The notes under the pieces were generated by a model. That model saw only the letters and a program-made list of their open reading frames with translations. It searched no databases and was not told the origin of the DNA. 64,000 nucleotides of DNA, taken from Promethearchaeia archaeon. GTDB lineage: Archaea; Asgardarchaeota; Lokiarchaeia; Sigyniarchaeales; SOKP01. Below, piece after piece: positions 1 to 64,000 of this stretch (its first letter is position 1; each line of letters begins with the position of its first letter). The stretch lies in contig JAHQWJ010000120.1 in the NCBI GenBank assembly GCA_029856125.1, positions 128,001 through 192,000 of the forward strand. The letters run 5' to 3'. The position numbers were made by a program, and so were the translations under genes.

Positions 1-396
1 AAACATAATCCAATAGAAAAGGAAGCCCTCGATTATGATAGCAGGTATTAACCAGAGTGAAGCTTTAATCCCATACAAAGGTATATCTTCCTTATATGTT
101 AATATAAAACTAATTAGAAATAATAGAAGAATTGGTAAAAAATAAGTTTGTAAAAAAGTTGTATAAGGCCAGATAAGAAATCTTCTGTCAATTCTTGGAT
201 CTAAATATGAAATCCAATTTCCATAAGCGTCTACCATGATGATATTCGCAATTATTCCATAAAAACCGATCAAAACAACGATATATAAAAGAATAACGCC
301 ACCTTGGCGACCCCAATTAATGGATATGTGTCCCTTGTTAAACTCTTTAGTAGAAATATTCCCACTTTCGACTACATTCTCTGTTTTCTTTCCCAT
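1..396 (-). CDS. Membrane protein of unknown function, partial (runs off the window start)
   Basis: Hand-translated open frame from ATG at 396: MGKKTENVVESGNISTKEFNKGHISINWGRQGGVILLYIVVLIGFYGII..., several hydrophobic segments, no stop before position 1. Confidence 0.8.
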   Translation of the reverse strand, partial: MGKKTENVVESGNISTKEFNKGHISINWGRQGGVILLYIVVLIGFYGIIANIIMVDAYGNWISYLDPRIDRRFLIWPYTTFLQTYFLPILLLFLISFILTYKEDIPLYGIKASLWLIPAIIIEGFLFYWIMF

Positions 397-604
397 TCTT
401 CAATTTAAGTGTTTTTTAATGAAAATGTTACCAAAAAGAGTTTACTTTACTTATTAATAGTTTTGGAACTAATTATAATTTTTACGTGAGTAATTCACTA
501 CCCTCAAGATCTAAAGTTTATATAGATATTAAATTCAATGATACTTTAGAAAACATTTAATAAAAAAATTAGAAATTTAAAAAACAAATAAAAAGAGAAA
601 AAAA

Positions 605-2779
605 ATGAAAAAATTTAACCAATATATTTTTATAGTGGTTATGCTTAGCGTTATGGTCTTTCCCTTAATTCCTATAATTCCGACTGTTGTTGCCCAAACT
701 GCTCCTATTGAATTTTCTCTCGGTACCGGTGGTCAAGCTAAAGACTGGGATCCAATTTCAAATGCAGGTTCAAGTCCAGTTCAAGATTATAGTTTTAATG
801 CAATGGAAACATTGGGGGTTGCTGATGTGAATTATTCTGGACAAGTAGCGGATTGGATTCCTCATCTTGCATCAAGCTGGGAAATAGAATATTGGCCTGC
901 AGAGAATAACTCACTTGATATACTTCAAACTGGTGGAATTAAATCAATTGAATTTACACTACGAGATGATGTAACCTTCCATGATGGTTCACCTTTTAAT
1001 GCAACAGTTGCAAAATGGAATTTTGATCGCAAGTTTATAGCTGATGGAAATTTAACCGGGAATGGATTATCTAAATGGAAACACGTTTTGTATGTAGAAG
1101 CACTAGAATACGAGGATTACTTTACAGATAGCTGGAACCTAACAAGGTTCAATAATACAATGCCACGATATGGAAGTTGGGGTGGACCAAGTATGCAGGA
1201 TGAAGCTATGCGCGGTTATGTCCCATTAATTAACAATTGTACTATCGTAGAGGATCTAGAATATGGAGGGAAGATAAACATCACATCAAACGGCTGGAAT
1301 TCTGGTCTTCTCGGTGTTATTTGTGGTATGGCAGGGTGGGGTGTAATGATGCTTTCAATGGAATCTTATAAGAATTATTTTGAGGTGCCTATTATCGGTT
1401 ATGGAAATGATCCTTCGTTTCTACAAACACCAACAGAAGCACAAATTATAGCCGGAACTTATCCTACTACTGGCTTCCCTGGACACATGATAGGGACTGG
1501 TCCTTATAAGTTTGTTGTCCACGATGAGGGTGGTTCCCCCGCAGGCGGAAAAATGGTAAAATATGAAGATTGGTGGAATGCTCCATTTATGCCTAATGAC
1601 ACTTTTGTTGTTGATACCTGGAATTTAGTTTGGTTTCCATATGGTGTAGGAGGTGGTGAAGCACTTCGTAATACAGCTTTAGTTACAGGAGAAGTGGATT
1701 TTGGTTTCCACTATGCAACTGAAGCACTCAATTATGACGATATTGAAGCCTCTGCTTTTGTTTCAGCACACGACACTACTTTTGATCAAAACATCAATAT
1801 CATATCGTTAAACTGTATTGAAGATTGGGCTATCCCCGATGATGAATTAGTCCCGCTCCCGGGATCTTCGCTGGATTGGGGCAATAAAAGTATTAGGAAA
1901 GGCGTTCCAAGGGCATTCAGAAAAGCATTATCCTACGCTTTTGATTACGACACTTATATCTCAGCTACTAAGAAAAATCGTGCGGTTCGAGTAAGATATC
2001 CTGTTGGAACAAGTTCTCCATGGTACGATGACTCCATTCCTTACTCCTACTATGATCTTGATATAGCAAGACAAGCATTGAGAGATGGAGCAATTGCTCC
2101 TTCCGAATCAATTAATTGGACAGATGCTCAGTGGATTGCCCGAGCTGCTTCTAACCCACTATATGTATTTGACTACGCTTGGGATGTGCCTCACGAGGAT
2201 GTTAACAACGAAGTCTATAATGCCATCGAAAAAATCGGTTGCGCTACCAATCAATCTGCTGAATGGGAATATTCTCCCCGTGTGTTCTCAGCAATTTATT
2301 ATAATATGTGGCTGACTTCATATTCTGGTGCATATCCTTTCTATACCGCAGGTGGATTTAATATGCTATGGCCTTGGGCCGATACTCTTCCTCCAGTAGG
2401 TGCAATGCTGAAAGGTGGTGAATATTGGAATTTGGGCTTTAGTTACAATGATACTGCTGACGGATGGTTGGATGGACTGAATTTTGCAAGTCCCGCTGAA
2501 TATCAGGTGCTATTAAGCAAATTCGCTGATTGGTTTACAAACTATCAATACGGCTATCTAATGATTTCACAGGATAAGAATTTCTACGCTATCAACAGAG
2601 ATTTTAAATTGAACTATGTTTTTGAAGAAATCTTCCAACTACCTGCTCGGATTATGTATGATCCATACATTGAACCTCCCGCACCCCTGATTCCTGGTTT
2701 TTCGATGTTCACACTAACACTAGTAACACTAGGCTTGATTGCTTTCATAACCTACAATATAAAGCACAAAAAAATATGA
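605..2779 (+). CDS. ABC transporter substrate-binding protein, family 5 (OppA/DppA-like), with C-terminal IPGF-TM-basic anchor
   Basis: N-terminal signal peptide; FTLRDDVTFHDGSPFNA, IGTGPYKF and RKALSYAFD family-5 motifs; C-terminal IPGF + TM + KHKK. Confidence 0.9.
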   Translation: MKKFNQYIFIVVMLSVMVFPLIPIIPTVVAQTAPIEFSLGTGGQAKDWDPISNAGSSPVQDYSFNAMETLGVADVNYSGQVADWIPHLASSWEIEYWPAENNSLDILQTGGIKSIEFTLRDDVTFHDGSPFNATVAKWNFDRKFIADGNLTGNGLSKWKHVLYVEALEYEDYFTDSWNLTRFNNTMPRYGSWGGPSMQDEAMRGYVPLINNCTIVEDLEYGGKINITSNGWNSGLLGVICGMAGWGVMMLSMESYKNYFEVPIIGYGNDPSFLQTPTEAQIIAGTYPTTGFPGHMIGTGPYKFVVHDEGGSPAGGKMVKYEDWWNAPFMPNDTFVVDTWNLVWFPYGVGGGEALRNTALVTGEVDFGFHYATEALNYDDIEASAFVSAHDTTFDQNINIISLNCIEDWAIPDDELVPLPGSSLDWGNKSIRKGVPRAFRKALSYAFDYDTYISATKKNRAVRVRYPVGTSSPWYDDSIPYSYYDLDIARQALRDGAIAPSESINWTDAQWIARAASNPLYVFDYAWDVPHEDVNNEVYNAIEKIGCATNQSAEWEYSPRVFSAIYYNMWLTSYSGAYPFYTAGGFNMLWPWADTLPPVGAMLKGGEYWNLGFSYNDTADGWLDGLNFASPAEYQVLLSKFADWFTNYQYGYLMISQDKNFYAINRDFKLNYVFEEIFQLPARIMYDPYIEPPAPLIPGFSMFTLTLVTLGLIAFITYNIKHKKI

Positions 2780-2920
2780 ATAAAAATAAAATAATACTTT
2801 TTTTTTTTAATTTGTTTTTAATTTTTAAGAAATCCTTAAGAAATTTTAAGATTAAATGTCTTGATAAAAAATTAATGAGAAAAAAGGTCTAAAAATTACA
2901 TCTAAAAGGTTAAAAGTAGA

Positions 2921-4453
2921 GTGAAAAAATCATCAACCATTAATACTTTATCTGGGAGAGTTCAAGGTTATATTAAAGACGGAATAACTATTTTTAAAGG
3001 AGTGCCCTATGCTAGTCCTCCGATTGAAGCACTACGATTTCAACCCCCACAAGAACATAAAGGGTGGGAAAATATTCTAAATACTACTGAATTTGGACCA
3101 TATGCACCACAAGGATTTACAGTATTGGAGGAAATGTTTGGTTTTTTTGAAAACCAAAACGAAGATAATTGCCTTTCATTAAATGTATGGACTCCAGATA
3201 CAGACAATGATTTACGCCCTGTGATGGTATACATACATGGAGGGTCCTTTATATTTGGAGGAGGGGCTGATATCTGGTATGGTGTTGATGGTACACAACT
3301 AGCGCAGAAAGGAAATGTGGTTGTTGTAACGCTAAATTATAGGTTAGGGGCTTTTGGTTTTCTCTATATTGAAGATCAAATAGCTAATATTGGTATCCTT
3401 GATCAAATTGCCGCCTTAAAGTGGATCAAAAAGAACATTGAAAAATTTGGAGGTAATCCAAATAATGTTACAATCTTCGGAGAGTCTGCAGGTGCTTTAT
3501 CAGCATTAATTTTAACCTCGATACCTTTAGCTAAAAATCTTTTTCATAGAGCTATTATTCAAAGTGCTCCAATAATGGATACGAAACCAACAATTAGAAG
3601 CACTACCAAATTATTTCAAGAATTAGGTATTAAAAATGGAGAAATTAGCGCGTTACATGAGTTAAATTTTAAAAAGATTATTAACGCCCAAAATAAAATT
3701 ATTTTAAATGGATTAGAAGAAAGGACACAGGAGATTATGGATTTTCGACCAAGTATTGATGGTAAAATTATTCCAATACATCCAATTGAAGCAATTAAAA
3801 GAGGAATTGGAAGAGATATCGATATTCTAATAGGACATAATAAAGATGAAATTAAGTTATGGACCGGACCTAATCCTCTATTTCAAAACATGAAAATGAA
3901 CGAGATATCTGATTTCTTACTATGGCGAGTAGGAAAATTCGGAGATGATAAACTAATATCAGACAAAAACTTATGTAAAAAGTTTATATCAATATATAAT
4001 CACGATTCCATAAATAGTCCGGTTGAAATTTACGATAAAATTGATACGGACTTTACTTTTAGAATCCCTGCTATTCGAGTATGTGAAGGAAATTCTCAAT
4101 ACAACCCAAACACTTATAATTACATTTTTACTTGGCCTTCACCCGCTTTAGAGGGGAAATATGGTTCTTGTCATATAATGGAGATACCTTTTGCTTTTGG
4201 AACATTAGGAAAAACTGGTGTGGAATGGTTTTATGGTGCTGGAAAAGAAGCTGAATTATTAAACGAAAAAATGATGAGAACTTGGGTATCTTTCGCACTT
4301 AATGGAAACCCAAATAGTGACCTAATTCCCAAATGGAAGCGTTATAATGTCGAAGATAGGACATCAATGTTTATTGGAAAAGAATTCAAAAGTGTTAACG
4401 CTCCAGATGATGATGAAAGAATTCTTTGGGAGAATGTTCTATTTAATTATTAG
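2921..4453 (+). CDS. Type-B carboxylesterase (PnbA-like)
   Basis: FKGVPYA, EDNCLSLNVW, HGGSF oxyanion loop, GESAG nucleophile, CH-x-ME His region. Confidence 0.93.
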   Translation: MKKSSTINTLSGRVQGYIKDGITIFKGVPYASPPIEALRFQPPQEHKGWENILNTTEFGPYAPQGFTVLEEMFGFFENQNEDNCLSLNVWTPDTDNDLRPVMVYIHGGSFIFGGGADIWYGVDGTQLAQKGNVVVVTLNYRLGAFGFLYIEDQIANIGILDQIAALKWIKKNIEKFGGNPNNVTIFGESAGALSALILTSIPLAKNLFHRAIIQSAPIMDTKPTIRSTTKLFQELGIKNGEISALHELNFKKIINAQNKIILNGLEERTQEIMDFRPSIDGKIIPIHPIEAIKRGIGRDIDILIGHNKDEIKLWTGPNPLFQNMKMNEISDFLLWRVGKFGDDKLISDKNLCKKFISIYNHDSINSPVEIYDKIDTDFTFRIPAIRVCEGNSQYNPNTYNYIFTWPSPALEGKYGSCHIMEIPFAFGTLGKTGVEWFYGAGKEAELLNEKMMRTWVSFALNGNPNSDLIPKWKRYNVEDRTSMFIGKEFKSVNAPDDDERILWENVLFNY

Positions 4454-4481
4454 AATTTTATTCACCATTTACATATATTAA

Positions 4482-6002
4482 ATGTCTGAAATTATGAAAA
4501 AGACTCAAAAAATTGAAACTGAAATTGGAAAAATTCAAGGATATATAAACAAAGATATTAAAATTTTCAAAGGTATTCCATATGCAGAACCTCCTATAAA
4601 TCAACTTCGGTTTGATCCTCCGTGTGAGAAAGAACCTTGGAATAATGTGTTTGTAGCTAATAAGTTTGGACCTTCTTCATTTCAAGGACCTGATGTTGGA
4701 AGAGGACTATTTGGGCAATTAACAGAGCAACAAGAAGATAATTGTCTAACTCTTAATATTTGGACACCCGAAACAGATGATAAAAAGCGCCCCGTTATGT
4801 TCTGGATTCACGGGGGAGGTTTTATCTATTCTGGATCATCGAAAGCCATATACGATGGAACCCTCCTAGCGAGCAAAGGGAATGTCGTTGTTGTAACAAT
4901 CAATTATAGATTAGGGATTTTTGGTTTTCTACACATTCCTAATAACACTTCAAATGTAGGCATGTTAGATCAAGTTGCTGCTATAAAATGGGTAAAGAAT
5001 AATATTGAAGCCTTCGGAGGTGATCCAGACAACATCACTATTTTTGGAGAATCTGCGGGAGCATATTCAGTAATCACATTGATGACAATGCCAAGTGCTA
5101 AAGGATTATTTCATCGTGCTATCGCTCAAAGCCCATATATTTTCGAACTTGAACCAACTATAAAAACAACTAAAAATGTAATGAGCCGATTAAACTTAGA
5201 ATTCGATGATATTGATGTTTTAAAGAAATTACCGGCTAAAAAACTTAACAGAATCCAGAACGAATATATCAGCGATATGGCGGGGAACCCTGAAAGCTTC
5301 TATTCAAATTTTCGACCTTGTATTGATAATGAATCGATACTCCAACATCCTTTTCGAGCTTTAAAAGAAGGAAAGGCAAAAGATATCGATCTATTAATAG
5401 GAACTAATCAAGATGAAGCAACTTTTTTTACAAGATTCGACCCTGTCTTTGAGAAATTGAATAAAGAAGGACTGAAAACTCAAATTAGAATGGAATTAGA
5501 TCGATTATCATTTGGATTCAAAACCGACTTTTTTATAGAGCAATATAAAATGATCCGAAAAGGAAAGATGCCGATTGATCCTATAGATATTTATAATGCA
5601 ATTTATACCGATTTGTATTATAGAATACCTGCTATTAAAACAGCAGAATCAAATTCGACTCATAATTCCAATATATATTTTTATCTTTTAGATTGGTGTT
5701 CACCAATGTTTAAATCTGCTTGCCATTCAATAGATTTACCATTTACTTTTGGATATTTCACCTCTGATATCCAAGATTTCATAGGAGAAATTCAAGCAGC
5801 TAAAATTGTAAGTAATAAAATGATGAATGCTTGGATTAATTTTGCTTCTTTCGGAGATGTTAATCATAATTCAATTCCAGAATGGCCAAGATATGAATTA
5901 AAAAATAGATCAACAATAACTATCGGACCTGAGTTTAATGTTGTAGAAGATCCTTTTGGAAAGGAACGAGCATTATGGGAAGATCTTTATAACGATTATT
6001 AA
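4482..6002 (+). CDS. Type-B carboxylesterase, tandem paralog
   Basis: FKGIPYAEPP, EDNCLTLNIW, HGGGF, GESAG, ACHSIDL. Confidence 0.93.
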   Translation: MSEIMKKTQKIETEIGKIQGYINKDIKIFKGIPYAEPPINQLRFDPPCEKEPWNNVFVANKFGPSSFQGPDVGRGLFGQLTEQQEDNCLTLNIWTPETDDKKRPVMFWIHGGGFIYSGSSKAIYDGTLLASKGNVVVVTINYRLGIFGFLHIPNNTSNVGMLDQVAAIKWVKNNIEAFGGDPDNITIFGESAGAYSVITLMTMPSAKGLFHRAIAQSPYIFELEPTIKTTKNVMSRLNLEFDDIDVLKKLPAKKLNRIQNEYISDMAGNPESFYSNFRPCIDNESILQHPFRALKEGKAKDIDLLIGTNQDEATFFTRFDPVFEKLNKEGLKTQIRMELDRLSFGFKTDFFIEQYKMIRKGKMPIDPIDIYNAIYTDLYYRIPAIKTAESNSTHNSNIYFYLLDWCSPMFKSACHSIDLPFTFGYFTSDIQDFIGEIQAAKIVSNKMMNAWINFASFGDVNHNSIPEWPRYELKNRSTITIGPEFNVVEDPFGKERALWEDLYNDY

Positions 6003-6021
6003 AATAAAGTTATGTTAATAT

Positions 6022-7122
6022 TTAGAACTTGTACCTACATGCCTCATATATTTGTGATATTATCTCTTTTCTGCGAGCAAAATGTTGTTCAGTTGGTAAC
6101 ATTGTGTTGCTATTGAAATTTACAATTAAATCTAATTGAGGGTCACAGAAATTTGTGCATGAACTCCTTCCACCGTGCCCATAAGCTTCATCTGAAGTAA
6201 AAATAGAATTGTACTTCCCTAATCCAAAACCCAAACCCCAAGCTGGAGAACTTTGAAGAGTTGTGTCAAATATTCCCTTTCGATGTACTTCAGTTAGATA
6301 GTCTACGGTATGCTTTTCAATTATTCGGTTTCTTCCCCATTCTCCTCCGTTCCAAAGCGCTCGATAAAATTTACCCATATCAAAGGCTGTGCTAAAACAA
6401 GTTGAACCGGGAAAGATTCTGCCTTTAAAATCGTTTACCCAAAGATGCATTTGCTCAGAGAGATGAGCACTATCTTTTAGTGCTAATCGTTTTCCTAATG
6501 ATGCAGCTCTCTTTGAAGGCATTCCAAGGTAAGTCGAATTCATTCCCAAGGGCATGAAAATTTCCTCGTGTAAATACTCTTCGATTTTACGACCATCTAT
6601 TCTATGTATAATCTCTCCTAAAATCATCCAACTAACTCTGGGATGATAACCACATTGAGTCCCCGGTTGATAATCTGCTTTAATTTCACACGCATCATGT
6701 ATAATTTCATCCCATGATGCTGTGAGCCATTTTTGGTAATCTAACATAGGGAAACCACTTGTATGAGTCAAAAGGTGCCTTATTGTACACGATTCTTTTC
6801 CATTCTTAAACTCAGGAATAAAATCTTTTACTTTTTGATCAAAATCTAGCTTACCTTTTTCCCAAAGTTGAGCTATTGCTACTGAAGTCCAAGGTTTACC
6901 ACTAGACCACAGTACTAAGATTGAATTTACTTCCATGGGGATTCCGGGTCTTGTCTCACCAAGAGCAATGTTCATTACCGTCTTACCTTTTCTTGAAATA
7001 TGAAGCTGTACACCAGTATGAAGTTTATTATGTAATTGCTTATTCATGAGCGTTTCTATATTTTTAAGCTCAGAAAGATTCATTCCAATCTTATTTGACG
7101 ATTCCAAAATTCCTTCAATCAT
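6022..7122 (-). CDS. Serine hydrolase, beta-lactamase class C/esterase family
   Basis: SxxK (SSGK), LLTHTSG, YGHGG motifs. Confidence 0.88.
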   Translation of the reverse strand: MIEGILESSNKIGMNLSELKNIETLMNKQLHNKLHTGVQLHISRKGKTVMNIALGETRPGIPMEVNSILVLWSSGKPWTSVAIAQLWEKGKLDFDQKVKDFIPEFKNGKESCTIRHLLTHTSGFPMLDYQKWLTASWDEIIHDACEIKADYQPGTQCGYHPRVSWMILGEIIHRIDGRKIEEYLHEEIFMPLGMNSTYLGMPSKRAASLGKRLALKDSAHLSEQMHLWVNDFKGRIFPGSTCFSTAFDMGKFYRALWNGGEWGRNRIIEKHTVDYLTEVHRKGIFDTTLQSSPAWGLGFGLGKYNSIFTSDEAYGHGGRSSCTNFCDPQLDLIVNFNSNTMLPTEQHFARRKEIISQIYEACRYKF

Positions 7123-7146
7123 GAGAGTTTCTTCATTTGAGTTTTG

Positions 7147-8955
7147 TTATTTTTGGTAATCTTGAATTTGATTATCCCACACATTAATTTTTTGTTTCTG
7201 TTGTTCCCATTCATTTCTCATTTCGTTTTTTAAGTATTCTGTGCTTGGCCCAACTGGTAAATTATCTTTAAAGACTATGTATCTTGGAACATGGTAAAAC
7301 GCAAGGTTATGGTATAAGAACCTACTTAATTTTTCAAGGGTTAGCGTAGAATTTTCTGCTTTAACTACATATAAGAGTAAGTCTCCTCTAGTGTGATTCT
7401 CATTAATGATTGGAATACATGTAGATAAAAAGACACTTGGATGTGAATTCGTCATTCTTTCAATTTCTTTTAGATATATTTTTTCTCCTGCTTTAGTTAT
7501 TATCTCATTTGCCTTTCCCATAAAATAAAGAAACCCCTCCTCATCGATGTATCCAAAATCCCCAGTATAAACCCAACCATCATCAACAACTCTTACATCT
7601 GTTGTTTCTGGTTGTTTATAATACTCTAGTGAGTAATTCATGTTTGATTTTACTAAAATTTCTCCAGTATTGTTCGAACCTGCTGTTAACGGGTTTCCAA
7701 ACGTATCTACGATTTTTAGTTCAACAAAATCTAAAGGTTTTCCGACAGAACCACTTTTACCTCCTTTAGATCCTATTGTATTCATCGTTATTCCTACACC
7801 CTCCATGTGGGACCAAAACTCGTATAATGTGATCCCGAATCGATTTTCAAATGATTTCCATAATTCAACACCTGCACCAAATCCATAAGCCAGATCGATA
7901 GAATGATTGCGATCGAGTTTATTTGGTGAATTATTCACAAGTGCATGTAGATACCCCCCAAAATAAGTTAAAACTTCCGGTTTGTGTATCCTAACGTCCT
8001 CCCAGAACTTTTGAACACTAAAATTTTCAGCCAATACCACCGCGGCGTCATAAAATAGAGAAGGAATTATGACATAAAATTGCGTGGCTCCATGAAATAA
8101 AGGCATTGGACAGTAAACTTTGGTTTCTTTTCTTAAACCTATTTTCTTTAACTCTAAACCAATGTTTATAGCAGAAAGAGCTAAGTTTCTGTACAAAACT
8201 CCTTTAGGATTTCCCGTAATTCCTTCTGTATAATTAATTTGAATTGCATCATCATCATAAATATTTATTTTAGGATTTTCTACATTCGAATCAAGAAGAA
8301 ATCGGAAATCGAATATTTTATCGTTAAATTCAAAGTCGCTAGGTGCGTTATAAACATAAACTCGTTTGATTTTTGGTAAAATGTCCAAGAACTTTTCAAT
8401 AGTATTAAAATAATCATAGTCTGTAATGATTATTTCAGTATCAGAATCACTTAGAATGTGAAGTAAAAACTCTTCCCTTAGACCAGTGTTAATGTTAACA
8501 GCAACACATCCCGATTTTAAAACTCCAAACCACAAAAAAAGAAATTCCGGGCTATTTTTCATAAGTAAAGAAATTTTAGGTTTCTTTAGATGCATTTCAC
8601 TTATAATATTTACTATGCCATGAGCGAACTGGTTCGCACTCGCATTTATATCGGAAAAAGAGTATTTATCTTTGTTAAAATATAAGAATGTAAGCTCCCC
8701 ATTCTCCTCTGCTTTTTTTTCTAATAATTTGGGAAGCGTTATATTATTAATTCCAAATTTTCTTAACGTTCTTGAACGTCTGTTATTTTTTGAAATTAAT
8801 ATTGAATCTTTTTGAACTTCAATTAGTATTTCTTCATCCCTTCTAAAGGGAAAAGAGGTGTCATTAGCTATTTTGCTTGGGATATAGATCCAAGTTGTCT
8901 TATACTTCCCCTTTCCAGAAGGTTTAATTACAATTTTACTTTTGCCTAATTCCAT
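7147..8955 (-). CDS. AbrB-like N-terminal domain fused to a CaiC-like acyl-CoA ligase domain with degenerate catalytic motifs
   Basis: N-terminus TTWIYIPSKIA..FPF..DEEILIEVQKDSILISK; adenylate-forming body with YTEGITGNPKG, YTGDFG and VPRYI. Confidence 0.85.
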   Translation of the reverse strand: MELGKSKIVIKPSGKGKYKTTWIYIPSKIANDTSFPFRRDEEILIEVQKDSILISKNNRRSRTLRKFGINNITLPKLLEKKAEENGELTFLYFNKDKYSFSDINASANQFAHGIVNIISEMHLKKPKISLLMKNSPEFLFLWFGVLKSGCVAVNINTGLREEFLLHILSDSDTEIIITDYDYFNTIEKFLDILPKIKRVYVYNAPSDFEFNDKIFDFRFLLDSNVENPKINIYDDDAIQINYTEGITGNPKGVLYRNLALSAINIGLELKKIGLRKETKVYCPMPLFHGATQFYVIIPSLFYDAAVVLAENFSVQKFWEDVRIHKPEVLTYFGGYLHALVNNSPNKLDRNHSIDLAYGFGAGVELWKSFENRFGITLYEFWSHMEGVGITMNTIGSKGGKSGSVGKPLDFVELKIVDTFGNPLTAGSNNTGEILVKSNMNYSLEYYKQPETTDVRVVDDGWVYTGDFGYIDEEGFLYFMGKANEIITKAGEKIYLKEIERMTNSHPSVFLSTCIPIINENHTRGDLLLYVVKAENSTLTLEKLSRFLYHNLAFYHVPRYIVFKDNLPVGPSTEYLKNEMRNEWEQQKQKINVWDNQIQDYQK

Positions 8956-9202
8956 AATTCTTCTCTCTAGTAATTCAAGTCAAATACTTAAATAAATTAC
9001 TTATGTAAATATAAAGGTAACTGTCATAATTACACCATAACTAATTTTTTTTTTTACATAGAATGTTTTTGTGAAATTAAGAGGTTTACATCAGAATTTA
9101 ATGGAAAATTAAGAATATGCAATACATAATTTATCCCGTTAATAAATAAGCTTAAAAGAAATTACTTGTTATCATTGAAAATAAACAAAGATAAGTATCT
9201 TT

Positions 9203-10342
9203 TTGTCGATGCTATACAAGAAAGAAAGACCAGCTATTTTAATGCTTAAAGATGGGCGATTTTTCGAAGGGATTGGTTTTGGAGCGACTAAAAAAATATG
9301 TGGAGAAATTGTATTCACGACAATTACAGGTGCAGGATATAATGAAACTCTAACTGATCCCTCATATAAGGGACAAATCGTAGTTATGACTCATCCGTTA
9401 GTTGGAAATTACGGCGTTCCGGCTTGGGAAAAAGATTCGCACGGCATTCACAATTATTTTGAATCAGATTCGATAAAAGTAAGTGGATTTGTCGTTAACG
9501 AATGTTGTAAAAATCCTAGCCACTACGAAAGTGATAAAACCTTAAATGAATTTCTTTTGGAAGAAAATATTCCAGGAATCGAATGGATAGACACTAGAGC
9601 AATTACAAAAGTATTACGGGAAGAAGGAGTACAATTAGGAATTCTTGCGGTTTTCAACCCTGGAGAATCTCCTAACTTAGAAGAATTGAAAGAAGAAGTA
9701 AAAAAAGTGGAAGATCCAAACCTAAGACATTTAGCAAGCGAGGTATCTACGAAAGAAGTTAAAACATTTACACCCTTAAATCCTAAAGGAAAAGTGGTGA
9801 TAATAGATTTAGGAGTAAAAAATAATATCTTAAGAAATTTCTTACAGAGAAAAATCGAAGTAATTTTAGTACCGTATAATTATTCGTTTGAAACGATAAT
9901 GTCTTACAAACCAAATGGAGTATTTATTTCCAATGGTCCCGGAGATCCTGCTAAATATAAGAAAGCAATTGAAGTTGCTCGCAAATTAATAATAAATAGC
10001 GTGCCAACAATGGGAATTTGCTTAGGAAACCAAATTATAGCTTTAGGTGCTGGTGGTTCCTCATATAAATTGAAATATGGGCATAGAGGTGGAAACAAAA
10101 CCGTAATTAATCCCAAAACAAAGCAATGTTATATTACTTCCCAAAACCATGGATTTTGCGTAAAGGATTTTGAAAGGAATGGTTTTACTGAATTTTTAAC
10201 AAACATAGATGATAATTCAAATGAAGGTTTGATTCATGAGAGCAAACCTATTTTTGCTGTTCAATTCCACCCTGAGGCTTGTCCAGGGCCCTTAGACTCC
10301 TTATATCTGTTTTATAAATTCATTGAGTTTATGGAGCTGTGA
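9203..10342 (+). CDS. carA: Carbamoyl-phosphate synthase small subunit
   Basis: GEIVF, LTDPSY, SNGPGDP, GICLG, SQNHG, QFHPE. Confidence 0.97.
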   Translation: MSMLYKKERPAILMLKDGRFFEGIGFGATKKICGEIVFTTITGAGYNETLTDPSYKGQIVVMTHPLVGNYGVPAWEKDSHGIHNYFESDSIKVSGFVVNECCKNPSHYESDKTLNEFLLEENIPGIEWIDTRAITKVLREEGVQLGILAVFNPGESPNLEELKEEVKKVEDPNLRHLASEVSTKEVKTFTPLNPKGKVVIIDLGVKNNILRNFLQRKIEVILVPYNYSFETIMSYKPNGVFISNGPGDPAKYKKAIEVARKLIINSVPTMGICLGNQIIALGAGGSSYKLKYGHRGGNKTVINPKTKQCYITSQNHGFCVKDFERNGFTEFLTNIDDNSNEGLIHESKPIFAVQFHPEACPGPLDSLYLFYKFIEFMEL

Positions 10343-10346
10343 TATC

Positions 10347-13300
10347 ATGCCATTAGATAAATCGATAAAAAAAGCGTTAGTATTAGGTTCTGGTGGAATA
10401 CGGATTGGTCAAGCTGGAGAGTTTGATTATTCTGGAAGTCAAGTTCTTAAAGCCTTGAAAGAAGAGGGTATAAAAACAATACTTATAAACCCAAATATTG
10501 CGACTATCCAAACTGACCCTGAATTATCAGATCAAGTTTACTTACTACCGGTAAACGTTAAATATGTGGAAGAAGTAATAAAGAAAGAGAAACCAGATGG
10601 CATACTGTTGGCGTTTGGAGGTCAAACTGCTTTAAATGTCGGAGTTGAGCTTAAAGAACAAGGGATATTAGAAAAATACAATATCCGAGTTCTTGGTACG
10701 CCGATAGAAGCGATCGAGGTTACAGAAGATCGAGATTTATTCGTAAAAGCTATGAACAAAGCCGATGCAAAAGTGTGCCGAAGTAAAGCGGTAACATCAT
10801 ATAAAGTGGCGGTAAAAGTAGCTCAAGAATTTGGTTTTCCTTTAATGCTTAGAGTTGCTTACACCTTAGGTGGTAGGGGATCAGGAATCATTGATAATAT
10901 GAAAGATTTCGAAAGAATGGCAAAAAAAGGGTTAGCCCAATCGAGGATTAATCAAATCTTAATCGAGGAATCAGTATGGGGTTGGAAAGAGGTTGAATAC
11001 GAAGTAGTACGAGATTCAGCGAATAATTGTTTTATTAACTGTAACATGGAAAATTTCGATCCTGTGGGAATCCATACTGGAGAGAGTATAGTAGTAGCTC
11101 CGAGTCAAACTTTAACCAACGAAGAATATCATATGCTTCGGTCTGCTTCAATTCGAGTTATTAGGGGTCTTGGGATTATCGGAGAATGCAACATTCAATA
11201 CGCATTAAATCCTTTTTCAAAAGAATTTCGAGTTATTGAAGTTAATGCGCGCCTTTCAAGATCGTCAGCGTTAGCCTCAAAAGCTACTGGATACCCGTTG
11301 GCGTATGTTGCTGCTAAATTAGCAATAGGATATACTTTACCTGAGTTGAAAAATAAGATTACTGGGATTACTACTGCTTGTTTTGAACCCGCATTAGATT
11401 ATTTGGTTCTTAAAATTCCACGATGGGATTTAACTAAATTTCAAAAAGTCGATCGCCGCATAGGTAGTCAAATGAAATCAGTTGGAGAGGTAATGGCGAT
11501 AGGAAGAACATTTGAAGAAGTTCTCCAAAAAGCGGTAAGAATGTTAGATATCGGCATGAAAGGATTAGTTGCAAATGACTTAGAAGATATTGAAGACATA
11601 AGCGAGTTAAAATACGCGTTAAGAAACCCAACTGACTTAAGACTCTTCAGAATTGCTGAAGCAATCAAAAAAGGCATATCAATTGATGAAATTTATCGTT
11701 TATCAAGAGTAGATAAGTGGTTTTTGTATAAATTAAAAAATATTGTAGATCTTAACCGTCAAATTCAAGACATTGAATTGCTTGAATCAGATGATAAGGA
11801 GAAGAAATATTGGTTAGAAAGAGCTAAAAGATATGGGTTTTCAGATGGACAGATTGCTAAAATAATGGGGGTCGATTCGATTTTCATACGGCAAATGAGA
11901 AGAAGGTTAAATATTCAGCCCTATGTTAAAAGGATTGATACTTTAGCAGCTGAATGGCCAGCCGTAACGAATTATCTTTATCTAACCTACAGCGCTTCTG
12001 AACACGATATTGATTTTGAAAGCGAATATAAATCTAACCTTACAAAAGTTATAGTGTTAGGTTCAGGAACTTATCGCATTGGTGCTTCTGTGGAATTTGA
12101 TTGGGGGTCGGTCAATTGTTTATGGGGATTAAAAAAGCTAGGAATCGATCAGGCAATAATGATAAATTATAATCCAGAAACAGTATCGACTGATTACGAT
12201 ATATCTGATAAGCTTTATTTTGAAGAATTATCTGGAGAAAGAGTGCTGGATATTTGCGAGTTAGAAAAGGCTGATGGTATAGTAGTTTCTGCAGGAGGGC
12301 AAATAGCAAATAACTTGGCTGCTAAATTTTCTAAATATTCAGATTTTTTCAGAAAGGCAAGCATAAAAATTCTCGGTACTCACGGAACGCGCATAGATAT
12401 GGCAGAAGACAGAAGCAAATTCAGTACTTTATTAGATCAGTTAAGTATTAAGCAACCCGAATGGAATGCTTTAACTACTAAAGAAGGAGCCATTGAATTT
12501 GCTCAAAAGGTTGGTTATCCTATATTAGTTAGGCCTTCATACGTATTAAGTGGCGCCGCGATGAGGGTCTCTTATGACGAAAAGACGCTTCAAGATACCT
12601 TAGACCTCGCAGTATCTATATCGAGCGATTATCCCGTTGTTATAACTAAATTTTTTATAAACGCCCGAGAAATTGAGTGTGATGGCGTATGCGATGGTGA
12701 AAATGTGCTTATCGGTGCAATTGTAGAACATATTGAGAATGCTGGTATTCACAGTGGAGATGCAACTATGGCTATACCACCTCAAACGGTCTCCAACGAA
12801 GTTACGTCAAAAATTGAAGAATATACCAAAAAAATCGCTCTAGCATTAAAAATTCACGGTCCTTTTAACGTTCAATATCTAGTTAAAAATAATGAGGTTT
12901 ATGTTATTGAGTGTAACCTGCGCTCAAGTCGAAGCATGCCCTATGTTTCCAAATCTCGGGGTATTAATTTAATGAGACTTGCGGCTGAAGTTATTATGGG
13001 TGGCAAAATTCCAAAAAGATTAATGAATCTTCCTTTAGGAAACTATGTTTCAGTTAAAGCGCCTATGTTTTCTTTTATGAGACTTGATAAAGCAGATCCC
13101 GTTCTGGGCGTAGAAATGAGTTCTACGGGCGAAGTAGCATGCATAGGTGAAAACTTTCCTGATGCCCTTATGAAATCGTTAGAAGCTGCTGATATGAATA
13201 TTCCAATAGAGGGAGGAAATATACTAATTTCCGTAGGTGGAGAAAAATTGAAAAATGAAGTAATCCCCTTGGCAAAAGAGATTAGTGAACTAGGATTTAC

Positions 13301-13658
13301 TATATTTGCGACAGAAGATACTAAGAATGCTTTAACAAGGAATAACATAAACGCTGTAAAACTTTATAAGGTTCACGAATACGGATTGGAGCCTAATATT
13401 ATGCAATGTTTGCAGGATGGGCGCATAGACATGGTAATCAACATTCCATTGCCAACCACAGTAGAAGAAAAATTTAAAATCATAATGGAGGACGAATACA
13501 AAATTAGACGGATGGCTGTAGACTACAATATTCCAGTAATAATCAATCTACAGCTAGCAAAAGCTGTTATCGACGCTATAAAAAATACGCGTGAAAAGAA
13601 AATTGAAATAAAGTCGCTTAACGAGTATCATCAAACGTTAAAAGAAGTGTATTGGTAA
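10347..13658 (+). CDS. carB: Carbamoyl-phosphate synthase large subunit
   Basis: IGQAGEFDYSG, two ATP-grasp halves, MGS domain; start moved to ATG 10347 (MPLDK), just after the carA stop. Confidence 0.97.
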   Translation: MPLDKSIKKALVLGSGGIRIGQAGEFDYSGSQVLKALKEEGIKTILINPNIATIQTDPELSDQVYLLPVNVKYVEEVIKKEKPDGILLAFGGQTALNVGVELKEQGILEKYNIRVLGTPIEAIEVTEDRDLFVKAMNKADAKVCRSKAVTSYKVAVKVAQEFGFPLMLRVAYTLGGRGSGIIDNMKDFERMAKKGLAQSRINQILIEESVWGWKEVEYEVVRDSANNCFINCNMENFDPVGIHTGESIVVAPSQTLTNEEYHMLRSASIRVIRGLGIIGECNIQYALNPFSKEFRVIEVNARLSRSSALASKATGYPLAYVAAKLAIGYTLPELKNKITGITTACFEPALDYLVLKIPRWDLTKFQKVDRRIGSQMKSVGEVMAIGRTFEEVLQKAVRMLDIGMKGLVANDLEDIEDISELKYALRNPTDLRLFRIAEAIKKGISIDEIYRLSRVDKWFLYKLKNIVDLNRQIQDIELLESDDKEKKYWLERAKRYGFSDGQIAKIMGVDSIFIRQMRRRLNIQPYVKRIDTLAAEWPAVTNYLYLTYSASEHDIDFESEYKSNLTKVIVLGSGTYRIGASVEFDWGSVNCLWGLKKLGIDQAIMINYNPETVSTDYDISDKLYFEELSGERVLDICELEKADGIVVSAGGQIANNLAAKFSKYSDFFRKASIKILGTHGTRIDMAEDRSKFSTLLDQLSIKQPEWNALTTKEGAIEFAQKVGYPILVRPSYVLSGAAMRVSYDEKTLQDTLDLAVSISSDYPVVITKFFINAREIECDGVCDGENVLIGAIVEHIENAGIHSGDATMAIPPQTVSNEVTSKIEEYTKKIALALKIHGPFNVQYLVKNNEVYVIECNLRSSRSMPYVSKSRGINLMRLAAEVIMGGKIPKRLMNLPLGNYVSVKAPMFSFMRLDKADPVLGVEMSSTGEVACIGENFPDALMKSLEAADMNIPIEGGNILISVGGEKLKNEVIPLAKEISELGFTIFATEDTKNALTRNNINAVKLYKVHEYGLEPNIMQCLQDGRIDMVINIPLPTTVEEKFKIIMEDEYKIRRMAVDYNIPVIINLQLAKAVIDAIKNTREKKIEIKSLNEYHQTLKEVYW

Positions 13659-13688
13659 GAGAAATTAAAAAAAAAAAGATTTATTTAT

Positions 13689-14714
13689 CTACGGGATTTT
13701 ATTTAATTTTACGAAGAGAAGGGGTACTACATATCCTAGAATGAAACCAATGATAGCATACCTAGCAAATCTGTAGAACACCGAATCGAATACACCTTTA
13801 ATTGCTTCAAGACCAAAGTAAACTACAAATAAAATTACCATTCCTATTGCTAAATTAATAATTTTCCATTTCAAATCTAATTTACTTGGTTCATATTTAA
13901 CGTACTCGTTTTCAAGAACATATGCGATTCCAAATCCTAAAAATATTCCACCAACTTGAGAAAATTGTCCACTATCATTGAATGCGTCAGGAACCGGTAA
14001 GAGAACTGTTCCTGAAGTAGGAAACAAAAATATACCTAATAAGAAGAGTACTATAGATGCAACTACAATAACAATCAACTTGATTGGTAGGTTTAAAGCG
14101 TTAAATTGTTTCGTACCATATGGTTCTAAATACATAAAAAATAAGAGCACAACAAGTCCTATTGAAAATCCTCCTATCACATCTTGAAGGTCATGAACAC
14201 CGATGATCATTCTTGATATAGCAACAAGAAAAATAATAATTCCCAAGATTATAACAATATAAAGCCTCTTTCGAAAATTGTATCCTATATAGCCCCATGT
14301 GCCTATGGCATTTTGGGTATGCCCTGATGGAAATCCATAGGATGTCCATGCTAATCCAGCAGGGTTTTCTGGTGAGACTTCTCCTAGATCGATGTTAGTA
14401 GCTGGTCGTGGATCCATAAAAATATTCTTAAAGAATTCATTTAAATAAGTTGTGAATAATAAACTCAAAGCTAAATTTTTGGCAAACCTCTTATCATATA
14501 TGAGATAGAAAAAAGCCACCATCACGATAAACACAATGGGTTCGCCAAGATAGGTAATTGCTTTAAAGATAGAACGTATTGTTGAGGAGGAACTATAGAA
14601 AGCTTCATTAAACCCCAAACCTAGAAGGATTAATCCCACTACTAGCACAACTACAAAGATAACACTGACAGTTATTAATTCTTTTTTACTAAGGTTTTTA
14701 TTACTCTCTGACAT
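13689..14714 (-). CDS. PAP2 family membrane phosphatase
   Basis: K-x5-RP, FPSGH and SRMIIGVH motifs; multiple TM segments. Confidence 0.9.
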   Translation of the reverse strand: MSESNKNLSKKELITVSVIFVVVLVVGLILLGLGFNEAFYSSSSTIRSIFKAITYLGEPIVFIVMVAFFYLIYDKRFAKNLALSLLFTTYLNEFFKNIFMDPRPATNIDLGEVSPENPAGLAWTSYGFPSGHTQNAIGTWGYIGYNFRKRLYIVIILGIIIFLVAISRMIIGVHDLQDVIGGFSIGLVVLLFFMYLEPYGTKQFNALNLPIKLIVIVVASIVLFLLGIFLFPTSGTVLLPVPDAFNDSGQFSQVGGIFLGFGIAYVLENEYVKYEPSKLDLKWKIINLAIGMVILFVVYFGLEAIKGVFDSVFYRFARYAIIGFILGYVVPLLFVKLNKIP

Positions 14715-14937
14715 TAGACATCACTAATGTTATTTTGGTAAAAGAAAATCGATTTAATAGTTAATAAATCTTTTGCATAAAATTACCGGTAAAAATATAA
14801 TTTCACCATTAATAAAAACCATGAAAAAAAATAAATAGTAATTAAATTTTGCTTTAGATAACTATTAGATAGCAGTTTAAATCTGAGGAGTAACAAAAAT
14901 ATCGGGTGTCAAATAGATTTACTATCGAGGATACATT

Positions 14938-15204
14938 TTGGTTCGCTTGAAGATCATCGGAACTCAGTGGAAGATCGTAGAGAAATTAAAATATTTTCAC
15001 CCGATTGAAGGCCATAATTGGAAGATTACTTACTCATCACCTACTTACGGTGGATGGGATTTAATTATAGAATGTGTATTTAATAACCTAGGTGATTTGG
15101 ATGAGATCGTATCATTTTTCCGGACGGACAACGATTTGAAAGACTGGATCGATGCAACAACTACCCTAATTAGCACAAAAAAAACCTTTGATATCAAGTT
15201 ATGA
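14938..15204 (+). CDS. Stand-alone Lrp/AsnC ligand-binding (RAM)-like small protein
   Basis: TYGGWDLIIE and T-T-T-L-I pattern of the Lrp C-terminal domain; no HTH; TTG start with GAGG upstream. Confidence 0.6.
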   Translation: MVRLKIIGTQWKIVEKLKYFHPIEGHNWKITYSSPTYGGWDLIIECVFNNLGDLDEIVSFFRTDNDLKDWIDATTTLISTKKTFDIKL

Positions 15205-15210
15205 ACAATT

Positions 15211-16209
15211 TCAAATCAAATTGTTTATAATTATTTCTGAAATATCTGATGAATACTCGCCCGTTCTCCTGATACTCTCAATAATAAAACCTATTTCTAC
15301 AAGGTATTCTGAATTAGGGCTGATTTTAATGGCGTTACACGCTTTTGTTAACTTTTTTATCGATTCAATATTTTCGTTTGCTAAATTTAAATCTTTTTGA
15401 AGCCAGGCATCTAAACTCATATTTAGTAATTCTAGTGAGATTTCGCTTGCTTTCATAATGTTATTGTATAATTCCTTATCGATTTTTTGATAGTCTATTA
15501 GAATTACATTTTTTGCTATTTTTACGGCGTGATCACCTATTCGTTCCAAAAACCTGCTTATAAATTTGTAATTACTAGCATCGTCCAAGGTAATATCTAA
15601 TTTTTGACATAAAATTATGTCGCGTAATACGATGTGGGCTTGGCGTTCAACTAACCAATTTAATCTATCAATATCATCGTCACTTTCAATTACTTTTTTT
15701 GCTAACGCTTTATCCCCTGTTTCTAAGGCTTTAAGTGCGTCCTCGTGCATACCGTTAGCTAAAATATACATTCTTTTTATGGTTTTTTCGAAGGGTATTT
15801 CTGTAGGGTCCACTAAATCTTTTATTTTAATATAATTTTCTGATTCCTCTTCGATTTCTGTACCTATAGTAATTTTACTAAACACTCTAACTGTATGTTT
15901 GATATCGGAATCAAATTTTCTACTAGATATCACTTTTATAACGTTGTAACCCATGATATAAGCACCAATTAAGAGTCTGAATAAGAAATCTGGATCTTTA
16001 ATTTCTTCAGCATCAAAGACTTTTTCTTTAATATTCTTTTCTGAACTCATGTATGGAGTAATTAACAAATTCCCATCAGGTTGTGAAAGAATTCCAATTG
16101 TATCTTTAGCTTTAATTTCATGTTTATTTATCCATTCCTTTGGTAAACTAATAATAAAAGACGATCCACCCGTTTTTTGTACTTTCCTTGCTTCAATATT
16201 GAATGACAT
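15211..16209 (-). CDS. phoU: Archaeal phosphate uptake regulator (AbrB + PhoU domains)
   Basis: RKVQKTGGSSFIISLPKEW N-terminus; DDDIDR and ERIGDH PhoU repeats. Confidence 0.9.
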   Translation of the reverse strand: MSFNIEARKVQKTGGSSFIISLPKEWINKHEIKAKDTIGILSQPDGNLLITPYMSSEKNIKEKVFDAEEIKDPDFLFRLLIGAYIMGYNVIKVISSRKFDSDIKHTVRVFSKITIGTEIEEESENYIKIKDLVDPTEIPFEKTIKRMYILANGMHEDALKALETGDKALAKKVIESDDDIDRLNWLVERQAHIVLRDIILCQKLDITLDDASNYKFISRFLERIGDHAVKIAKNVILIDYQKIDKELYNNIMKASEISLELLNMSLDAWLQKDLNLANENIESIKKLTKACNAIKISPNSEYLVEIGFIIESIRRTGEYSSDISEIIINNLI

Positions 16210-16420
16210 AACTTTTTCACTTTAAGTTAAAATTTGATATATATATAATATTATTTTTATGATACTAAATATATACTATCTTAATATTCTATATATTTCC
16301 AAAAATTCAAAAATCCCAAATTGGAGATTTTATAGTTTAAAATCCAAAGTTTAAGATACCTTTATATAACTGGAATGTATCTTTTTTTTATATAATTAGA
16401 CATCAAAGTATCATTTCAAA

Positions 16421-16618
16421 ATGGAAAGTAAGTTTAACATCTGCCCTAGATGTAAGGGCGCTAGAATAATAGATATGGGCGATACCATTGATTGCCCAGA
16501 TTGCAGATTAGAATTTGAAAAAGCTGATATTAAAACCCTAGAATCAGCCCAAATTCTCGCAGTATCTGAAAAACTTGATTTTATAAGAAGCATTAAGAAC
16601 AATAAGAATAAAACCTGA
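16421..16618 (+). CDS. Small Zn-ribbon protein
   Basis: CPRC-x14-CPDC; likely start ATG near 16421. Confidence 0.7.
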   Translation: MESKFNICPRCKGARIIDMGDTIDCPDCRLEFEKADIKTLESAQILAVSEKLDFIRSIKNNKNKT

Positions 16619-16763
16619 TTTTTTTTTTGAAGTAAATACTTTTTTTGTTATATTCTTCACTTATAGCTTATAGATACAAATTCTATTAACGAATGGATAT
16701 TTTTCTAATTTAAAGTTGAAGATAAAAGATTAGCTTTTTATTAATTATAATTATTGAAAGAGA

Positions 16764-18599
16764 ATGACACTGAATAAGAAAAAATTAGTTTCTGAGCCTA
16801 TAGTGGAATTTTCAACTGGTAAAGATCCTTATATTAAAGCACGGAAAAAGGGGGCGACTAGATGGATTTTAGCTCATGTATTTCATGGCTCAAACAAGTT
16901 GTTTATAACAATTATAATTTTTATGATTATTCTTTCTGCAAATCTATCCTCTATTACATATATTATAATAGGCGAAACAATATCAGCACTGTTGGGTGGA
17001 TTTACCGCACTATTAGGAAATTATATTTTAGTTTTGTTTATCTTAGGGATAGCAAGTCCTGTAATGAGGATTGTAAGTCGCATGTTAGTAGAGATTTTAG
17101 CGCAGAGGTTAGAAAGAGATGCGCGAAGAGAGTTTTTTACAAATCTATTAGGAAAAAGCCAATCCTTTCACGAGCAAATGAAAATTGGAGAATTAATGGC
17201 AAGAGTAACTGATGATGTAAGGATGTTGAATTTCTTAATTAGCCCTGCTCTTTCATTAATCGTAGAATCGTTTACATTTTTATTTATTCCAGTTATTTAC
17301 ATTGTTTTATATTACCCTTTACAGTTAATAATTGAACCTATATTCTTTTCTATTTCATTTCTTATCTTATTGAGGTCTTATTCTCGTAAAATTGGACCTA
17401 TAACGGGTCGTTTAAGAGGAAATTTTGGATTAATGACTGCTACTTTAAGCGAGACCTTGTCGGGAATCGAAGTGGTAAAAGCTACCGTCCAAGAAGCAAA
17501 GGAAAGGAAAAAATATTTTACGCACGCTAATAATTACAAAAATGCGTTTATCGAGCGAGGTAAGTTACAAGCAAAGTATCTTCCGATTTTAGTTTTAGCA
17601 TTAGTTATAACCGCAGGTTTTGCACACAGTATTCTGTTATTTAATTTCGGATTAATGAATATTGGGCAAATTGTTGCTTTTTTAGGTATTTTGGGAATGT
17701 TACGTTTTCCGACAAACATTTCTATGTTTGTTTTTGCCATATTTCGTTTAGCAGGATCAAGTGCTGATAGATTACTTGAGTTGATGAATAAAAAGACTGA
17801 AATTGACGAAAACAAAGAAGGCAAAGAAATTATTTTCAAGGGAAATATAGCGTTTGAGAAAGTAGAATTTACTTACCCTGATAGTAAAAAGCCGGTGTTA
17901 AAGGATATTTCTTTTGAAGTTCAAACTGGGCAAACAGTTGCGATAGTTGGCACAACTGGATCTGGAAAAACTACGCTAACCAAACTAATCTCCCGACTCT
18001 ACGATGTTTCTAACGGTAGAATACTAATAGATGGAAGTGATATTCGGGAATACTCTTTACAATCTTTACGAGATCAAATTTCTTATATTGAGCAAGATGT
18101 ATTCTTATTCTCTACTACAATTTTTGATAATATATCTTTTGGAAGAGTAAGTTCATTGGAGCAAGTTATTAATGTAGCTCAGCAGGCACAGGCTCATGAT
18201 TTTATCAGTGAGTTGCCTGAAGAATACCAGTCGAAGGTAGGAGAAAGAGGGGTTCAGCTTAGTGGGGGCGAAAGACAAAGAATTGCCATCGCACGCGCCT
18301 TTTTATCCGATCCTCGTATTCTTATTTTAGACGATTCAACTTCAGCTATAGATTCTAACACAGAGGACAAAATTCAGTTTGCAATTAAAAACATTCTGAA
18401 AAATCGCACTACCATTTTAATAACGCACCGATTATCCCAAATTAGGTGGGCTGATTTAATTTTAGTTTTAAAAAATGGTAAAATAGTCGCTAAAGGGAAC
18501 CATGAAGAATTATTAAATACATCTGAAGAATATCGCAAAATTTTTGTAAAGAAATTCGATATCGAAGAAGATCAGTTGCTTAAGGAGGTGAGAAAATAG
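16764..18599 (+). CDS. Heterodimeric ABC exporter, subunit 1 (TMD-NBD)
   Basis: GTTGSGKT, LSGGERQ, degenerate Walker B ILDDSTS. Confidence 0.93.
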   Translation: MTLNKKKLVSEPIVEFSTGKDPYIKARKKGATRWILAHVFHGSNKLFITIIIFMIILSANLSSITYIIIGETISALLGGFTALLGNYILVLFILGIASPVMRIVSRMLVEILAQRLERDARREFFTNLLGKSQSFHEQMKIGELMARVTDDVRMLNFLISPALSLIVESFTFLFIPVIYIVLYYPLQLIIEPIFFSISFLILLRSYSRKIGPITGRLRGNFGLMTATLSETLSGIEVVKATVQEAKERKKYFTHANNYKNAFIERGKLQAKYLPILVLALVITAGFAHSILLFNFGLMNIGQIVAFLGILGMLRFPTNISMFVFAIFRLAGSSADRLLELMNKKTEIDENKEGKEIIFKGNIAFEKVEFTYPDSKKPVLKDISFEVQTGQTVAIVGTTGSGKTTLTKLISRLYDVSNGRILIDGSDIREYSLQSLRDQISYIEQDVFLFSTTIFDNISFGRVSSLEQVINVAQQAQAHDFISELPEEYQSKVGERGVQLSGGERQRIAIARAFLSDPRILILDDSTSAIDSNTEDKIQFAIKNILKNRTTILITHRLSQIRWADLILVLKNGKIVAKGNHEELLNTSEEYRKIFVKKFDIEEDQLLKEVRK

Positions 18600-18600
18600 T

Positions 18601-20418
18601 ATGTGGGTGGGTCTTGAAGCAGAAGAATACGATCGAGTATATCGAGATAAAGACTTATTGAAACGAATTGTATCTTATTTCTCGCCTTATAAACGAGCAA
18701 TGATTCTTGTAATTTTCTTCCTTACAATCTCATCACTTACTACCGCTTTTCTACCTATTATAACTTCTCTCATTATTAGTAATTTAGAAACTTCTCCAGA
18801 TTTAATTTACATTGTATTCTTAATCTTGCTCATTCTTATCTTAAACACTTCGAGCTGGGTTTTTAATTATATTAGACAGATATATTCTAATCGAGTAATT
18901 GGTAGTGTGGTGTTAGATATAAGAAAGAACGCTCACAAATCAGTCGTAAATCACGATTTGTCTTTCTTTGATAAAAACCCCTTGGGTAAAATTGTTTCCA
19001 GAATCAATACAGATAGTAGAGATTTTGGAGAGACAGTTGGAATGTCAATTGAAGTAATCTCCTCTGTGATAGTCTTAGTTCTTTTAATAATTGTGATGTT
19101 TACTGTGAATGTGGTGCTAACTCTCGTTCTTCTTATATCGCTCCCATTATTTTTTATAGCAGCGTTGTCATTTAGGAAATTTGCGAGAAAGATGACTCTT
19201 CTAGGACAACGTGCCTTAGCTTCAGTAAACGCTTATACAAAAGAAAGTTTTTCTGGCATTCAAATAGCAAAGACATTTAGGCGAGAAAAAAAAGTCTACG
19301 ATGACTTCCTTCAAGTGAATAACCAATCCTATAAGGTTAATTTAAAAAGGGCGTTTTTGTTGAACGCTATCTTTCCTACTCTTGGTTTAATTCAAGGTTT
19401 TGTCACGACTTTGTTAATTTTATTCGGAAGTAACTTGGTAATTGAAGGAACTGTTGGAGTAGGAGAATTAGTTCTCTTCATTCAAAGCATAATACTATTG
19501 TTTTTTCCCTTGCTCATCATAGCAACTTTCTGGCCTATGTTTCAAACTGGTATGGCAGCTTCAGAGAGAATTTTTGCTATAATAGATACATTGCCTCTTG
19601 TTGTTCAAACAAATAACATCAAACCTTCTAAATTGAAAGGTGAAATAGAATTCAAAAATTTAACATTTCAATACGATAAGAATAGATTAATCTTCGATAA
19701 TTTTTCACTTAAGGTTAATCCCGGAGAGTCTGTTGCTCTTGTAGGTCACACCGGAGCAGGAAAATCAAGTATCGCAAAGCTTATTGCTCGATTTTATGAA
19801 TTTCAAGGTGGAGATATCTTAGTTGACGGGAAAAGCATAAGAGAATACGATCTTACGGAATATCGGAAACACATCGGTATAATCCCGCAAACTCCATTCT
19901 TATGGGCAGATACCGTTGAAAATAATATCAAATATGGGTATGACAATGCTTCAAAGAAGGATGTAATGCACGCATTGGAAATTAGTGGTGGATCTGAGTG
20001 GATTGAAAACCTTCCTAAAGGGTTACGCACAAATGTTCGCGAAAGAGGCTCTCTTCTCTCAATGGGCCAACGCCAATTAGTTGTTTTTGCTCGAGTTTTG
20101 TTAGAAAACCCTTCAATTCTAATTTTAGACGAAGCAACCGCTTCAGTAGACCCTTTTACAGAAACCCAAATTCAAGATGCACTCGAAAAAACAATTAAAG
20201 GACGATCGTCAATAATTATTGCTCATCGTTTATGGACTGTTAGGCGTGTTGATAAAATTATCGTTCTGGATCATGGGAAAATAGTTGAGGAAGGTAATCA
20301 CGACGAACTGATGAAACGGGGAGGAACATATGCTAGCCTGTATAACACATATTTTAGACACCAATCCTTAGAATACATTGAAGAGATGGGAAAAAATAAA
20401 GCTAAGGATATCGTTTAA
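18601..20418 (+). CDS. Heterodimeric ABC exporter, subunit 2 (TMD-NBD)
   Basis: GHTGAGKS, degenerate signature LSMGQ, ILDEATA; directly coupled to subunit 1. Confidence 0.93.
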   Translation: MWVGLEAEEYDRVYRDKDLLKRIVSYFSPYKRAMILVIFFLTISSLTTAFLPIITSLIISNLETSPDLIYIVFLILLILILNTSSWVFNYIRQIYSNRVIGSVVLDIRKNAHKSVVNHDLSFFDKNPLGKIVSRINTDSRDFGETVGMSIEVISSVIVLVLLIIVMFTVNVVLTLVLLISLPLFFIAALSFRKFARKMTLLGQRALASVNAYTKESFSGIQIAKTFRREKKVYDDFLQVNNQSYKVNLKRAFLLNAIFPTLGLIQGFVTTLLILFGSNLVIEGTVGVGELVLFIQSIILLFFPLLIIATFWPMFQTGMAASERIFAIIDTLPLVVQTNNIKPSKLKGEIEFKNLTFQYDKNRLIFDNFSLKVNPGESVALVGHTGAGKSSIAKLIARFYEFQGGDILVDGKSIREYDLTEYRKHIGIIPQTPFLWADTVENNIKYGYDNASKKDVMHALEISGGSEWIENLPKGLRTNVRERGSLLSMGQRQLVVFARVLLENPSILILDEATASVDPFTETQIQDALEKTIKGRSSIIIAHRLWTVRRVDKIIVLDHGKIVEEGNHDELMKRGGTYASLYNTYFRHQSLEYIEEMGKNKAKDIV

Positions 20419-20471
20419 TTTCTATAAAATTTCATTTGTTTAAAAAATAATAAGAAAATTGAAAAAATATG

Positions 20472-21848
20472 CTACAGACGAGTAATATATCTATTTCTTT
20501 CCCATTCAGAGACAACTGATCTGTAAGCGTCATTTTCTTCTAATTTCGCGTAATAAAAGTTTTTAAACGGTTGTTCCCCGAAGATTTTTTTCATCAATTC
20601 AGAATTCTTAAATTCCTTCAGTGCTTCCATTAGGCTTCCAGGTAAAGCATTAATTCCTTCCTTTTCCATTTCTTTTGATGTAAGATTATACACGTTTCTA
20701 TCTGTAGGTTCAAAAAGTTCAAGGTCTTCGGATAAAAGCCCATACAATCCAGTACTCAAAAGAACAGCAAACTGTAGGTATGGATTACCGGCTGGATCTG
20801 GACAACGAATCTCGCATCTAGCGGCACCTGGCTTTCCATGAAAGTCTGGAACGCGAATTAATGGGGATCTATTGCGAAAACCCCACGCTATATACACGGG
20901 AGCTTCGTATCCTGGCACTAATCTTTTGTATGAGTTTGGCCAACTACTTAAAACAGCGCACATAGCTTTAGCATGCGTTAATTGACCCGCAATCCATTTT
21001 TTCATCGTCTGCGATATATAAGCTGGATCTGATTCGTCATAAAATACATTTTTTCCATCTTTCCAAAGGCTTTGATGACAGTGCATTCCGGAACCGTTTA
21101 TCCCATCAAAAGGTTTAGGCATGAAGGTTGCCGTCATATTATTTTGAGCTGCTACAATTTTAATTATCGTTTTTATCGTAATTGTATTGTCCGCACTTAC
21201 AACTGCTTTATCGTAGCGAAAATCAACTTCGTGTTGACCAAAAGCCACCTCATGATGTAGTTTTTCAATTTCTATTCCCATTTTGTCGCAATATTCTGCA
21301 ATTGTGTAGCGCATGCGTTCGTTAATATCGTATGGATCATAATCAAAATATCCTCGCATGTCAGATGGCTTAAAGGTAGCCTGCTTATGTTCTTGATTTA
21401 ACATAAAAAATTCCATCTCAGGAGCGCATATGTATTCAAATCCATGCTGTTTCGCTTTTTTGACTGCTTTTTGGAGAATATAGCGCGGGTCCCCGTCGTA
21501 ACGCTCGCCCTCTGGTGAATAAATATCACAAATTACTCTGGCTGCTCGATTGTTTGATTCATTGTTACGCCATGGCAACACGTAAAAAGTGCTTGGATCA
21601 GGCAACGCAACTTTATCAGACTCCTCGATCGCTCCATACCCGGTTATAGAACTTCCATCAAAAGCTTCGCCTATTTCAAAGCATTCCTCTATTCTTTTTG
21701 AGTTAATTTCAAAGGATTTAATTAACCCATGAATATCTGTAAATTGAAGGTAAATAAATTTAATGCCTTGCTCTTTAACTTGCTCGATTATGTCTTCGCA
21801 TAATCTCTTCCTATTTGGATCGTCTTTTTCAATCATTTCTAAACTCAT
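20472..21848 (-). CDS. glnA: Glutamine synthetase type I
   Basis: FDGSSI, HHEVAFGQHE, TFMPKP, NGSGMH, SYKRLVPGYEAP, EIRCPDP. Confidence 0.96.
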   Translation of the reverse strand: MSLEMIEKDDPNRKRLCEDIIEQVKEQGIKFIYLQFTDIHGLIKSFEINSKRIEECFEIGEAFDGSSITGYGAIEESDKVALPDPSTFYVLPWRNNESNNRAARVICDIYSPEGERYDGDPRYILQKAVKKAKQHGFEYICAPEMEFFMLNQEHKQATFKPSDMRGYFDYDPYDINERMRYTIAEYCDKMGIEIEKLHHEVAFGQHEVDFRYDKAVVSADNTITIKTIIKIVAAQNNMTATFMPKPFDGINGSGMHCHQSLWKDGKNVFYDESDPAYISQTMKKWIAGQLTHAKAMCAVLSSWPNSYKRLVPGYEAPVYIAWGFRNRSPLIRVPDFHGKPGAARCEIRCPDPAGNPYLQFAVLLSTGLYGLLSEDLELFEPTDRNVYNLTSKEMEKEGINALPGSLMEALKEFKNSELMKKIFGEQPFKNFYYAKLEENDAYRSVVSEWERNRYITRL

Positions 21849-21918
21849 TTTAATTTATTTAGTAAAATTTAAGGATTTGAAAATGGTTAGATTACATACA
21901 TCAAAGTTCTATAATTAT

Positions 21919-22188
21919 TCATTCATAGATTAATAAATAATTTTTTTCTTTTTCGAAGATTTTTAAATCTATAAGTGAAAATTCTTTGATGGCTTTTAAT
22001 TGAGAATTTCTATATTTTAAATCGAAGTCATCCGATTTTCGACGTCCAAATGCAATTGTTTTTTCATAATGAACATATGTGTAGTTCTTAGGGGTGTTTA
22101 TATTATTAATCGATTCATTTTCACATTTTTGGCATACTTTTCTATCGTGAAAATATTCCGTTCCACAAAATGGGCATTTTAATGACAT
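21919..22188 (-). CDS. Small Zn-ribbon protein preceding glnA
   Basis: CPFCGTEYFHDRKVCQKC; co-oriented with glnA and 70 nt upstream of it. Confidence 0.75.
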   Translation of the reverse strand: MSLKCPFCGTEYFHDRKVCQKCENESINNINTPKNYTYVHYEKTIAFGRRKSDDFDLKYRNSQLKAIKEFSLIDLKIFEKEKNYLLIYE

Positions 22189-22237
22189 TTTTAATCAATG
22201 TTTAAATTTGTTAGTAATTTTTAATTTTATAAATATC

Positions 22238-22410
22238 ATTGGGATCGTAACCATATAAATTTTAACTATTTGGTTAACACAAATGGAAAAAAGTGCATTA
22301 CTTGGATCGAAAAATAGAGAAAAAATGGTCAATTGATATCACTTATGGTTTTTTTTTATTAATGATTTGGTACATTTGACTATCTTTATAATTTAAATTT
22401 GGTCAATTGC
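22238..22410. promoter_or_regulatory. Divergent promoter region with phased TGG(T/A)-starting motifs, candidate Lrp operator array
   Basis: TGGTCAATTG at 22326 and 22400; related motifs at 22240, 22271, 22303, 22346 and 22368. Confidence 0.45.
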
Positions 22411-22445
22411 ATACTTTTAAAATAGTTATATAACTTTCTAATAGT

Positions 22446-22931
22446 ATGGTTGATCATAAGAATTTAGATGAAATTTTTGATTTAGATATTGAAATCCTGA
22501 AGAAATTAAGTGTAGACGGAAGAATTTCTCTTCGACGTCTCGCAAGAGATTTAGGAAACAGATCGCCAGTTACAATAAAAAAACATGTAGAGGAAATGGA
22601 AGAAAAAGGAATAATTAAAGATTATGGAATACACATTGACTACGAAGAATTGGGATATAAAATTATTGCGCTTATAGAAATAACAGTTTCAAAAGGTAAA
22701 ATGCTTGAAGTAGAAAAGAAAATTGCCCAAAATCCAAATGTTTTCGCTGTATATGATATAACAGGAACATATGATGCACTTATTCTTGCCAGGTTTAAAA
22801 AAAGGGCTAAGCTTAGTGAGATGATAAAAGAAGTGATTCATGCTTCCCCATATGTCGAAAGGTCTAATACTCACATCGTTTTAAATGTGATTAAAGAAAA
22901 GAGCTCTTTTGCTGAATTGACTAACAAATGA
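22446..22931 (+). CDS. Lrp/AsnC family transcriptional regulator
   Basis: DLDIEILKKLSVDGRISLRRLA HTH; VYDITGTYD ligand-binding domain. Confidence 0.93.
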   Translation: MVDHKNLDEIFDLDIEILKKLSVDGRISLRRLARDLGNRSPVTIKKHVEEMEEKGIIKDYGIHIDYEELGYKIIALIEITVSKGKMLEVEKKIAQNPNVFAVYDITGTYDALILARFKKRAKLSEMIKEVIHASPYVERSNTHIVLNVIKEKSSFAELTNK

Positions 22932-23041
22932 TAATTTAGAGCGCTTTAAAGCGTTCCTTAATGGAGAAATTAAGTTTTTCCTGATATATTCTTAACCCTA
23001 TATAATAATCCTTGTTCATAATTAATCTTTCGATTTTACTA

Positions 23042-23353
23042 TTAATTGATAAAATCATTCATTATCTTCTTTATCGATATATACTTCCATAGATATACTG
23101 TAAAGAATAGACCGATAAAAATGCTAAAAAGCAACAATAAAATTGTGCCAAATGAAATCAATAATGGGCTACGGTAGCTCCCAAAAATCCACGACATGGT
23201 GGAAATAACATCATAAGGGTAAAAAGTTAAGGCATATAGAGCCAACGATGCCAGAGTAAACGGGAAAACTAAAGTTATTGCTTTTTTTCTAGCCAACTTC
23301 TTTCTTTCTTCCAATGAGACGTAATATTCACTTGTTTCTTCTTTTATTTCCAT
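23042..23353 (-). CDS. Small membrane protein (2 TM), unknown function
   Basis: Two hydrophobic stretches. Confidence 0.65.
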   Translation of the reverse strand: MEIKEETSEYYVSLEERKKLARKKAITLVFPFTLASLALYALTFYPYDVISTMSWIFGSYRSPLLISFGTILLLLFSIFIGLFFTVYLWKYISIKKIMNDFIN

Positions 23354-23525
23354 AAGTAATCGCTAAATATTTTGTAATTTTACTTTCAAGAAAGTTTTGG
23401 ATAAAATATACTTTGTTGTTAAAGATTATTTTCTCTCTCAACATCAATAAACATCATTCATATGGATATCCAAGAATTAAAATCTAACAATTCTAGTAGA
23501 TCTTAATCTATAGATTTAATTCAAA

Positions 23526-23948
23526 TTATTCTATAATTCTTGAGATTCTGGATAGAGGATGTCCCTTAGCTTTCATTTCTAACTCATTAAACCACCCAAA
23601 AGGAAGGCGAACCACTGAATAATCCATCATTTTCAGTTCCAATTCGATTTTTTTAAAAAACTCAAAGGAAAATTCTATAGTGCTAAGTTGGCCAAAAAGA
23701 TGAGCAAAAGGAACAATTACAATATTTGAAATTTTTAGTTGGTTAGTTATTTTTTCAATTTCAATAATACTTTTTTTTAATATTTCTGAATTTTCTTCGT
23801 CTCGTTTTTCAGTACTAATGAAGAGAACTAATGCGTTTTTGATTTGGTTTTCTCTATTATCTTCCGTAATTTCTTCAATAACTTTCGAACGACCTTTTTT
23901 GGTTACTTTATATCGGAAATAATCAACATGAAACGATAAGAATCTCAT
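23526..23948 (-). CDS. Stand-alone archaeal threonyl-tRNA synthetase editing-domain-like protein
   Basis: H-x-DY-x-x-Y, PFAHL, PFGW and KGHPLS motifs of the tRNA-Thr_ED fold. Confidence 0.85.
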   Translation of the reverse strand: MRFLSFHVDYFRYKVTKKGRSKVIEEITEDNRENQIKNALVLFISTEKRDEENSEILKKSIIEIEKITNQLKISNIVIVPFAHLFGQLSTIEFSFEFFKKIELELKMMDYSVVRLPFGWFNELEMKAKGHPLSRISRIIE

Positions 23949-23996
23949 TTTTCTTCCACACTTTTTATATTAAAAAAGATCAAAATAAATTAGATT

Positions 23997-24881
23997 TTAA
24001 TAATCAGACATATAATTATAAAAATGCTTAAAAAAGCCTTTAGTTTTATGTGAAATATAATTTCCTTTTATCTTTGGGTCATTAATTATGTTTAAAATAT
24101 TATAGCCCTTTTTGATAATGAAAAAGTTCATATACTTATTAGAAATCGCCCTTTCTGGGCAATTATAAACACAACGCATACAAAAAGTGCACTTATTCCC
24201 AAATATTATACTCTCATTTTGTTTAGATATATTTCTTGTAGGGCACTCTTTTATACATTTACCACATAAATTACATGAGTCTGATGCTATTAGATATTTG
24301 CCAAAATAAAACGCACCATTACACTCAGCTTTGTTGAATAAATAAGTTCCAATTTTTAGCCATAAATTATTTTTTTGCAGCTTCGTCTTTCCTGATAGGA
24401 TTTCTTCAGTTCCTCTTTTAACTTTCTTGACAGCCACTTCATATAATTGTTTAACTAAAGAATCATCGTATTTCACAACTACATTAGCAGGCATAATAAT
24501 CAAGTTTTCATGAAACACTTTATACCCTTTTTTATTAAGACCATTTCTAACCAAGCTTGTAGACCCTCCATGGCAAATTGGATCTCCTGCTGTTTTGAAA
24601 GTAAATGTTTTTCTATTATCTACATCTGGCAACCTGTCAAGAAAATCAAAAAATATTTTTGGTGCGCTAAATGCGTGAACAGGGTGGCCAAAACCTAAAA
24701 TATCATAATCACTTATAGATGGATTAAGATTTTTTCTCAAAATGTTCTCAATAGGTATAAGATTTGTATTGAAACCTTTATATTGAAACTCGTTTGCATA
24801 CAGATTTGCAACTATTTTAGTATTTCCCGTCCCAGAAAAATAGAAAATTCCTATTTTTTGAACATGCATCTTTATTTTCAA
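23997..24881 (-). CDS. Flavodoxin-ferredoxin fusion (EFR1-like)
   Basis: YFSGTGNT flavodoxin loop; two CxxCxxCxxxCP 4Fe-4S motifs. Confidence 0.9.
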   Translation of the reverse strand: MKIKMHVQKIGIFYFSGTGNTKIVANLYANEFQYKGFNTNLIPIENILRKNLNPSISDYDILGFGHPVHAFSAPKIFFDFLDRLPDVDNRKTFTFKTAGDPICHGGSTSLVRNGLNKKGYKVFHENLIIMPANVVVKYDDSLVKQLYEVAVKKVKRGTEEILSGKTKLQKNNLWLKIGTYLFNKAECNGAFYFGKYLIASDSCNLCGKCIKECPTRNISKQNESIIFGNKCTFCMRCVYNCPERAISNKYMNFFIIKKGYNILNIINDPKIKGNYISHKTKGFFKHFYNYMSDY

Positions 24882-25010
24882 CCTAAATAGAAATTAAATC
24901 TTAAGAATTTATTCTTAGATACTCAAAGAATAGAGATAATGATATTAATTTGGTGAAATTTTTAAATATATGTGTTTATCCTCTTTCTTCTTGGTTAATT
25001 CTTTTTTTTC

Positions 25011-25331
25011 TTATACAGATAAATTAGATCCACAAAACGGGCAATACCCAATATCATCTTCGATTTTTTCTCCACAATACTTACATCTGCTGCTCATTTT
25101 TTCTTTAGTCAAATCTTCTTTATCAATTTTTACAAAAGAAGTGCCAGCATCCTCAGTGCGTAATTTCGGTATTTCAAATTTTGCATTGTTTTTATGATCT
25201 ACATTGCTATGGAGAAGCTTGTAAATGACAATAATTATTATGATGAAAACAATAATAACGATGACAAAAATTAATATAAAAAATCCACTTATAAAACCAA
25301 ATATATCGAATGGAAACATTGATTGCAGCAT
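25011..25331 (-). CDS. Membrane-anchored Zn-ribbon protein
   Basis: N-terminal TM; C-terminal CKYCG..YCPFCG. Confidence 0.8.
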   Translation of the reverse strand: MLQSMFPFDIFGFISGFFILIFVIVIIVFIIIIIVIYKLLHSNVDHKNNAKFEIPKLRTEDAGTSFVKIDKEDLTKEKMSSRCKYCGEKIEDDIGYCPFCGSNLSV

Positions 25332-25557
25332 ATTCTTTTTATTAGAAGTAATTCATTATCTAAGATATACTACAAAATTCGACTTAAAAAAGTTATGCTT
25401 AAGCTTGTTTTCTTTTAGAGTAAAATAGTATATTCAAACTAAAATATAAAAATGTTCGTATACGTTCCTTAGTTTTAGGTTTGTCATTAAATACATTTAA
25501 ATACCCCATCTTTCCTATATATACCATAACTTTACAATTTTTAATAGAGGATGAAAT

Positions 25558-26334
25558 ATGATATTTCAAGGTTTTGACATATGGTTTATAGTAATACCTG
25601 CAATAATTTTCGTTGTGATTTTCTTTTCTTGTTGGCTACTTGCAGGTATAAAGGTAATACTGGAGTATGAAAGGCTTATAATATTCAGACTCGGCAAGTA
25701 TAAACGAACGATAGGACCTGGCGTAGTTTATGTGCTCCCGGTTTTTGAAAAGTCCCAGAAAGTCGATTTAAGAATCGTAACTGCTGACATTCCGAGACAA
25801 GAAGTGATAACGAGGGATAATATACCCGTTTTGGCTAATACCGTAGTTTATTTCAAGGTAGAAAGACCCTCGGATGCAATCATCAAGATAGAAAACTTTG
25901 CTTACGCAGTTAGACAATACACACAAGCAGCTTTAAGAGATGTTGTCGGTAATATGGAATTAGATGGCGTTTTAACTGAAAGAGATAAAATTGCATCCGA
26001 CATTAGAGAGCTTGTAGATAAAGAGACAAACGAATGGGGCATCGACATAAAAAGCATAAAGATACAAGAAATAGAATTACCTGCTGAAATGAAAAGAGCA
26101 ATGGCCAAACAAGCAGAGGCAGAACGAGAAAAACGAGCAGCAATTATTGCTAGTGAGGGTGAGCTTGCATCAGCAAAAAACCTAGCGGAAGCAGCAAAAA
26201 TGATGGCATCTGAACCTGGAGCCTTACAACTTAGGACCCTTCAAACTATCAGGGATATTTCCCAGGATCCCTCTGAAAAGATAGTAATTTTCATGCCTTC
26301 TGAAATAGGTAATATTCTTAAGAAGTTTACGTAA
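25558..26334 (+). CDS. Stomatin/SPFH (slipin) family protein
   Basis: EYER..FRLG, QEVITRDN, RAMAKQAEAEREKRA, ALQLRTLQ. Confidence 0.95.
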   Translation: MIFQGFDIWFIVIPAIIFVVIFFSCWLLAGIKVILEYERLIIFRLGKYKRTIGPGVVYVLPVFEKSQKVDLRIVTADIPRQEVITRDNIPVLANTVVYFKVERPSDAIIKIENFAYAVRQYTQAALRDVVGNMELDGVLTERDKIASDIRELVDKETNEWGIDIKSIKIQEIELPAEMKRAMAKQAEAEREKRAAIIASEGELASAKNLAEAAKMMASEPGALQLRTLQTIRDISQDPSEKIVIFMPSEIGNILKKFT

Positions 26335-26335
26335 T

Positions 26336-27022
26336 ATGGAGGGTTCAAGGATGAGTAGAACTTTCATAACGAATCAAAGATACATACAAATAGCTTTCAA
26401 TCATTCAGCGACAGATGTTTTAAGAATCTTACCCAACATACCATACGACCCACGCGTAATCATAGAAGCTGGAACGCCGTTCATTAAAAGGGAAGGAATT
26501 GCCGGAATAAGATTGATTCGAAGACTTTGGCAGGGACTACTCGTTGCGGATTTAAAGGTTACAGATGGAGCATACGAAGAAGTAAAATTTGCACATGCTT
26601 CAGGAGCTAATGCAGTTACTGCAGCTGGAACCGCGCCAACAGAAACTCTGGATTTCTTTAATGAAATCTGTGAAAGAAATGGATTATTCTCTATGATCGA
26701 TATGCTTGGTCAGGAAAATCCTTTGCGTAAATTGCAACCATTAAAATTTAAACCAAAAGCAGTGGTAATTCATAAAGGTAGAGACGAAGAAATAAATCCA
26801 CGAAGTATTATCAGATACAAAGATATCAATAAGGTCCGCTCAAAATACGGTGTATTTGTGTCTGTAGCGGGTGGTTTAGATCACGATTCGGTAAGAAAAG
26901 CTTATTTCAACGGAGCAGATATAGCAATTTTAAATATAGTTAAATCATCAGATAAGAACAGAGGATTACTAGAAACAATGAATTTTAGATCACTGATTCC
27001 CTCAATTCTAAAAGAAGTTTAA
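26336..27022 (+). CDS. 3-hexulose-6-phosphate synthase/OMPDC-family TIM-barrel protein
   Basis: IEAGTP, ADLKVTDG, IDM, H-x-G-x-D-E and VAGG motifs. Confidence 0.8.
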   Translation: MEGSRMSRTFITNQRYIQIAFNHSATDVLRILPNIPYDPRVIIEAGTPFIKREGIAGIRLIRRLWQGLLVADLKVTDGAYEEVKFAHASGANAVTAAGTAPTETLDFFNEICERNGLFSMIDMLGQENPLRKLQPLKFKPKAVVIHKGRDEEINPRSIIRYKDINKVRSKYGVFVSVAGGLDHDSVRKAYFNGADIAILNIVKSSDKNRGLLETMNFRSLIPSILKEV

Positions 27023-27055
27023 TTAAGTAATTTAATTTCTCATTTTTTTTTTTAT

Positions 27056-27223
27056 CTATTTTATTACGATCGTATTTTTACAATCTTTACAGAATAATTC
27101 TATGTAATTATGAGATTCCTGTAAGAATAACTTATGTCGTTCTATTTCGCAACTATAGCATTTTTTCTTTCTATAGAAGAAGTTGGGGATTAAAAAATCA
27201 TTAGTTCTTTTTACTCTACTCAT
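27056..27223 (-). CDS. 55-aa Zn-ribbon microprotein, below the ORF-track size cutoff
   Basis: Hand translation MSRVKRTNDFLIPNFFYRKKKCYSCEIERHKLFLQESHNYIELFCKDCKNTIVIK*, with two CxxC. Confidence 0.65.
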   Translation of the reverse strand: MSRVKRTNDFLIPNFFYRKKKCYSCEIERHKLFLQESHNYIELFCKDCKNTIVIK

Positions 27224-27392
27224 AATAAGGAAAAATCAAGATTTTTATATAAATCCCGCCTCAGTAATGATTTCTTGTTTTTAAAATATAAAAACTGAAT
27301 CTTTTTTTGGAACTTTAGTTTATAATAAACGATTTACTGGATACTTTTCTTAACTAAAATATGGATGATTATATAAATTTCCAAAGAAAATT

Positions 27393-28376
27393 GTGAGAAA
27401 CATAATGGGACAGCAAAAAGAAGTAACTAATTATGATGCTCTGATAACATTTCAGAATGTCTCAAAAAGTTATAATAAATCTTTAGCATTAGACAATATC
27501 TCCTTCACTATAAATAAAGGAGATGTGTTTGGGTACATTGGACCTAATGGAGCGGGCAAAACCACAACAATTAAGATATTGGTAGGACTGATAAGGGATT
27601 ACATTGGGAAAGTGTATATCGAAGGGAAGGATATATCAGAAATTCGGCAGGAAATTTATAAGATACTTGGTTATCATCCACAAGAAGCAGGATTTCAAAG
27701 CTGGCGTACGGTAGAACATGCTCTAAGAACTTTTGGGCGATTATCGGGATTGAAACATGATCATCTTGAATTAAAAATCACAGAAGTATTAAAATTTGTT
27801 AATTTAGAAGAAGTCAGGAATAAAAAAATAATCCATTTATCGGGAGGAATGCTACAGAAATTAAGGTTAGCTCAAGCACTTTTAAATGATCCTCAGGTTT
27901 TAGTACTTGATGAACCCTTATCTGGACTTGATCCAAGTAGTAGGTATCAGGTAAAAAACCTTATTAAATCTCTAAGTCTTCGGGGGATTACAATATTTTT
28001 TTCCTCCCATATTTTGTCTGATATTCAAGATATTTCTAACAAGATTGGTATTTTAAATAAGGGGAGAGTAATCAAGATTGGAGATCCTAACGAGATGCAA
28101 AGTGAGTTCCTCATAGGTAATATTATAGAAATAGTATATACCGAAGTAGGAAATCCTTGCCAAAATTTAGAACAAATTGATGGAGTTGAAAAGGTCGAAT
28201 TAGGAGCTCCTAGCAAACAATTTATTCATTTAGGAGTAAACGCAGATTTAGATAATACTATTCAAAAAATACTTAGATCAATAACAGATCAAAACTGTAA
28301 GATGCGAAATTTTCAAATTCTTAAACCAAGTTTGGAGGAAGTTTATTTAAAATACATTAAAGGTGATATCAAATGA
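27393..28376 (+). CDS. ABC-2 type transporter ATP-binding protein
   Basis: GPNGAGKTT, LSGG, LDEPLSGLDP, SSH. Confidence 0.93.
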   Translation: MRNIMGQQKEVTNYDALITFQNVSKSYNKSLALDNISFTINKGDVFGYIGPNGAGKTTTIKILVGLIRDYIGKVYIEGKDISEIRQEIYKILGYHPQEAGFQSWRTVEHALRTFGRLSGLKHDHLELKITEVLKFVNLEEVRNKKIIHLSGGMLQKLRLAQALLNDPQVLVLDEPLSGLDPSSRYQVKNLIKSLSLRGITIFFSSHILSDIQDISNKIGILNKGRVIKIGDPNEMQSEFLIGNIIEIVYTEVGNPCQNLEQIDGVEKVELGAPSKQFIHLGVNADLDNTIQKILRSITDQNCKMRNFQILKPSLEEVYLKYIKGDIK

Positions 28377-29035
28377 GTTTAAAGATATTGTTCGCAGACG
28401 AATTAAAAGGATTCTACAAATCAAAGGTGATGATTGTGCTATGGGTTGGATTACCGCTCTTATCATTATTATTTCATTATATCGTACCTGACACTGAGGG
28501 AATTCCAATTTCTTCCATCGTGGCAATAATTTTATCAAGTATTGGTGGAACACTTGGCTCTGCTATGTTGAGTACCTCTATTGCAAGCGAAAAAATGCGG
28601 CATGTTTATGATTTGTTCTTAATTCGACCAGTTAAACGCACAAGTATCCTTTTAGCAAAATTCTTTTCCGTGTATTTCTGCCTAATTATTGCTACAGGCA
28701 TTTCTCTAACACTCGGACTTATTCTAGATCAGATATTTATAGGGAATCTTCCTGAGTTCGTACTAAATCAAACTATTGAGTCATTAACAATCAGTATAGC
28801 GGCTATGGCAATTTCTTGTTCGATAGGTATATTTTTTGGGATAATTGTTTCATCTGTCCCTGTTGCTACGATATTGTCAGTTTATATAGGTAATCAAATC
28901 TCAGCTATCTCAATTTTACCAACATTATTCCTAGATTTTATCGATCCTATTATCTTCTCTTTACTAGTTGGTTCCATAGCAGCAGTAATTATGCTTACCT
29001 TAAGCAGTGTATTATTTTCGAGGAAACAATTCTAA
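28373..29035 (+). CDS. ABC-2 type transporter permease
   Basis: Multi-TM; SEK..LFLIRPVKR..LLAK motif; overlaps the ATPase stop. Confidence 0.85.
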   Translation: MSLKILFADELKGFYKSKVMIVLWVGLPLLSLLFHYIVPDTEGIPISSIVAIILSSIGGTLGSAMLSTSIASEKMRHVYDLFLIRPVKRTSILLAKFFSVYFCLIIATGISLTLGLILDQIFIGNLPEFVLNQTIESLTISIAAMAISCSIGIFFGIIVSSVPVATILSVYIGNQISAISILPTLFLDFIDPIIFSLLVGSIAAVIMLTLSSVLFSRKQF

Positions 29036-29062
29036 ATAACTTGTGATGTTAGAAAATTTGAA

Positions 29063-29440
29063 TTAAATCTTAACTTTTTCAAGTTCTTTAGTCCACTTAT
29101 CCAAAGAAGTGACCCACCATGCAGCAGCATCTTCCTCTCCTTCTTGGTTTGTAAATACTACTTTCAACAGTTTTCTAAATGCAGATTTATGTAAAAACGA
29201 TTTCGTAATTTCGATATTTAATACGGAACTAATGGGGATTTGCAGAATTTTTTTTGGAATCCACATTTCAAAATATAAATCCTCTGCAGAAAGGATCAAT
29301 ACTCCATTTCCTCTAACTTGGGTAGATTTACGGGATTGTTGACCAAAGAAATTAGCATTGTCCGATGATAAAATAATGCTTTTATCTTTAAACTTATCCA
29401 AAATCTCATTAATTCGTCTTTGAAATAATTTCTTTACCAT
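29063..29440 (-). CDS. Hypothetical protein, PH/GRAM-like fold possible
   Basis: GNGVLILS..LYF..IPISSV..beta-strand pattern ending in a W-containing helix. Confidence 0.6.
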   Translation of the reverse strand: MVKKLFQRRINEILDKFKDKSIILSSDNANFFGQQSRKSTQVRGNGVLILSAEDLYFEMWIPKKILQIPISSVLNIEITKSFLHKSAFRKLLKVVFTNQEGEEDAAAWWVTSLDKWTKELEKVKI

Positions 29441-29484
29441 TTTATCTCAACTTCCTCATTTTGCTTTTTTTTTGATATATTTAT

Positions 29485-31050
29485 TTATTGATCTTGTAGA
29501 AAGTCCTCTTTTTTTGGATAATTTACATCAAATGCACTAAGCAATGGGAGGAACCTTTCTAGTCGTCTTAAAAACGACTCAAAATTTTTTTTATTTTTAG
29601 GTGTCCATCCCGTTTCTGCAACAGCAATTAATCTTGGAAAGGCTTGCCATTCTAACTTATCATTATTTTTAACATACTCAGTCCATAAACAGGCTTCAAG
29701 GCCTAATATTTTCTTATGAAATTTTTCTTCTAAATTGCTTGGAATAGGATCATAGTTATATGTCTGATGGAGTGGAATTAGTCTGTAAGGATAATCAAAA
29801 TAAAGAGCTTTCATTTCCGACATCACAACTTCTCTCCCTTTTCTTATATGCTCTAAAACTTTATCAAAATAATTTGTCCAATATTGACATAACGCGTTAT
29901 CAATAAGATTATCGTTAAGAATTTCGTTCCATCCTATTATCTGTCTTCCTTTAAGCCCTAGATAATCTGCAATTCTATTCGTAAAATATTCTTGTAAATT
30001 TTCTACACTTCCAAGGCTCTCTTCTTTAATACGAGCTTGGCAATCAAAACATCTTTTCCACCTCCTAGTAGGAGCTTCATCGCCACCAATATGAATTATG
30101 CTGGAAGGGAAAATCCCAATAATTTCGTTTAAAACATTTTGAATAAATTCAAAAACCTTTTCTTTTCCTATACAAAGTACATCTTTATGAATCCCAAACC
30201 GAGTACTAACTTTAAATGGCCCGCCTGTACAACTCAACTCGGGATAAACTGCGAGAACTGCCGTTGTGTGCCCGGGAAAATCTAATTCGGGAATAATTGT
30301 AATAAAACGCTCAGTTGCGTATTGAATCAGTTCACGAAGATCTTGTTGTGAGTAATAACCCGATACGGGAATTTCATCTATAGGGGCTTTAATTTTTTGA
30401 TTACTTCTTAAAAATCGTTGTGAAGTTATTGTTCCCTCCCGTTTTGAGCCGATTTCTGTAAGTAGTGGATATTTCTTTATTTCTATTCGCCAACCTTGAT
30501 CATCTGTGAGGTGCCAGTGAAATGTATTTAATTTTAAGAGAGCCATTAGATCCAAAATTTTTTTCACTTGTTTTTTTCCAAAAAAGTGGCGCGATTCGTC
30601 TAACATGAAACCTCGCCATTTAAAACGAGGGAAATCTTCAATTGCGACGCAAGGGATAGAAAATCCTAAAGAAATCTTATCTCCTTTCAAAGCTCTATTG
30701 GGGATTAGTTGAAGTAGCGTTTGGATACCATAAAAGACCCCGACTGATGTGGTTGCAGATATAATGATGTTCTCTTTTGAAACTAAAAGAGAATACCTCT
30801 CAGAATTATTTAATTCTTTTTCATTAGAAGTTTTAAGTATTATTGAGTTTTTTCCTTCATTGCTTTCTGAGGATTTATGAAAAGCTAGAATCAACCCGTA
30901 CTGTAAAGCTAATACTTGTTTCAAATATTCACCATTTCTTGTAGATGTTAAATCCACTTGAATGGTAGTTTTTTGACTAAGGAGAAATACCCCATCATTT
31001 AATGAAACTTTCGCAGGTTCAGGAATTATTTTCAGCTCTTCTTCAATCAT
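29485..31050 (-). CDS. Beta-N-acetylhexosaminidase (GH20)
   Basis: DFPRFKWRGFMLDESRHF, HWHLTDDQGWR, HIGGDE, LWTE. Confidence 0.95.
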   Translation of the reverse strand: MIEEELKIIPEPAKVSLNDGVFLLSQKTTIQVDLTSTRNGEYLKQVLALQYGLILAFHKSSESNEGKNSIILKTSNEKELNNSERYSLLVSKENIIISATTSVGVFYGIQTLLQLIPNRALKGDKISLGFSIPCVAIEDFPRFKWRGFMLDESRHFFGKKQVKKILDLMALLKLNTFHWHLTDDQGWRIEIKKYPLLTEIGSKREGTITSQRFLRSNQKIKAPIDEIPVSGYYSQQDLRELIQYATERFITIIPELDFPGHTTAVLAVYPELSCTGGPFKVSTRFGIHKDVLCIGKEKVFEFIQNVLNEIIGIFPSSIIHIGGDEAPTRRWKRCFDCQARIKEESLGSVENLQEYFTNRIADYLGLKGRQIIGWNEILNDNLIDNALCQYWTNYFDKVLEHIRKGREVVMSEMKALYFDYPYRLIPLHQTYNYDPIPSNLEEKFHKKILGLEACLWTEYVKNNDKLEWQAFPRLIAVAETGWTPKNKKNFESFLRRLERFLPLLSAFDVNYPKKEDFLQDQ

Positions 31051-31344
31051 AATATTAACTTCCGTTTAAAAATTTAATAGAAACAGACAAGATGGTTAAT
31101 CGTAAAGAATTTGCTTTCGAATAAAAACGTTATTTATCAAGCGAATTTCTTCCGAAATAAGATATCTTAAAATTTAATCGTACTATACAATGAAGTTCTT
31201 TCGTTAAATTGCCAGATAAAGAGAAAAAAAAGAAGCAAAAACACTTTCAATATTAATCACATAACTTTTTATGTGGAATGGTGATAAGTTTAAGTAAGAA
31301 GTTTAAATCAAAAAATAAACTTAAAAAAAACTGAAACGTTTTTT

Positions 31345-31782
31345 ATGAATTTTTGTCCTCAATGTGGAACTAAAATTGTAGCTTCCTGGAATGTGTGCCC
31401 TAATTGTGGACATAATCTCAAATCAGAGTTAGTAAATCAACAACCAACCTACGATCGAATTCCTAAAGAAACTTATTCTCAACAGAAACCCCAGTATCAA
31501 GTACGCCAATATCAACCTTATAATTATCGTCAGAGAAGTAATAACACAAATGGAATAGTTGCCCTAATTTTTGGACTATTGGGATTATTTGGCGTTATAC
31601 CCGTAATAGGTTCAATCATTGGCATCGTTCTTGGTGCCGTTGGTAAAAATAAAGATGACGATCCGAGAATGGCAAAAGCAGGCTTAATTATTGGCATTAT
31701 TGGAATTGTAATATGGATAGCCTTATATATATGGCTATTTTCGATGATATTTATGATGTTTAGGTATATGCCAATGGATTGA
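31345..31782 (+). CDS. Zn-ribbon + DUF4190-like membrane protein
   Basis: FCPQCG..CPNCG, Q/Y-rich linker, GIVALIFG..AKAGLIIGIIG. Confidence 0.85.
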   Translation: MNFCPQCGTKIVASWNVCPNCGHNLKSELVNQQPTYDRIPKETYSQQKPQYQVRQYQPYNYRQRSNNTNGIVALIFGLLGLFGVIPVIGSIIGIVLGAVGKNKDDDPRMAKAGLIIGIIGIVIWIALYIWLFSMIFMMFRYMPMD

Positions 31783-31916
31783 GCTTTTTTATTTGAAAAG
31801 ATTGAAAAGTAATATGAAACTAGTCTATCAATTTTACTTTTATTACTAAATTTGTCGGGACTCTTCTTTTATTATTTTTATCTGCTTTTATATCTATATT
31901 AATAAAATACACGGAT

Positions 31917-32144
31917 TTGAATAGAATGAGTTTAGAATTATTAAGTAAAAATCCTTCAGGATTGGAGAAAGAAGCAAACTATCTTATTTCAAATGTTTCT
32001 TTTGATATAGCTCCTTTTGTTATTCCATTTTCAGACTTAATTCAAAAGAAAGATCGTTTAGATAAATATTCTGGCCAAGAAAACATAACTTTTGCGGATA
32101 GAGATCCAGAGTATAAAAACATTTTATTATCCGAGTTCTTGTAA
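31917..32144 (+). CDS. Hypothetical small protein or gene fragment
   Basis: Open frame only, no recognisable motif. Confidence 0.35.
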   Translation: MNRMSLELLSKNPSGLEKEANYLISNVSFDIAPFVIPFSDLIQKKDRLDKYSGQENITFADRDPEYKNILLSEFL

Positions 32145-32231
32145 CTTATTTTTAACATAGTAGTTAATCACTAACGTAAATCCGCTTAAATTGTACATGA
32201 ATAATTCAACAATCTCAATTTACTATTGTAA

Positions 32232-32900
32232 TTATGATTTTACCCTTTTATTAGCTCTTATTAGCAAATAAAATCCGTAAAATAACGTTGTTATTAACAA
32301 AATTAGTCCTGGGAACACATTAGTAGCGAATGATAGTGAAAATATATCTAAACCAAACGGAACTGCAAAACTTAAAACCATAGAAATAGTATACACGAAA
32401 GAAATTGTTATTAGAACAACACCAAGAATTCTTTCCTTCCTAGCGTTTACAATACTCTTGTCAATGTAAAATAATTTAAGCTCTTTATTCCCTATTAGAG
32501 CAAAAATTGCGCTAAAAATAAATCCAAAAGACGATAAACGCATAACTATATACCCGGATAATTCAAGAAATTGGCTTGCTATTAGCTGTATAATTGCAAT
32601 TTTATAAATTAGATTTTTATCGTATCGATTACCAAGTTTAGCATTACGCAACTCAATAAAGGAAACTACTACTAAAAAAAACGCACAAACTACTAAAAAA
32701 AGTCCCTGGATTTGTAAACCGAAATAAAACCTTGGTTCCCCAACAGGATTACGAGGAAAAAGGATATAAAATCCATAAACCCAATGAACCATGTCTCCAA
32801 TATCCCAGCCTATAGCCTGAGTTACGTGAGTAGGGAAGATCAATCCACACAACGAAAAACCAAGCGACAAATAAAAGAATATCCTAATTTTCCAAGGCAT
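32232..32900 (-). CDS. Multi-TM membrane protein of unknown function
   Basis: About six hydrophobic segments. Confidence 0.7.
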   Translation of the reverse strand: MPWKIRIFFYLSLGFSLCGLIFPTHVTQAIGWDIGDMVHWVYGFYILFPRNPVGEPRFYFGLQIQGLFLVVCAFFLVVVSFIELRNAKLGNRYDKNLIYKIAIIQLIASQFLELSGYIVMRLSSFGFIFSAIFALIGNKELKLFYIDKSIVNARKERILGVVLITISFVYTISMVLSFAVPFGLDIFSLSFATNVFPGLILLITTLFYGFYLLIRANKRVKS

Positions 32901-33221
32901 GCGCTCTCTTTCGTTCTATTAATTGTCTTATAATCTCTAATTATAGGTTGTTTTTTGTCAACTTAAATATATATCTCATAGAAAAATTTAGCTCTTCATC
33001 AATTTTTTTAGTAATATGATAATAATTACTCAGTTTTTTGTCGGTACGCGGTTTTTTGTGGTTAAACAATTTTTAACGCAAGACAACAAGTTTATAAGTA
33101 AGGAGAGCAGTCTCTAAACAAAATATTAAAATTATTTATTATTATTGAAATCTTTTCAGGTTTTTTTCCCAATAAAAACATATAAAAGGCGACAAACCTT
33201 ACTAAATTTAAAAATTGTTCA

Positions 33222-33243
33222 TTATGGGAAATAAATCCCATAA
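33222..33243. promoter_or_regulatory. Perfect inverted repeat TTATGGGA-N6-TCCCATAA upstream of the wHTH / Zn-ribbon / glutamate synthase genes
   Basis: 8-bp arms, 6-nt spacer, about 33 nt before ORF 33276. Confidence 0.45.
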
Positions 33244-33275
33244 AAAAATTAAAAAAAAATTGATGTGAATTATGA

Positions 33276-33530
33276 ATGATGTTGGAAGAAATAGATAAAA
33301 GCCCCGAGGCTGCAATAATTGCAGTAGACGAAGTATTTAAGACATACGAGCTAATGTGTTTGGATAAGTTAAAGGAAATTGGAAGATCTACAGCTCGAGA
33401 ATGGTCTTTCGCAATGGGCTACACGCATCGTAGTTCACTTGCGAAAATCATACGAAGAATCACAGAACGATACCCTGAGATGCTTAAAATCTACGATAAC
33501 AGGTTTCCGAGACTCTACGAAGCAATATAA
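33276..33530 (+). CDS. Small winged-helix-like DNA-binding protein
   Basis: Helix-STAREWSFAMGY-THRSSLAKIIRRI-wing (LKIY..PRLY) pattern. Confidence 0.65.
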   Translation: MMLEEIDKSPEAAIIAVDEVFKTYELMCLDKLKEIGRSTAREWSFAMGYTHRSSLAKIIRRITERYPEMLKIYDNRFPRLYEAI

Positions 33531-33576
33531 GGTTCACTAAAGAGATGTAATCTGATATATCTTTCTGAACCTTTTT
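33529..33576 (+). terminator. Long hairpin plus U-run after the wHTH gene
   Basis: AAGGTTCA..AAAGA / TCTTT..TGAACCTT followed by T-run. Confidence 0.5.
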
Positions 33577-33651
33577 CACACATTTGATTTCGCACAAATT
33601 AGAACTTCAATTTTTTTATAAATATGAAAATCTATTAAAAGTGGTTGAAAA

Positions 33652-33885
33652 ATGATAATTAATTGTGAAAATTGTGGAATAGAGTATTCCTATGGTCGAA
33701 ATGTTTGCCATATGTGTGGAGACAATACATTATTCTTTGGTGCAATTTTTGGAGAGGAACGAACTGAACATAAATGGAGCTATGTTTCAGGTACGGACTG
33801 TATTGAGATTTTAACAGAAAAACCTGAATTGTCCAAATCTATTATAAAAGTTTTCCCGGAGAAATGGGATGGAGGTATGATGTAG
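33652..33885 (+). CDS. Small Zn-ribbon protein coupled to glutamate synthase
   Basis: CENCGIEYSYGRNVCHMC; stop is 1 nt before the next ATG. Confidence 0.75.
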   Translation: MIINCENCGIEYSYGRNVCHMCGDNTLFFGAIFGEERTEHKWSYVSGTDCIEILTEKPELSKSIIKVFPEKWDGGMM

Positions 33886-33886
33886 A

Positions 33887-35536
33887 ATGACAAAATTTTC
33901 GATGGTTACTCACAAAACAAGCATGATTGGTTCAAGGACAAGAGTTGAAGATTCTTGTGAATCTGGATTATGCCCGATATGTATTGCGGATTGTCCTGTG
34001 TTCTGTGAGGTCTCGAAATCAGCGTTAAGAGGTCGAGAAGCGCTATATCCTCGAAGAGAATATTTTGGAAACTCAACAGCAGGAACACCAAAAGATTTTG
34101 GTTTATCCTATGGCGATTTTCAAATTCAATTTGAAGTGCGAGGCGCTCAAGGGATCGAAGCTCATGAAGACAAGGTGATTTTCCCAAATGTGGATATGAC
34201 GATGCGTTGGGGTAATATATTACAAAAATTACCTATCGTGATCGCAGGACTTGGTAGCACTTACGTAGCTAAGCGGAATTGGGAAGGTTTAGCAATCGGG
34301 GCTGCTTTAGCAGGTGTAAGTATTACAGTTGGAGAAAATGTAGTTGGGATGGATCAATTTGCTCAATTCGCAAATCATAGCGTTTATCCTCAAGTAACTG
34401 ATACAGATGATATGAAATTTCGTGTCAACACCTATAGAGAGTTTTGGGACGGAAAGCATGGTGATATAATTGTCCAGAAAAATGTTGAAGACACGAGGCT
34501 CGGAGTATTCGATTACGTGATGTCAAAATTGGATATAGAATCACTTGAGTTGAAATTTGGTCAAGGAGCAAAAGCAATCGGAGGGGAAGTAAGGTTATCC
34601 TCTTTAGAGAGAGCACAACTGCTTCAACAACGAGGTTATTTAGTCTTTCCTGATCCCTCAGATCCAATGGTTATAGATCAATGGAACGCAGGGTTAATAC
34701 CTGACTTTGAAAGGCATAGCAGAGTAGGATTGTCCACAACTGAAGACGTTTTAGAAGAAATAGACCATGTTCGCTCGTCAGGAGCAAAAAACATATTTAT
34801 TAAAACTGGAGCTTATCGTCCAGCGGCAACAGCTTGGTTATTAAGGTTAGCAGTGGAAGGAAAGGTAGATGGAATAACATTTGACGGTGCTGGAGGAGGA
34901 ACAGGGATGAGTCCTGTGAGCATGATGAATGAAGGTTCAATTCCAACAGTTTATTTAGAAGCTCTTGTAGTTGGATGTTTAGACATGATAAAAAAGAAAA
35001 ATCCTAATGTTAATATTCCAACCGTGGCCATCGCGGGTGGAATTGCAAACGAGACGCAGATGTTCAAAGCTCTTGCCATGGGTGCACCCTATGTGAAATG
35101 TATAGCCATGGCAAGGGCTCCAATAACAGCTGCTATGAAATCTAAGTATATTGGTGAAACTATCTCAAAGGGTACGGTCACACCAGCGATGTTGAAAAGT
35201 TTAGGATTTCCCAAAGATAAGAATCCCTCGAGTTTAAGCCTTAATGAAGCTTTCGTAGAATATGATAATTTGTTGAAGATTCACAAAGGAAAAGAAATTC
35301 CTGCCTCCGCAGTTGGAGTTTATACGTATTTTGAAAGTAAGCTTGGTACTGGTTTAAAACAATTATCAGCTGGGGCTAGAAAATTCAATTTGGACCTTAT
35401 AGATCGTCATGATATCGCTTATATTACTCAGCGCGCTAAAGACGTGTGTAATAAATGGAATTTGCATGTTGAGTCTCAAGAATCTCTTGATTTTGAATTG
35501 GTAAAGAACGAGATATATTCAGGAAACTACGAATAA
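33887..35536 (+). CDS. FMN-binding glutamate synthase-family protein with N-terminal Cys cluster
   Basis: ELKFGQGAK..GGE, IKTG, DGAGGGTG, IAGG, KALAMGA; N-terminal CESGLCPICIADCPVFC. Confidence 0.88.
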   Translation: MTKFSMVTHKTSMIGSRTRVEDSCESGLCPICIADCPVFCEVSKSALRGREALYPRREYFGNSTAGTPKDFGLSYGDFQIQFEVRGAQGIEAHEDKVIFPNVDMTMRWGNILQKLPIVIAGLGSTYVAKRNWEGLAIGAALAGVSITVGENVVGMDQFAQFANHSVYPQVTDTDDMKFRVNTYREFWDGKHGDIIVQKNVEDTRLGVFDYVMSKLDIESLELKFGQGAKAIGGEVRLSSLERAQLLQQRGYLVFPDPSDPMVIDQWNAGLIPDFERHSRVGLSTTEDVLEEIDHVRSSGAKNIFIKTGAYRPAATAWLLRLAVEGKVDGITFDGAGGGTGMSPVSMMNEGSIPTVYLEALVVGCLDMIKKKNPNVNIPTVAIAGGIANETQMFKALAMGAPYVKCIAMARAPITAAMKSKYIGETISKGTVTPAMLKSLGFPKDKNPSSLSLNEAFVEYDNLLKIHKGKEIPASAVGVYTYFESKLGTGLKQLSAGARKFNLDLIDRHDIAYITQRAKDVCNKWNLHVESQESLDFELVKNEIYSGNYE

Positions 35537-35623
35537 CTATTTGAGAATATTAATAAAATACTATATTTTTATTTTATTTTTTTTATTTGAACTAATTCTT
35601 AGAAAAAATAAATATTAGAAAGA

Positions 35624-37435
35624 TTAATTCATTGCTTTTTCAAATTCGTTAACAAATGCTTCATATTGGTTTATCCCTAACTCCCAGAAATCTTGTTTTG
35701 TGATATCTAATCCAACTAGAGCTCCTAATTCTTCTGGAGATAAACTACCGCCTGCTGCTAGCAATTTTTTAAATTTAGGAACAAAATCTTCTCCTTCATT
35801 TTTATAAGTCTGATACAACGCATATACAAAAAGCTGAGCGTAAACATAGGGATAATTGTAGAATCGAAAATTCGGGAAAAAGTAATGCGGCTTCATTGTC
35901 CATTCCCAGTCCATCTCTTCGAACCATTCTACAGAATCTCCGTAAATTTTATCTCTTCCAGCACACCAATATTTTGAAATCGTTTTACCGTCTAAATTTT
36001 CACTCTTTTCAATAGCTTTATACAAGCCTTGTTCAAACCACACTCTCGCGCTAACTTGAAATGCTGCTTGACCTGCGTCGTCTAAAACATGTGCTAAAAT
36101 AGCTAATTTTTCTTCTTTAGAGTTAGCCTTTTCTAAGAGGAGGTCTGTCATTAATAACTCTCCAAAAGTGGATGCTGTTTCTGCAACGGTGTAACTTGGA
36201 TGAATGTTAAAATATGTTTGTTCATCAATTGCTAGATAACCATGTATTGCGTGACCAAGTTCATGTATTAACGTATAAATATCAGTAATTTCTCCAGTAT
36301 AAGTCATGAGAATATAAGCAGATTTCCCTTTAAACCAATCAGCGCAGTTTGCCCCATTCCTTTTTCCTTCTCGTGGACTAGCATCAATGTGATTACGATT
36401 AAACATATCACGCACAATTTCTACGCATTCTGAATCGAATTTTTTATATGCTTGAATTACTAATTCTTTTGCTTCATCCCAAGAATGTTTTGTATGTGGA
36501 ACATTAGGTAGTGGAGCTCTAATATCAGCACAATTTAACTTAGGAAGGTTCAAAACATCGGCTTTAAGTTTTAAATATCTACGATACACGCTTACACCCT
36601 TTTCAATAGCTTTCATTAAATTATCGATTATTAATTGCGTTGTATCATTAACTAAGAGACTATTGTGCATTGGACTATCGTACTTGCGCCTTTTAGAATT
36701 ATTTACCCAATCTCCACATATACTTCTTAGAGCTAAAGAAAACACGGTTTCCTCTTTCCCAAGTAAGCCGTAAATAGACTTGTTGGCTGATATTCGGGTT
36801 CCTCTATCAGGGTGAGTAAGTAACGAATTAGCTTCCCCGTACGATAATTCTTTATCTTCACCTTCAACATTTACTATGATTTTTCTTGTATTCAACCACT
36901 TAGACTGCAACATACTCCATGCTCTTACTCCATATTGATCCTTTTCAAGAATTAGTTGTTCTTCTAATTCAGTCAGATTATGAGGGAACTTTCTTTTAAT
37001 ATTTTCTAAAATATGTTGATAGTTCGATAAAATGGGATCATTTACTAAAACTGGAATATCATAGACATATTTCGCTACATCAAGTTCTAAAAAAGCTAGA
37101 TCCTTAGATAATTTAGTCGTATAATCTTCTACTTTGTTTTTTAAGGCTTCGCTCTCAGGAATAGTCATTTTTGCACTATATAGTCTATTCTTATAGAGGT
37201 CAAGTTCGCTTAAATCCGCTTGAAATTTCTCCTGTCTCTTGAATAAATCTAACAATTTTTGTGGAGTAAAACTATCTGAAGTAATCTTTCCTTTGTAATC
37301 GTTAATAATATTTTTTGTTTCTTTTAAGAGTCTACTCATTGTTTCAGCTATTTTTGGATCATCATGACTAGCAAAGATTTCAGTTAAATCCCATGCAATT
37401 TCGTTTTCAATCATAACAAACAAAATGTAGGTCAT
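35624..37435 (-). CDS. pepF: Oligoendopeptidase F (peptidase M3B)
   Basis: WDL N-terminus, HELGH zincin motif, AETASTF, FYNYPY. Confidence 0.92.
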   Translation of the reverse strand: MTYILFVMIENEIAWDLTEIFASHDDPKIAETMSRLLKETKNIINDYKGKITSDSFTPQKLLDLFKRQEKFQADLSELDLYKNRLYSAKMTIPESEALKNKVEDYTTKLSKDLAFLELDVAKYVYDIPVLVNDPILSNYQHILENIKRKFPHNLTELEEQLILEKDQYGVRAWSMLQSKWLNTRKIIVNVEGEDKELSYGEANSLLTHPDRGTRISANKSIYGLLGKEETVFSLALRSICGDWVNNSKRRKYDSPMHNSLLVNDTTQLIIDNLMKAIEKGVSVYRRYLKLKADVLNLPKLNCADIRAPLPNVPHTKHSWDEAKELVIQAYKKFDSECVEIVRDMFNRNHIDASPREGKRNGANCADWFKGKSAYILMTYTGEITDIYTLIHELGHAIHGYLAIDEQTYFNIHPSYTVAETASTFGELLMTDLLLEKANSKEEKLAILAHVLDDAGQAAFQVSARVWFEQGLYKAIEKSENLDGKTISKYWCAGRDKIYGDSVEWFEEMDWEWTMKPHYFFPNFRFYNYPYVYAQLFVYALYQTYKNEGEDFVPKFKKLLAAGGSLSPEELGALVGLDITKQDFWELGINQYEAFVNEFEKAMN

Positions 37436-37501
37436 CTAATAAATAAAAATGTTTTTAGCGAGAAAACGAATCTTCATAGATTTTTTAAGAAAGGAAAGAG
37501 G

Positions 37502-39061
37502 CTACTCATATTCAATTGTGCTTGGTGGTTTGTTAGAAATATCATACACGACTCGATTAATTCCCTTTACTTCGTTTATGATGCGAGTGCCAATTTTTTC
37601 TAGTAATTCCCAATCCAGCTTGGCAAAGTTGGCAGTCATTGCGTCTAAAGACTCGACAACTCGTATAGCACAAATATATTCATAGGTACGATAATCTCCC
37701 ATAATTCCTACAGTTTTTAGAGGTAAAAATACGCAGAATGCTTGCCAAAGACTATCGTAAATTTTTGCTTTCTTGATCTCGTCGATCAAAACCTTATCAG
37801 CGTCTCTTAAGATGTCTAGTTTTTTCTTGTCAATTGGACCAATTATTCTTACTGCTAATCCAGGGCCCGGAAATGGATGCCGTAATACAATGCTTTCGGG
37901 TAACCCTAATTGTAATCCTATTTTTCTTACCTCGTCTTTATATAACTCTTTCAGTGGCTCAATAATTTTTAATGTCATGTTATCTGGTAAGGTTAAATTA
38001 TGGTGAGATTTTATTTTTACTGATGCGTTGCTCGTAGCGCTCGTTTCTACTCGATCGGGATAAATTGTTCCCTGAGCTAAGTATTTAATATCAGGATAAA
38101 CCTTTTCTAATTCGATCGTTTTTTTTTCAAATACCTCAATAAATGTGTGGCCGATAATATGCCTTTTTTCTTCAGGATCATCAATCTTTTTTAACCTTTC
38201 TAAAAATAACCCTTCAGCGTTAACATAATGGAAGTTTTCAAATTTTAATTCTTGTTCAAATGTTTTTTTGACCTCAACAACCTCGTTTTTTCTTAAAACA
38301 CCATTATTTACAAATATACTATGTAACCGACTTCCTATCGCTTTTTGGAGCAAAATCGCAACAACGGATGAATCTACCCCCCCGCTTAAGCCTAAAATAA
38401 CTCTATTTTTCGGTCCGACTTCTTTCTTAATATTTTCAATTGATTTTTCAATCCAATTTTCTAACTTCCATTCTTTCTTCGCTTTTACAATGTTCAAAAC
38501 GAAGTTTTTCAAAATTGTAATCCCCTTTTGCGTATGGATAACTTCCGGATGAAATTGAACCCCAAATAAATTCAAACGTTCATTTGCATACGCTGCAATG
38601 GGGCAAGTACTTGTTCTTGCTAATACTTCGAAACCGTCTGGCATAGATTCGACTTGGTCACCGTGTGACATCCATACAGTCTCCCTCTTATCTAAAGATT
38701 CGAATAGTTTCTTAGGCTTGAGGATTTCTAACTCCGTTTTACCATATTCTTTTTGTTTAAATGGTTTTATTCTTCCACCTAATTGATGAATTATCAAGTG
38801 TAAACCATAACAAATCCCCAAAACAGGTATTTTTTCCTCTTTTACAAAACTAAAGAAAATTTTTGTAAGTTGTGGGCTATCCTCCTCGTAGACGCTACTA
38901 GGCCCACCAGAAAGAACAATCCCTTTTGGGTTGACTCTTTTTAATTCTTCAATAGAGACATTGTATGGTAAAATTTCGGAATATACTCCTAATTCTCTAA
39001 TACGTCTAACTATAAGGTGCGTATACTGTGAACCCATGTCTATTACGCAGATTTTATCCAT
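37502..39061 (-). CDS. guaA: GMP synthase (fused GATase + ATPPase)
   Basis: GSQYT, GICYG, QFHPE, SGGVDS, IKSHHN, PFPGPG, KPPSTIE. Confidence 0.97.
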   Translation of the reverse strand: MDKICVIDMGSQYTHLIVRRIRELGVYSEILPYNVSIEELKRVNPKGIVLSGGPSSVYEEDSPQLTKIFFSFVKEEKIPVLGICYGLHLIIHQLGGRIKPFKQKEYGKTELEILKPKKLFESLDKRETVWMSHGDQVESMPDGFEVLARTSTCPIAAYANERLNLFGVQFHPEVIHTQKGITILKNFVLNIVKAKKEWKLENWIEKSIENIKKEVGPKNRVILGLSGGVDSSVVAILLQKAIGSRLHSIFVNNGVLRKNEVVEVKKTFEQELKFENFHYVNAEGLFLERLKKIDDPEEKRHIIGHTFIEVFEKKTIELEKVYPDIKYLAQGTIYPDRVETSATSNASVKIKSHHNLTLPDNMTLKIIEPLKELYKDEVRKIGLQLGLPESIVLRHPFPGPGLAVRIIGPIDKKKLDILRDADKVLIDEIKKAKIYDSLWQAFCVFLPLKTVGIMGDYRTYEYICAIRVVESLDAMTANFAKLDWELLEKIGTRIINEVKGINRVVYDISNKPPSTIEYE

Positions 39062-39219
39062 AGAATATTACCTACTTTGTATTGTTGATTAAGTATTTAT
39101 TAAATTGATATTGTAATTAACCTTTTCAATATAAAATATATATTGATTATCTCGTAAAAGAATATAATACATAAAAGAAAAAAGGATAAAAAATCTAATT
39201 GGATTGAATTATTGGTCTT

Positions 39220-39290
39220 TTAATGCCAGCCTCTCAATCCTATAGCTTCAAAAACTAATTTGAACATTCGTTTACTAAGCTGCTTGAGTT
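39220..39290 (-). pseudogene. Possible decayed 3' end of a glutamate dehydrogenase gene
   Basis: Minus-strand VFEAIGLRGWH*, preceded out of frame by QAA*, resembles the GDH C-terminus (GAYLIAIDRVINAMKLRGWL). Confidence 0.35.
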
Positions 39291-39419
39291 ATCAATTAAT
39301 TAAAAATATAGTATTTATAGTTCAAAAAAGTAATAATTAAATGCTTATTCATAAAGCAGAACTTATACTAAATGATATTTTATTAAAATCATAGAAACTA
39401 AACTAAAGAAGAAAAAATC

Positions 39420-40670
39420 ATGAAAGAAAATTTAGATCCGTTTCAGATCTCTCAAATACAACTTTATAATGCATGTAAGATTCGAGGTTGTGATAGAGAA
39501 ATTTATAACTCTTTAAGTCAACCTGAAAGATTCGTTGAAATAAAGCTTACAATAAAGATGGATGATAATTCACTTAAAACTTTCAAGGGTTTTCGTTCTC
39601 AATACAATTCTGCTAGAGGTCCAATGAAAGGAGGTATAAGGTGGCATCCTGATGAAACTGCTGCACTTGTAAAAGCATTGAGCGCTTGGATGACATGGAA
39701 ATGCGCATGTGTAGATATTCCATTGGGGGGCGCTAAAGGTGGTATCATTTGTAATCCAAAAGAAATGAGTAATAGAGAATTAGAAGCGCTTGCAAGAAGT
39801 TATATTAGGAAAATAGCAGATTTTATAGGGCCAAGTATTGATGTTCCCGCTCCTGATGTCTATACTAACCCCCAAATTATGGCATGGATGATGGATGAAT
39901 ATGAAATAATTATACGTAAACATGCACCCTCTGTAATCACTGGAAAACCATTACCTTTAGGAGGTAGTGCTGGGCGTTCAATCGCAACGGCTAAAGGTGG
40001 ATCTTATTGCATCAGAGAAGCTGCAAAAGGTATTGGTTTAGACATAAATGGAGCAAGAGTTGTAATACAGGGATACGGAAATGCTGGTTCTTGGGCGGCT
40101 AAAATCCTGCAAGATGATTATAATTGCAAGATAATTGCGGTTTCCGATTCAAAAGGGGGTATTTACAATAAAGATGGAATTGATGCTTATTTTGCTTCGG
40201 AACATAAAGAAAAAACTTCCACGGTAGTAGGATTGAAAGGAACGCAAGAAATAACAAATAATGAAATATTGGAATTAGAATGTGATGTTTTAATTCCTTC
40301 TGCGCTTGAAAATGTAATTACACGTAAAAATTCACAAAATTTAGATTGTAAAATTATCGCGGAACTCGCAAATGGACCAACAACACCTGCAGGAGATCAA
40401 ATCTTGTTTAAAAACGATATTATTGTTATTCCTGATTTTTTATGTAATGCTGGAGGAGTTACTGTTTCTTATTTCGAAATGGTGCAAGGATATTATCAAT
40501 ACTTCTGGACTGAGGCAGAAGTATTTACTGCTTTGGATAAAATAATAACTAAAGCATATGCTTCTGTTGTTGAAAAAGCAAAAGAATATAATTCTAATTA
40601 TAGAATGGGTGCATATTTAATTGCTATTGATAGGGTTATAAATGCCATGAAATTACGTGGTTGGTTATAG
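39420..40670 (+). CDS. gdhA: Glutamate dehydrogenase (copy 1)
   Basis: GPMKGG, MTWK, GGAKGG, PAPDV, TGKP, GYGNAG, ELANGP. Confidence 0.95.
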   Translation: MKENLDPFQISQIQLYNACKIRGCDREIYNSLSQPERFVEIKLTIKMDDNSLKTFKGFRSQYNSARGPMKGGIRWHPDETAALVKALSAWMTWKCACVDIPLGGAKGGIICNPKEMSNRELEALARSYIRKIADFIGPSIDVPAPDVYTNPQIMAWMMDEYEIIIRKHAPSVITGKPLPLGGSAGRSIATAKGGSYCIREAAKGIGLDINGARVVIQGYGNAGSWAAKILQDDYNCKIIAVSDSKGGIYNKDGIDAYFASEHKEKTSTVVGLKGTQEITNNEILELECDVLIPSALENVITRKNSQNLDCKIIAELANGPTTPAGDQILFKNDIIVIPDFLCNAGGVTVSYFEMVQGYYQYFWTEAEVFTALDKIITKAYASVVEKAKEYNSNYRMGAYLIAIDRVINAMKLRGWL

Positions 40671-40856
40671 ACATAGTAGTATGATTTTTCCCTATTTTTT
40701 AAAAGCCATAATTTACACCAAAAAATGAAAAAACTATCTTTTTATTTGTTTTTAATGAACAAAAATACAATTCTTATCTACTAATAGAGTGTTTTATTAA
40801 AAATAATTTAATTTTAAATACAATATAAAATATTAACTAATCATAATAGTAATAAT

Positions 40857-42122
40857 TTGGAGTTTAGAACTATGATAATAAACCCATATGAGAGTGCTAA
40901 AAAAAAAATTGATATAGCGGCAGAATTAATTAATTTGCACCCAAATACTTTAGAATATCTAAAAAAGACAGAAAGAGCGCTCGTTGTTTCTATCCCATTA
41001 AAGATGGATGATGGTTCTCTCGAAATTTTTGAAGGTTATAGAGTTCATCATTCTACTTTACGAGGTCCAGGAAAAGGAGGAGTAAGATATGCTCCTTGGG
41101 TGACTCTTGACGAGATGAAAGCTTTAGCCCTATTGATGACGTTTAAGACTGCTTTATTAGGGTTACCTCTTGGTGGTTCTAAAGGTGGTATAAGAGTCGA
41201 TACTAAAAAACTCTCAGATCGAGAGTTAGAGACGTTAACGAGAAGATATACCATGGAAATTATAAATATGATTGGACCAGAAAAAGATGTTGCCGCACCA
41301 GACATGTATACCGACTCACGCACAATGGCTTGGATGATGGATACATATAGTATGCAAAAAGGGCGAACTATTCCTGGAGTCGTTACTGGTAAACCAATTG
41401 AGATTGGAGGCTCTATAGGGAGAGCTGACGCCCCTGGTACAGGGATGGTTTATATCTTACAGCATTTATGTCAAAAACTAAATTATGATATAAACAAAAT
41501 GAGTGTTGTAATTCAAGGATTTGGCAAAGTAGGATCTGTTGTTGCCAAGAATTTATGTAACAACTCCTGCAATGTTATAGCAATCTCTGAAGAAGAAGGA
41601 GGAATATATTCACCAGATGGTTTAGATATGGATAAATTAATTAAATGGAAACAACAAGGTAATTTGGTAAAAGAATATGAAGGTAAAAATACAAGCCCAA
41701 TTACCAATGATGAATTACTAAGCACTAAATGTGATGTTTTAATTCCTGCTGCTGTTGAAAATCAGATTTTTAGCGGAAATGCAGATAAGATAGATTGTAG
41801 AATAATATTAGAAGGCGCAAATAGTCCAACAACTTCCCAAGCAGATGCAATCCTGGAGGAAAAAGAGATAGTAGTTGTTCCAGATATTCTTGCAAATAGT
41901 GGAGGAATATGCGTATCTTATTTTGAATATATTCAAGATATGCAAAGTTATTTCTGGAAGTTAGATCGCGTTAATAGTGAAATGAAAACTATTCTTGTAG
42001 ACACATTTGAGGATATAATTAACTTTTCAAAAAAAATGAATACATCACTCCGAACGGCAGCATATGCTATTAGTACAACTCGATTAGCAAAAGCACATGA
42101 ATTGAGAGGCTTATTTCCTTAA
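40857..42122 (+). CDS. gdhA: Glutamate dehydrogenase-family protein (copy 2, divergent motifs)
   Basis: GPGKGG, MTFK, GGSKGG, AAPDM, GRADAPG, GFGKVG, EGANSP. Confidence 0.88.
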   Translation: MEFRTMIINPYESAKKKIDIAAELINLHPNTLEYLKKTERALVVSIPLKMDDGSLEIFEGYRVHHSTLRGPGKGGVRYAPWVTLDEMKALALLMTFKTALLGLPLGGSKGGIRVDTKKLSDRELETLTRRYTMEIINMIGPEKDVAAPDMYTDSRTMAWMMDTYSMQKGRTIPGVVTGKPIEIGGSIGRADAPGTGMVYILQHLCQKLNYDINKMSVVIQGFGKVGSVVAKNLCNNSCNVIAISEEEGGIYSPDGLDMDKLIKWKQQGNLVKEYEGKNTSPITNDELLSTKCDVLIPAAVENQIFSGNADKIDCRIILEGANSPTTSQADAILEEKEIVVVPDILANSGGICVSYFEYIQDMQSYFWKLDRVNSEMKTILVDTFEDIINFSKKMNTSLRTAAYAISTTRLAKAHELRGLFP

Positions 42123-42172
42123 ATGTGAGCAATTAAGTTTATGAGAATTAAGCAGATATTATTATTATAAAG

Positions 42173-42199
42173 AATAAAATAAAATAAAATAAAATAAAA
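42173..42199. repeat. (AATAA)n pentanucleotide tract
   Basis: About five tandem units between gdh copies 2 and 3. Confidence 0.6.
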
Positions 42200-42220
42200 A
42201 ATAGAAAAAAGTGTATCATA

Positions 42221-43471
42221 ATGGCCCTTAATCCTTTTGAAATGGCAAAAAAGCAGATTGATATTGTAGCAGAAGAGATGGATTTAGATCCAAATATTCT
42301 TCCGTTTTTAAAAAGAATAGAACGTTCTTTAATAGTTTCTATTCCAATTATGATGGATGATGGTACTATAAAAATTTTTGAAGGTTATAGGGTTCATCAT
42401 TCAACAATCAGAGGCCCTGGGAAAGGTGGTTTACGATATTCTCTAGGTGTTAATCTTGACGAAGTTAAAGCTTTAGCAATATGGATGACATGGAAAACGA
42501 GTCTTTTAAACTTGCCTTTAGGGGGCGCTAAAGGTGGTGTATGCGTTGATCCTTTTAAACTGTCAAAAAATGAGTTAGAACGTCTTACAAGAAGGTTTAC
42601 TGCTGAAATTATTAATATCATAGGACCAGATATTGATATTCCAGCTCCAGATGTAAATACTAACCCACAAATTATGGCTTGGATAATGGATACATATAGC
42701 ATGCAAAAAGGACGAACAATTACTGGCGTTGTAACTGGAAAACCAGTTGAAATTGGCGGTTCTGTTGGCAGAGCAAATGCTACTGGAATGGGCTTGTATT
42801 TTGTACTCCAAGCTATGGTTGAAAAACTAAGCTTAGACTTAAAGTCCTTGAAGATTGTAATTCAAGGATTTGGTAATGTAGGAGGTTCGATTGCCGATCT
42901 ACTTTATAAACACGGATGTAAAGTTATTGCCCTCTCAGATATATCAACGGGTATTTACTACGAAGATGGATTAGATATAGAAAAATTATTAGCATGGGCT
43001 AAACAAGGTAATTTATTAAAAGATTATAAAAACGATAAGTATAAGCTTATTGATAATGACGAGTTACTTACATTAAAATGTGATGTATTAATCCCTGCAG
43101 CTATAGAAAATCAAATAACTGAAAAGAATGCGGAGAAAATAGACTGTAAAATCGTTTTGGAGGGTGCAAATGGTCCTACAACACCAGAAGCAGATAAAAT
43201 TTTGAATAAGAAGGAAATTTATGTTGTACCCGACATTCTCGCCAATAGTGGTGGGGTTTGCGTCTCTTACTTCGAATATGTCCAAGATATTAATTCGTAT
43301 TTCTGGAAACTTGATCGTATTAATGAAGAGCTTAAAAGAATTATAATTGAAGCCTTTGAAGAAACATATAAAATATCAGAAGAGAAGCACATTTCTCTTA
43401 GAACTGCAGCTTACATCATCGCTGTGTCAAGAATTGCTAAAGCAATTGAGTTAAGAGGAATTTTCCCTTAA
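42221..43471 (+). CDS. gdhA: Glutamate dehydrogenase (copy 3)
   Basis: GPGKGG, MTWK, GGAKGG, PAPDV, GRANATG, GFGNVG, EGANGP. Confidence 0.95.
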   Translation: MALNPFEMAKKQIDIVAEEMDLDPNILPFLKRIERSLIVSIPIMMDDGTIKIFEGYRVHHSTIRGPGKGGLRYSLGVNLDEVKALAIWMTWKTSLLNLPLGGAKGGVCVDPFKLSKNELERLTRRFTAEIINIIGPDIDIPAPDVNTNPQIMAWIMDTYSMQKGRTITGVVTGKPVEIGGSVGRANATGMGLYFVLQAMVEKLSLDLKSLKIVIQGFGNVGGSIADLLYKHGCKVIALSDISTGIYYEDGLDIEKLLAWAKQGNLLKDYKNDKYKLIDNDELLTLKCDVLIPAAIENQITEKNAEKIDCKIVLEGANGPTTPEADKILNKKEIYVVPDILANSGGVCVSYFEYVQDINSYFWKLDRINEELKRIIIEAFEETYKISEEKHISLRTAAYIIAVSRIAKAIELRGIFP

Positions 43472-43499
43472 ATTACTTTTTTTTAATTACATTTTCTTT

Positions 43500-44819
43500 T
43501 TACGAAGTAAAGGGAATTAGGATTAACAAATAAAGGCATGAAATTCCAATATGAATAAAAGCAAAAATCGCTCCTGTTTTTAACAACCTTTTAAAACCTA
43601 AGTTTTCAACCCCACTATCTTTAGCAACTTTAAGAGTCATCATATCTGCTGCTGCACCGCTAGGTAAGATGTTTCCGCCTATATTTATAGCAACGATAAA
43701 AGCAAATAATAGAGGTATTGCTGGAAATGTAAATTCCTCTATTAAAACTTCAATAATTGGTAAAAAAATCAATGCTATTGGCGTGTTTGCTATAAAACCA
43801 GAAAGCAGGCTAACAAGAATAAGAATTATAAATACCGTTAATATCGGACCAAATGCCTCGAAAGGAATCAACCCAATTATGTCTCTAAACCCCGCTTGCA
43901 ACATGCAATTAATAACGACATACATGGAAATGAAAAAGAATATTATTTCCCATTCTACGTCCTTTAAGATTTTTCCCATTGGTTTCTTAGTATACTTTCT
44001 ATTAACTAAAACTAGTATTACTGCTGAAAGTGCTGCTGTAAGATATAATAATGGTAAAGCGACAAATAATGTAATTGTAACGAGTATAGCAACGCTATTA
44101 AAGTAAAACATTGTTTTATTTTTGATCACAACATCTGTGCTTATTAGTTCTAACACGTACTCTCTCTGTTGCTCTTTAATTTTTGGCTCTTTTGAAAGCA
44201 TTAATTTATCTATTAAGAATATGGTTAAAAACAACAATGCAAAAGAGAAAACCCAGAAATACCGGAAAAAAAAGACTGTATCAAGACCAAACCAAGTAGA
44301 AATAATGATATTCTCCCCACTTGAGAAGGGCGTAATAATAGAACCTATATTAATACAAATCGTCATTCCTAATAAGTAAGTTCCCGCTCTTATTTTTAAA
44401 AAATGACAAAGGCGAACAACTACAGGTGCTAAAATAATAACCACGACTACGTCACTGATAACGGCTGCTAATAATGTAGTAATAACACAAATTAGATAAA
44501 AAAAATACCGTTGATTTCCTTTTGAGATTTTAAAAATTTTTACGGCTAAATATTCTAATACGTTTGAATCTTGAGCAATTTTAGATATAATACTCATACT
44601 CAATATAATTATTATTGCTTGCCATTCAATAGATAATACGAAATTATCAAACCAACTTTCAAAACTTAATGGTACCTCCAATACCAAACCAGTAACAAAC
44701 GCAGCTACGAACATGCATATGAGGGATATTGCTACGAAATCTACATCTTTTATAGAGTAACTTACAATAATTAATGCAAAGACAATAAAAACGAAAATAA
44801 GTAGAGGAAGATTAATCAT
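43500..44819 (-). CDS. ArsB/NhaD/SLC13-type ion transporter permease
   Basis: About 12 TM; NIGSIITP..N and SGFIANTP..NIGGN repeats. Confidence 0.85.
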   Translation of the reverse strand: MINLPLLIFVFIVFALIIVSYSIKDVDFVAISLICMFVAAFVTGLVLEVPLSFESWFDNFVLSIEWQAIIIILSMSIISKIAQDSNVLEYLAVKIFKISKGNQRYFFYLICVITTLLAAVISDVVVVIILAPVVVRLCHFLKIRAGTYLLGMTICINIGSIITPFSSGENIIISTWFGLDTVFFFRYFWVFSFALLFLTIFLIDKLMLSKEPKIKEQQREYVLELISTDVVIKNKTMFYFNSVAILVTITLFVALPLLYLTAALSAVILVLVNRKYTKKPMGKILKDVEWEIIFFFISMYVVINCMLQAGFRDIIGLIPFEAFGPILTVFIILILVSLLSGFIANTPIALIFLPIIEVLIEEFTFPAIPLLFAFIVAINIGGNILPSGAAADMMTLKVAKDSGVENLGFKRLLKTGAIFAFIHIGISCLYLLILIPFTS

Positions 44820-44936
44820 TCTCTAAATTATGATGTTAGTTTTATATTAATATTGTTTAATAAAGTGTTTTTAATAAATCTAATTATAATACATTTTCAA
44901 GGTTTTTAGAATGCAAAAACTAATTCCTAGAAAAAA

Positions 44937-45785
44937 TTATTTAAATAGAAAAAGTTGTAGAAGAAATTTAAATAGGTTTAGTTCGCTTAATAATGTTAAG
45001 TTTGAAATTAGATATTCAAAAACATTCTCTTCAATAAAATAGTGTAAAGTTACAAAATAACCTTCTTCTTGCTTTATTTTATTTACAAGCCGAGTAATAA
45101 GATTGATTACTTGTTTTTCTACTACAATCATATCACAGTTTGCCGGATTTATGTTGATAATATTTATACCAGAAACGCGACTAAACGAGATTTTACTTAA
45201 TTCTGGATTATTTTGAACATATTGGTGATTCAGATAATTATTAAACATAGATTCGATCTGATCGTAAATGTTCTCTTTTTTCTCGGTTATAAAATGGCCT
45301 TCAATTACATTAACGAGTAAATTTAGAATCTGTTGGAAGACGCCTAATATATCAAAATATTCTGCAATCGTTGATATATTTTCAGCGGTTAACCACTGGG
45401 AGTAATACTCATCGATAGTGTCTTTGAATGGGCTGAAATGTTCAGTGTTTCCTTTCCATAAGCTTTTCCATTCGTCTCTATTATCAGAAACAAACTGTTC
45501 TATGAATGAATGCTTGATAATGTTAAGTCGGGCTTTTAACATGTTTGAACTGATGTTTTTTTCTGAAGTTGCAACAAATAATAAGTTTGCATCTTTTTCC
45601 TCTAAATATGACCATCTTAGGCCACCCATTTCGATGCTTTCTATCCCTTCTTTTAACTCGTAGGTCGTAAACTGGTTAAGAGCGGCTAATAAACCACTAA
45701 TAAGATCCTCATCTATTGGTAGATCCATATATGCCTTGTATAACAACGTAATACCGCTTTCTGAATCAAGAACCCAAATATTCAT
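44937..45785 (-). CDS. Longin-like domain protein (Asgard type)
   Basis: IWVLDSESGITL..DEDLISGLLAALNQF..IESIEM..LLFV pattern, followed by a helical C-terminal part. Confidence 0.7.
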   Translation of the reverse strand: MNIWVLDSESGITLLYKAYMDLPIDEDLISGLLAALNQFTTYELKEGIESIEMGGLRWSYLEEKDANLLFVATSEKNISSNMLKARLNIIKHSFIEQFVSDNRDEWKSLWKGNTEHFSPFKDTIDEYYSQWLTAENISTIAEYFDILGVFQQILNLLVNVIEGHFITEKKENIYDQIESMFNNYLNHQYVQNNPELSKISFSRVSGINIININPANCDMIVVEKQVINLITRLVNKIKQEEGYFVTLHYFIEENVFEYLISNLTLLSELNLFKFLLQLFLFK

Positions 45786-45870
45786 AATAAACCATGTTTT
45801 TAGAAATTACATTTAGATATATAAAAGCCCGCTTTAATAAATGATTATTTTTATATAAAATTTTTATTCA

Positions 45871-46365
45871 TCACAAAAAATCTTTCAAATCTTTGGCTTT
45901 GCAATACTTTTCAATATTCCTTAACATTTCAGAGATTTTATTTTGTAGAACTAATTCACTTACGCCGGCTATGCTACGTAAGACATCGCTACTCATCGTA
46001 AAAATTTCTACAAAAACCCCCACTTTTGATTTATTGGGAGATAGTGGTTTGATGCGTATTCTTCCTTCCAATTCTCGGATATCTTTATTATTTCTCACAT
46101 TAAATTCGATTAGATGTCCTTTACCTGGATCATGCCCCTTATCAGAAAGTATCAATTCTCCTTCCATTTCGATTGGAATTTTTATTAAGTCTACCTCATC
46201 GTATATTTTGGTATATAGTACATTTGGGGCAGTAAATTTTGCTTCCATTTTCTTGGAAGGGTTAATTTCTTCCCAAAATTCTGCTACATAGAGTGCTTTA
46301 AGGAGATCATTATCATTACAGTTATCTATTTCTAAAACTTTCGAGATTTTGGCCGTAATTTTCAC
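45871..46365 (-). CDS. SRPBCC/START-like (CoxG-like) protein
   Basis: Helix-W-x-x-INP, beta meander and long C-terminal helix. Confidence 0.5.
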   Translation of the reverse strand: MKITAKISKVLEIDNCNDNDLLKALYVAEFWEEINPSKKMEAKFTAPNVLYTKIYDEVDLIKIPIEMEGELILSDKGHDPGKGHLIEFNVRNNKDIRELEGRIRIKPLSPNKSKVGVFVEIFTMSSDVLRSIAGVSELVLQNKISEMLRNIEKYCKAKDLKDFL

Positions 46366-46449
46366 CTTATTTTATATTGAGTATGATTTACTAATAAAAA
46401 TCGAAAGTTTTTAACTTTTTATGTTAATGAATACAAAAGTTAGAATGGT

Positions 46450-46519
46450 AGCCTCAGACTTCCTCTTGATTATTTCATCTTTTAGACATTAAATCATTTT
46501 TAGTTTGTCATCATTGGCT
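46450..46519 (-). ncRNA. Probable C/D-box guide sRNA
   Basis: Minus strand AGCC-A-AUGAUGA (C box)...CUGA (D box)-GGCU, with 4-bp terminal stem and internal D'/C'-like AUGA or CUAA..AGAUGA; 70 nt, intergenic. Confidence 0.65.
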
Positions 46520-46574
46520 CTTGAGCAAATTTTTATAACTTAAAAAATCAGAATGATTTCAATTTTACTATAAT

Positions 46575-46775
46575 TTATTGGTCACGAAATAGCATGCTTT
46601 TACTTAGATTTCGTTCTTCTTTACAATTGGGACATATCCAAGTTGCATCGTTTTTCTTTATCGAATTTATGCACACATCACATACAAACGTGTCGCAAAT
46701 GCAGTAATAGCATCTATCTAGTATATTTTCACAGTTTTTTCCACATATGTAACAATTTGGAGGATTTTTAGACAT
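46575..46775 (-). CDS. Stand-alone C4C4 RING-like Zn-finger protein
   Basis: C-x2-C-x13-C-x-C-x4-C-x2-C-x12-C-P-x-C. Confidence 0.8.
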   Translation of the reverse strand: MSKNPPNCYICGKNCENILDRCYYCICDTFVCDVCINSIKKNDATWICPNCKEERNLSKSMLFRDQ

Positions 46776-46857
46776 ATTTATAGTACGATTTAAATTCTTT
46801 TATAATATGCATTATTATGTTTATTATTAATTAAATTTAACAACATTTCTGGACATA

Positions 46858-47043
46858 ATGGATAAACTTAGGTCACGAATTCAACTACTCTCCCTTCTGA
46901 TAATTTTTTTTATATATAGAGCGATTTCAGCCATAATTTACAATAATTTTCCAGAATTTACCCTTTGGTTGCTGATCTCTATAATTTACGCGATCTCTCT
47001 TATAGTTTTATATGTAGTTTTTAAACAGAGAGATAAGCTTTAA
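46858..47043 (+). CDS. Small 2-TM membrane protein
   Basis: Two hydrophobic helices with charged ends. Confidence 0.6.
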   Translation: MDKLRSRIQLLSLLIIFFIYRAISAIIYNNFPEFTLWLLISIIYAISLIVLYVVFKQRDKL

Positions 47044-47098
47044 ATTTATTCCTTGCGAGATTAAAAATAGGCGAATCTATATTTAGAGTCGTTTTGGT

Positions 47099-47368
47099 TC
47101 ATTTACTTTTTTTTTTAAAAATGTCAGGTATTAAACCTTCTATTCCTAAGCTTTTTAATACGCTATCCCTAACATCAACTTGTACTCTCATGTTTTGCAT
47201 TACTTTTAATGTATCTCCTAAAGTTTTTGAGAAAGTATCGCTCATTTCCTTAATAGTGTCTGACGTTAGTTTTAGAGATTCCCGTATTGCTAAGTTAGTT
47301 TCATGCAATTCAGCTGTTAACTTTTCCATTGTCTTTCTCATTTCAGAGAGTTCTTCTTTCAGTCCCAT
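47099..47368 (-). CDS. Small coiled-coil protein
   Basis: Heptad-like N-terminal 60 aa, basic tail. Confidence 0.7.
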   Translation of the reverse strand: MGLKEELSEMRKTMEKLTAELHETNLAIRESLKLTSDTIKEMSDTFSKTLGDTLKVMQNMRVQVDVRDSVLKSLGIEGLIPDIFKKKSK

Positions 47369-47535
47369 TTATACTCAAGATTACTAATTATTTTAATAAT
47401 CTTCTTAAAGTAGGTTTGATTTAAAGTTTTTTTTATCCGAGAGTCTATTTAGTAATATTATCAAATATAATCAACTAGTCTTTTAAGAATCTGTTATTAT
47501 ATAAAATCAATAATAAGAAGAAACTTGTGAATATA

Positions 47536-47682
47536 ATGTCGGAATGGAAAAACAGAGTTAAAAAGCCAGTTTCAAACGAGACTTACTGTACGGGCTGAAG
47601 TATGGTTGATGGTTTTATACAAATAATCAATTCATTAAAACAAAAACGTAAAGAAAAAAAAGCAAAAACAACAATAAAATAA
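47536..47682 (+). CDS. Candidate UGA-recoded (Sec) microprotein A, CxxU
   Basis: MSEWKNRVKKPVSNETYCTG-TGA(47596)-SMVDGFIQIINSLKQKRKEKKAKTTIK-TAA; TTATATAA at 47497 and GTGA at 47527 upstream. Confidence 0.55.
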
Positions 47683-47686
47683 AAGA

Positions 47687-47749
47687 AATCTCATAGATTA
47701 AATCAAAAATATTAGGATTTCATCTAAAGTTCTGCAGGAACTCGAGATT
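47687..47749 (+). ncRNA. Three-way-junction 3'UTR RNA element, copy 1
   Basis: P1 AAUCUC/GAGAUU; P2 AGAUUAAAUC/GAUUUCAUCU; P3 AGUUCU-GCA-GGAACU. Confidence 0.65.
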
Positions 47750-47882
47750 CTACCAAAATTTTAGGTAAAGAAATTTTATGAACAACAATAATAGCCTTCT
47801 AGAACCTTATTTTTTATAAAACACACCCTTAATAGGCTTATTTTTTCTATTATACATAATAGTGTAATAGTGATTAAAACTT

Positions 47883-48023
47883 ATGTCTGAAGAAGAAAAC
47901 GAATTTGATTTCGGTTTTGATGATGATTGTTATCAAACCAGTTGATCTCTAATCAATATGTGGTATTTAAGAGCCTTAAAATTACGCAAAACTGAAGAAA
48001 AAAAACACAAACCTAAGAATTAA
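47883..48023 (+). CDS. Candidate UGA-recoded (Sec) microprotein B
   Basis: MSEEENEFDFGFDDDCYQTS-TGA(47943)-SLINMWYLRALKLRKTEEKKHKPKN-TAA; TTATACAT at 47850 and GTGA at 47870 upstream. Confidence 0.55.
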
Positions 48024-48030
48024 ACAAATA

Positions 48031-48096
48031 AATCTCGATGGTCAAGTCGTTAAATGGTAGGATTTGATCAATAAGGTCCTCGCAAGGACTTGAGAT
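48031..48096 (+). ncRNA. Three-way-junction 3'UTR RNA element, copy 2
   Basis: P1 AUCUC/GAGAU; P2 GGUCAAGUC/GAUUUGAUC; P3 GGUCCU-CGCA-AGGACU. Confidence 0.65.
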
Positions 48097-48146
48097 AAAA
48101 CAACTTTTTTTTCTGAATTACCTCATTATTTTTATTTAAATAGACG

Positions 48147-49511
48147 TTAAACCGGTTTTTTAGCACCTTCTCCGACTTTCCGGTAAGTGAAGCCTTTGTC
48201 TTCAACAGTTTTTTTATCAAATATGTTTCTTCCATCTATAATAATTGGAGTATTTACTCTTTTTTTAAGATCATCCAAATCTATATCATAATATACAGAA
48301 TGATTCGTAGTAAAAAGCAAAACATCTGCTTTATCAACCGCTTCGTTGAAATCACTTGTAAGATCAGTTAGGCTATAATCTCGCTTTTTTACATAAGGAT
48401 CGTGTGCTACATAGACGATATTGTGTGAATGATATCGTGCTTTTAAGATTTTTACAATATTTTCCGTTGGGGTATTTCGCGTATCGTCAGTATTTGCCTT
48501 GTAAGACACCCCTAAAAGAGTAATTTTAATGTTGTCGACTAGCTGATGCGAATCTCTAAATACATTCTCCATCAACTCAATCATATGATATGGCATGTAA
48601 TCGTTTAGTTTTCTCGAGTCAGGAATTATTTTCATTTTCGATTCGTTAATTCTTTCGGTATATTTGTTAAAACCGTAGAGTAAGAGCCAAGGATCCTTCG
48701 TGAGACAATGACCTCCTACTCCTGAACCGGGATAATGCATCATTCTGTCATGACGGTGATTGATTAAAGTGATAATTTCGAATACATTTCTATTAAAATC
48801 CTCACACAATAAAGCCATTTCATTTGCAAATGCGATATTTACGTCCCTATATGCATTTTCTATGCATTTTGTTAGTTCTGCTGTAAGCGTGTCTGTTCCT
48901 TGTAGTTCTTTTTTAACCACCTTACCGTATAAAAATTTACCTTTTTCATTGGCTTCTTCGCATCCACCTCCTATTACGCGAGGAAAATCCGTAATATATT
49001 CAATTAATTTTCCTGGCATAACTCTTTCAAACGAAAACACTAGATAAAAATCAGAACCTCTTTGTAGTCCACTTTCTTCCTCCAATATTGATTGAACAAT
49101 GTTATCTGTTGTTCCAGGGGCAACCGTAGATTCAACTATTACTGTAGCTCCTTTTTTTATATGTTTGGCAATTTTTTTGGATACTTCTTTTAAAGACGCA
49201 TACCTTGGAACTTTTTCGTCATCAACAGGAGTTTGAACATCGATCAATATGAAATCAGCAGCGCTTACATCATCGTAATTATCAGTAACTTTGAATTTTC
49301 CTGCTTTTACCACTCTCTCTATTAGTTCATCTAAACCAGGTTCTTCTCCCTCGTAAGGATTCTTACCGTTATTAAGCCAGTCAATTTTCCATGCTGATCT
49401 GTGTGATCTCCTCTGAATTCCTGTAACATAGAAGTCATCAACGTCAGCTAAAAGTGCTGCCATAGGAATCCCAACATATCCCATTCCAATTACTACTATA
49501 TTTGTTGCCAT
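48147..49511 (-). CDS. Nucleotide-sugar (UDP-glucose/UDP-ManNAc-type) dehydrogenase
   Basis: GMGYVG, VESTVAPGTT, AELTK..EN, GVGGHC, YKANTDDTR, DGRN. Confidence 0.93.
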   Translation of the reverse strand: MATNIVVIGMGYVGIPMAALLADVDDFYVTGIQRRSHRSAWKIDWLNNGKNPYEGEEPGLDELIERVVKAGKFKVTDNYDDVSAADFILIDVQTPVDDEKVPRYASLKEVSKKIAKHIKKGATVIVESTVAPGTTDNIVQSILEEESGLQRGSDFYLVFSFERVMPGKLIEYITDFPRVIGGGCEEANEKGKFLYGKVVKKELQGTDTLTAELTKCIENAYRDVNIAFANEMALLCEDFNRNVFEIITLINHRHDRMMHYPGSGVGGHCLTKDPWLLLYGFNKYTERINESKMKIIPDSRKLNDYMPYHMIELMENVFRDSHQLVDNIKITLLGVSYKANTDDTRNTPTENIVKILKARYHSHNIVYVAHDPYVKKRDYSLTDLTSDFNEAVDKADVLLFTTNHSVYYDIDLDDLKKRVNTPIIIDGRNIFDKKTVEDKGFTYRKVGEGAKKPV

Positions 49512-49645
49512 TTTCTTAAATTAAAATTGATTTATATTTCTACATTAATGAATTAACAATGAAATAAATGGATCATAATTCAAAAAATTATAGATCAAAA
49601 AGTTAAAAGAAAAAAGAAAAGAAGTTAATTATTTGTTTTTTACAA

Positions 49646-50317
49646 TTACTTCGGCTTTTTCTTATAGGAACTACCTTTTACGGCCTTAAATATAAATGCC
49701 ATTATTGCCCCCGCAACAAAACCTCCCACGTGAGCAAAGTGAGCTGTTCCAGATAACTCAAACGAGAAAAATGCGTAGGTTAATTCAGCGATAAAATATG
49801 TAATAATAAAATAACTAGCAGTTACTTTACGCACTACTGTCCCCGTTGGAAGATAAAACTTATTGGAAGGGTAAAGTATCGCGTAAACAGCCATTAGACC
49901 AAAAATCGCTCCGGACGCTCCTAATGAAGGGATAAATTGAGCTATTGTGACTCCCCATACTGGAATAAAAACCGTGCTCCAAGCGTGAAGTAAAGTGGCA
50001 AATATACCAGAGGCAAAGTACGTTATCAAATAAAAGACATGCCCCATTGCGTGTTCGCAATTATCCGTAATAACCAGAAAAAACCACATATTCATAATAA
50101 TATGCATTATATCTCCGTGCATAAACATCGAAGTAAATATTGTCCACAGTTTCTCTCCTGCAAAGAATTCAGCAGGTACAAAAGCGTATTCAATGCGCAT
50201 ATTACCTGAAGGATCCATCATTTGCCACACAAAAACTGCTATGTTCGCAATCAAAATTATTACTGAGAAGTACTGCTTAAAAAAAGAAATTTTGTCGTCA
50301 GTTGCTTCTAAAACCAT
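49646..50317 (-). CDS. Rhomboid intramembrane serine protease
   Basis: TSMFMHG..H..N, GASG catalytic Ser, AHVGG His. Confidence 0.93.
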   Translation of the reverse strand: MVLEATDDKISFFKQYFSVIILIANIAVFVWQMMDPSGNMRIEYAFVPAEFFAGEKLWTIFTSMFMHGDIMHIIMNMWFFLVITDNCEHAMGHVFYLITYFASGIFATLLHAWSTVFIPVWGVTIAQFIPSLGASGAIFGLMAVYAILYPSNKFYLPTGTVVRKVTASYFIITYFIAELTYAFFSFELSGTAHFAHVGGFVAGAIMAFIFKAVKGSSYKKKPK

Positions 50318-50474
50318 TTTATATCATCTTTTATGTATAATTCGAATAATTATTTAATATAATAAATTGATTTAACGAGTTATTTAAGGCTTGCTAAAAT
50401 AATTAATAAATAAGTAGTAAAACTTTATTCACGGAAATTAAAAATTAAAATACTAATTAATGCTTATTTAAACT

Positions 50475-51659
50475 ATGAAACTAGGTAAATCGAGTTTACA
50501 CGACATAGCAAAGATACAACCGGATTCCGTGAAAAGAAGAAGAATTTCGAGTTATGACGCTTCTGGTGGCAACCATGATTGGATTGATATCAAACCCGGG
50601 GAAAAGGTTGTAATAGGCGAAGTGAACGATCCAGGTTGCATAACACATATTTGGTGCACGATTTTATGCAAATCACGCTATTATTTAAGGAATATCATAC
50701 TTAGAATGTATTGGGATAACGAACAAGAGGATTTTCCAAGTGTAGAAGTCCCTATCGGAGATTTTTTCGGATTAGGTCATGCCAAACATAAAAATTACGT
50801 TTCTTTACCGTTCCAAATGAGTCCTCAGTGGGGAAAAGGATTTAATTGTTGGTGGCCGATGCCTTTTTCAAAAGGGTTCAAATTTACAATAGAAAACGAT
50901 AATTCAAAAACGATGAGGTTCTTTTTTTATATCGATTACGAATTATATCAAGAAGGATTTGAAAACGAAAAAGATTATGGGCGTTTTCACGCACTCTGGC
51001 ATCGAGAAAATCCAACTACGCCTAAAAAGAAAGATAGTACCACGGGCAAGAAATTTACTAAAATCAAGCCAAAAAACTATGCTTATAGTGGAAATAACAT
51101 CGAAGACCCTCGATCTCAGAATTACAGAATTCTCGAAGCCATGGGGAAAGGTCATTTTGTAGGATGTCATTTAGATATTGATAATGTAACATTTCTCCCA
51201 TGGTACGTAAATTGGCCAGGTGAAGGCGACGATATGATTTACATTGACGAGGATATCGAAAAAGGTGTTCCTACTCTACATGGTACGGGCACAGAAGATT
51301 ACGTAAACCAGTCTTGGGCGCAATTTCAGAAATACCACGCTCCCTATCATGGTACAATCAAAGCGGGGGGAATAAATTGGTGGGGAAAAATTTCTTATTA
51401 CAGATACCACATTGAGGATCCAATCTATTTTAATAAAAAAATTCTTGTAACCATTGAACATGGACACGATAATCATCGTAGAGATGATTGGTCGTCCACT
51501 GCTTATTGGTATCAGATAGAACCACACGATCCTACTTTGTTTCCGAAATTACTTAATAAAAAAGGAAGAAAACCTCGTTTCCACTTAGCACATATGGTTA
51601 GAAAAACATTTTGTATTGGCTTACTACTAACGATTATATTGGTGTGGATTTTTCTATAG
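50475..51659 (+). CDS. DUF2961 / GH172-like glycoside hydrolase
   Basis: SSYD..GGN.D, PSVEVPIGDFFG, GEGDD, GTGTEDY, YRYH..DPI, EHG. Confidence 0.88.
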   Translation: MKLGKSSLHDIAKIQPDSVKRRRISSYDASGGNHDWIDIKPGEKVVIGEVNDPGCITHIWCTILCKSRYYLRNIILRMYWDNEQEDFPSVEVPIGDFFGLGHAKHKNYVSLPFQMSPQWGKGFNCWWPMPFSKGFKFTIENDNSKTMRFFFYIDYELYQEGFENEKDYGRFHALWHRENPTTPKKKDSTTGKKFTKIKPKNYAYSGNNIEDPRSQNYRILEAMGKGHFVGCHLDIDNVTFLPWYVNWPGEGDDMIYIDEDIEKGVPTLHGTGTEDYVNQSWAQFQKYHAPYHGTIKAGGINWWGKISYYRYHIEDPIYFNKKILVTIEHGHDNHRRDDWSSTAYWYQIEPHDPTLFPKLLNKKGRKPRFHLAHMVRKTFCIGLLLTIILVWIFL

Positions 51660-51742
51660 TTATTTGACTTAATTGTTTAAAAAATAAGCTGAAAAAACCA
51701 ACAAGTGAAAATTATAAGATATACTAATTTTTAACTAATATC

Positions 51743-52747
51743 TTGTCAGAAGTTTCTTTAATTAACGCAGTTGTTGGAATAATTCTTGCTTTAATCACTA
51801 CTTTTTGTTTCAACATAGGTATTGTCTATCAAAAAAAGGGTCTGAAAGAAGCTGCATTAAAGGGTATTGAGATAAAAACAGAAGAAGGCTTCATCAGCAT
51901 AATAAAGACATTTCTGAAGTTATTTAAAGTTAGATCATGGTTTATTGGTGCGATCTTAGGAGTCGCAGGTTGGTTTCCGTATATTATTTCTATTGGAATG
52001 GTTGGAGTTCTAGTTACGGAACCGGTTATGGCAACAGGCTTTATATTTTTTGTATTTGCAGCTATGAAAGTATTAAACGAGAGAGTTGGTATTATCGAAT
52101 ACATTGCAATAGGAATACTAACGGTTTCACCAATTCTTATTGGAGTTGCCGGGATATCTGATGTTGAACTAGATCTAGTCGAATTTGTACCTTCACTTGT
52201 TATATTTTTAACAATCTCCGTTTCCCTCAGCGTTATATCTTTGACAATCGCAAGGAAAAAAAGAGGTAAGAGCTCTGAGGGACTCTTTATTATGTTTGGA
52301 GGCGCTATCCTTTTCGCTCTCGGAGGCTCTGCTACAAACATATTAGCTCAAGCGTTAATTCAAGCAGGTGATTTTCAATGGTATACAATATTCCAATTAC
52401 CTTTTGGTATATTCTGGTTTTTTTTTGCAGGAAATTACATTGTTTTGTGGATATTTTTAGGATTTTGGATGATGGCTATTTTTAACCTTAGTAGCCTTCC
52501 GTATTATCAAAGTGGGTTCCAGAAAGGGAAAATTCTTATAATGTATCCAATATTAGATTCAATTGCTTTATTATTTCCCATTTTTGCAGGTATTTTCGTA
52601 TTTAAGCAAACTTTTGCGAATTTTCCGTTATTTTTTATCGCTTTACTTCTTACTGTTTTTGCTACAATTGTCTTAAGCAAGTACCAGGTTGCAATCGAGG
52701 AAATGGATATTACTGGTAACCCAACTAAGGAAGATCTACCTAGCTAA
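51743..52747 (+). CDS. DMT-superfamily (NIPA-like) membrane transporter
   Basis: About nine TM, QKKG motif after TM1, EP in TM3. Confidence 0.65.
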   Translation: MSEVSLINAVVGIILALITTFCFNIGIVYQKKGLKEAALKGIEIKTEEGFISIIKTFLKLFKVRSWFIGAILGVAGWFPYIISIGMVGVLVTEPVMATGFIFFVFAAMKVLNERVGIIEYIAIGILTVSPILIGVAGISDVELDLVEFVPSLVIFLTISVSLSVISLTIARKKRGKSSEGLFIMFGGAILFALGGSATNILAQALIQAGDFQWYTIFQLPFGIFWFFFAGNYIVLWIFLGFWMMAIFNLSSLPYYQSGFQKGKILIMYPILDSIALLFPIFAGIFVFKQTFANFPLFFIALLLTVFATIVLSKYQVAIEEMDITGNPTKEDLPS

Positions 52748-52892
52748 TCAGAAACATCAATAAAATCGGGTTAACACTACAGATATTTTCTATTTTGAAA
52801 TGATTATACTAAAATAAAATTGTTAAATTGACAATTCTTTAATCTATGTAATATATCAAATAGTACTTTATTAAAATAAATACATAAAAAAT

Positions 52893-53477
52893 GTGAGTGA
52901 CTTGAAGAAAAATAAAATAAAGCCAAGCGCATATTTATTTCCTATGCCTGTCGCGCTAATTGGGGCAAATGTAAATGGAAAACCAAATTTTGAGCCATTA
53001 GCTTATGTTGGTGTCGTCGAATATAAACCCCCTTTAATTTCAATTGCGTCCTACGAGACTCATTATACTAATATAGGAATAAAGGAAAATGGAGTTTTTA
53101 GCATAAACACTCCTTCTGAGAATATTATAAAGGGTACTGATTATTGCGGTATAGTTTCAGGAAAAAATGTAGATAAATCAGAAGTTTTTGATGTTTTTTA
53201 TGGAGAACTTAAGACTGCACCAATGATAAGTCAGTCTCCACTAAATTTGGAATGCAAAGTAATTAAGACTATAAAAATCAGCGAATTTGTTGATATTGAG
53301 AAAAGCCATGAGTTATTTATTGGAGAAGTAGTGAACGCTTATGCGGATGACGAATATCTCACCGAGGGTGCTCCAGACATTTATAAATTTAAAACTTTCA
53401 CATTTTCAATGGGACATTATTGGAAAGTAGGTGAAAAATTCGCAAAAGCATGGGAAGTTGGTAAAAATTATAAGTAA
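52893..53477 (+). CDS. Flavin reductase-like FMN-binding protein
   Basis: FPMPV..GKPN, DYCG..SG..DK, LEC, HELFIGEV. Confidence 0.9.
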   Translation: MSDLKKNKIKPSAYLFPMPVALIGANVNGKPNFEPLAYVGVVEYKPPLISIASYETHYTNIGIKENGVFSINTPSENIIKGTDYCGIVSGKNVDKSEVFDVFYGELKTAPMISQSPLNLECKVIKTIKISEFVDIEKSHELFIGEVVNAYADDEYLTEGAPDIYKFKTFTFSMGHYWKVGEKFAKAWEVGKNYK

Positions 53478-53550
53478 GGCTTCAAAAGAAATTAACGAAG
53501 AAAATCTTTAAAAGTTCCTATTTTTGTTAGTTTTAATAGAAATTTAATAA

Positions 53551-53931
53551 CTAGTTATTTTTTTTTAGGATATTCTTAACATAAGCTATAATTTCATTAC
53601 CAGAAACAGCTTTAACCAAATAACCATCCGCTCCTAATTCCTTACCTTTTTGAATATCTTCAAAAAAATTTTTTACAGAAAATAAAACTACAAGAATATT
53701 AGGATATCTTAACTTGATTTCGGTTAATATTTCGTACCCACTCTTGCCAGGGAGCATAATATCCAGTAAAATAAGTGCTATGTCGTCATGCTTTTCTTCT
53801 ACTATGTCTAACGCATCGTATCCATTACTACAAGTAATTGTTTCATATTTCTCTAATTGTAGAAACTTTTCAGTTAAATGTGTAATATCTTCCTCGTCGT
53901 CTACTATTAAAATCTTTTTCACTGCTGACAT
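53551..53931 (-). CDS. Single-domain response regulator receiver
   Basis: IVDDE, LLDIMLP, GADGYLVK. Confidence 0.92.
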   Translation of the reverse strand: MSAVKKILIVDDEEDITHLTEKFLQLEKYETITCSNGYDALDIVEEKHDDIALILLDIMLPGKSGYEILTEIKLRYPNILVVLFSVKNFFEDIQKGKELGADGYLVKAVSGNEIIAYVKNILKKNN

Positions 53932-54153
53932 TGAAATCCTTATTTCAGATAAATCTAATTTTTATTTAAAATTTGAATCTTTATTTAATACCTAATATAG
54001 TGTCATTTTAGTTATTTAAAAAGTATATATGATTCGCAGGTTTTGATCGCTAGGCTCGATCAATTTCTTTTGTTTAAAAGGGGATTGATTCCAATGCGAT
54101 TAGGCATTAAGAGATTATAAATGTTCGATAATTGAACGAATGATCGATAGAAC

Positions 54154-54534
54154 TTAATTATTTAATATATCCTTTACGTAAGATCGAAGCTCATTTCCTG
54201 AAAATGGTTTCGTTACATAACCATCAGCACCTAATTCCGTCCCTTTTTCCACATCCTCCTTAAAACTTTTAACTGTGAAAAGAATTACTTTAACATTGTT
54301 GTAGGAATCCTTCGATCTAATGGTTCTAAGAACTTCAAATCCGCTGAGCGCTGGCATCATAACATCTAACAATATCAATAGGATTTCGTTATATTTTTCT
54401 TCAAGAATTTTTAATGCTTCTTTACCGTTACTACATGTAAGAATATTGTAATTATCAAGCTGTAAAAACTTTTTAACGAGGCTAACTATATCAGGCTCAT
54501 CATCACAAATAAGGATAGAATTTTTATCTGACAT
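54154..54534 (-). CDS. Single-domain response regulator receiver
   Basis: ICDDE, LLDVMMP, GADGYVTKPF. Confidence 0.93.
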   Translation of the reverse strand: MSDKNSILICDDEPDIVSLVKKFLQLDNYNILTCSNGKEALKILEEKYNEILLILLDVMMPALSGFEVLRTIRSKDSYNNVKVILFTVKSFKEDVEKGTELGADGYVTKPFSGNELRSYVKDILNN

Positions 54535-54651
54535 ATTAAATCTTAATACTTTTTTTTAATCACTAATATTAAATTTCGTTTAATATATTAGATCAACTTA
54601 TTTAACTAATTTATATGTATACTTTTTACTATTCTGAATTAAAATTCTATT

Positions 54652-55326
54652 ATGTCGAAACACGATAGCACTCCGAAGTTCCCTAACTCTTATCTTGGGA
54701 ATAATTCTCTAGACTATGATTCATCAATATGGATGGAGAGAAATCAAAAAAAAACTACGATCCTCTGTTTACAATATTTGTATGACGAAAGATTAGATAT
54801 TCTAGAGAAACCGGATATTTTAAAAGATGAGCCTTCTTTCATTCTTGATTTAGGCTGTGGAACGGGATTTTCCACTGAGATTTTATTAGAGAGTGGTTTT
54901 AGGGTAGTTGGAGTCGATGTTTTAGACGACATGATTTCAAAAGTAAAAAATAAGAAGAATCACATGAAAAATCAAAACAATCTCGAGCTCATTTTGGCAG
55001 ATATAAACTTTATACCTTTAAGAAGGTCTTCAATTAATCACGCAATTTCTATCTCAGCATACAATTTCATCACCCATAAAGCAGAATCGATTCGAGAAAA
55101 AACGAAAATTGCAAATAACACTGCAAAATATTTGTATACATTACTGAAACCAAATGGAAGAATTATAATTGAATTCTACCCCAAAGACGATAATGAACTG
55201 GATATATTTAGTTCGTCTTTTAAAACTAATGGTTTTACTGGGTTTGTCGTCAAACAGAATCCTAATCAGAAATCAGGACAGACTTTTCTATTGTTAAAGA
55301 AGCGGTTATTATATATATCACAATAA
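54652..55326 (+). CDS. Class I SAM methyltransferase, Bud23/WBSCR22-like
   Basis: LDLGCGTG, AISISA, FYPKDD, GFTG. Confidence 0.8.
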   Translation: MSKHDSTPKFPNSYLGNNSLDYDSSIWMERNQKKTTILCLQYLYDERLDILEKPDILKDEPSFILDLGCGTGFSTEILLESGFRVVGVDVLDDMISKVKNKKNHMKNQNNLELILADINFIPLRRSSINHAISISAYNFITHKAESIREKTKIANNTAKYLYTLLKPNGRIIIEFYPKDDNELDIFSSSFKTNGFTGFVVKQNPNQKSGQTFLLLKKRLLYISQ

Positions 55327-55353
55327 TAATTGGAAAAAAAATCGGTATGAAAA

Positions 55354-56451
55354 ATGAAGAGAGTCCAGAGCATTGATATGATTCGAGGTTTTTGTATATT
55401 CCTTATGGTGCTCGGACACTTGCTTGATTGGTGGATAATAAAACAAGATAGATGGTTAATATTTTATTTGTTCTCGTTTTTAGCGCCAATAGCTGCTACG
55501 GGTTTTGTACTAGTATCTGGCTTCAGTGCAGCAATATCGTATAAAAGTAGAGCTAAAAAGGCAGAAACTTCTATTGATATTACTTTGACCCAAGCTAGAA
55601 ATATCTATTTAATTAGAGCTTTATTATTATTGGGAATAAGTTTAATTTATAATACTGCAATTGGTTTAGCCATGAACGACTTGAGGTGGATTTGGGCCTG
55701 GAATGTTCTCCAAACGATTTCAATTTCTCTCTTATTGGCGTGGCCTTTATTACGCACCCCAAAATACTTGCGAATTGGTTTAGGAATTGGATTATTAGTT
55801 TTGAATGAACTGCTTTCACCATTTTTACTTACATATAGCGGTCAACTAAATATTTATGGTGTTTTATTCCACATTTTATACCATCCGATAGAAGCATTTA
55901 CGATTTTGTCTTATTTCGCAATATTCATAATTGGAACTGTAGTTGGTGATTTCTTCTTTGACATTAATATAATCAAAGATCAAAAAGAAAGGAAGAATAC
56001 TATTAAACGCGTGTTTTTACGGACGATATTAATAGTAGGGATAATATTTACTTCATTCGGAATTATATATCGTTTTTATGATTTTATTTATCGCCGAACT
56101 CTTTCGGCTATGTTTTACTCGATTGGAGGGATTCTTATTTTACTCTCAGTTCTCTTATATCTCGAAGAATTTGAGAAAATTAAACCGAAAAAAAGGTACA
56201 GGTTTTTCTATTATTTCTCATTTTACTCTTTTACTATCTATATTGCTCACGATCCGTTGTTTTTTATATTTTTTCAGCAATTGAACGCTATAAATATCTG
56301 GCTGGCTGTTATCGGATTATTTGTAGTGATCACTTTAATGCTAAAGGTTATGCACAAAAAGTTAGGAATAAAAGGCTCTTTAAAAGCCCAGTTGGGTATC
56401 TTAAGTTTAATTATCGCAAATAAAATCGAACAAAGGAAAAGTAGAAATTAG
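55354..56451 (+). CDS. HGSNAT/OpgC-like membrane acyltransferase-family protein
   Basis: RVQSIDMIRG..M..H, multi-TM, SFTIYIAH. Confidence 0.8.
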   Translation: MKRVQSIDMIRGFCIFLMVLGHLLDWWIIKQDRWLIFYLFSFLAPIAATGFVLVSGFSAAISYKSRAKKAETSIDITLTQARNIYLIRALLLLGISLIYNTAIGLAMNDLRWIWAWNVLQTISISLLLAWPLLRTPKYLRIGLGIGLLVLNELLSPFLLTYSGQLNIYGVLFHILYHPIEAFTILSYFAIFIIGTVVGDFFFDINIIKDQKERKNTIKRVFLRTILIVGIIFTSFGIIYRFYDFIYRRTLSAMFYSIGGILILLSVLLYLEEFEKIKPKKRYRFFYYFSFYSFTIYIAHDPLFFIFFQQLNAINIWLAVIGLFVVITLMLKVMHKKLGIKGSLKAQLGILSLIIANKIEQRKSRN

Positions 56452-56538
56452 AAAATTAAGGTCTTTAAAGGTAGCAATGATAAAATTTATTACAATTTAA
56501 TGATTTTTCAAACTACTCAATTAAAAAAAGTTTAAAAA

Positions 56539-56844
56539 ATGCAGCAAGCACGAATAAGACTCAGCAGCACTCAATTACCTGCTTTGAAAGCTGTTTGTGA
56601 GCAAATAGAAAGCGTGTGCAAGAATCAAGGAATTAGAAAACTAGGACCTATTCCTTTACCTACAAAGAGCTTACGAGTTCCTGTAATGAAAGCACCTTCT
56701 GGGCAAGGTACCTCGACTTGGGCAAAATTCGAGATGAGAATTCACAAACGACTTTTTGAAATAACTGCCAACGAACGTTCGATGCATCTTATTATGAAAA
56801 TTCAAATTCCTGAGACAGTTTTAGTAGAAATTGAGTTAATGTAA
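56539..56844 (+). CDS. rps10: 30S ribosomal protein uS10 (archaeal type)
   Basis: ARIRLSS, GPIPLPTK, MRIHKRL, IPE.V.VEI. Confidence 0.95.
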   Translation: MQQARIRLSSTQLPALKAVCEQIESVCKNQGIRKLGPIPLPTKSLRVPVMKAPSGQGTSTWAKFEMRIHKRLFEITANERSMHLIMKIQIPETVLVEIELM

Positions 56845-56914
56845 TAACACTTCTTTCTTTAGGTTTTTAACATCTTTCAAAAGAATTAATATAGTTTGAA
56901 TTTATCAATAATTT

Positions 56915-57430
56915 ATGCCCTTTACACCATTTCATTTGGGTCCGGGTTTCCTTATTAGTTTAACATTTCTTTCTTTCATTGATATTCCTACTTTCTTAAT
57001 AGCGAGTGTAATTATTGACCTTGAGCCTTTTTTAGTTTTGGTTTTTCACTTAAATTATCCACTTCATGGTTTTCTCCATAGTTTTTTAGGAGGTTTTATC
57101 GTCGCCGCTCTTTTAACGATGGTTATGAGTAAGATTAGGAGGTACTTCACGCCTTTGATTACATTTTTTAAAATAGAACAAAATTTTTCGTTCAAAAAAA
57201 TATTATTTTCGAGCATTTGTGCAATTTTCCTCCATATATTATTAGACTCTCCAATTTACTTGGATATTCGACCGTTTTTCCCGTTTGAATTTAACCCTTT
57301 TTATCGAAGTACCGTCATGCCTGGCTTAATATTGTATTTAATTTGTGCTTGGTGTTTCATAGGAGCAATATTAGTATATATAATTAGACTGTTTCAATAT
57401 AAAATTAAAATTAGAAAATTATCCACTTAA
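56915..57430 (+). CDS. Membrane-bound metal-dependent hydrolase-like protein
   Basis: MPFTPFH, D-x-E, HGFLHS, HILLD. Confidence 0.8.
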   Translation: MPFTPFHLGPGFLISLTFLSFIDIPTFLIASVIIDLEPFLVLVFHLNYPLHGFLHSFLGGFIVAALLTMVMSKIRRYFTPLITFFKIEQNFSFKKILFSSICAIFLHILLDSPIYLDIRPFFPFEFNPFYRSTVMPGLILYLICAWCFIGAILVYIIRLFQYKIKIRKLST

Positions 57431-57499
57431 AATTTTTAGCATGAATTTAAATCAATAGGTAAATTTTATGTTTTTAAGACAGTGAGCTCTTAATGAATT

Positions 57500-58222
57500 A
57501 TGACAGATTATCATACTAAAACATTTTACGGACAAAAGTCTAGCATTACCCTTACAAGCCCTTCTAAGGCGGTTCCGTATATTTTCCTGAGTTGTATAAA
57601 TCGGAAGGAAGATGGGAAATGGGAGAACACATCGGAAGGGGAAGGGAAAACTGTTAAAATTAGTATTGAAGAAATTATTTGTATATTAGAGGTTCTTCTT
57701 AAAAAGAGCGCAAATTGGAGAGGTTTCCATGTCTTTAAAGAGCGTAAAACAGAAATTTATGTAGGCTGGGAAAAAGAATCTCGGGAAGTAATTCAAATTA
57801 AAATTGGGGAATATATTAAGAAACTCCGTTTTCCAAATCTAAATTTCTTCACCTTAATGCTTGAACATATATTAAACGAAAAAATTGAATGCGCTACGAG
57901 CGGAAAATCCAAGAAGAAATCAAAGGACGATGCTACTCCGGAAGAGGGCGATTATGGCATATTTTCTGAACACATAATAGCTAGAGACGGATTACAAGTA
58001 GTAGAAACTACGGAATTTGGTGTTTCAGAAGAAACAATCGAGATTGAAGCAAAAGTTAAAGTAGAAAGCCCTAAAGCTCTTTTAATAACATTAGAATCGG
58101 ATAAAGAATTTTGGATTCCAAAAAGCACAATTCACAACAATTACGATGTGGAAAACAAAAAGAAACTGCAAACACTTATTGTAGATAAATGGATTATAGA
58201 AAAACAAAGAATAGTCAAATGA
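57500..58222 (+). CDS. Hypothetical two-domain protein (Whirly/PC4-like N-terminus, WIPKS C-terminal domain)
   Basis: ORF clear; fold inferred from motif pattern only. Confidence 0.7.
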   Translation: MTDYHTKTFYGQKSSITLTSPSKAVPYIFLSCINRKEDGKWENTSEGEGKTVKISIEEIICILEVLLKKSANWRGFHVFKERKTEIYVGWEKESREVIQIKIGEYIKKLRFPNLNFFTLMLEHILNEKIECATSGKSKKKSKDDATPEEGDYGIFSEHIIARDGLQVVETTEFGVSEETIEIEAKVKVESPKALLITLESDKEFWIPKSTIHNNYDVENKKKLQTLIVDKWIIEKQRIVK

Positions 58223-59466
58223 CAAATAAAGATATAAGTGAAAAATTCTATGGTAAGCCCTTATTTGTGAATTTACTATTATTAGTTATAAATCTTTTTT
58301 TGTTTGTATTCAAGCTTATAGTTTCTAGTTTAAGTGGAAGTTTAGCCCTTCAAGCAGATGCTTTTGATAATTTAACAGATATTATTATGGTTTTTGCAGC
58401 TATAGTTGGAATTTACTATGCAAAAAAAAAACCTAATAAAAAGTTTCCATATGGCTATTACAAAATCGAAAATATAATAAGCCTCATTATTTCAATGGTC
58501 ATATTTTTTACGGCTTATAACATAATTACTACATCGTTCTCTGAAATTTCTGGAACCATTGCTGGATTTCCAAAACAGATAATAGTTACACCTCCTATTT
58601 TTCTTTTTTTAATAATCTCTTTACTAATTTCGTTCTTATCAACTATTTATTTAAAAATAGTTGGAAAACAGACAAAATCACCAATAATTCAATCTCAAGC
58701 AACTGAAAAACTCTACGATAATCTGATATCTTCTTCAGTAATAATCGGATTTATAAGTGCTTTATTTGGTATAAACCTTGTAGATTCAATTATTAGTTTA
58801 ATTATTGCCCTGCTTATCATCAAAGGGGGATATGATATTTTCTTAGCGTCTACTAAAACACTATTAGATGCAGTGATTGATTTTGATAAAAGAAATGAAC
58901 TCTATAAAATAATAGATAGCTTTCCAAATGTTAAAGAGATTGAAAACATTGAAATTCGCTCCTACGGGAGATATATTTTTGTTGAAACTGTAATTGAATT
59001 AAATAAAGAACTTCATTTACATCAAGTAGAATTATTAAAAAATACACTATCAGTTAAAATAAAAACAGAGTTCCCTGAAATCTTTAAAATTATAATTATT
59101 TCTCAGGCTCAACCAAAAGAAATTATTAAAATTGCTGTGCCCTTACTGGACGACAACGGTTTAAATTCTAAAATTTCTGAGCATTTTGGAGAATCTCCTT
59201 TCTTTTCTATCATAGAATTGCAAGAAGAAAATAATCAATTTAAATTAATCAATTATCATATTGTCCCAAATAAGTTTAAAGACGAAGAGAAAAGGAAAGG
59301 AATTTTGATTTCTGAGTGGTTTTTAGAAGAAAAAATTGATAAGCTTTATCTAAAAAGCGATTTGAAAAAGGGTCCAAAATTAATCTTAGAAAGTAGCTTA
59401 GTTCAAATGATAATTACTGAATTTGAAAGTTTACATGAGATTGTCGAACAAGAAACACAAATTTAA
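58219..59466 (+). CDS. Cation diffusion facilitator fused to a NifX/NifB-like domain
   Basis: SLALQADAF..D, FPYGY.K.E, dimerisation domain, ISEHFG; ATG overlaps the upstream TGA. Confidence 0.9.
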   Translation: MTNKDISEKFYGKPLFVNLLLLVINLFLFVFKLIVSSLSGSLALQADAFDNLTDIIMVFAAIVGIYYAKKKPNKKFPYGYYKIENIISLIISMVIFFTAYNIITTSFSEISGTIAGFPKQIIVTPPIFLFLIISLLISFLSTIYLKIVGKQTKSPIIQSQATEKLYDNLISSSVIIGFISALFGINLVDSIISLIIALLIIKGGYDIFLASTKTLLDAVIDFDKRNELYKIIDSFPNVKEIENIEIRSYGRYIFVETVIELNKELHLHQVELLKNTLSVKIKTEFPEIFKIIIISQAQPKEIIKIAVPLLDDNGLNSKISEHFGESPFFSIIELQEENNQFKLINYHIVPNKFKDEEKRKGILISEWFLEEKIDKLYLKSDLKKGPKLILESSLVQMIITEFESLHEIVEQETQI

Positions 59467-59523
59467 GTCTTAGAATAAGAAATATTTACCTAAGAACATT
59501 TAATTATTTACTTAAACTTTTAA

Positions 59524-60360
59524 TTGATTTCTATGGAACTGTCTATTAACCTGTTAAAATTAATTGCGTTAAATGTATATGATGCCATACATCCGATCTT
59601 AGGCTCTAAAAAGGCGGCAGAAAAGGCTCAGAGGGGTGTAGGAGGTGATATTTCAATGCAAATAGACCTTATTGCGGAAAATATCGTTATTAACACTTTA
59701 GAAAATGAGAAAATAAATCTATTGTTAATTAGCGAAGAATTAGGCGAAAAATATATAGGAAATAAAGAAGAAGCAATTAAAAGCCAAAATGTTTTAATTA
59801 TCGATCCTGTTGATGGTTCTAATAACGCAGTAAGAGGAATCCCATACTGTTCTATATCAATCGCCTATGCAAGAGGTAAGAGTATAAAGGACATAAAAAA
59901 AGCTGTCGTATTAGATTTAGTTTCAAAAGACATATATTGGGCTGTTAAAGGAGAGGGTGCTTACTTAAACGATAAGAAAATTCATGTTTCAAATCTGAAC
60001 CTTTCAGATAATTGCTTTTTTGAGCTGAACCTTCCAAAAAAAAACGCTTTTCAATATTTAAGTGAACTAAAACCAATTATTGAACGATTCCATCGTATCA
60101 GAATACTCGGGAGTAGTGCTTTAACCTTATGCCAGGTTGCCAAGGGCAGTATGGAAGCTTTTATTAATTTACGAGAATCTAACAGGTTAGTTGATGTTGC
60201 TGCTGGCCTTCTAATACTCAAAGAAGCAAAAGGTCAATTTTTCTCTCTTGATGGAAGCGAGCTTGATCAAAAACTATCTATAGCCTTAAAATTTCCATTT
60301 GTAGCTTGCAATGCGAATTTAGAACCATTCTTGAGAAACGAGTTAAGTAACAATTCTTAA
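59524..60360 (+). CDS. Inositol monophosphatase / FBPase (SuhB family)
   Basis: SEE, IDPVDGS.N, RILGS, DVAAG. Confidence 0.92.
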   Translation: MISMELSINLLKLIALNVYDAIHPILGSKKAAEKAQRGVGGDISMQIDLIAENIVINTLENEKINLLLISEELGEKYIGNKEEAIKSQNVLIIDPVDGSNNAVRGIPYCSISIAYARGKSIKDIKKAVVLDLVSKDIYWAVKGEGAYLNDKKIHVSNLNLSDNCFFELNLPKKNAFQYLSELKPIIERFHRIRILGSSALTLCQVAKGSMEAFINLRESNRLVDVAAGLLILKEAKGQFFSLDGSELDQKLSIALKFPFVACNANLEPFLRNELSNNS

Positions 60361-61436
60361 TACGGGACATTAATAGGATATTTGCCGTATTTTCTCTTCA
60401 CATTTTGCATGGCTTCAAATCTATCAACTGTAACAGCTGGATGGATACTATGACCAGAACTAAATATGTATCCCCCGCCTGGCGCTAATTCTCGTATTAA
60501 CCTTTTAGCATAATCTTCAATCTCAGAAATTTTGCCTAAAGCAAGCATAACAGGACTTAGATTACCTACAAGAGTAATTTTATCGCCAAATTTTTCATTT
60601 AACTTAAATATATCATACTCCAAGTTAGCTGTAGTTGATTCAATGGGATGTATTGCATCCACTCCGCAGTTTATAATGTCTTCAAAAATCTCTAAGAGAT
60701 CCCCATCTGAATGTAGAAGAATTTTGCAATTATGCTTATGAGCTGCATCACATATTTGTTTTAACCATGGAAATATGTGTTTTCGATATAAGCTCGGTCT
60801 CATGAATAGTCCGTTTTTAAATCCGTAATCGTCCCAAAGTAACACCATTTTGGCATCGTTTTCCGCTAAGATTTTCACTAGCTCCACTGTGAAAGTTCCT
60901 CTGTCGTCAAATATCCTCTTCATTTGCTTCTCGTTGCCTACTATTCTTGAAAATGTTTCCATTCCAAAACCCTCCCAAGAGCATTCCATAAGAGCACCAG
61001 TTGAAGGGATAGAAAAAACTGTGTCATTTATTTCTTTTTGAGCACTTCTTCCTGATAGAAATTGATCCATTCGAGTTTTTAAATTTGGGTCTGGCCGTTC
61101 CCAACTTTCGTAGTCCTCAAACGACTCAAAATGCCCTCCGTGGTAAGTTAACATCATAGTTTTATCTTCAGCATATTCATATTTCATTACTCTACCATAC
61201 TCATCGATGTATCCTCCCTTAAACATTTTTCGGGGAAATATACTTACGTAACTAAGAACTAAATCTATTCCTGCTTTACTAAAAAATTTGTATGTGTTTT
61301 TGTAACCACGACTACCGCTAAGATTTATACCATAATGTTTTATTATAGTATTGTTTGTAAAAGCGCTTTCAAAAGCAGGCACTCGATCTGGTTCTTTGTG
61401 CTCAATAGTAGTTAAAACTCTTTCTGGAGCGTTCAT
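60357..61436 (-). CDS. Uroporphyrinogen decarboxylase-family (MtaA/CmuA-like) protein
   Basis: EPDRVP, DDYG, LHSDG, GGYIFSSGHSI. Confidence 0.88.
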   Translation of the reverse strand: MNAPERVLTTIEHKEPDRVPAFESAFTNNTIIKHYGINLSGSRGYKNTYKFFSKAGIDLVLSYVSIFPRKMFKGGYIDEYGRVMKYEYAEDKTMMLTYHGGHFESFEDYESWERPDPNLKTRMDQFLSGRSAQKEINDTVFSIPSTGALMECSWEGFGMETFSRIVGNEKQMKRIFDDRGTFTVELVKILAENDAKMVLLWDDYGFKNGLFMRPSLYRKHIFPWLKQICDAAHKHNCKILLHSDGDLLEIFEDIINCGVDAIHPIESTTANLEYDIFKLNEKFGDKITLVGNLSPVMLALGKISEIEDYAKRLIRELAPGGGYIFSSGHSIHPAVTVDRFEAMQNVKRKYGKYPINVPY

Positions 61437-61541
61437 TATATCTCTTATTGATAATTTTTTATTAAAATCTTTAATTACATTAAGAAGGTCTTTAAAATAT
61501 ATAAAAGTTTAATTTTACAAATTTGTAGAGCTGATTCCGAT

Positions 61542-62144
61542 TTGAGCGAATTTAAAAGACTAACTACGGATTTCTTTTCAAGAGGTACGGTTGAAGTGGG
61601 TAAGGATCTGTTAGGTAGATACCTAATAAAAGAAACAAATAAAGGAGCTATTATAGGAGAAATAAAAGAAGTCGAAGCGTATTTAGGTCCAAATGATAAA
61701 GCGTGCCACGCTTATAACTACAAAAAAACCGAAAAAACAAAAGTTATGTATATGAAACCTGGTACTTTTTACGTGTATTATATTTATGGTACTTATTTCT
61801 GCTTAAATGTCATTACTGAGCCAATAAACAACCCCTGTGCTATTTTTATAAGAAACCTTCGTCCAATAGAAGGAATTGATTTAATGTTGGAAAATCGCAA
61901 TGTAAAAATCGGAAGGAATTATAAGAATTTGGTTGATGGACCAAGCAAATTATGTATGGCATTTAATATCACCAAAGAAAAATATAACGGGGAAGACTCT
62001 TGCACGGAAAATTCAAAACTCTATTTTGCTCAAGGAAAAAAGATTTTAGATAAACAGATTATTTTAGGAAAAAGAATTGGGATAGAATATGCTGAAGAAG
62101 ACAAAGATCGCCTTTTACGCTTTACTTTAGAACAAGAATTATAA
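61542..62144 (+). CDS. 3-methyladenine DNA glycosylase (MPG/AAG family)
   Basis: EVEAYLG..D.ACH, YVYYIYG.Y.CLNV, GPSKL, RIGI. Confidence 0.93.
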   Translation: MSEFKRLTTDFFSRGTVEVGKDLLGRYLIKETNKGAIIGEIKEVEAYLGPNDKACHAYNYKKTEKTKVMYMKPGTFYVYYIYGTYFCLNVITEPINNPCAIFIRNLRPIEGIDLMLENRNVKIGRNYKNLVDGPSKLCMAFNITKEKYNGEDSCTENSKLYFAQGKKILDKQIILGKRIGIEYAEEDKDRLLRFTLEQEL

Positions 62145-62148
62145 AAAA

Positions 62149-62451
62149 CCTGGATTTCGACTCCAATTCAAATGCTATGACCTTATAATATGCTCCTCCA
62201 CGACCTTACCATAAAGCGTGAACATCTAAACTTACGATTGCTCCATCCCTGGCCTGATCGGGTTTGTTATTACGAGCTTAAGCATTCCCTACGGAAAACC
62301 CTGCTCTGACACCCACCATCATGGGGATCGCTTCGTCGAAACATAAAATTGGATAACATTTCTCATGGAACCTGAATCCAAGCAATTTGAGCTAAAGACC
62401 ATGTTACTCTCCGTCCAGTATAGGACTTCAGAACGGGCCTAATGTTCCAAG
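62149..62451 (-). ncRNA. ffs: Signal recognition particle RNA (archaeal 7S)
   Basis: About 300 nt GC-enriched; minus strand has helix 8 GAUCAGGCCA-GGGA-UGGAGCAAUC (CAGG/AGCA symmetric loop, GNRA), helix 6 with a GUAG loop, and ends that pair (CUUGG/CCAGG). Confidence 0.9.
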
Positions 62452-62518
62452 AAAAAAAATGAATGCATTAATAAAAACTTGATGAACTACCAATAATGGG
62501 AAAGGGTAAAGATAAGGA

Positions 62519-62677
62519 TTAATCTAATGCTACTTCTTTATTGATTCTACGGCGTAAAATCGATAAAAATTCTTCAGTATCTGGAAACACATAAGTAATG
62601 TTGTCTCCATCGTCATCAATTGTAACCTCTTTGAAAAACTTACCATCTATTTTCACTTTCATATCGTTTAATATCAT
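62519..62677 (-). CDS. 52-aa microprotein, below the ORF-track size cutoff
   Basis: (MILND)MKVKIDGKFFKEVTIDDDGDNITYVFPDTEEFLSILRRRINKEVALD*; protein-like composition. Confidence 0.55.
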   Translation of the reverse strand: MILNDMKVKIDGKFFKEVTIDDDGDNITYVFPDTEEFLSILRRRINKEVALD

Positions 62678-62736
62678 ACCAAAAGAATGTTAATCGAATT
62701 TCAAAAAACTACATAACATGGAAGTAATACTACCTT

Positions 62737-63621
62737 CTAATTACCATTCTTGTTGCTATTTGCTACTATAGCGTTTACAATTTGTGGTATGACTTCGCGA
62801 GGAAAACTATGACCCATTCCATCCAAAATCAATAACTCTGCTTCGGGTATTTCTGTAGCGATTTCTTTACCTGCTTCAACTGAGTTAAGTGGATCTTCTC
62901 TCCCATGAATAACAATTGTAGGAGCTCGTATTGCTGCAAGTTTTGGTTTTAGATTACCGGGAACAGCCATCGCTGCTAATTGACGCGTTACCCCTTCAGG
63001 GTAATAACCACGATCATAATCGTTTGCCATATACTCTCTTGATTGATCTTCGTCATAAGGAAAAGTTCCGTGAATGAGGCGACCGCGTTTGACCATTTCT
63101 TCAATATATGCCTCGCGTTCAGAAGGAACAGGTGCAAAGAATTGCGCCATGATTTCTGGCTTCGATTGAGGTAGATCGGGATTTCCAGTCGTACTCATGA
63201 TTAACGTGAGAGATAGCAACCGAGATGGGTGTTTATATGCTAGAACCTGTGCGATCATTCCCCCCATGGAAGCACCGCAGATGTGTGCTTTATCTATATT
63301 TAGAACATCCAAGACACCAACAGCGTCACCTGCCATGTCCTCTAAAGTGTACGGTACTTTAGGTATTTCTCCATGAGTATAGGCGGCACTAATCTCCACA
63401 AAGTTTGGCATACCTGCATCTTCAAATTTTGTTGACAAACCTATATCTCTGTTGTCGAATCTGATGACAAAAAAGCCATGATTTGCTAGATTCTCGCACA
63501 TTTCATCTGTCCAAGCAAGTAATTGGCTTCCCAGTCCTGCTATCAATAACAACGGTTTTGAAACCGGGTCACCGATTGTTTCATATTCAATTTCTATATT
63601 ATTTACTTTCGCTTTTGGCAT
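62737..63621 (-). CDS. Alpha/beta hydrolase
   Basis: IRFDNRDIG, GASMGG nucleophile, HG..D, GMGH. Confidence 0.92.
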   Translation of the reverse strand: MPKAKVNNIEIEYETIGDPVSKPLLLIAGLGSQLLAWTDEMCENLANHGFFVIRFDNRDIGLSTKFEDAGMPNFVEISAAYTHGEIPKVPYTLEDMAGDAVGVLDVLNIDKAHICGASMGGMIAQVLAYKHPSRLLSLTLIMSTTGNPDLPQSKPEIMAQFFAPVPSEREAYIEEMVKRGRLIHGTFPYDEDQSREYMANDYDRGYYPEGVTRQLAAMAVPGNLKPKLAAIRAPTIVIHGREDPLNSVEAGKEIATEIPEAELLILDGMGHSFPREVIPQIVNAIVANSNKNGN

Positions 63622-63755
63622 TATTGATATTTCTCATTTATTTCTTTAAACTTATTAAATAGGGAATGTAATATTAAGTTAAACTTTATGTAAAACCAAA
63701 AATAAGCTAGAATATTGTTTAATTATCATAAAATAATGAATTTTGAGGGATTACT

Positions 63756-64000
63756 ATGTCTGAAAATATTATTTATCTCGATACCGAAACACTTGAAAGT
63801 TTCATGAAAGATGTTTTCATAGGGCTTGGTGTGCCTAAGGACGACGCCCACATTATAGCTGAAGTATTAATTGCTTCTGATATTAGAGGAATTGATACCC
63901 ATGGAATTCAGCGCTGCAAAATGTATTTTGATCGTATAAAGGCAGGAATGTATGAAGTGAAAACAAAAATTGATGTTATAAATAATGGCCCTACGACAGC
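63756..64000 (+). CDS. Ldh_2 family (malate/L-lactate/L-sulfolactate) dehydrogenase, partial
   Basis: Hand translation MSENIIY..GVPKDDAHIIAEVLIASDIRGIDTHG; runs off the window end. Confidence 0.85.
   Translation, partial: MSENIIYLDTETLESFMKDVFIGLGVPKDDAHIIAEVLIASDIRGIDTHGIQRCKMYFDRIKAGMYEVKTKIDVINNGPTT

What the first reader, a model, noticed from the sequence alone, without database searches (positions are those of the whole stretch)
7147..8955. AbrB-type DNA-binding domain fused to an apparently inactive acyl-CoA ligase: possible one-component fatty-acid/acyl-CoA sensor
Seen: the first ~56 aa (TTWIYIPSKIA..FPF..DEEILIEVQKDSILISK) fit an AbrB/SpoVT swapped hairpin. In the ligase body the ANL core motifs are altered together. 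The P-loop YTSGTTGxPKG reads YTEGITGNPKG, YGxTE reads FWSHME, the GRxKD hinge reads GKANE, and the catalytic PxTxxGK reads PVGPSTEY with no Lys at the catalytic position. Inference: the ligase fold has been repurposed as a ligand-binding module regulating the adjacent esterase/serine hydrolase/SBP cluster (25 nt from the co-oriented hydrolase gene).
Basis: partly seen in the sequence, partly recalled or inferred. Interest (0 to 1): 0.7.

Follow-up and report, generated by a model that had tools for sequence, protein, structure and literature searches.

The report
AbrB-domain regulator with dead ligase
This Asgard-archaeal gene joins a small AbrB-type DNA-binding domain to an acyl-CoA-ligase body that has lost its key catalytic residues, and a conserved DNA palindrome at its own promoter and at neighbouring uptake and breakdown genes suggests it is an undescribed metabolite-sensing gene switch made from an enzyme.

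Summary
Window 7147-8955 (-) is one 602-aa ORF. Residues 78-602 are an ANL (AMP-binding) fold.

Twenty other ANL paralogs in the same genome keep the canonical motifs. Only this gene and its 62%-identical paralog 19 kb upstream are degenerate.

Residues 1-57 are an AbrB-type swapped-hairpin domain. Pfam does not see it. Support comes from the AlphaFold topology, from fold searches whose top ranks are AbrB, SpoVT, VapB and MazE (weak Z, 3.3-4.0), and from a profile-profile match to PF04014 domains (88.5%, P = 2.7e-6).

A palindrome TTAC-N4-GTAA abuts the TATA-like box 53 nt before the start codon. It recurs 24-53 nt upstream in 21 of 26 orthologs examined. Nine of its 19 intergenic occurrences in this genome lie in one 49-kb ester and acyl-CoA catabolic island (P about 7e-16).

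My best reading is a ligand-responsive autorepressor whose sensor is a catalytically dead ligase. DNA binding, the ligand and the inactivity are all inferred.

This scan has reported the same family at least seven times on other DNA, including the paralog. I found no paper describing it.

The parts
7147..8955 (-). Whole gene: 602-aa fusion of an AbrB-type domain and an ANL (acyl-CoA-ligase-like) body
   Evidence: ORF. Full-length homologs of about 600 aa in Asgard archaea and a Bathyarchaeia-type MAG. AlphaFold model with pLDDT 87.5.
8785..8955 (-). N-terminal domain, residues 1-57: swapped-hairpin (AbrB/SpoVT/MazE/VapB-type) putative DNA-binding domain. Invariant residues are G14, Y18, W22, Y24, P26 and F35-P36-F37.
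   Evidence: Topology b7-13, b18-24, a27-30, b43-48, b51-56. VIA-align: 10 of the 13 chains with Z>=2 are AbrB-type, Z 3.3-4.0. hhalign against PF04014-positive domains gives 76% and then 88.5%. No Pfam or PDB sequence hit.
8725..8784 (-). Linker, residues 58-77, containing helix 59-67
   Evidence: AlphaFold secondary structure. It has the lowest identity between the two paralogs, 50%.
7546..8724 (-). ANL large subdomain, residues 78-470. A3 reads TEGITGNPKG (Ser to Glu). A5 reads WSHME (Thr to Met, Glu kept). A7 TGD is kept.
   Evidence: K251, E385 and D466 are invariant or near-invariant across 110 homologs.
7150..7545 (-). ANL C-terminal subdomain, residues 471-602. A8 reads GKANE (Arg to Lys, Lys to Asn). 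A10 reads PSTEY (catalytic Lys to Glu).
   Evidence: It is folded in the model although Pfam AMP-binding_C does not reach threshold.
8997..9008 (.). Candidate operator: palindrome TTACATAAGTAA as read on the - strand, 53 nt before the ATG
   Evidence: The same TTAC-N4-GTAA lies 24-53 nt upstream in 21 of 26 orthologous loci.
9009..9020 (-). TATA-like CTTTATAT (9016-9009) flanked by an extra TTAC half-site (9020-9017), directly 5' of the palindrome
   Evidence: Read. The same 'TTAC + AT-rich box + palindrome' layout occurs in orthologs, usually with a 13-nt start-to-start spacing.
482..493 (.). Second candidate operator, TTACGTGAGTAA, in the divergent intergenic region between orfX2 (heads an Opp-type importer operon, - strand) and the SBP gene (+)
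   Evidence: It is identical in the 92% ortholog of the SBP in genome G236.
6022..7122 (-). Co-transcribed beta-lactamase-family serine hydrolase (366 aa), 24 nt downstream of the regulator gene
   Evidence: Pfam PF00144, 170.8 bits. The same gene order occurs in the 80% ortholog locus L001.
605..2779 (+). SBP_bac_5 solute-binding protein; probable regulon member through the site at 482-493
1..396 (-). orfX2, a small membrane-protein gene that heads the Opp-type importer operon and runs off the window; probable regulon member (site 97 nt upstream)
2921..6002 (+). Two type-B carboxylesterase genes downstream of the SBP gene. Regulation is uncertain: a T-run and no site lie in 2780-2920.

Best explanation
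The protein is a one-component transcription regulator.

Proposed mechanism:
1. Two N-terminal AbrB-type half-barrels pair into a dimer. This dimer recognises the palindrome TTAC-N4-GTAA.
2. At its own promoter the palindrome directly abuts the TATA-like box, and a further TTAC half-site lies on the other side of the box. Bound protein should therefore block assembly of the transcription machinery. That would repress its own two-gene operon (regulator plus serine hydrolase), the divergent importer/SBP promoters, and other promoters of a 49-kb ester and acyl-CoA catabolic island.
3. The ligase body no longer makes acyl-adenylate, because the A10 Lys, A5 Thr and A8 Arg are gone and an acidic residue sits in the P-loop. 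It does keep a conserved, remodelled nucleotide/acyl pocket (K251, E385 and D466 are invariant).
4. This pocket acts as the sensor. Binding of a pathway metabolite, most likely an acyl-CoA or an acyl-nucleotide, changes the conformation and releases the DNA, which induces the island.

Shown here: the domain architecture, the motif losses, the position of the site, its conservation and its clustering.

Inferred: DNA binding by this protein, repression rather than activation, ligand identity, and catalytic inactivity.
For: Motif loss:
- It is confirmed against a solved ligase.
- It is unique to the two fused paralogs among 22 ANLs of the genome.
- The substituted residues are themselves conserved across the family, while K251, E385 and D466 stay invariant. 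That points to remodelling, not decay.

Working ligases are present in the same island. A 623-aa ANL scores above the PRK08279 cut-off and a 554-aa ANL above the PRK06187 cut-off. This protein reaches only 259 of the 476 bits needed.

The N-domain is AbrB-type:
- Topology.
- Fold ranks.
- hhalign 88.5%, P = 2.7e-6, with controls at 2% or less.
- It belongs to a family of 436 cluster representatives, mostly 55-100-aa stand-alone proteins. Some are tandem duplicates, as in MraZ-type barrels.

Palindrome:
- It lies at -53/-52 in the two paralogs, whose upstream regions otherwise share nothing longer than AT-rich 8-mers.
- It is present in 21 of 26 orthologs. The arms are conserved and the centre varies by clade.
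- Only 15 of 3057 genes in this genome have it within 120 nt upstream, and 11 of those are in the island. Nine of 19 intergenic sites fall in 0.58% of the intergenic DNA (binomial P = 6.5e-16).

No other protein with a recognisable DNA-binding domain was found in the island.
Against: - No sequence model (Pfam, PDB profile) recognises the N-domain.
- Foldseek E-values are 0.6 or worse, and VIA-align Z is only 3.3-4.0.
- The exact 12-mer with up to one mismatch is not enriched genome-wide against shuffled patterns. The signal is positional only.
- Orthologs are related, so the 21-of-26 count overstates independence.
- Which protein binds the palindrome is not shown.
- Retention of the P-loop Lys, A5 Glu and A7 Asp leaves room for residual nucleotide chemistry.
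- No ligand can be named from sequence.
Confidence: 0.6

Rival explanations
1. BirA-like bifunctional protein. The ligase body still slowly forms a tightly bound acyl-adenylate from ATP and an organic acid. This adenylate, rather than a free metabolite, is the co-repressor that promotes dimerisation and DNA binding.
For: The P-loop Lys K251, A5 Glu E385 and A7 Asp D466 are invariant or near-invariant in 110 homologs. More distant family members keep canonical A3 and A8 motifs. The operator evidence is the same as in the main explanation.
Against: The A10 Lys is absent in 104 of 110 homologs and in all four full-length 50%-cluster representatives. This Lys is needed for adenylation in characterised ANL enzymes (established knowledge). 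In this protein two Glu residues replace phosphate-facing residues (E244, E573), and the A5 Thr is lost.
Confidence: 0.13
2. It is still a working acyl-CoA ligase of unusual chemistry. The N-domain serves for oligomerisation or partner binding, and the palindrome is bound by some other transcription factor.
For: The whole fold is under strong purifying selection (59% mean column identity). It sits among CoA-dependent catabolic genes. AbrB-like barrels are not always DNA binders (general knowledge).
Against: Twenty paralogs in the same genome keep the canonical motifs while this one lacks four of them. The palindrome follows the gene itself across genera. No other regulator was found in the island.
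Confidence: 0.08
3. It is a DNA-binding regulator, but the ligase body is not a small-molecule sensor. It works as a protein-interaction scaffold, for example by binding a working ligase, a carrier protein or an acetyltransferase, or simply as an oligomerisation module.
For: The AbrB-type DNA-binding evidence is as above. Loss of phosphate-binding residues may mean that no nucleotide is bound. ANL enzymes are known partners of acetyltransferases at the A10 region (PMC11255334 abstract).
Against: Pocket-lining motif residues are conserved in their new identities. The enzyme-derived effector domain of the analogous regulator BzdR binds a small molecule, benzoyl-CoA (PMC3602430).
Confidence: 0.1

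Closest known systems
BzdR of Azoarcus sp. CIB (PMC3602430)
   Same: [quoted passage not shown] It controls a CoA-dependent catabolic pathway. The paper argues that loss of enzyme activity was essential for the regulatory role.
   Different: BzdR combines its N-terminal DNA-binding domain with a shikimate-kinase-like domain and is bacterial. Here an AbrB-type domain is joined to an ANL fold in archaea. The ligand and DNA binding are untested here.
SpoVT of Bacillus subtilis (PDB 2w1t)
   Same: An N-terminal AbrB-type swapped-hairpin domain is followed by a larger C-terminal sensor-type domain. SpoVT is among the best structural matches to the N-domain (Z 3.5, rmsd 2.4 A over 47 residues).
   Different: SpoVT carries a GAF domain rather than an enzyme-derived ANL body. 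Sequence similarity is only detectable at profile level.
AbrB(PF04014)-PhoU protein of the same genome (window 15211-16209, - strand)
   Same: An N-terminal AbrB-type domain is fused to a larger C-terminal domain. It is encoded 6 kb away in the same window.
   Different: Its AbrB domain is canonical (44.8 bits to PF04014) and its partner is PhoU, not a ligase fold.
BirA (biotin protein ligase/repressor of E. coli; from general knowledge)
   Same: [quoted passage not shown]
   Different: BirA is a fully active enzyme of a different fold with a winged-helix domain. This protein lacks the residues needed for adenylation.
Canonical ANL acyl-CoA ligases (closest models PRK06187, PRK06155 and CaiC PRK08008; closest structure 4CL2, 5bsw)
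   Same: Same two-subdomain fold. The A7 TGD, P-loop GxPKG and A5 Glu are kept.
   Different: Scores lie far below every curated cut-off (259 against 476 bits). A3 Ser to Glu, A5 Thr to Met, A8 Arg to Lys, A10 Lys to Glu. There is an extra 77-residue N-terminal module.

Membership tests
ANL superfamily (Pfam PF00501 AMP-binding) | Domain match above the Pfam gathering score, and the two-subdomain fold | tested here: met
   163 bits against a cut-off of 29.9. PDB ligases match at E = 6e-41. The AlphaFold model contains both subdomains.
ANL superfamily, catalytically competent ligase | A10 catalytic Lys (PxxxxGK) | tested here: not met
   E573 aligns to the Lys of 4CL2. The Lys is absent in 104 of 110 family members.
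ANL superfamily, catalytically competent ligase | A5 YGxTE (Thr and Glu) | tested here: not met
   It reads WSHME. The Thr is replaced by Met and the Glu is kept.
ANL superfamily, catalytically competent ligase | A8 GRxKD (Arg and hinge) | tested here: not met
   It reads GKANE. Arg is kept in only 23 of 110 homologs.
ANL superfamily, catalytically competent ligase | A3 P-loop T[SG]GTTGxPKG | tested here: inconclusive
   It reads TEGITGNPKG. The GxPKG part is intact and K251 is invariant, but Ser is replaced by Glu and Thr by Ile.
ANL superfamily, catalytically competent ligase | Adenylation and thioesterification activity | not testable with these tools
   This needs an ATP-PPi exchange or acyl-CoA formation assay.
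NCBIfam ligase equivalogs (PRK06187, PRK06155, CaiC PRK08008) | Score above the curated cut-off | tested here: not met
   259 of 476, 247 of 722 and 210 of 651 bits.
AbrB/MazE/SpoVT swapped-hairpin superfamily | Match to Pfam PF04014 | tested here: not met
   No Pfam hit at E <= 10. Two of ten small stand-alone relatives give sub-threshold PF04014 hits at E = 0.0015-0.0035.
AbrB/MazE/SpoVT swapped-hairpin superfamily | beta-beta-alpha-beta-beta half-barrel topology of about 50 residues | tested here: met
   AlphaFold shows it both in the full-length model and in the isolated domain (pLDDT 82).
AbrB/MazE/SpoVT swapped-hairpin superfamily | Structural similarity to solved members | tested here: inconclusive
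   AbrB-type chains fill the top ranks in two aligners. The scores are weak: Foldseek E >= 0.6 and VIA-align Z 3.3-4.0.
AbrB/MazE/SpoVT swapped-hairpin superfamily | Profile-level homology to bona fide members | tested here: met
   hhalign against 30 PF04014-positive Asgard domains gives 76%, then 88.5% with P = 2.7e-6 using a 149-sequence profile, in the same register. Reversed and shuffled controls give 4.5% or less for the 25-sequence profile and 2% or less for the 149-sequence profile.
AbrB/MazE/SpoVT swapped-hairpin superfamily | Dimerisation into a barrel, and DNA binding | not testable with these tools
   Indirect only. Tandem-duplicated relatives exist, and a 12-bp palindrome lies at the promoter.
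One-component regulators with an enzyme-derived sensor (BzdR-like logic) | DNA-binding domain and effector domain in one chain, with a cognate operator at its own and target promoters | tested here: met
   Architecture. The palindrome is conserved upstream of orthologs and clustered in the island.
One-component regulators with an enzyme-derived sensor (BzdR-like logic) | Effector-dependent DNA binding | not testable with these tools
   This needs EMSA or footprinting with candidate ligands.

The most novel reading that the evidence does not exclude
The two paralogous dead-ligase regulators of this genome share one operator specificity. Residues 1-37 of their N-domains are 84% identical, against 60-65% for the ligase bodies. 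Like AbrB and Abh, they may form mixed oligomers through the swapped-hairpin barrel. One 49-kb catabolic island would then be gated by two different metabolite signals. The ANL 'domain alternation' movement would be reused as the allosteric switch, and loss of the A10 lysine would be the founding step of the whole family.
Probability: 0.25. Interest if true: 0.8.

Novelty: new variant of a known kind. Interest (0 to 1): 0.62.

Why it matters
Little is known experimentally about gene regulation in Asgard archaea. Enzyme-to-regulator transitions are often proposed, but few have been examined experimentally.

This family offers three things:
- A protein family found in Asgard archaea and a Bathyarchaeia-type MAG (about 600 aa, hundreds of sequences).
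- A defined candidate operator, TTAC-N4-GTAA beside the TATA box.
- A graded series of motif loss. A10 Lys is lost in 104 of 110 homologs and in all four full-length 50%-cluster representatives. A5 Thr is lost in most. A8 Arg and A3 Ser are lost only in the Loki-type clade.

The ANL fold is one of the best-studied enzyme folds, but I found no paper in which it serves as a transcription-factor sensor. If confirmed, this would give a handle on how Asgard archaea switch on ester, alcohol and acyl-CoA catabolism. It would also provide a natural model of pseudoenzyme evolution.

Tried and rejected
- **Sequence searches with the N-domain.** Pfam at E <= 10 gave nothing. A profile of the N-domain against all PDB sequences gave only a chance hit at E = 1.8. 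The AbrB call therefore rests on fold and profile-profile evidence.
- **Foldseek on the N-domain model.** No match reached E <= 0.001.
- **Genome-wide enrichment of the 12-mer TTACTTAAGTAA with up to one mismatch.** There is none. I counted 2 exact and 39 one-mismatch hits, against means of 1.3 and 45 for shuffled patterns. The signal appears only when position and the arms-only pattern are considered.
It has no site. It is a T-rich spacer.
- **The site at window 32220.** It lies immediately beside the stop codon of an ORF at 32232-32900, so I treat it as chance.
- **A perfect palindrome in a regulator-less relative (L084).** It lies inside a permease ORF, so I treat it as chance.
- **Presence/absence test.** SBP homologs in seven same-genus genomes without the regulator have no upstream site (0 of 8 loci). 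These homologs are only 33-37% identical, so they are paralogs and the test is weak.
- **'Intact-looking' early relatives.** The 40-45% relatives and the 50%-cluster representatives keep A3 and A8, but all lack the A10 Lys. I do not regard any fused member as a convincing working ligase.
- **Literature.** Five searches found no AbrB-ANL fusion and no ANL-derived transcription factor. The library is incomplete.
Full report
**1. What is at the coordinates**

Window 7147-8955 (- strand) is one uninterrupted ORF of 602 aa starting at an ATG. The window is contig C126:128001-192000 of a 3.69-Mb, 99%-complete genome. The named homologs come from Promethearchaeota/Lokiarchaeota MAGs.

Pfam finds only AMP-binding (PF00501), at residues 78-440 and 163 bits. 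NCBIfam ligase models match over the whole ligase body, but all lie far under their curated cut-offs. The best is PRK06187 at 259 of 476 bits.

A 24-nt gap separates the gene from a co-oriented beta-lactamase-family serine hydrolase at 6022-7122. Upstream, a 247-nt spacer separates it from the divergent carA/carB genes.

**2. The ligase body**

| Motif | Canonical | This protein | Change |
|---|---|---|---|
| A3 | SSGTTGLPKG | TEGITGNPKG | Ser to Glu, Thr to Ile |
| A5 | YGMTE | WSHME | Thr to Met, Glu kept |
| A7 | TGD | TGD | kept |
| A8 | DRLKE | GKANE | Arg to Lys, Lys to Asn |
| A10 | PSGK | PSTE | catalytic Lys to Glu |

This is not lineage-wide drift. I aligned all 22 ANL paralogs of the genome. 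Twenty keep the YGxTE-type, [DG]R and Lys-bearing motifs. Only this gene and its paralog at C126:115802-117613 carry the altered set. The two paralogs are 62% identical, with no gaps over 600 residues.

Across 110 full-length homologs the pattern is as follows:

| Position | State across 110 homologs |
|---|---|
| P-loop Lys K251 | invariant |
| A5 Glu E385 | invariant |
| A7 Asp D466 | 108 of 110 |
| A10 Lys | present in only 6 (Glu 63, Leu 13, Met 9, Phe 9) |
| A5 Thr | 14 |
| A8 Arg | 23 |
| A3 Ser | 43 |

The replacement residues are themselves conserved within clades, for example PSTEY and CWSHxEG. The pocket has therefore been remodelled under selection and has not decayed.

More distant members (40-45% identity) keep canonical A3 and A8. 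They still lack the A10 Lys: P0117 aligns LPKNANEFIQK to LPKTASGKIQR of oxalate-CoA ligase 5ie0. The same holds for all four full-length cluster representatives found with the N-domain profile. On this point I differ from earlier notes of this scan that speak of 'intact-looking' relatives.

**3. The N-terminal domain**

Residues 1-70 are conserved in every full-length homolog. G14, Y18, W22, Y24, P26 and F35-P36-F37 are invariant.

Sequence libraries do not recognise the domain. The other evidence is as follows:
- **Topology.** AlphaFold gives strand 7-13, strand 18-24, helix 27-30, strand 43-48, strand 51-56 and helix 59-67. It does so both in the full-length model (pLDDT 87.5 overall, 65-77 in this region) and in the isolated domain (pLDDT 82).
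- **Foldseek.** Its top ranks are VapB on operator DNA, MazE, the AbrB-like C56/C68 proteins, AbrB, Abh and SpoVT. E-values are 0.6 or worse.
- **VIA-align.** This search does not depend on Foldseek. It found only 13 of 48,161 chains with Z >= 2, and ten of them are AbrB-type. They include Sso7c4 (5itj, Z 4.0, 2.3 A over 46 residues), VapB, SpoVT (2w1t, Z 3.5) and AbrB (1yfb, Z 3.4). The scores are low in absolute terms, as expected for a 50-residue half-barrel, but the list is highly selective.
- **Profile-profile comparison.** I compared the N-domain family with 30 PF04014-positive domains taken from this and related genomes. The result was 76% probability (P = 2e-5). It rose to 88.5% (P = 2.7e-6) with a 149-sequence profile, in the register IYIPSK..D..FPF..EEV.IEI...L.I.K against I.IPKE.R..L.I..GD.V.I......I.I.P. 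Reversed and shuffled controls gave 4.5% or less for the first profile and 2% or less for the second.
- **Family size.** The N-domain profile finds 436 cluster representatives at E <= 1e-3 among 1.84 billion proteins. Nearly all are stand-alone proteins of 55-100 aa with the same Y...[FW]IYIP...a.D..FPF signature. Several are tandem duplicates. This is the arrangement by which MraZ-type proteins build the barrel within one chain (general knowledge).

I conclude that the domain is a divergent AbrB-type module not covered by Pfam.

**4. The palindrome**

The upstream regions of the two paralogs share nothing longer than a few AT-rich 8-mers. Yet both carry a 12-bp palindrome at the same distance from the ATG:
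- TTACATAAGTAA at -53 in this gene (window 8997-9008).
- TTACTTAAGTAA at -52 in the paralog.

In this gene the palindrome directly follows CTTTATAT (9016-9009). A further TTAC (9020-9017) lies on the other side of that TATA-like box.

In 26 distinct orthologous loci from other genomes, 21 carry TTAC-N4-GTAA 24-53 nt before the start codon. The arms are constant. The centre varies by clade: TTAA, GGTA, GGTC, AATA, AGTA. There is usually an AT-rich box and a second TTAC 13 nt upstream.

In this genome only 15 of 3057 crudely called genes have the pattern within 120 nt upstream, and 11 of them lie in C126:88-137 kb. Of 19 intergenic occurrences genome-wide, nine fall in this 49-kb span, which holds 0.58% of the intergenic DNA (binomial P = 6.5e-16).

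The exact 12-mer is not over-represented genome-wide, so the evidence is positional.

Within the window the sites are 8997-9008 (own promoter) and 482-493 (between orfX2, which heads an Opp-type importer operon, and the SBP gene). The latter is identical in the 92% SBP ortholog of a sister genome. The spacer 2780-2920 has none.

**5. The island**

Genes behind site-bearing promoters encode the following:
- an HpaB/4-hydroxybutyryl-CoA-dehydratase-family protein;
- an MFS transporter;
- enoyl-CoA hydratase;
- a CoA-acylating (methylmalonate-semialdehyde-type) aldehyde dehydrogenase;
- an acyl-CoA dehydrogenase;
- an iron alcohol dehydrogenase;
- a type-B carboxylesterase;
- a canonical 623-aa acyl-CoA synthetase that passes its NCBIfam cut-off;
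- two Opp-type importers with their SBPs;
- the two fusion genes themselves.

Other genes in the island include CoA-transferase subunits, further esterases and a second canonical ligase.

I found no other protein with a recognisable DNA-binding domain in the island. Pfam limits this statement, and a few ORFs have no annotation.

The gene order carBA | regulator | hydrolase | esterase is conserved in the 80% ortholog (L001).

**6. Mechanism**

The simplest reading is a ligand-responsive autorepressor, described step by step under the best explanation.

The DNA-facing half of the N-domain (residues 1-37) is 84% identical between the paralogs. The ligase bodies are 60-65% identical. The paralogs probably read the same operator but different signals.

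The rivals are a BirA-like protein with residual adenylation, a still-active enzyme combined with an unrelated factor binding the palindrome, and a sensor-less scaffold. They are weighed in the Rival explanations section.

**7. Comparison and novelty**

In logic the protein resembles BzdR, in which an enzyme-derived, inactivated effector domain is joined to a DNA-binding domain (PMC3602430). In architecture it resembles SpoVT (AbrB plus a sensor domain) and the AbrB-PhoU protein encoded 6 kb away.

It is a member of the ANL fold family but fails the catalytic-motif tests. It is an AbrB-type domain by fold and profile evidence but fails the Pfam model.

Five literature searches found no description of an AbrB-ANL fusion or an ANL-derived transcription factor.

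Earlier follow-ups of this scan reached the same overall reading on the paralog and in at least five other genomes. This report is therefore a replication on a second copy. It adds:
- the family-wide loss of the A10 Lys;
- the profile link to PF04014;
- the large stand-alone and tandem-duplicate family of the N-domain;
- the contrast between the two fused genes and the 20 other ANL paralogs of the genome;
- the island-level statistics;
- the TATA-flanking layout of the operator.

Noticed in passing
window 15211-16209 (-): A 332-aa protein has a canonical AbrB-type N-terminal domain (PF04014, 44.8 bits) fused to PhoU domains. This is the usual archaeal AbrB-PhoU regulator, encoded 6 kb from the finding. 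It shows that AbrB-plus-large-domain fusions are normal in this genome.
   Followed up: partly
G000:C126:88000-137200 (window 1-9200 is its right end): A 49-kb catabolic island carries two Opp-type importers, at least five esterases, two Fe-ADHs, an aldehyde dehydrogenase, CoA transferase, enoyl-CoA hydratases, an acyl-CoA dehydrogenase, an HpaB/AbfD-family protein and two canonical acyl-CoA ligases. Nine TTAC-N4-GTAA sites lie at its promoters. The substrate class is unknown; esters of short hydroxy- or alkyl acids is my guess.
   Followed up: partly
proteins P0147, P0173, P0221: These small proteins (111-163 aa) carry two tandem copies of the Y..IYIP..D..FPF domain. That suggests single-chain barrels like MraZ. 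The stand-alone family (436 cluster representatives) has no Pfam model.
   Followed up: partly
L019:1501-1722 (+) (genome G217): A 73-aa stand-alone copy of the N-domain is 52% identical to the query domain. It has a one-mismatch palindrome 49 nt upstream and an unrelated 176-aa ORF downstream. It is either a truncated remnant or a free DNA-binding version.
   Followed up: no
L040:1156-1575 (-) (genome G008): The same N-domain type is fused to DUF5678 (139 aa). This is a different partner for the module.
   Followed up: no
window 9203-13658 (+): carA (379 aa, TTG start as listed) and carB (1111 aa) overlap by 20 nt. They are divergent from the regulator gene, and this pairing with carBA is kept in two other genomes (L001, L002). 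The palindrome lies 206 nt from the carA start, so regulation of carAB seems unlikely but is untested.
   Followed up: no
window 2780-2920: The SBP-esterase spacer is extremely T/A-rich, with an 11-T run. It may be an archaeal terminator followed by a separate promoter for the two carboxylesterase genes.
   Followed up: no
L031 (genome G130, C17): An ortholog appears split into a 160-aa N-terminal ORF and an overlapping 419-aa ORF in another frame. This is a probable frameshift or assembly error. No palindrome lies upstream.
   Followed up: no
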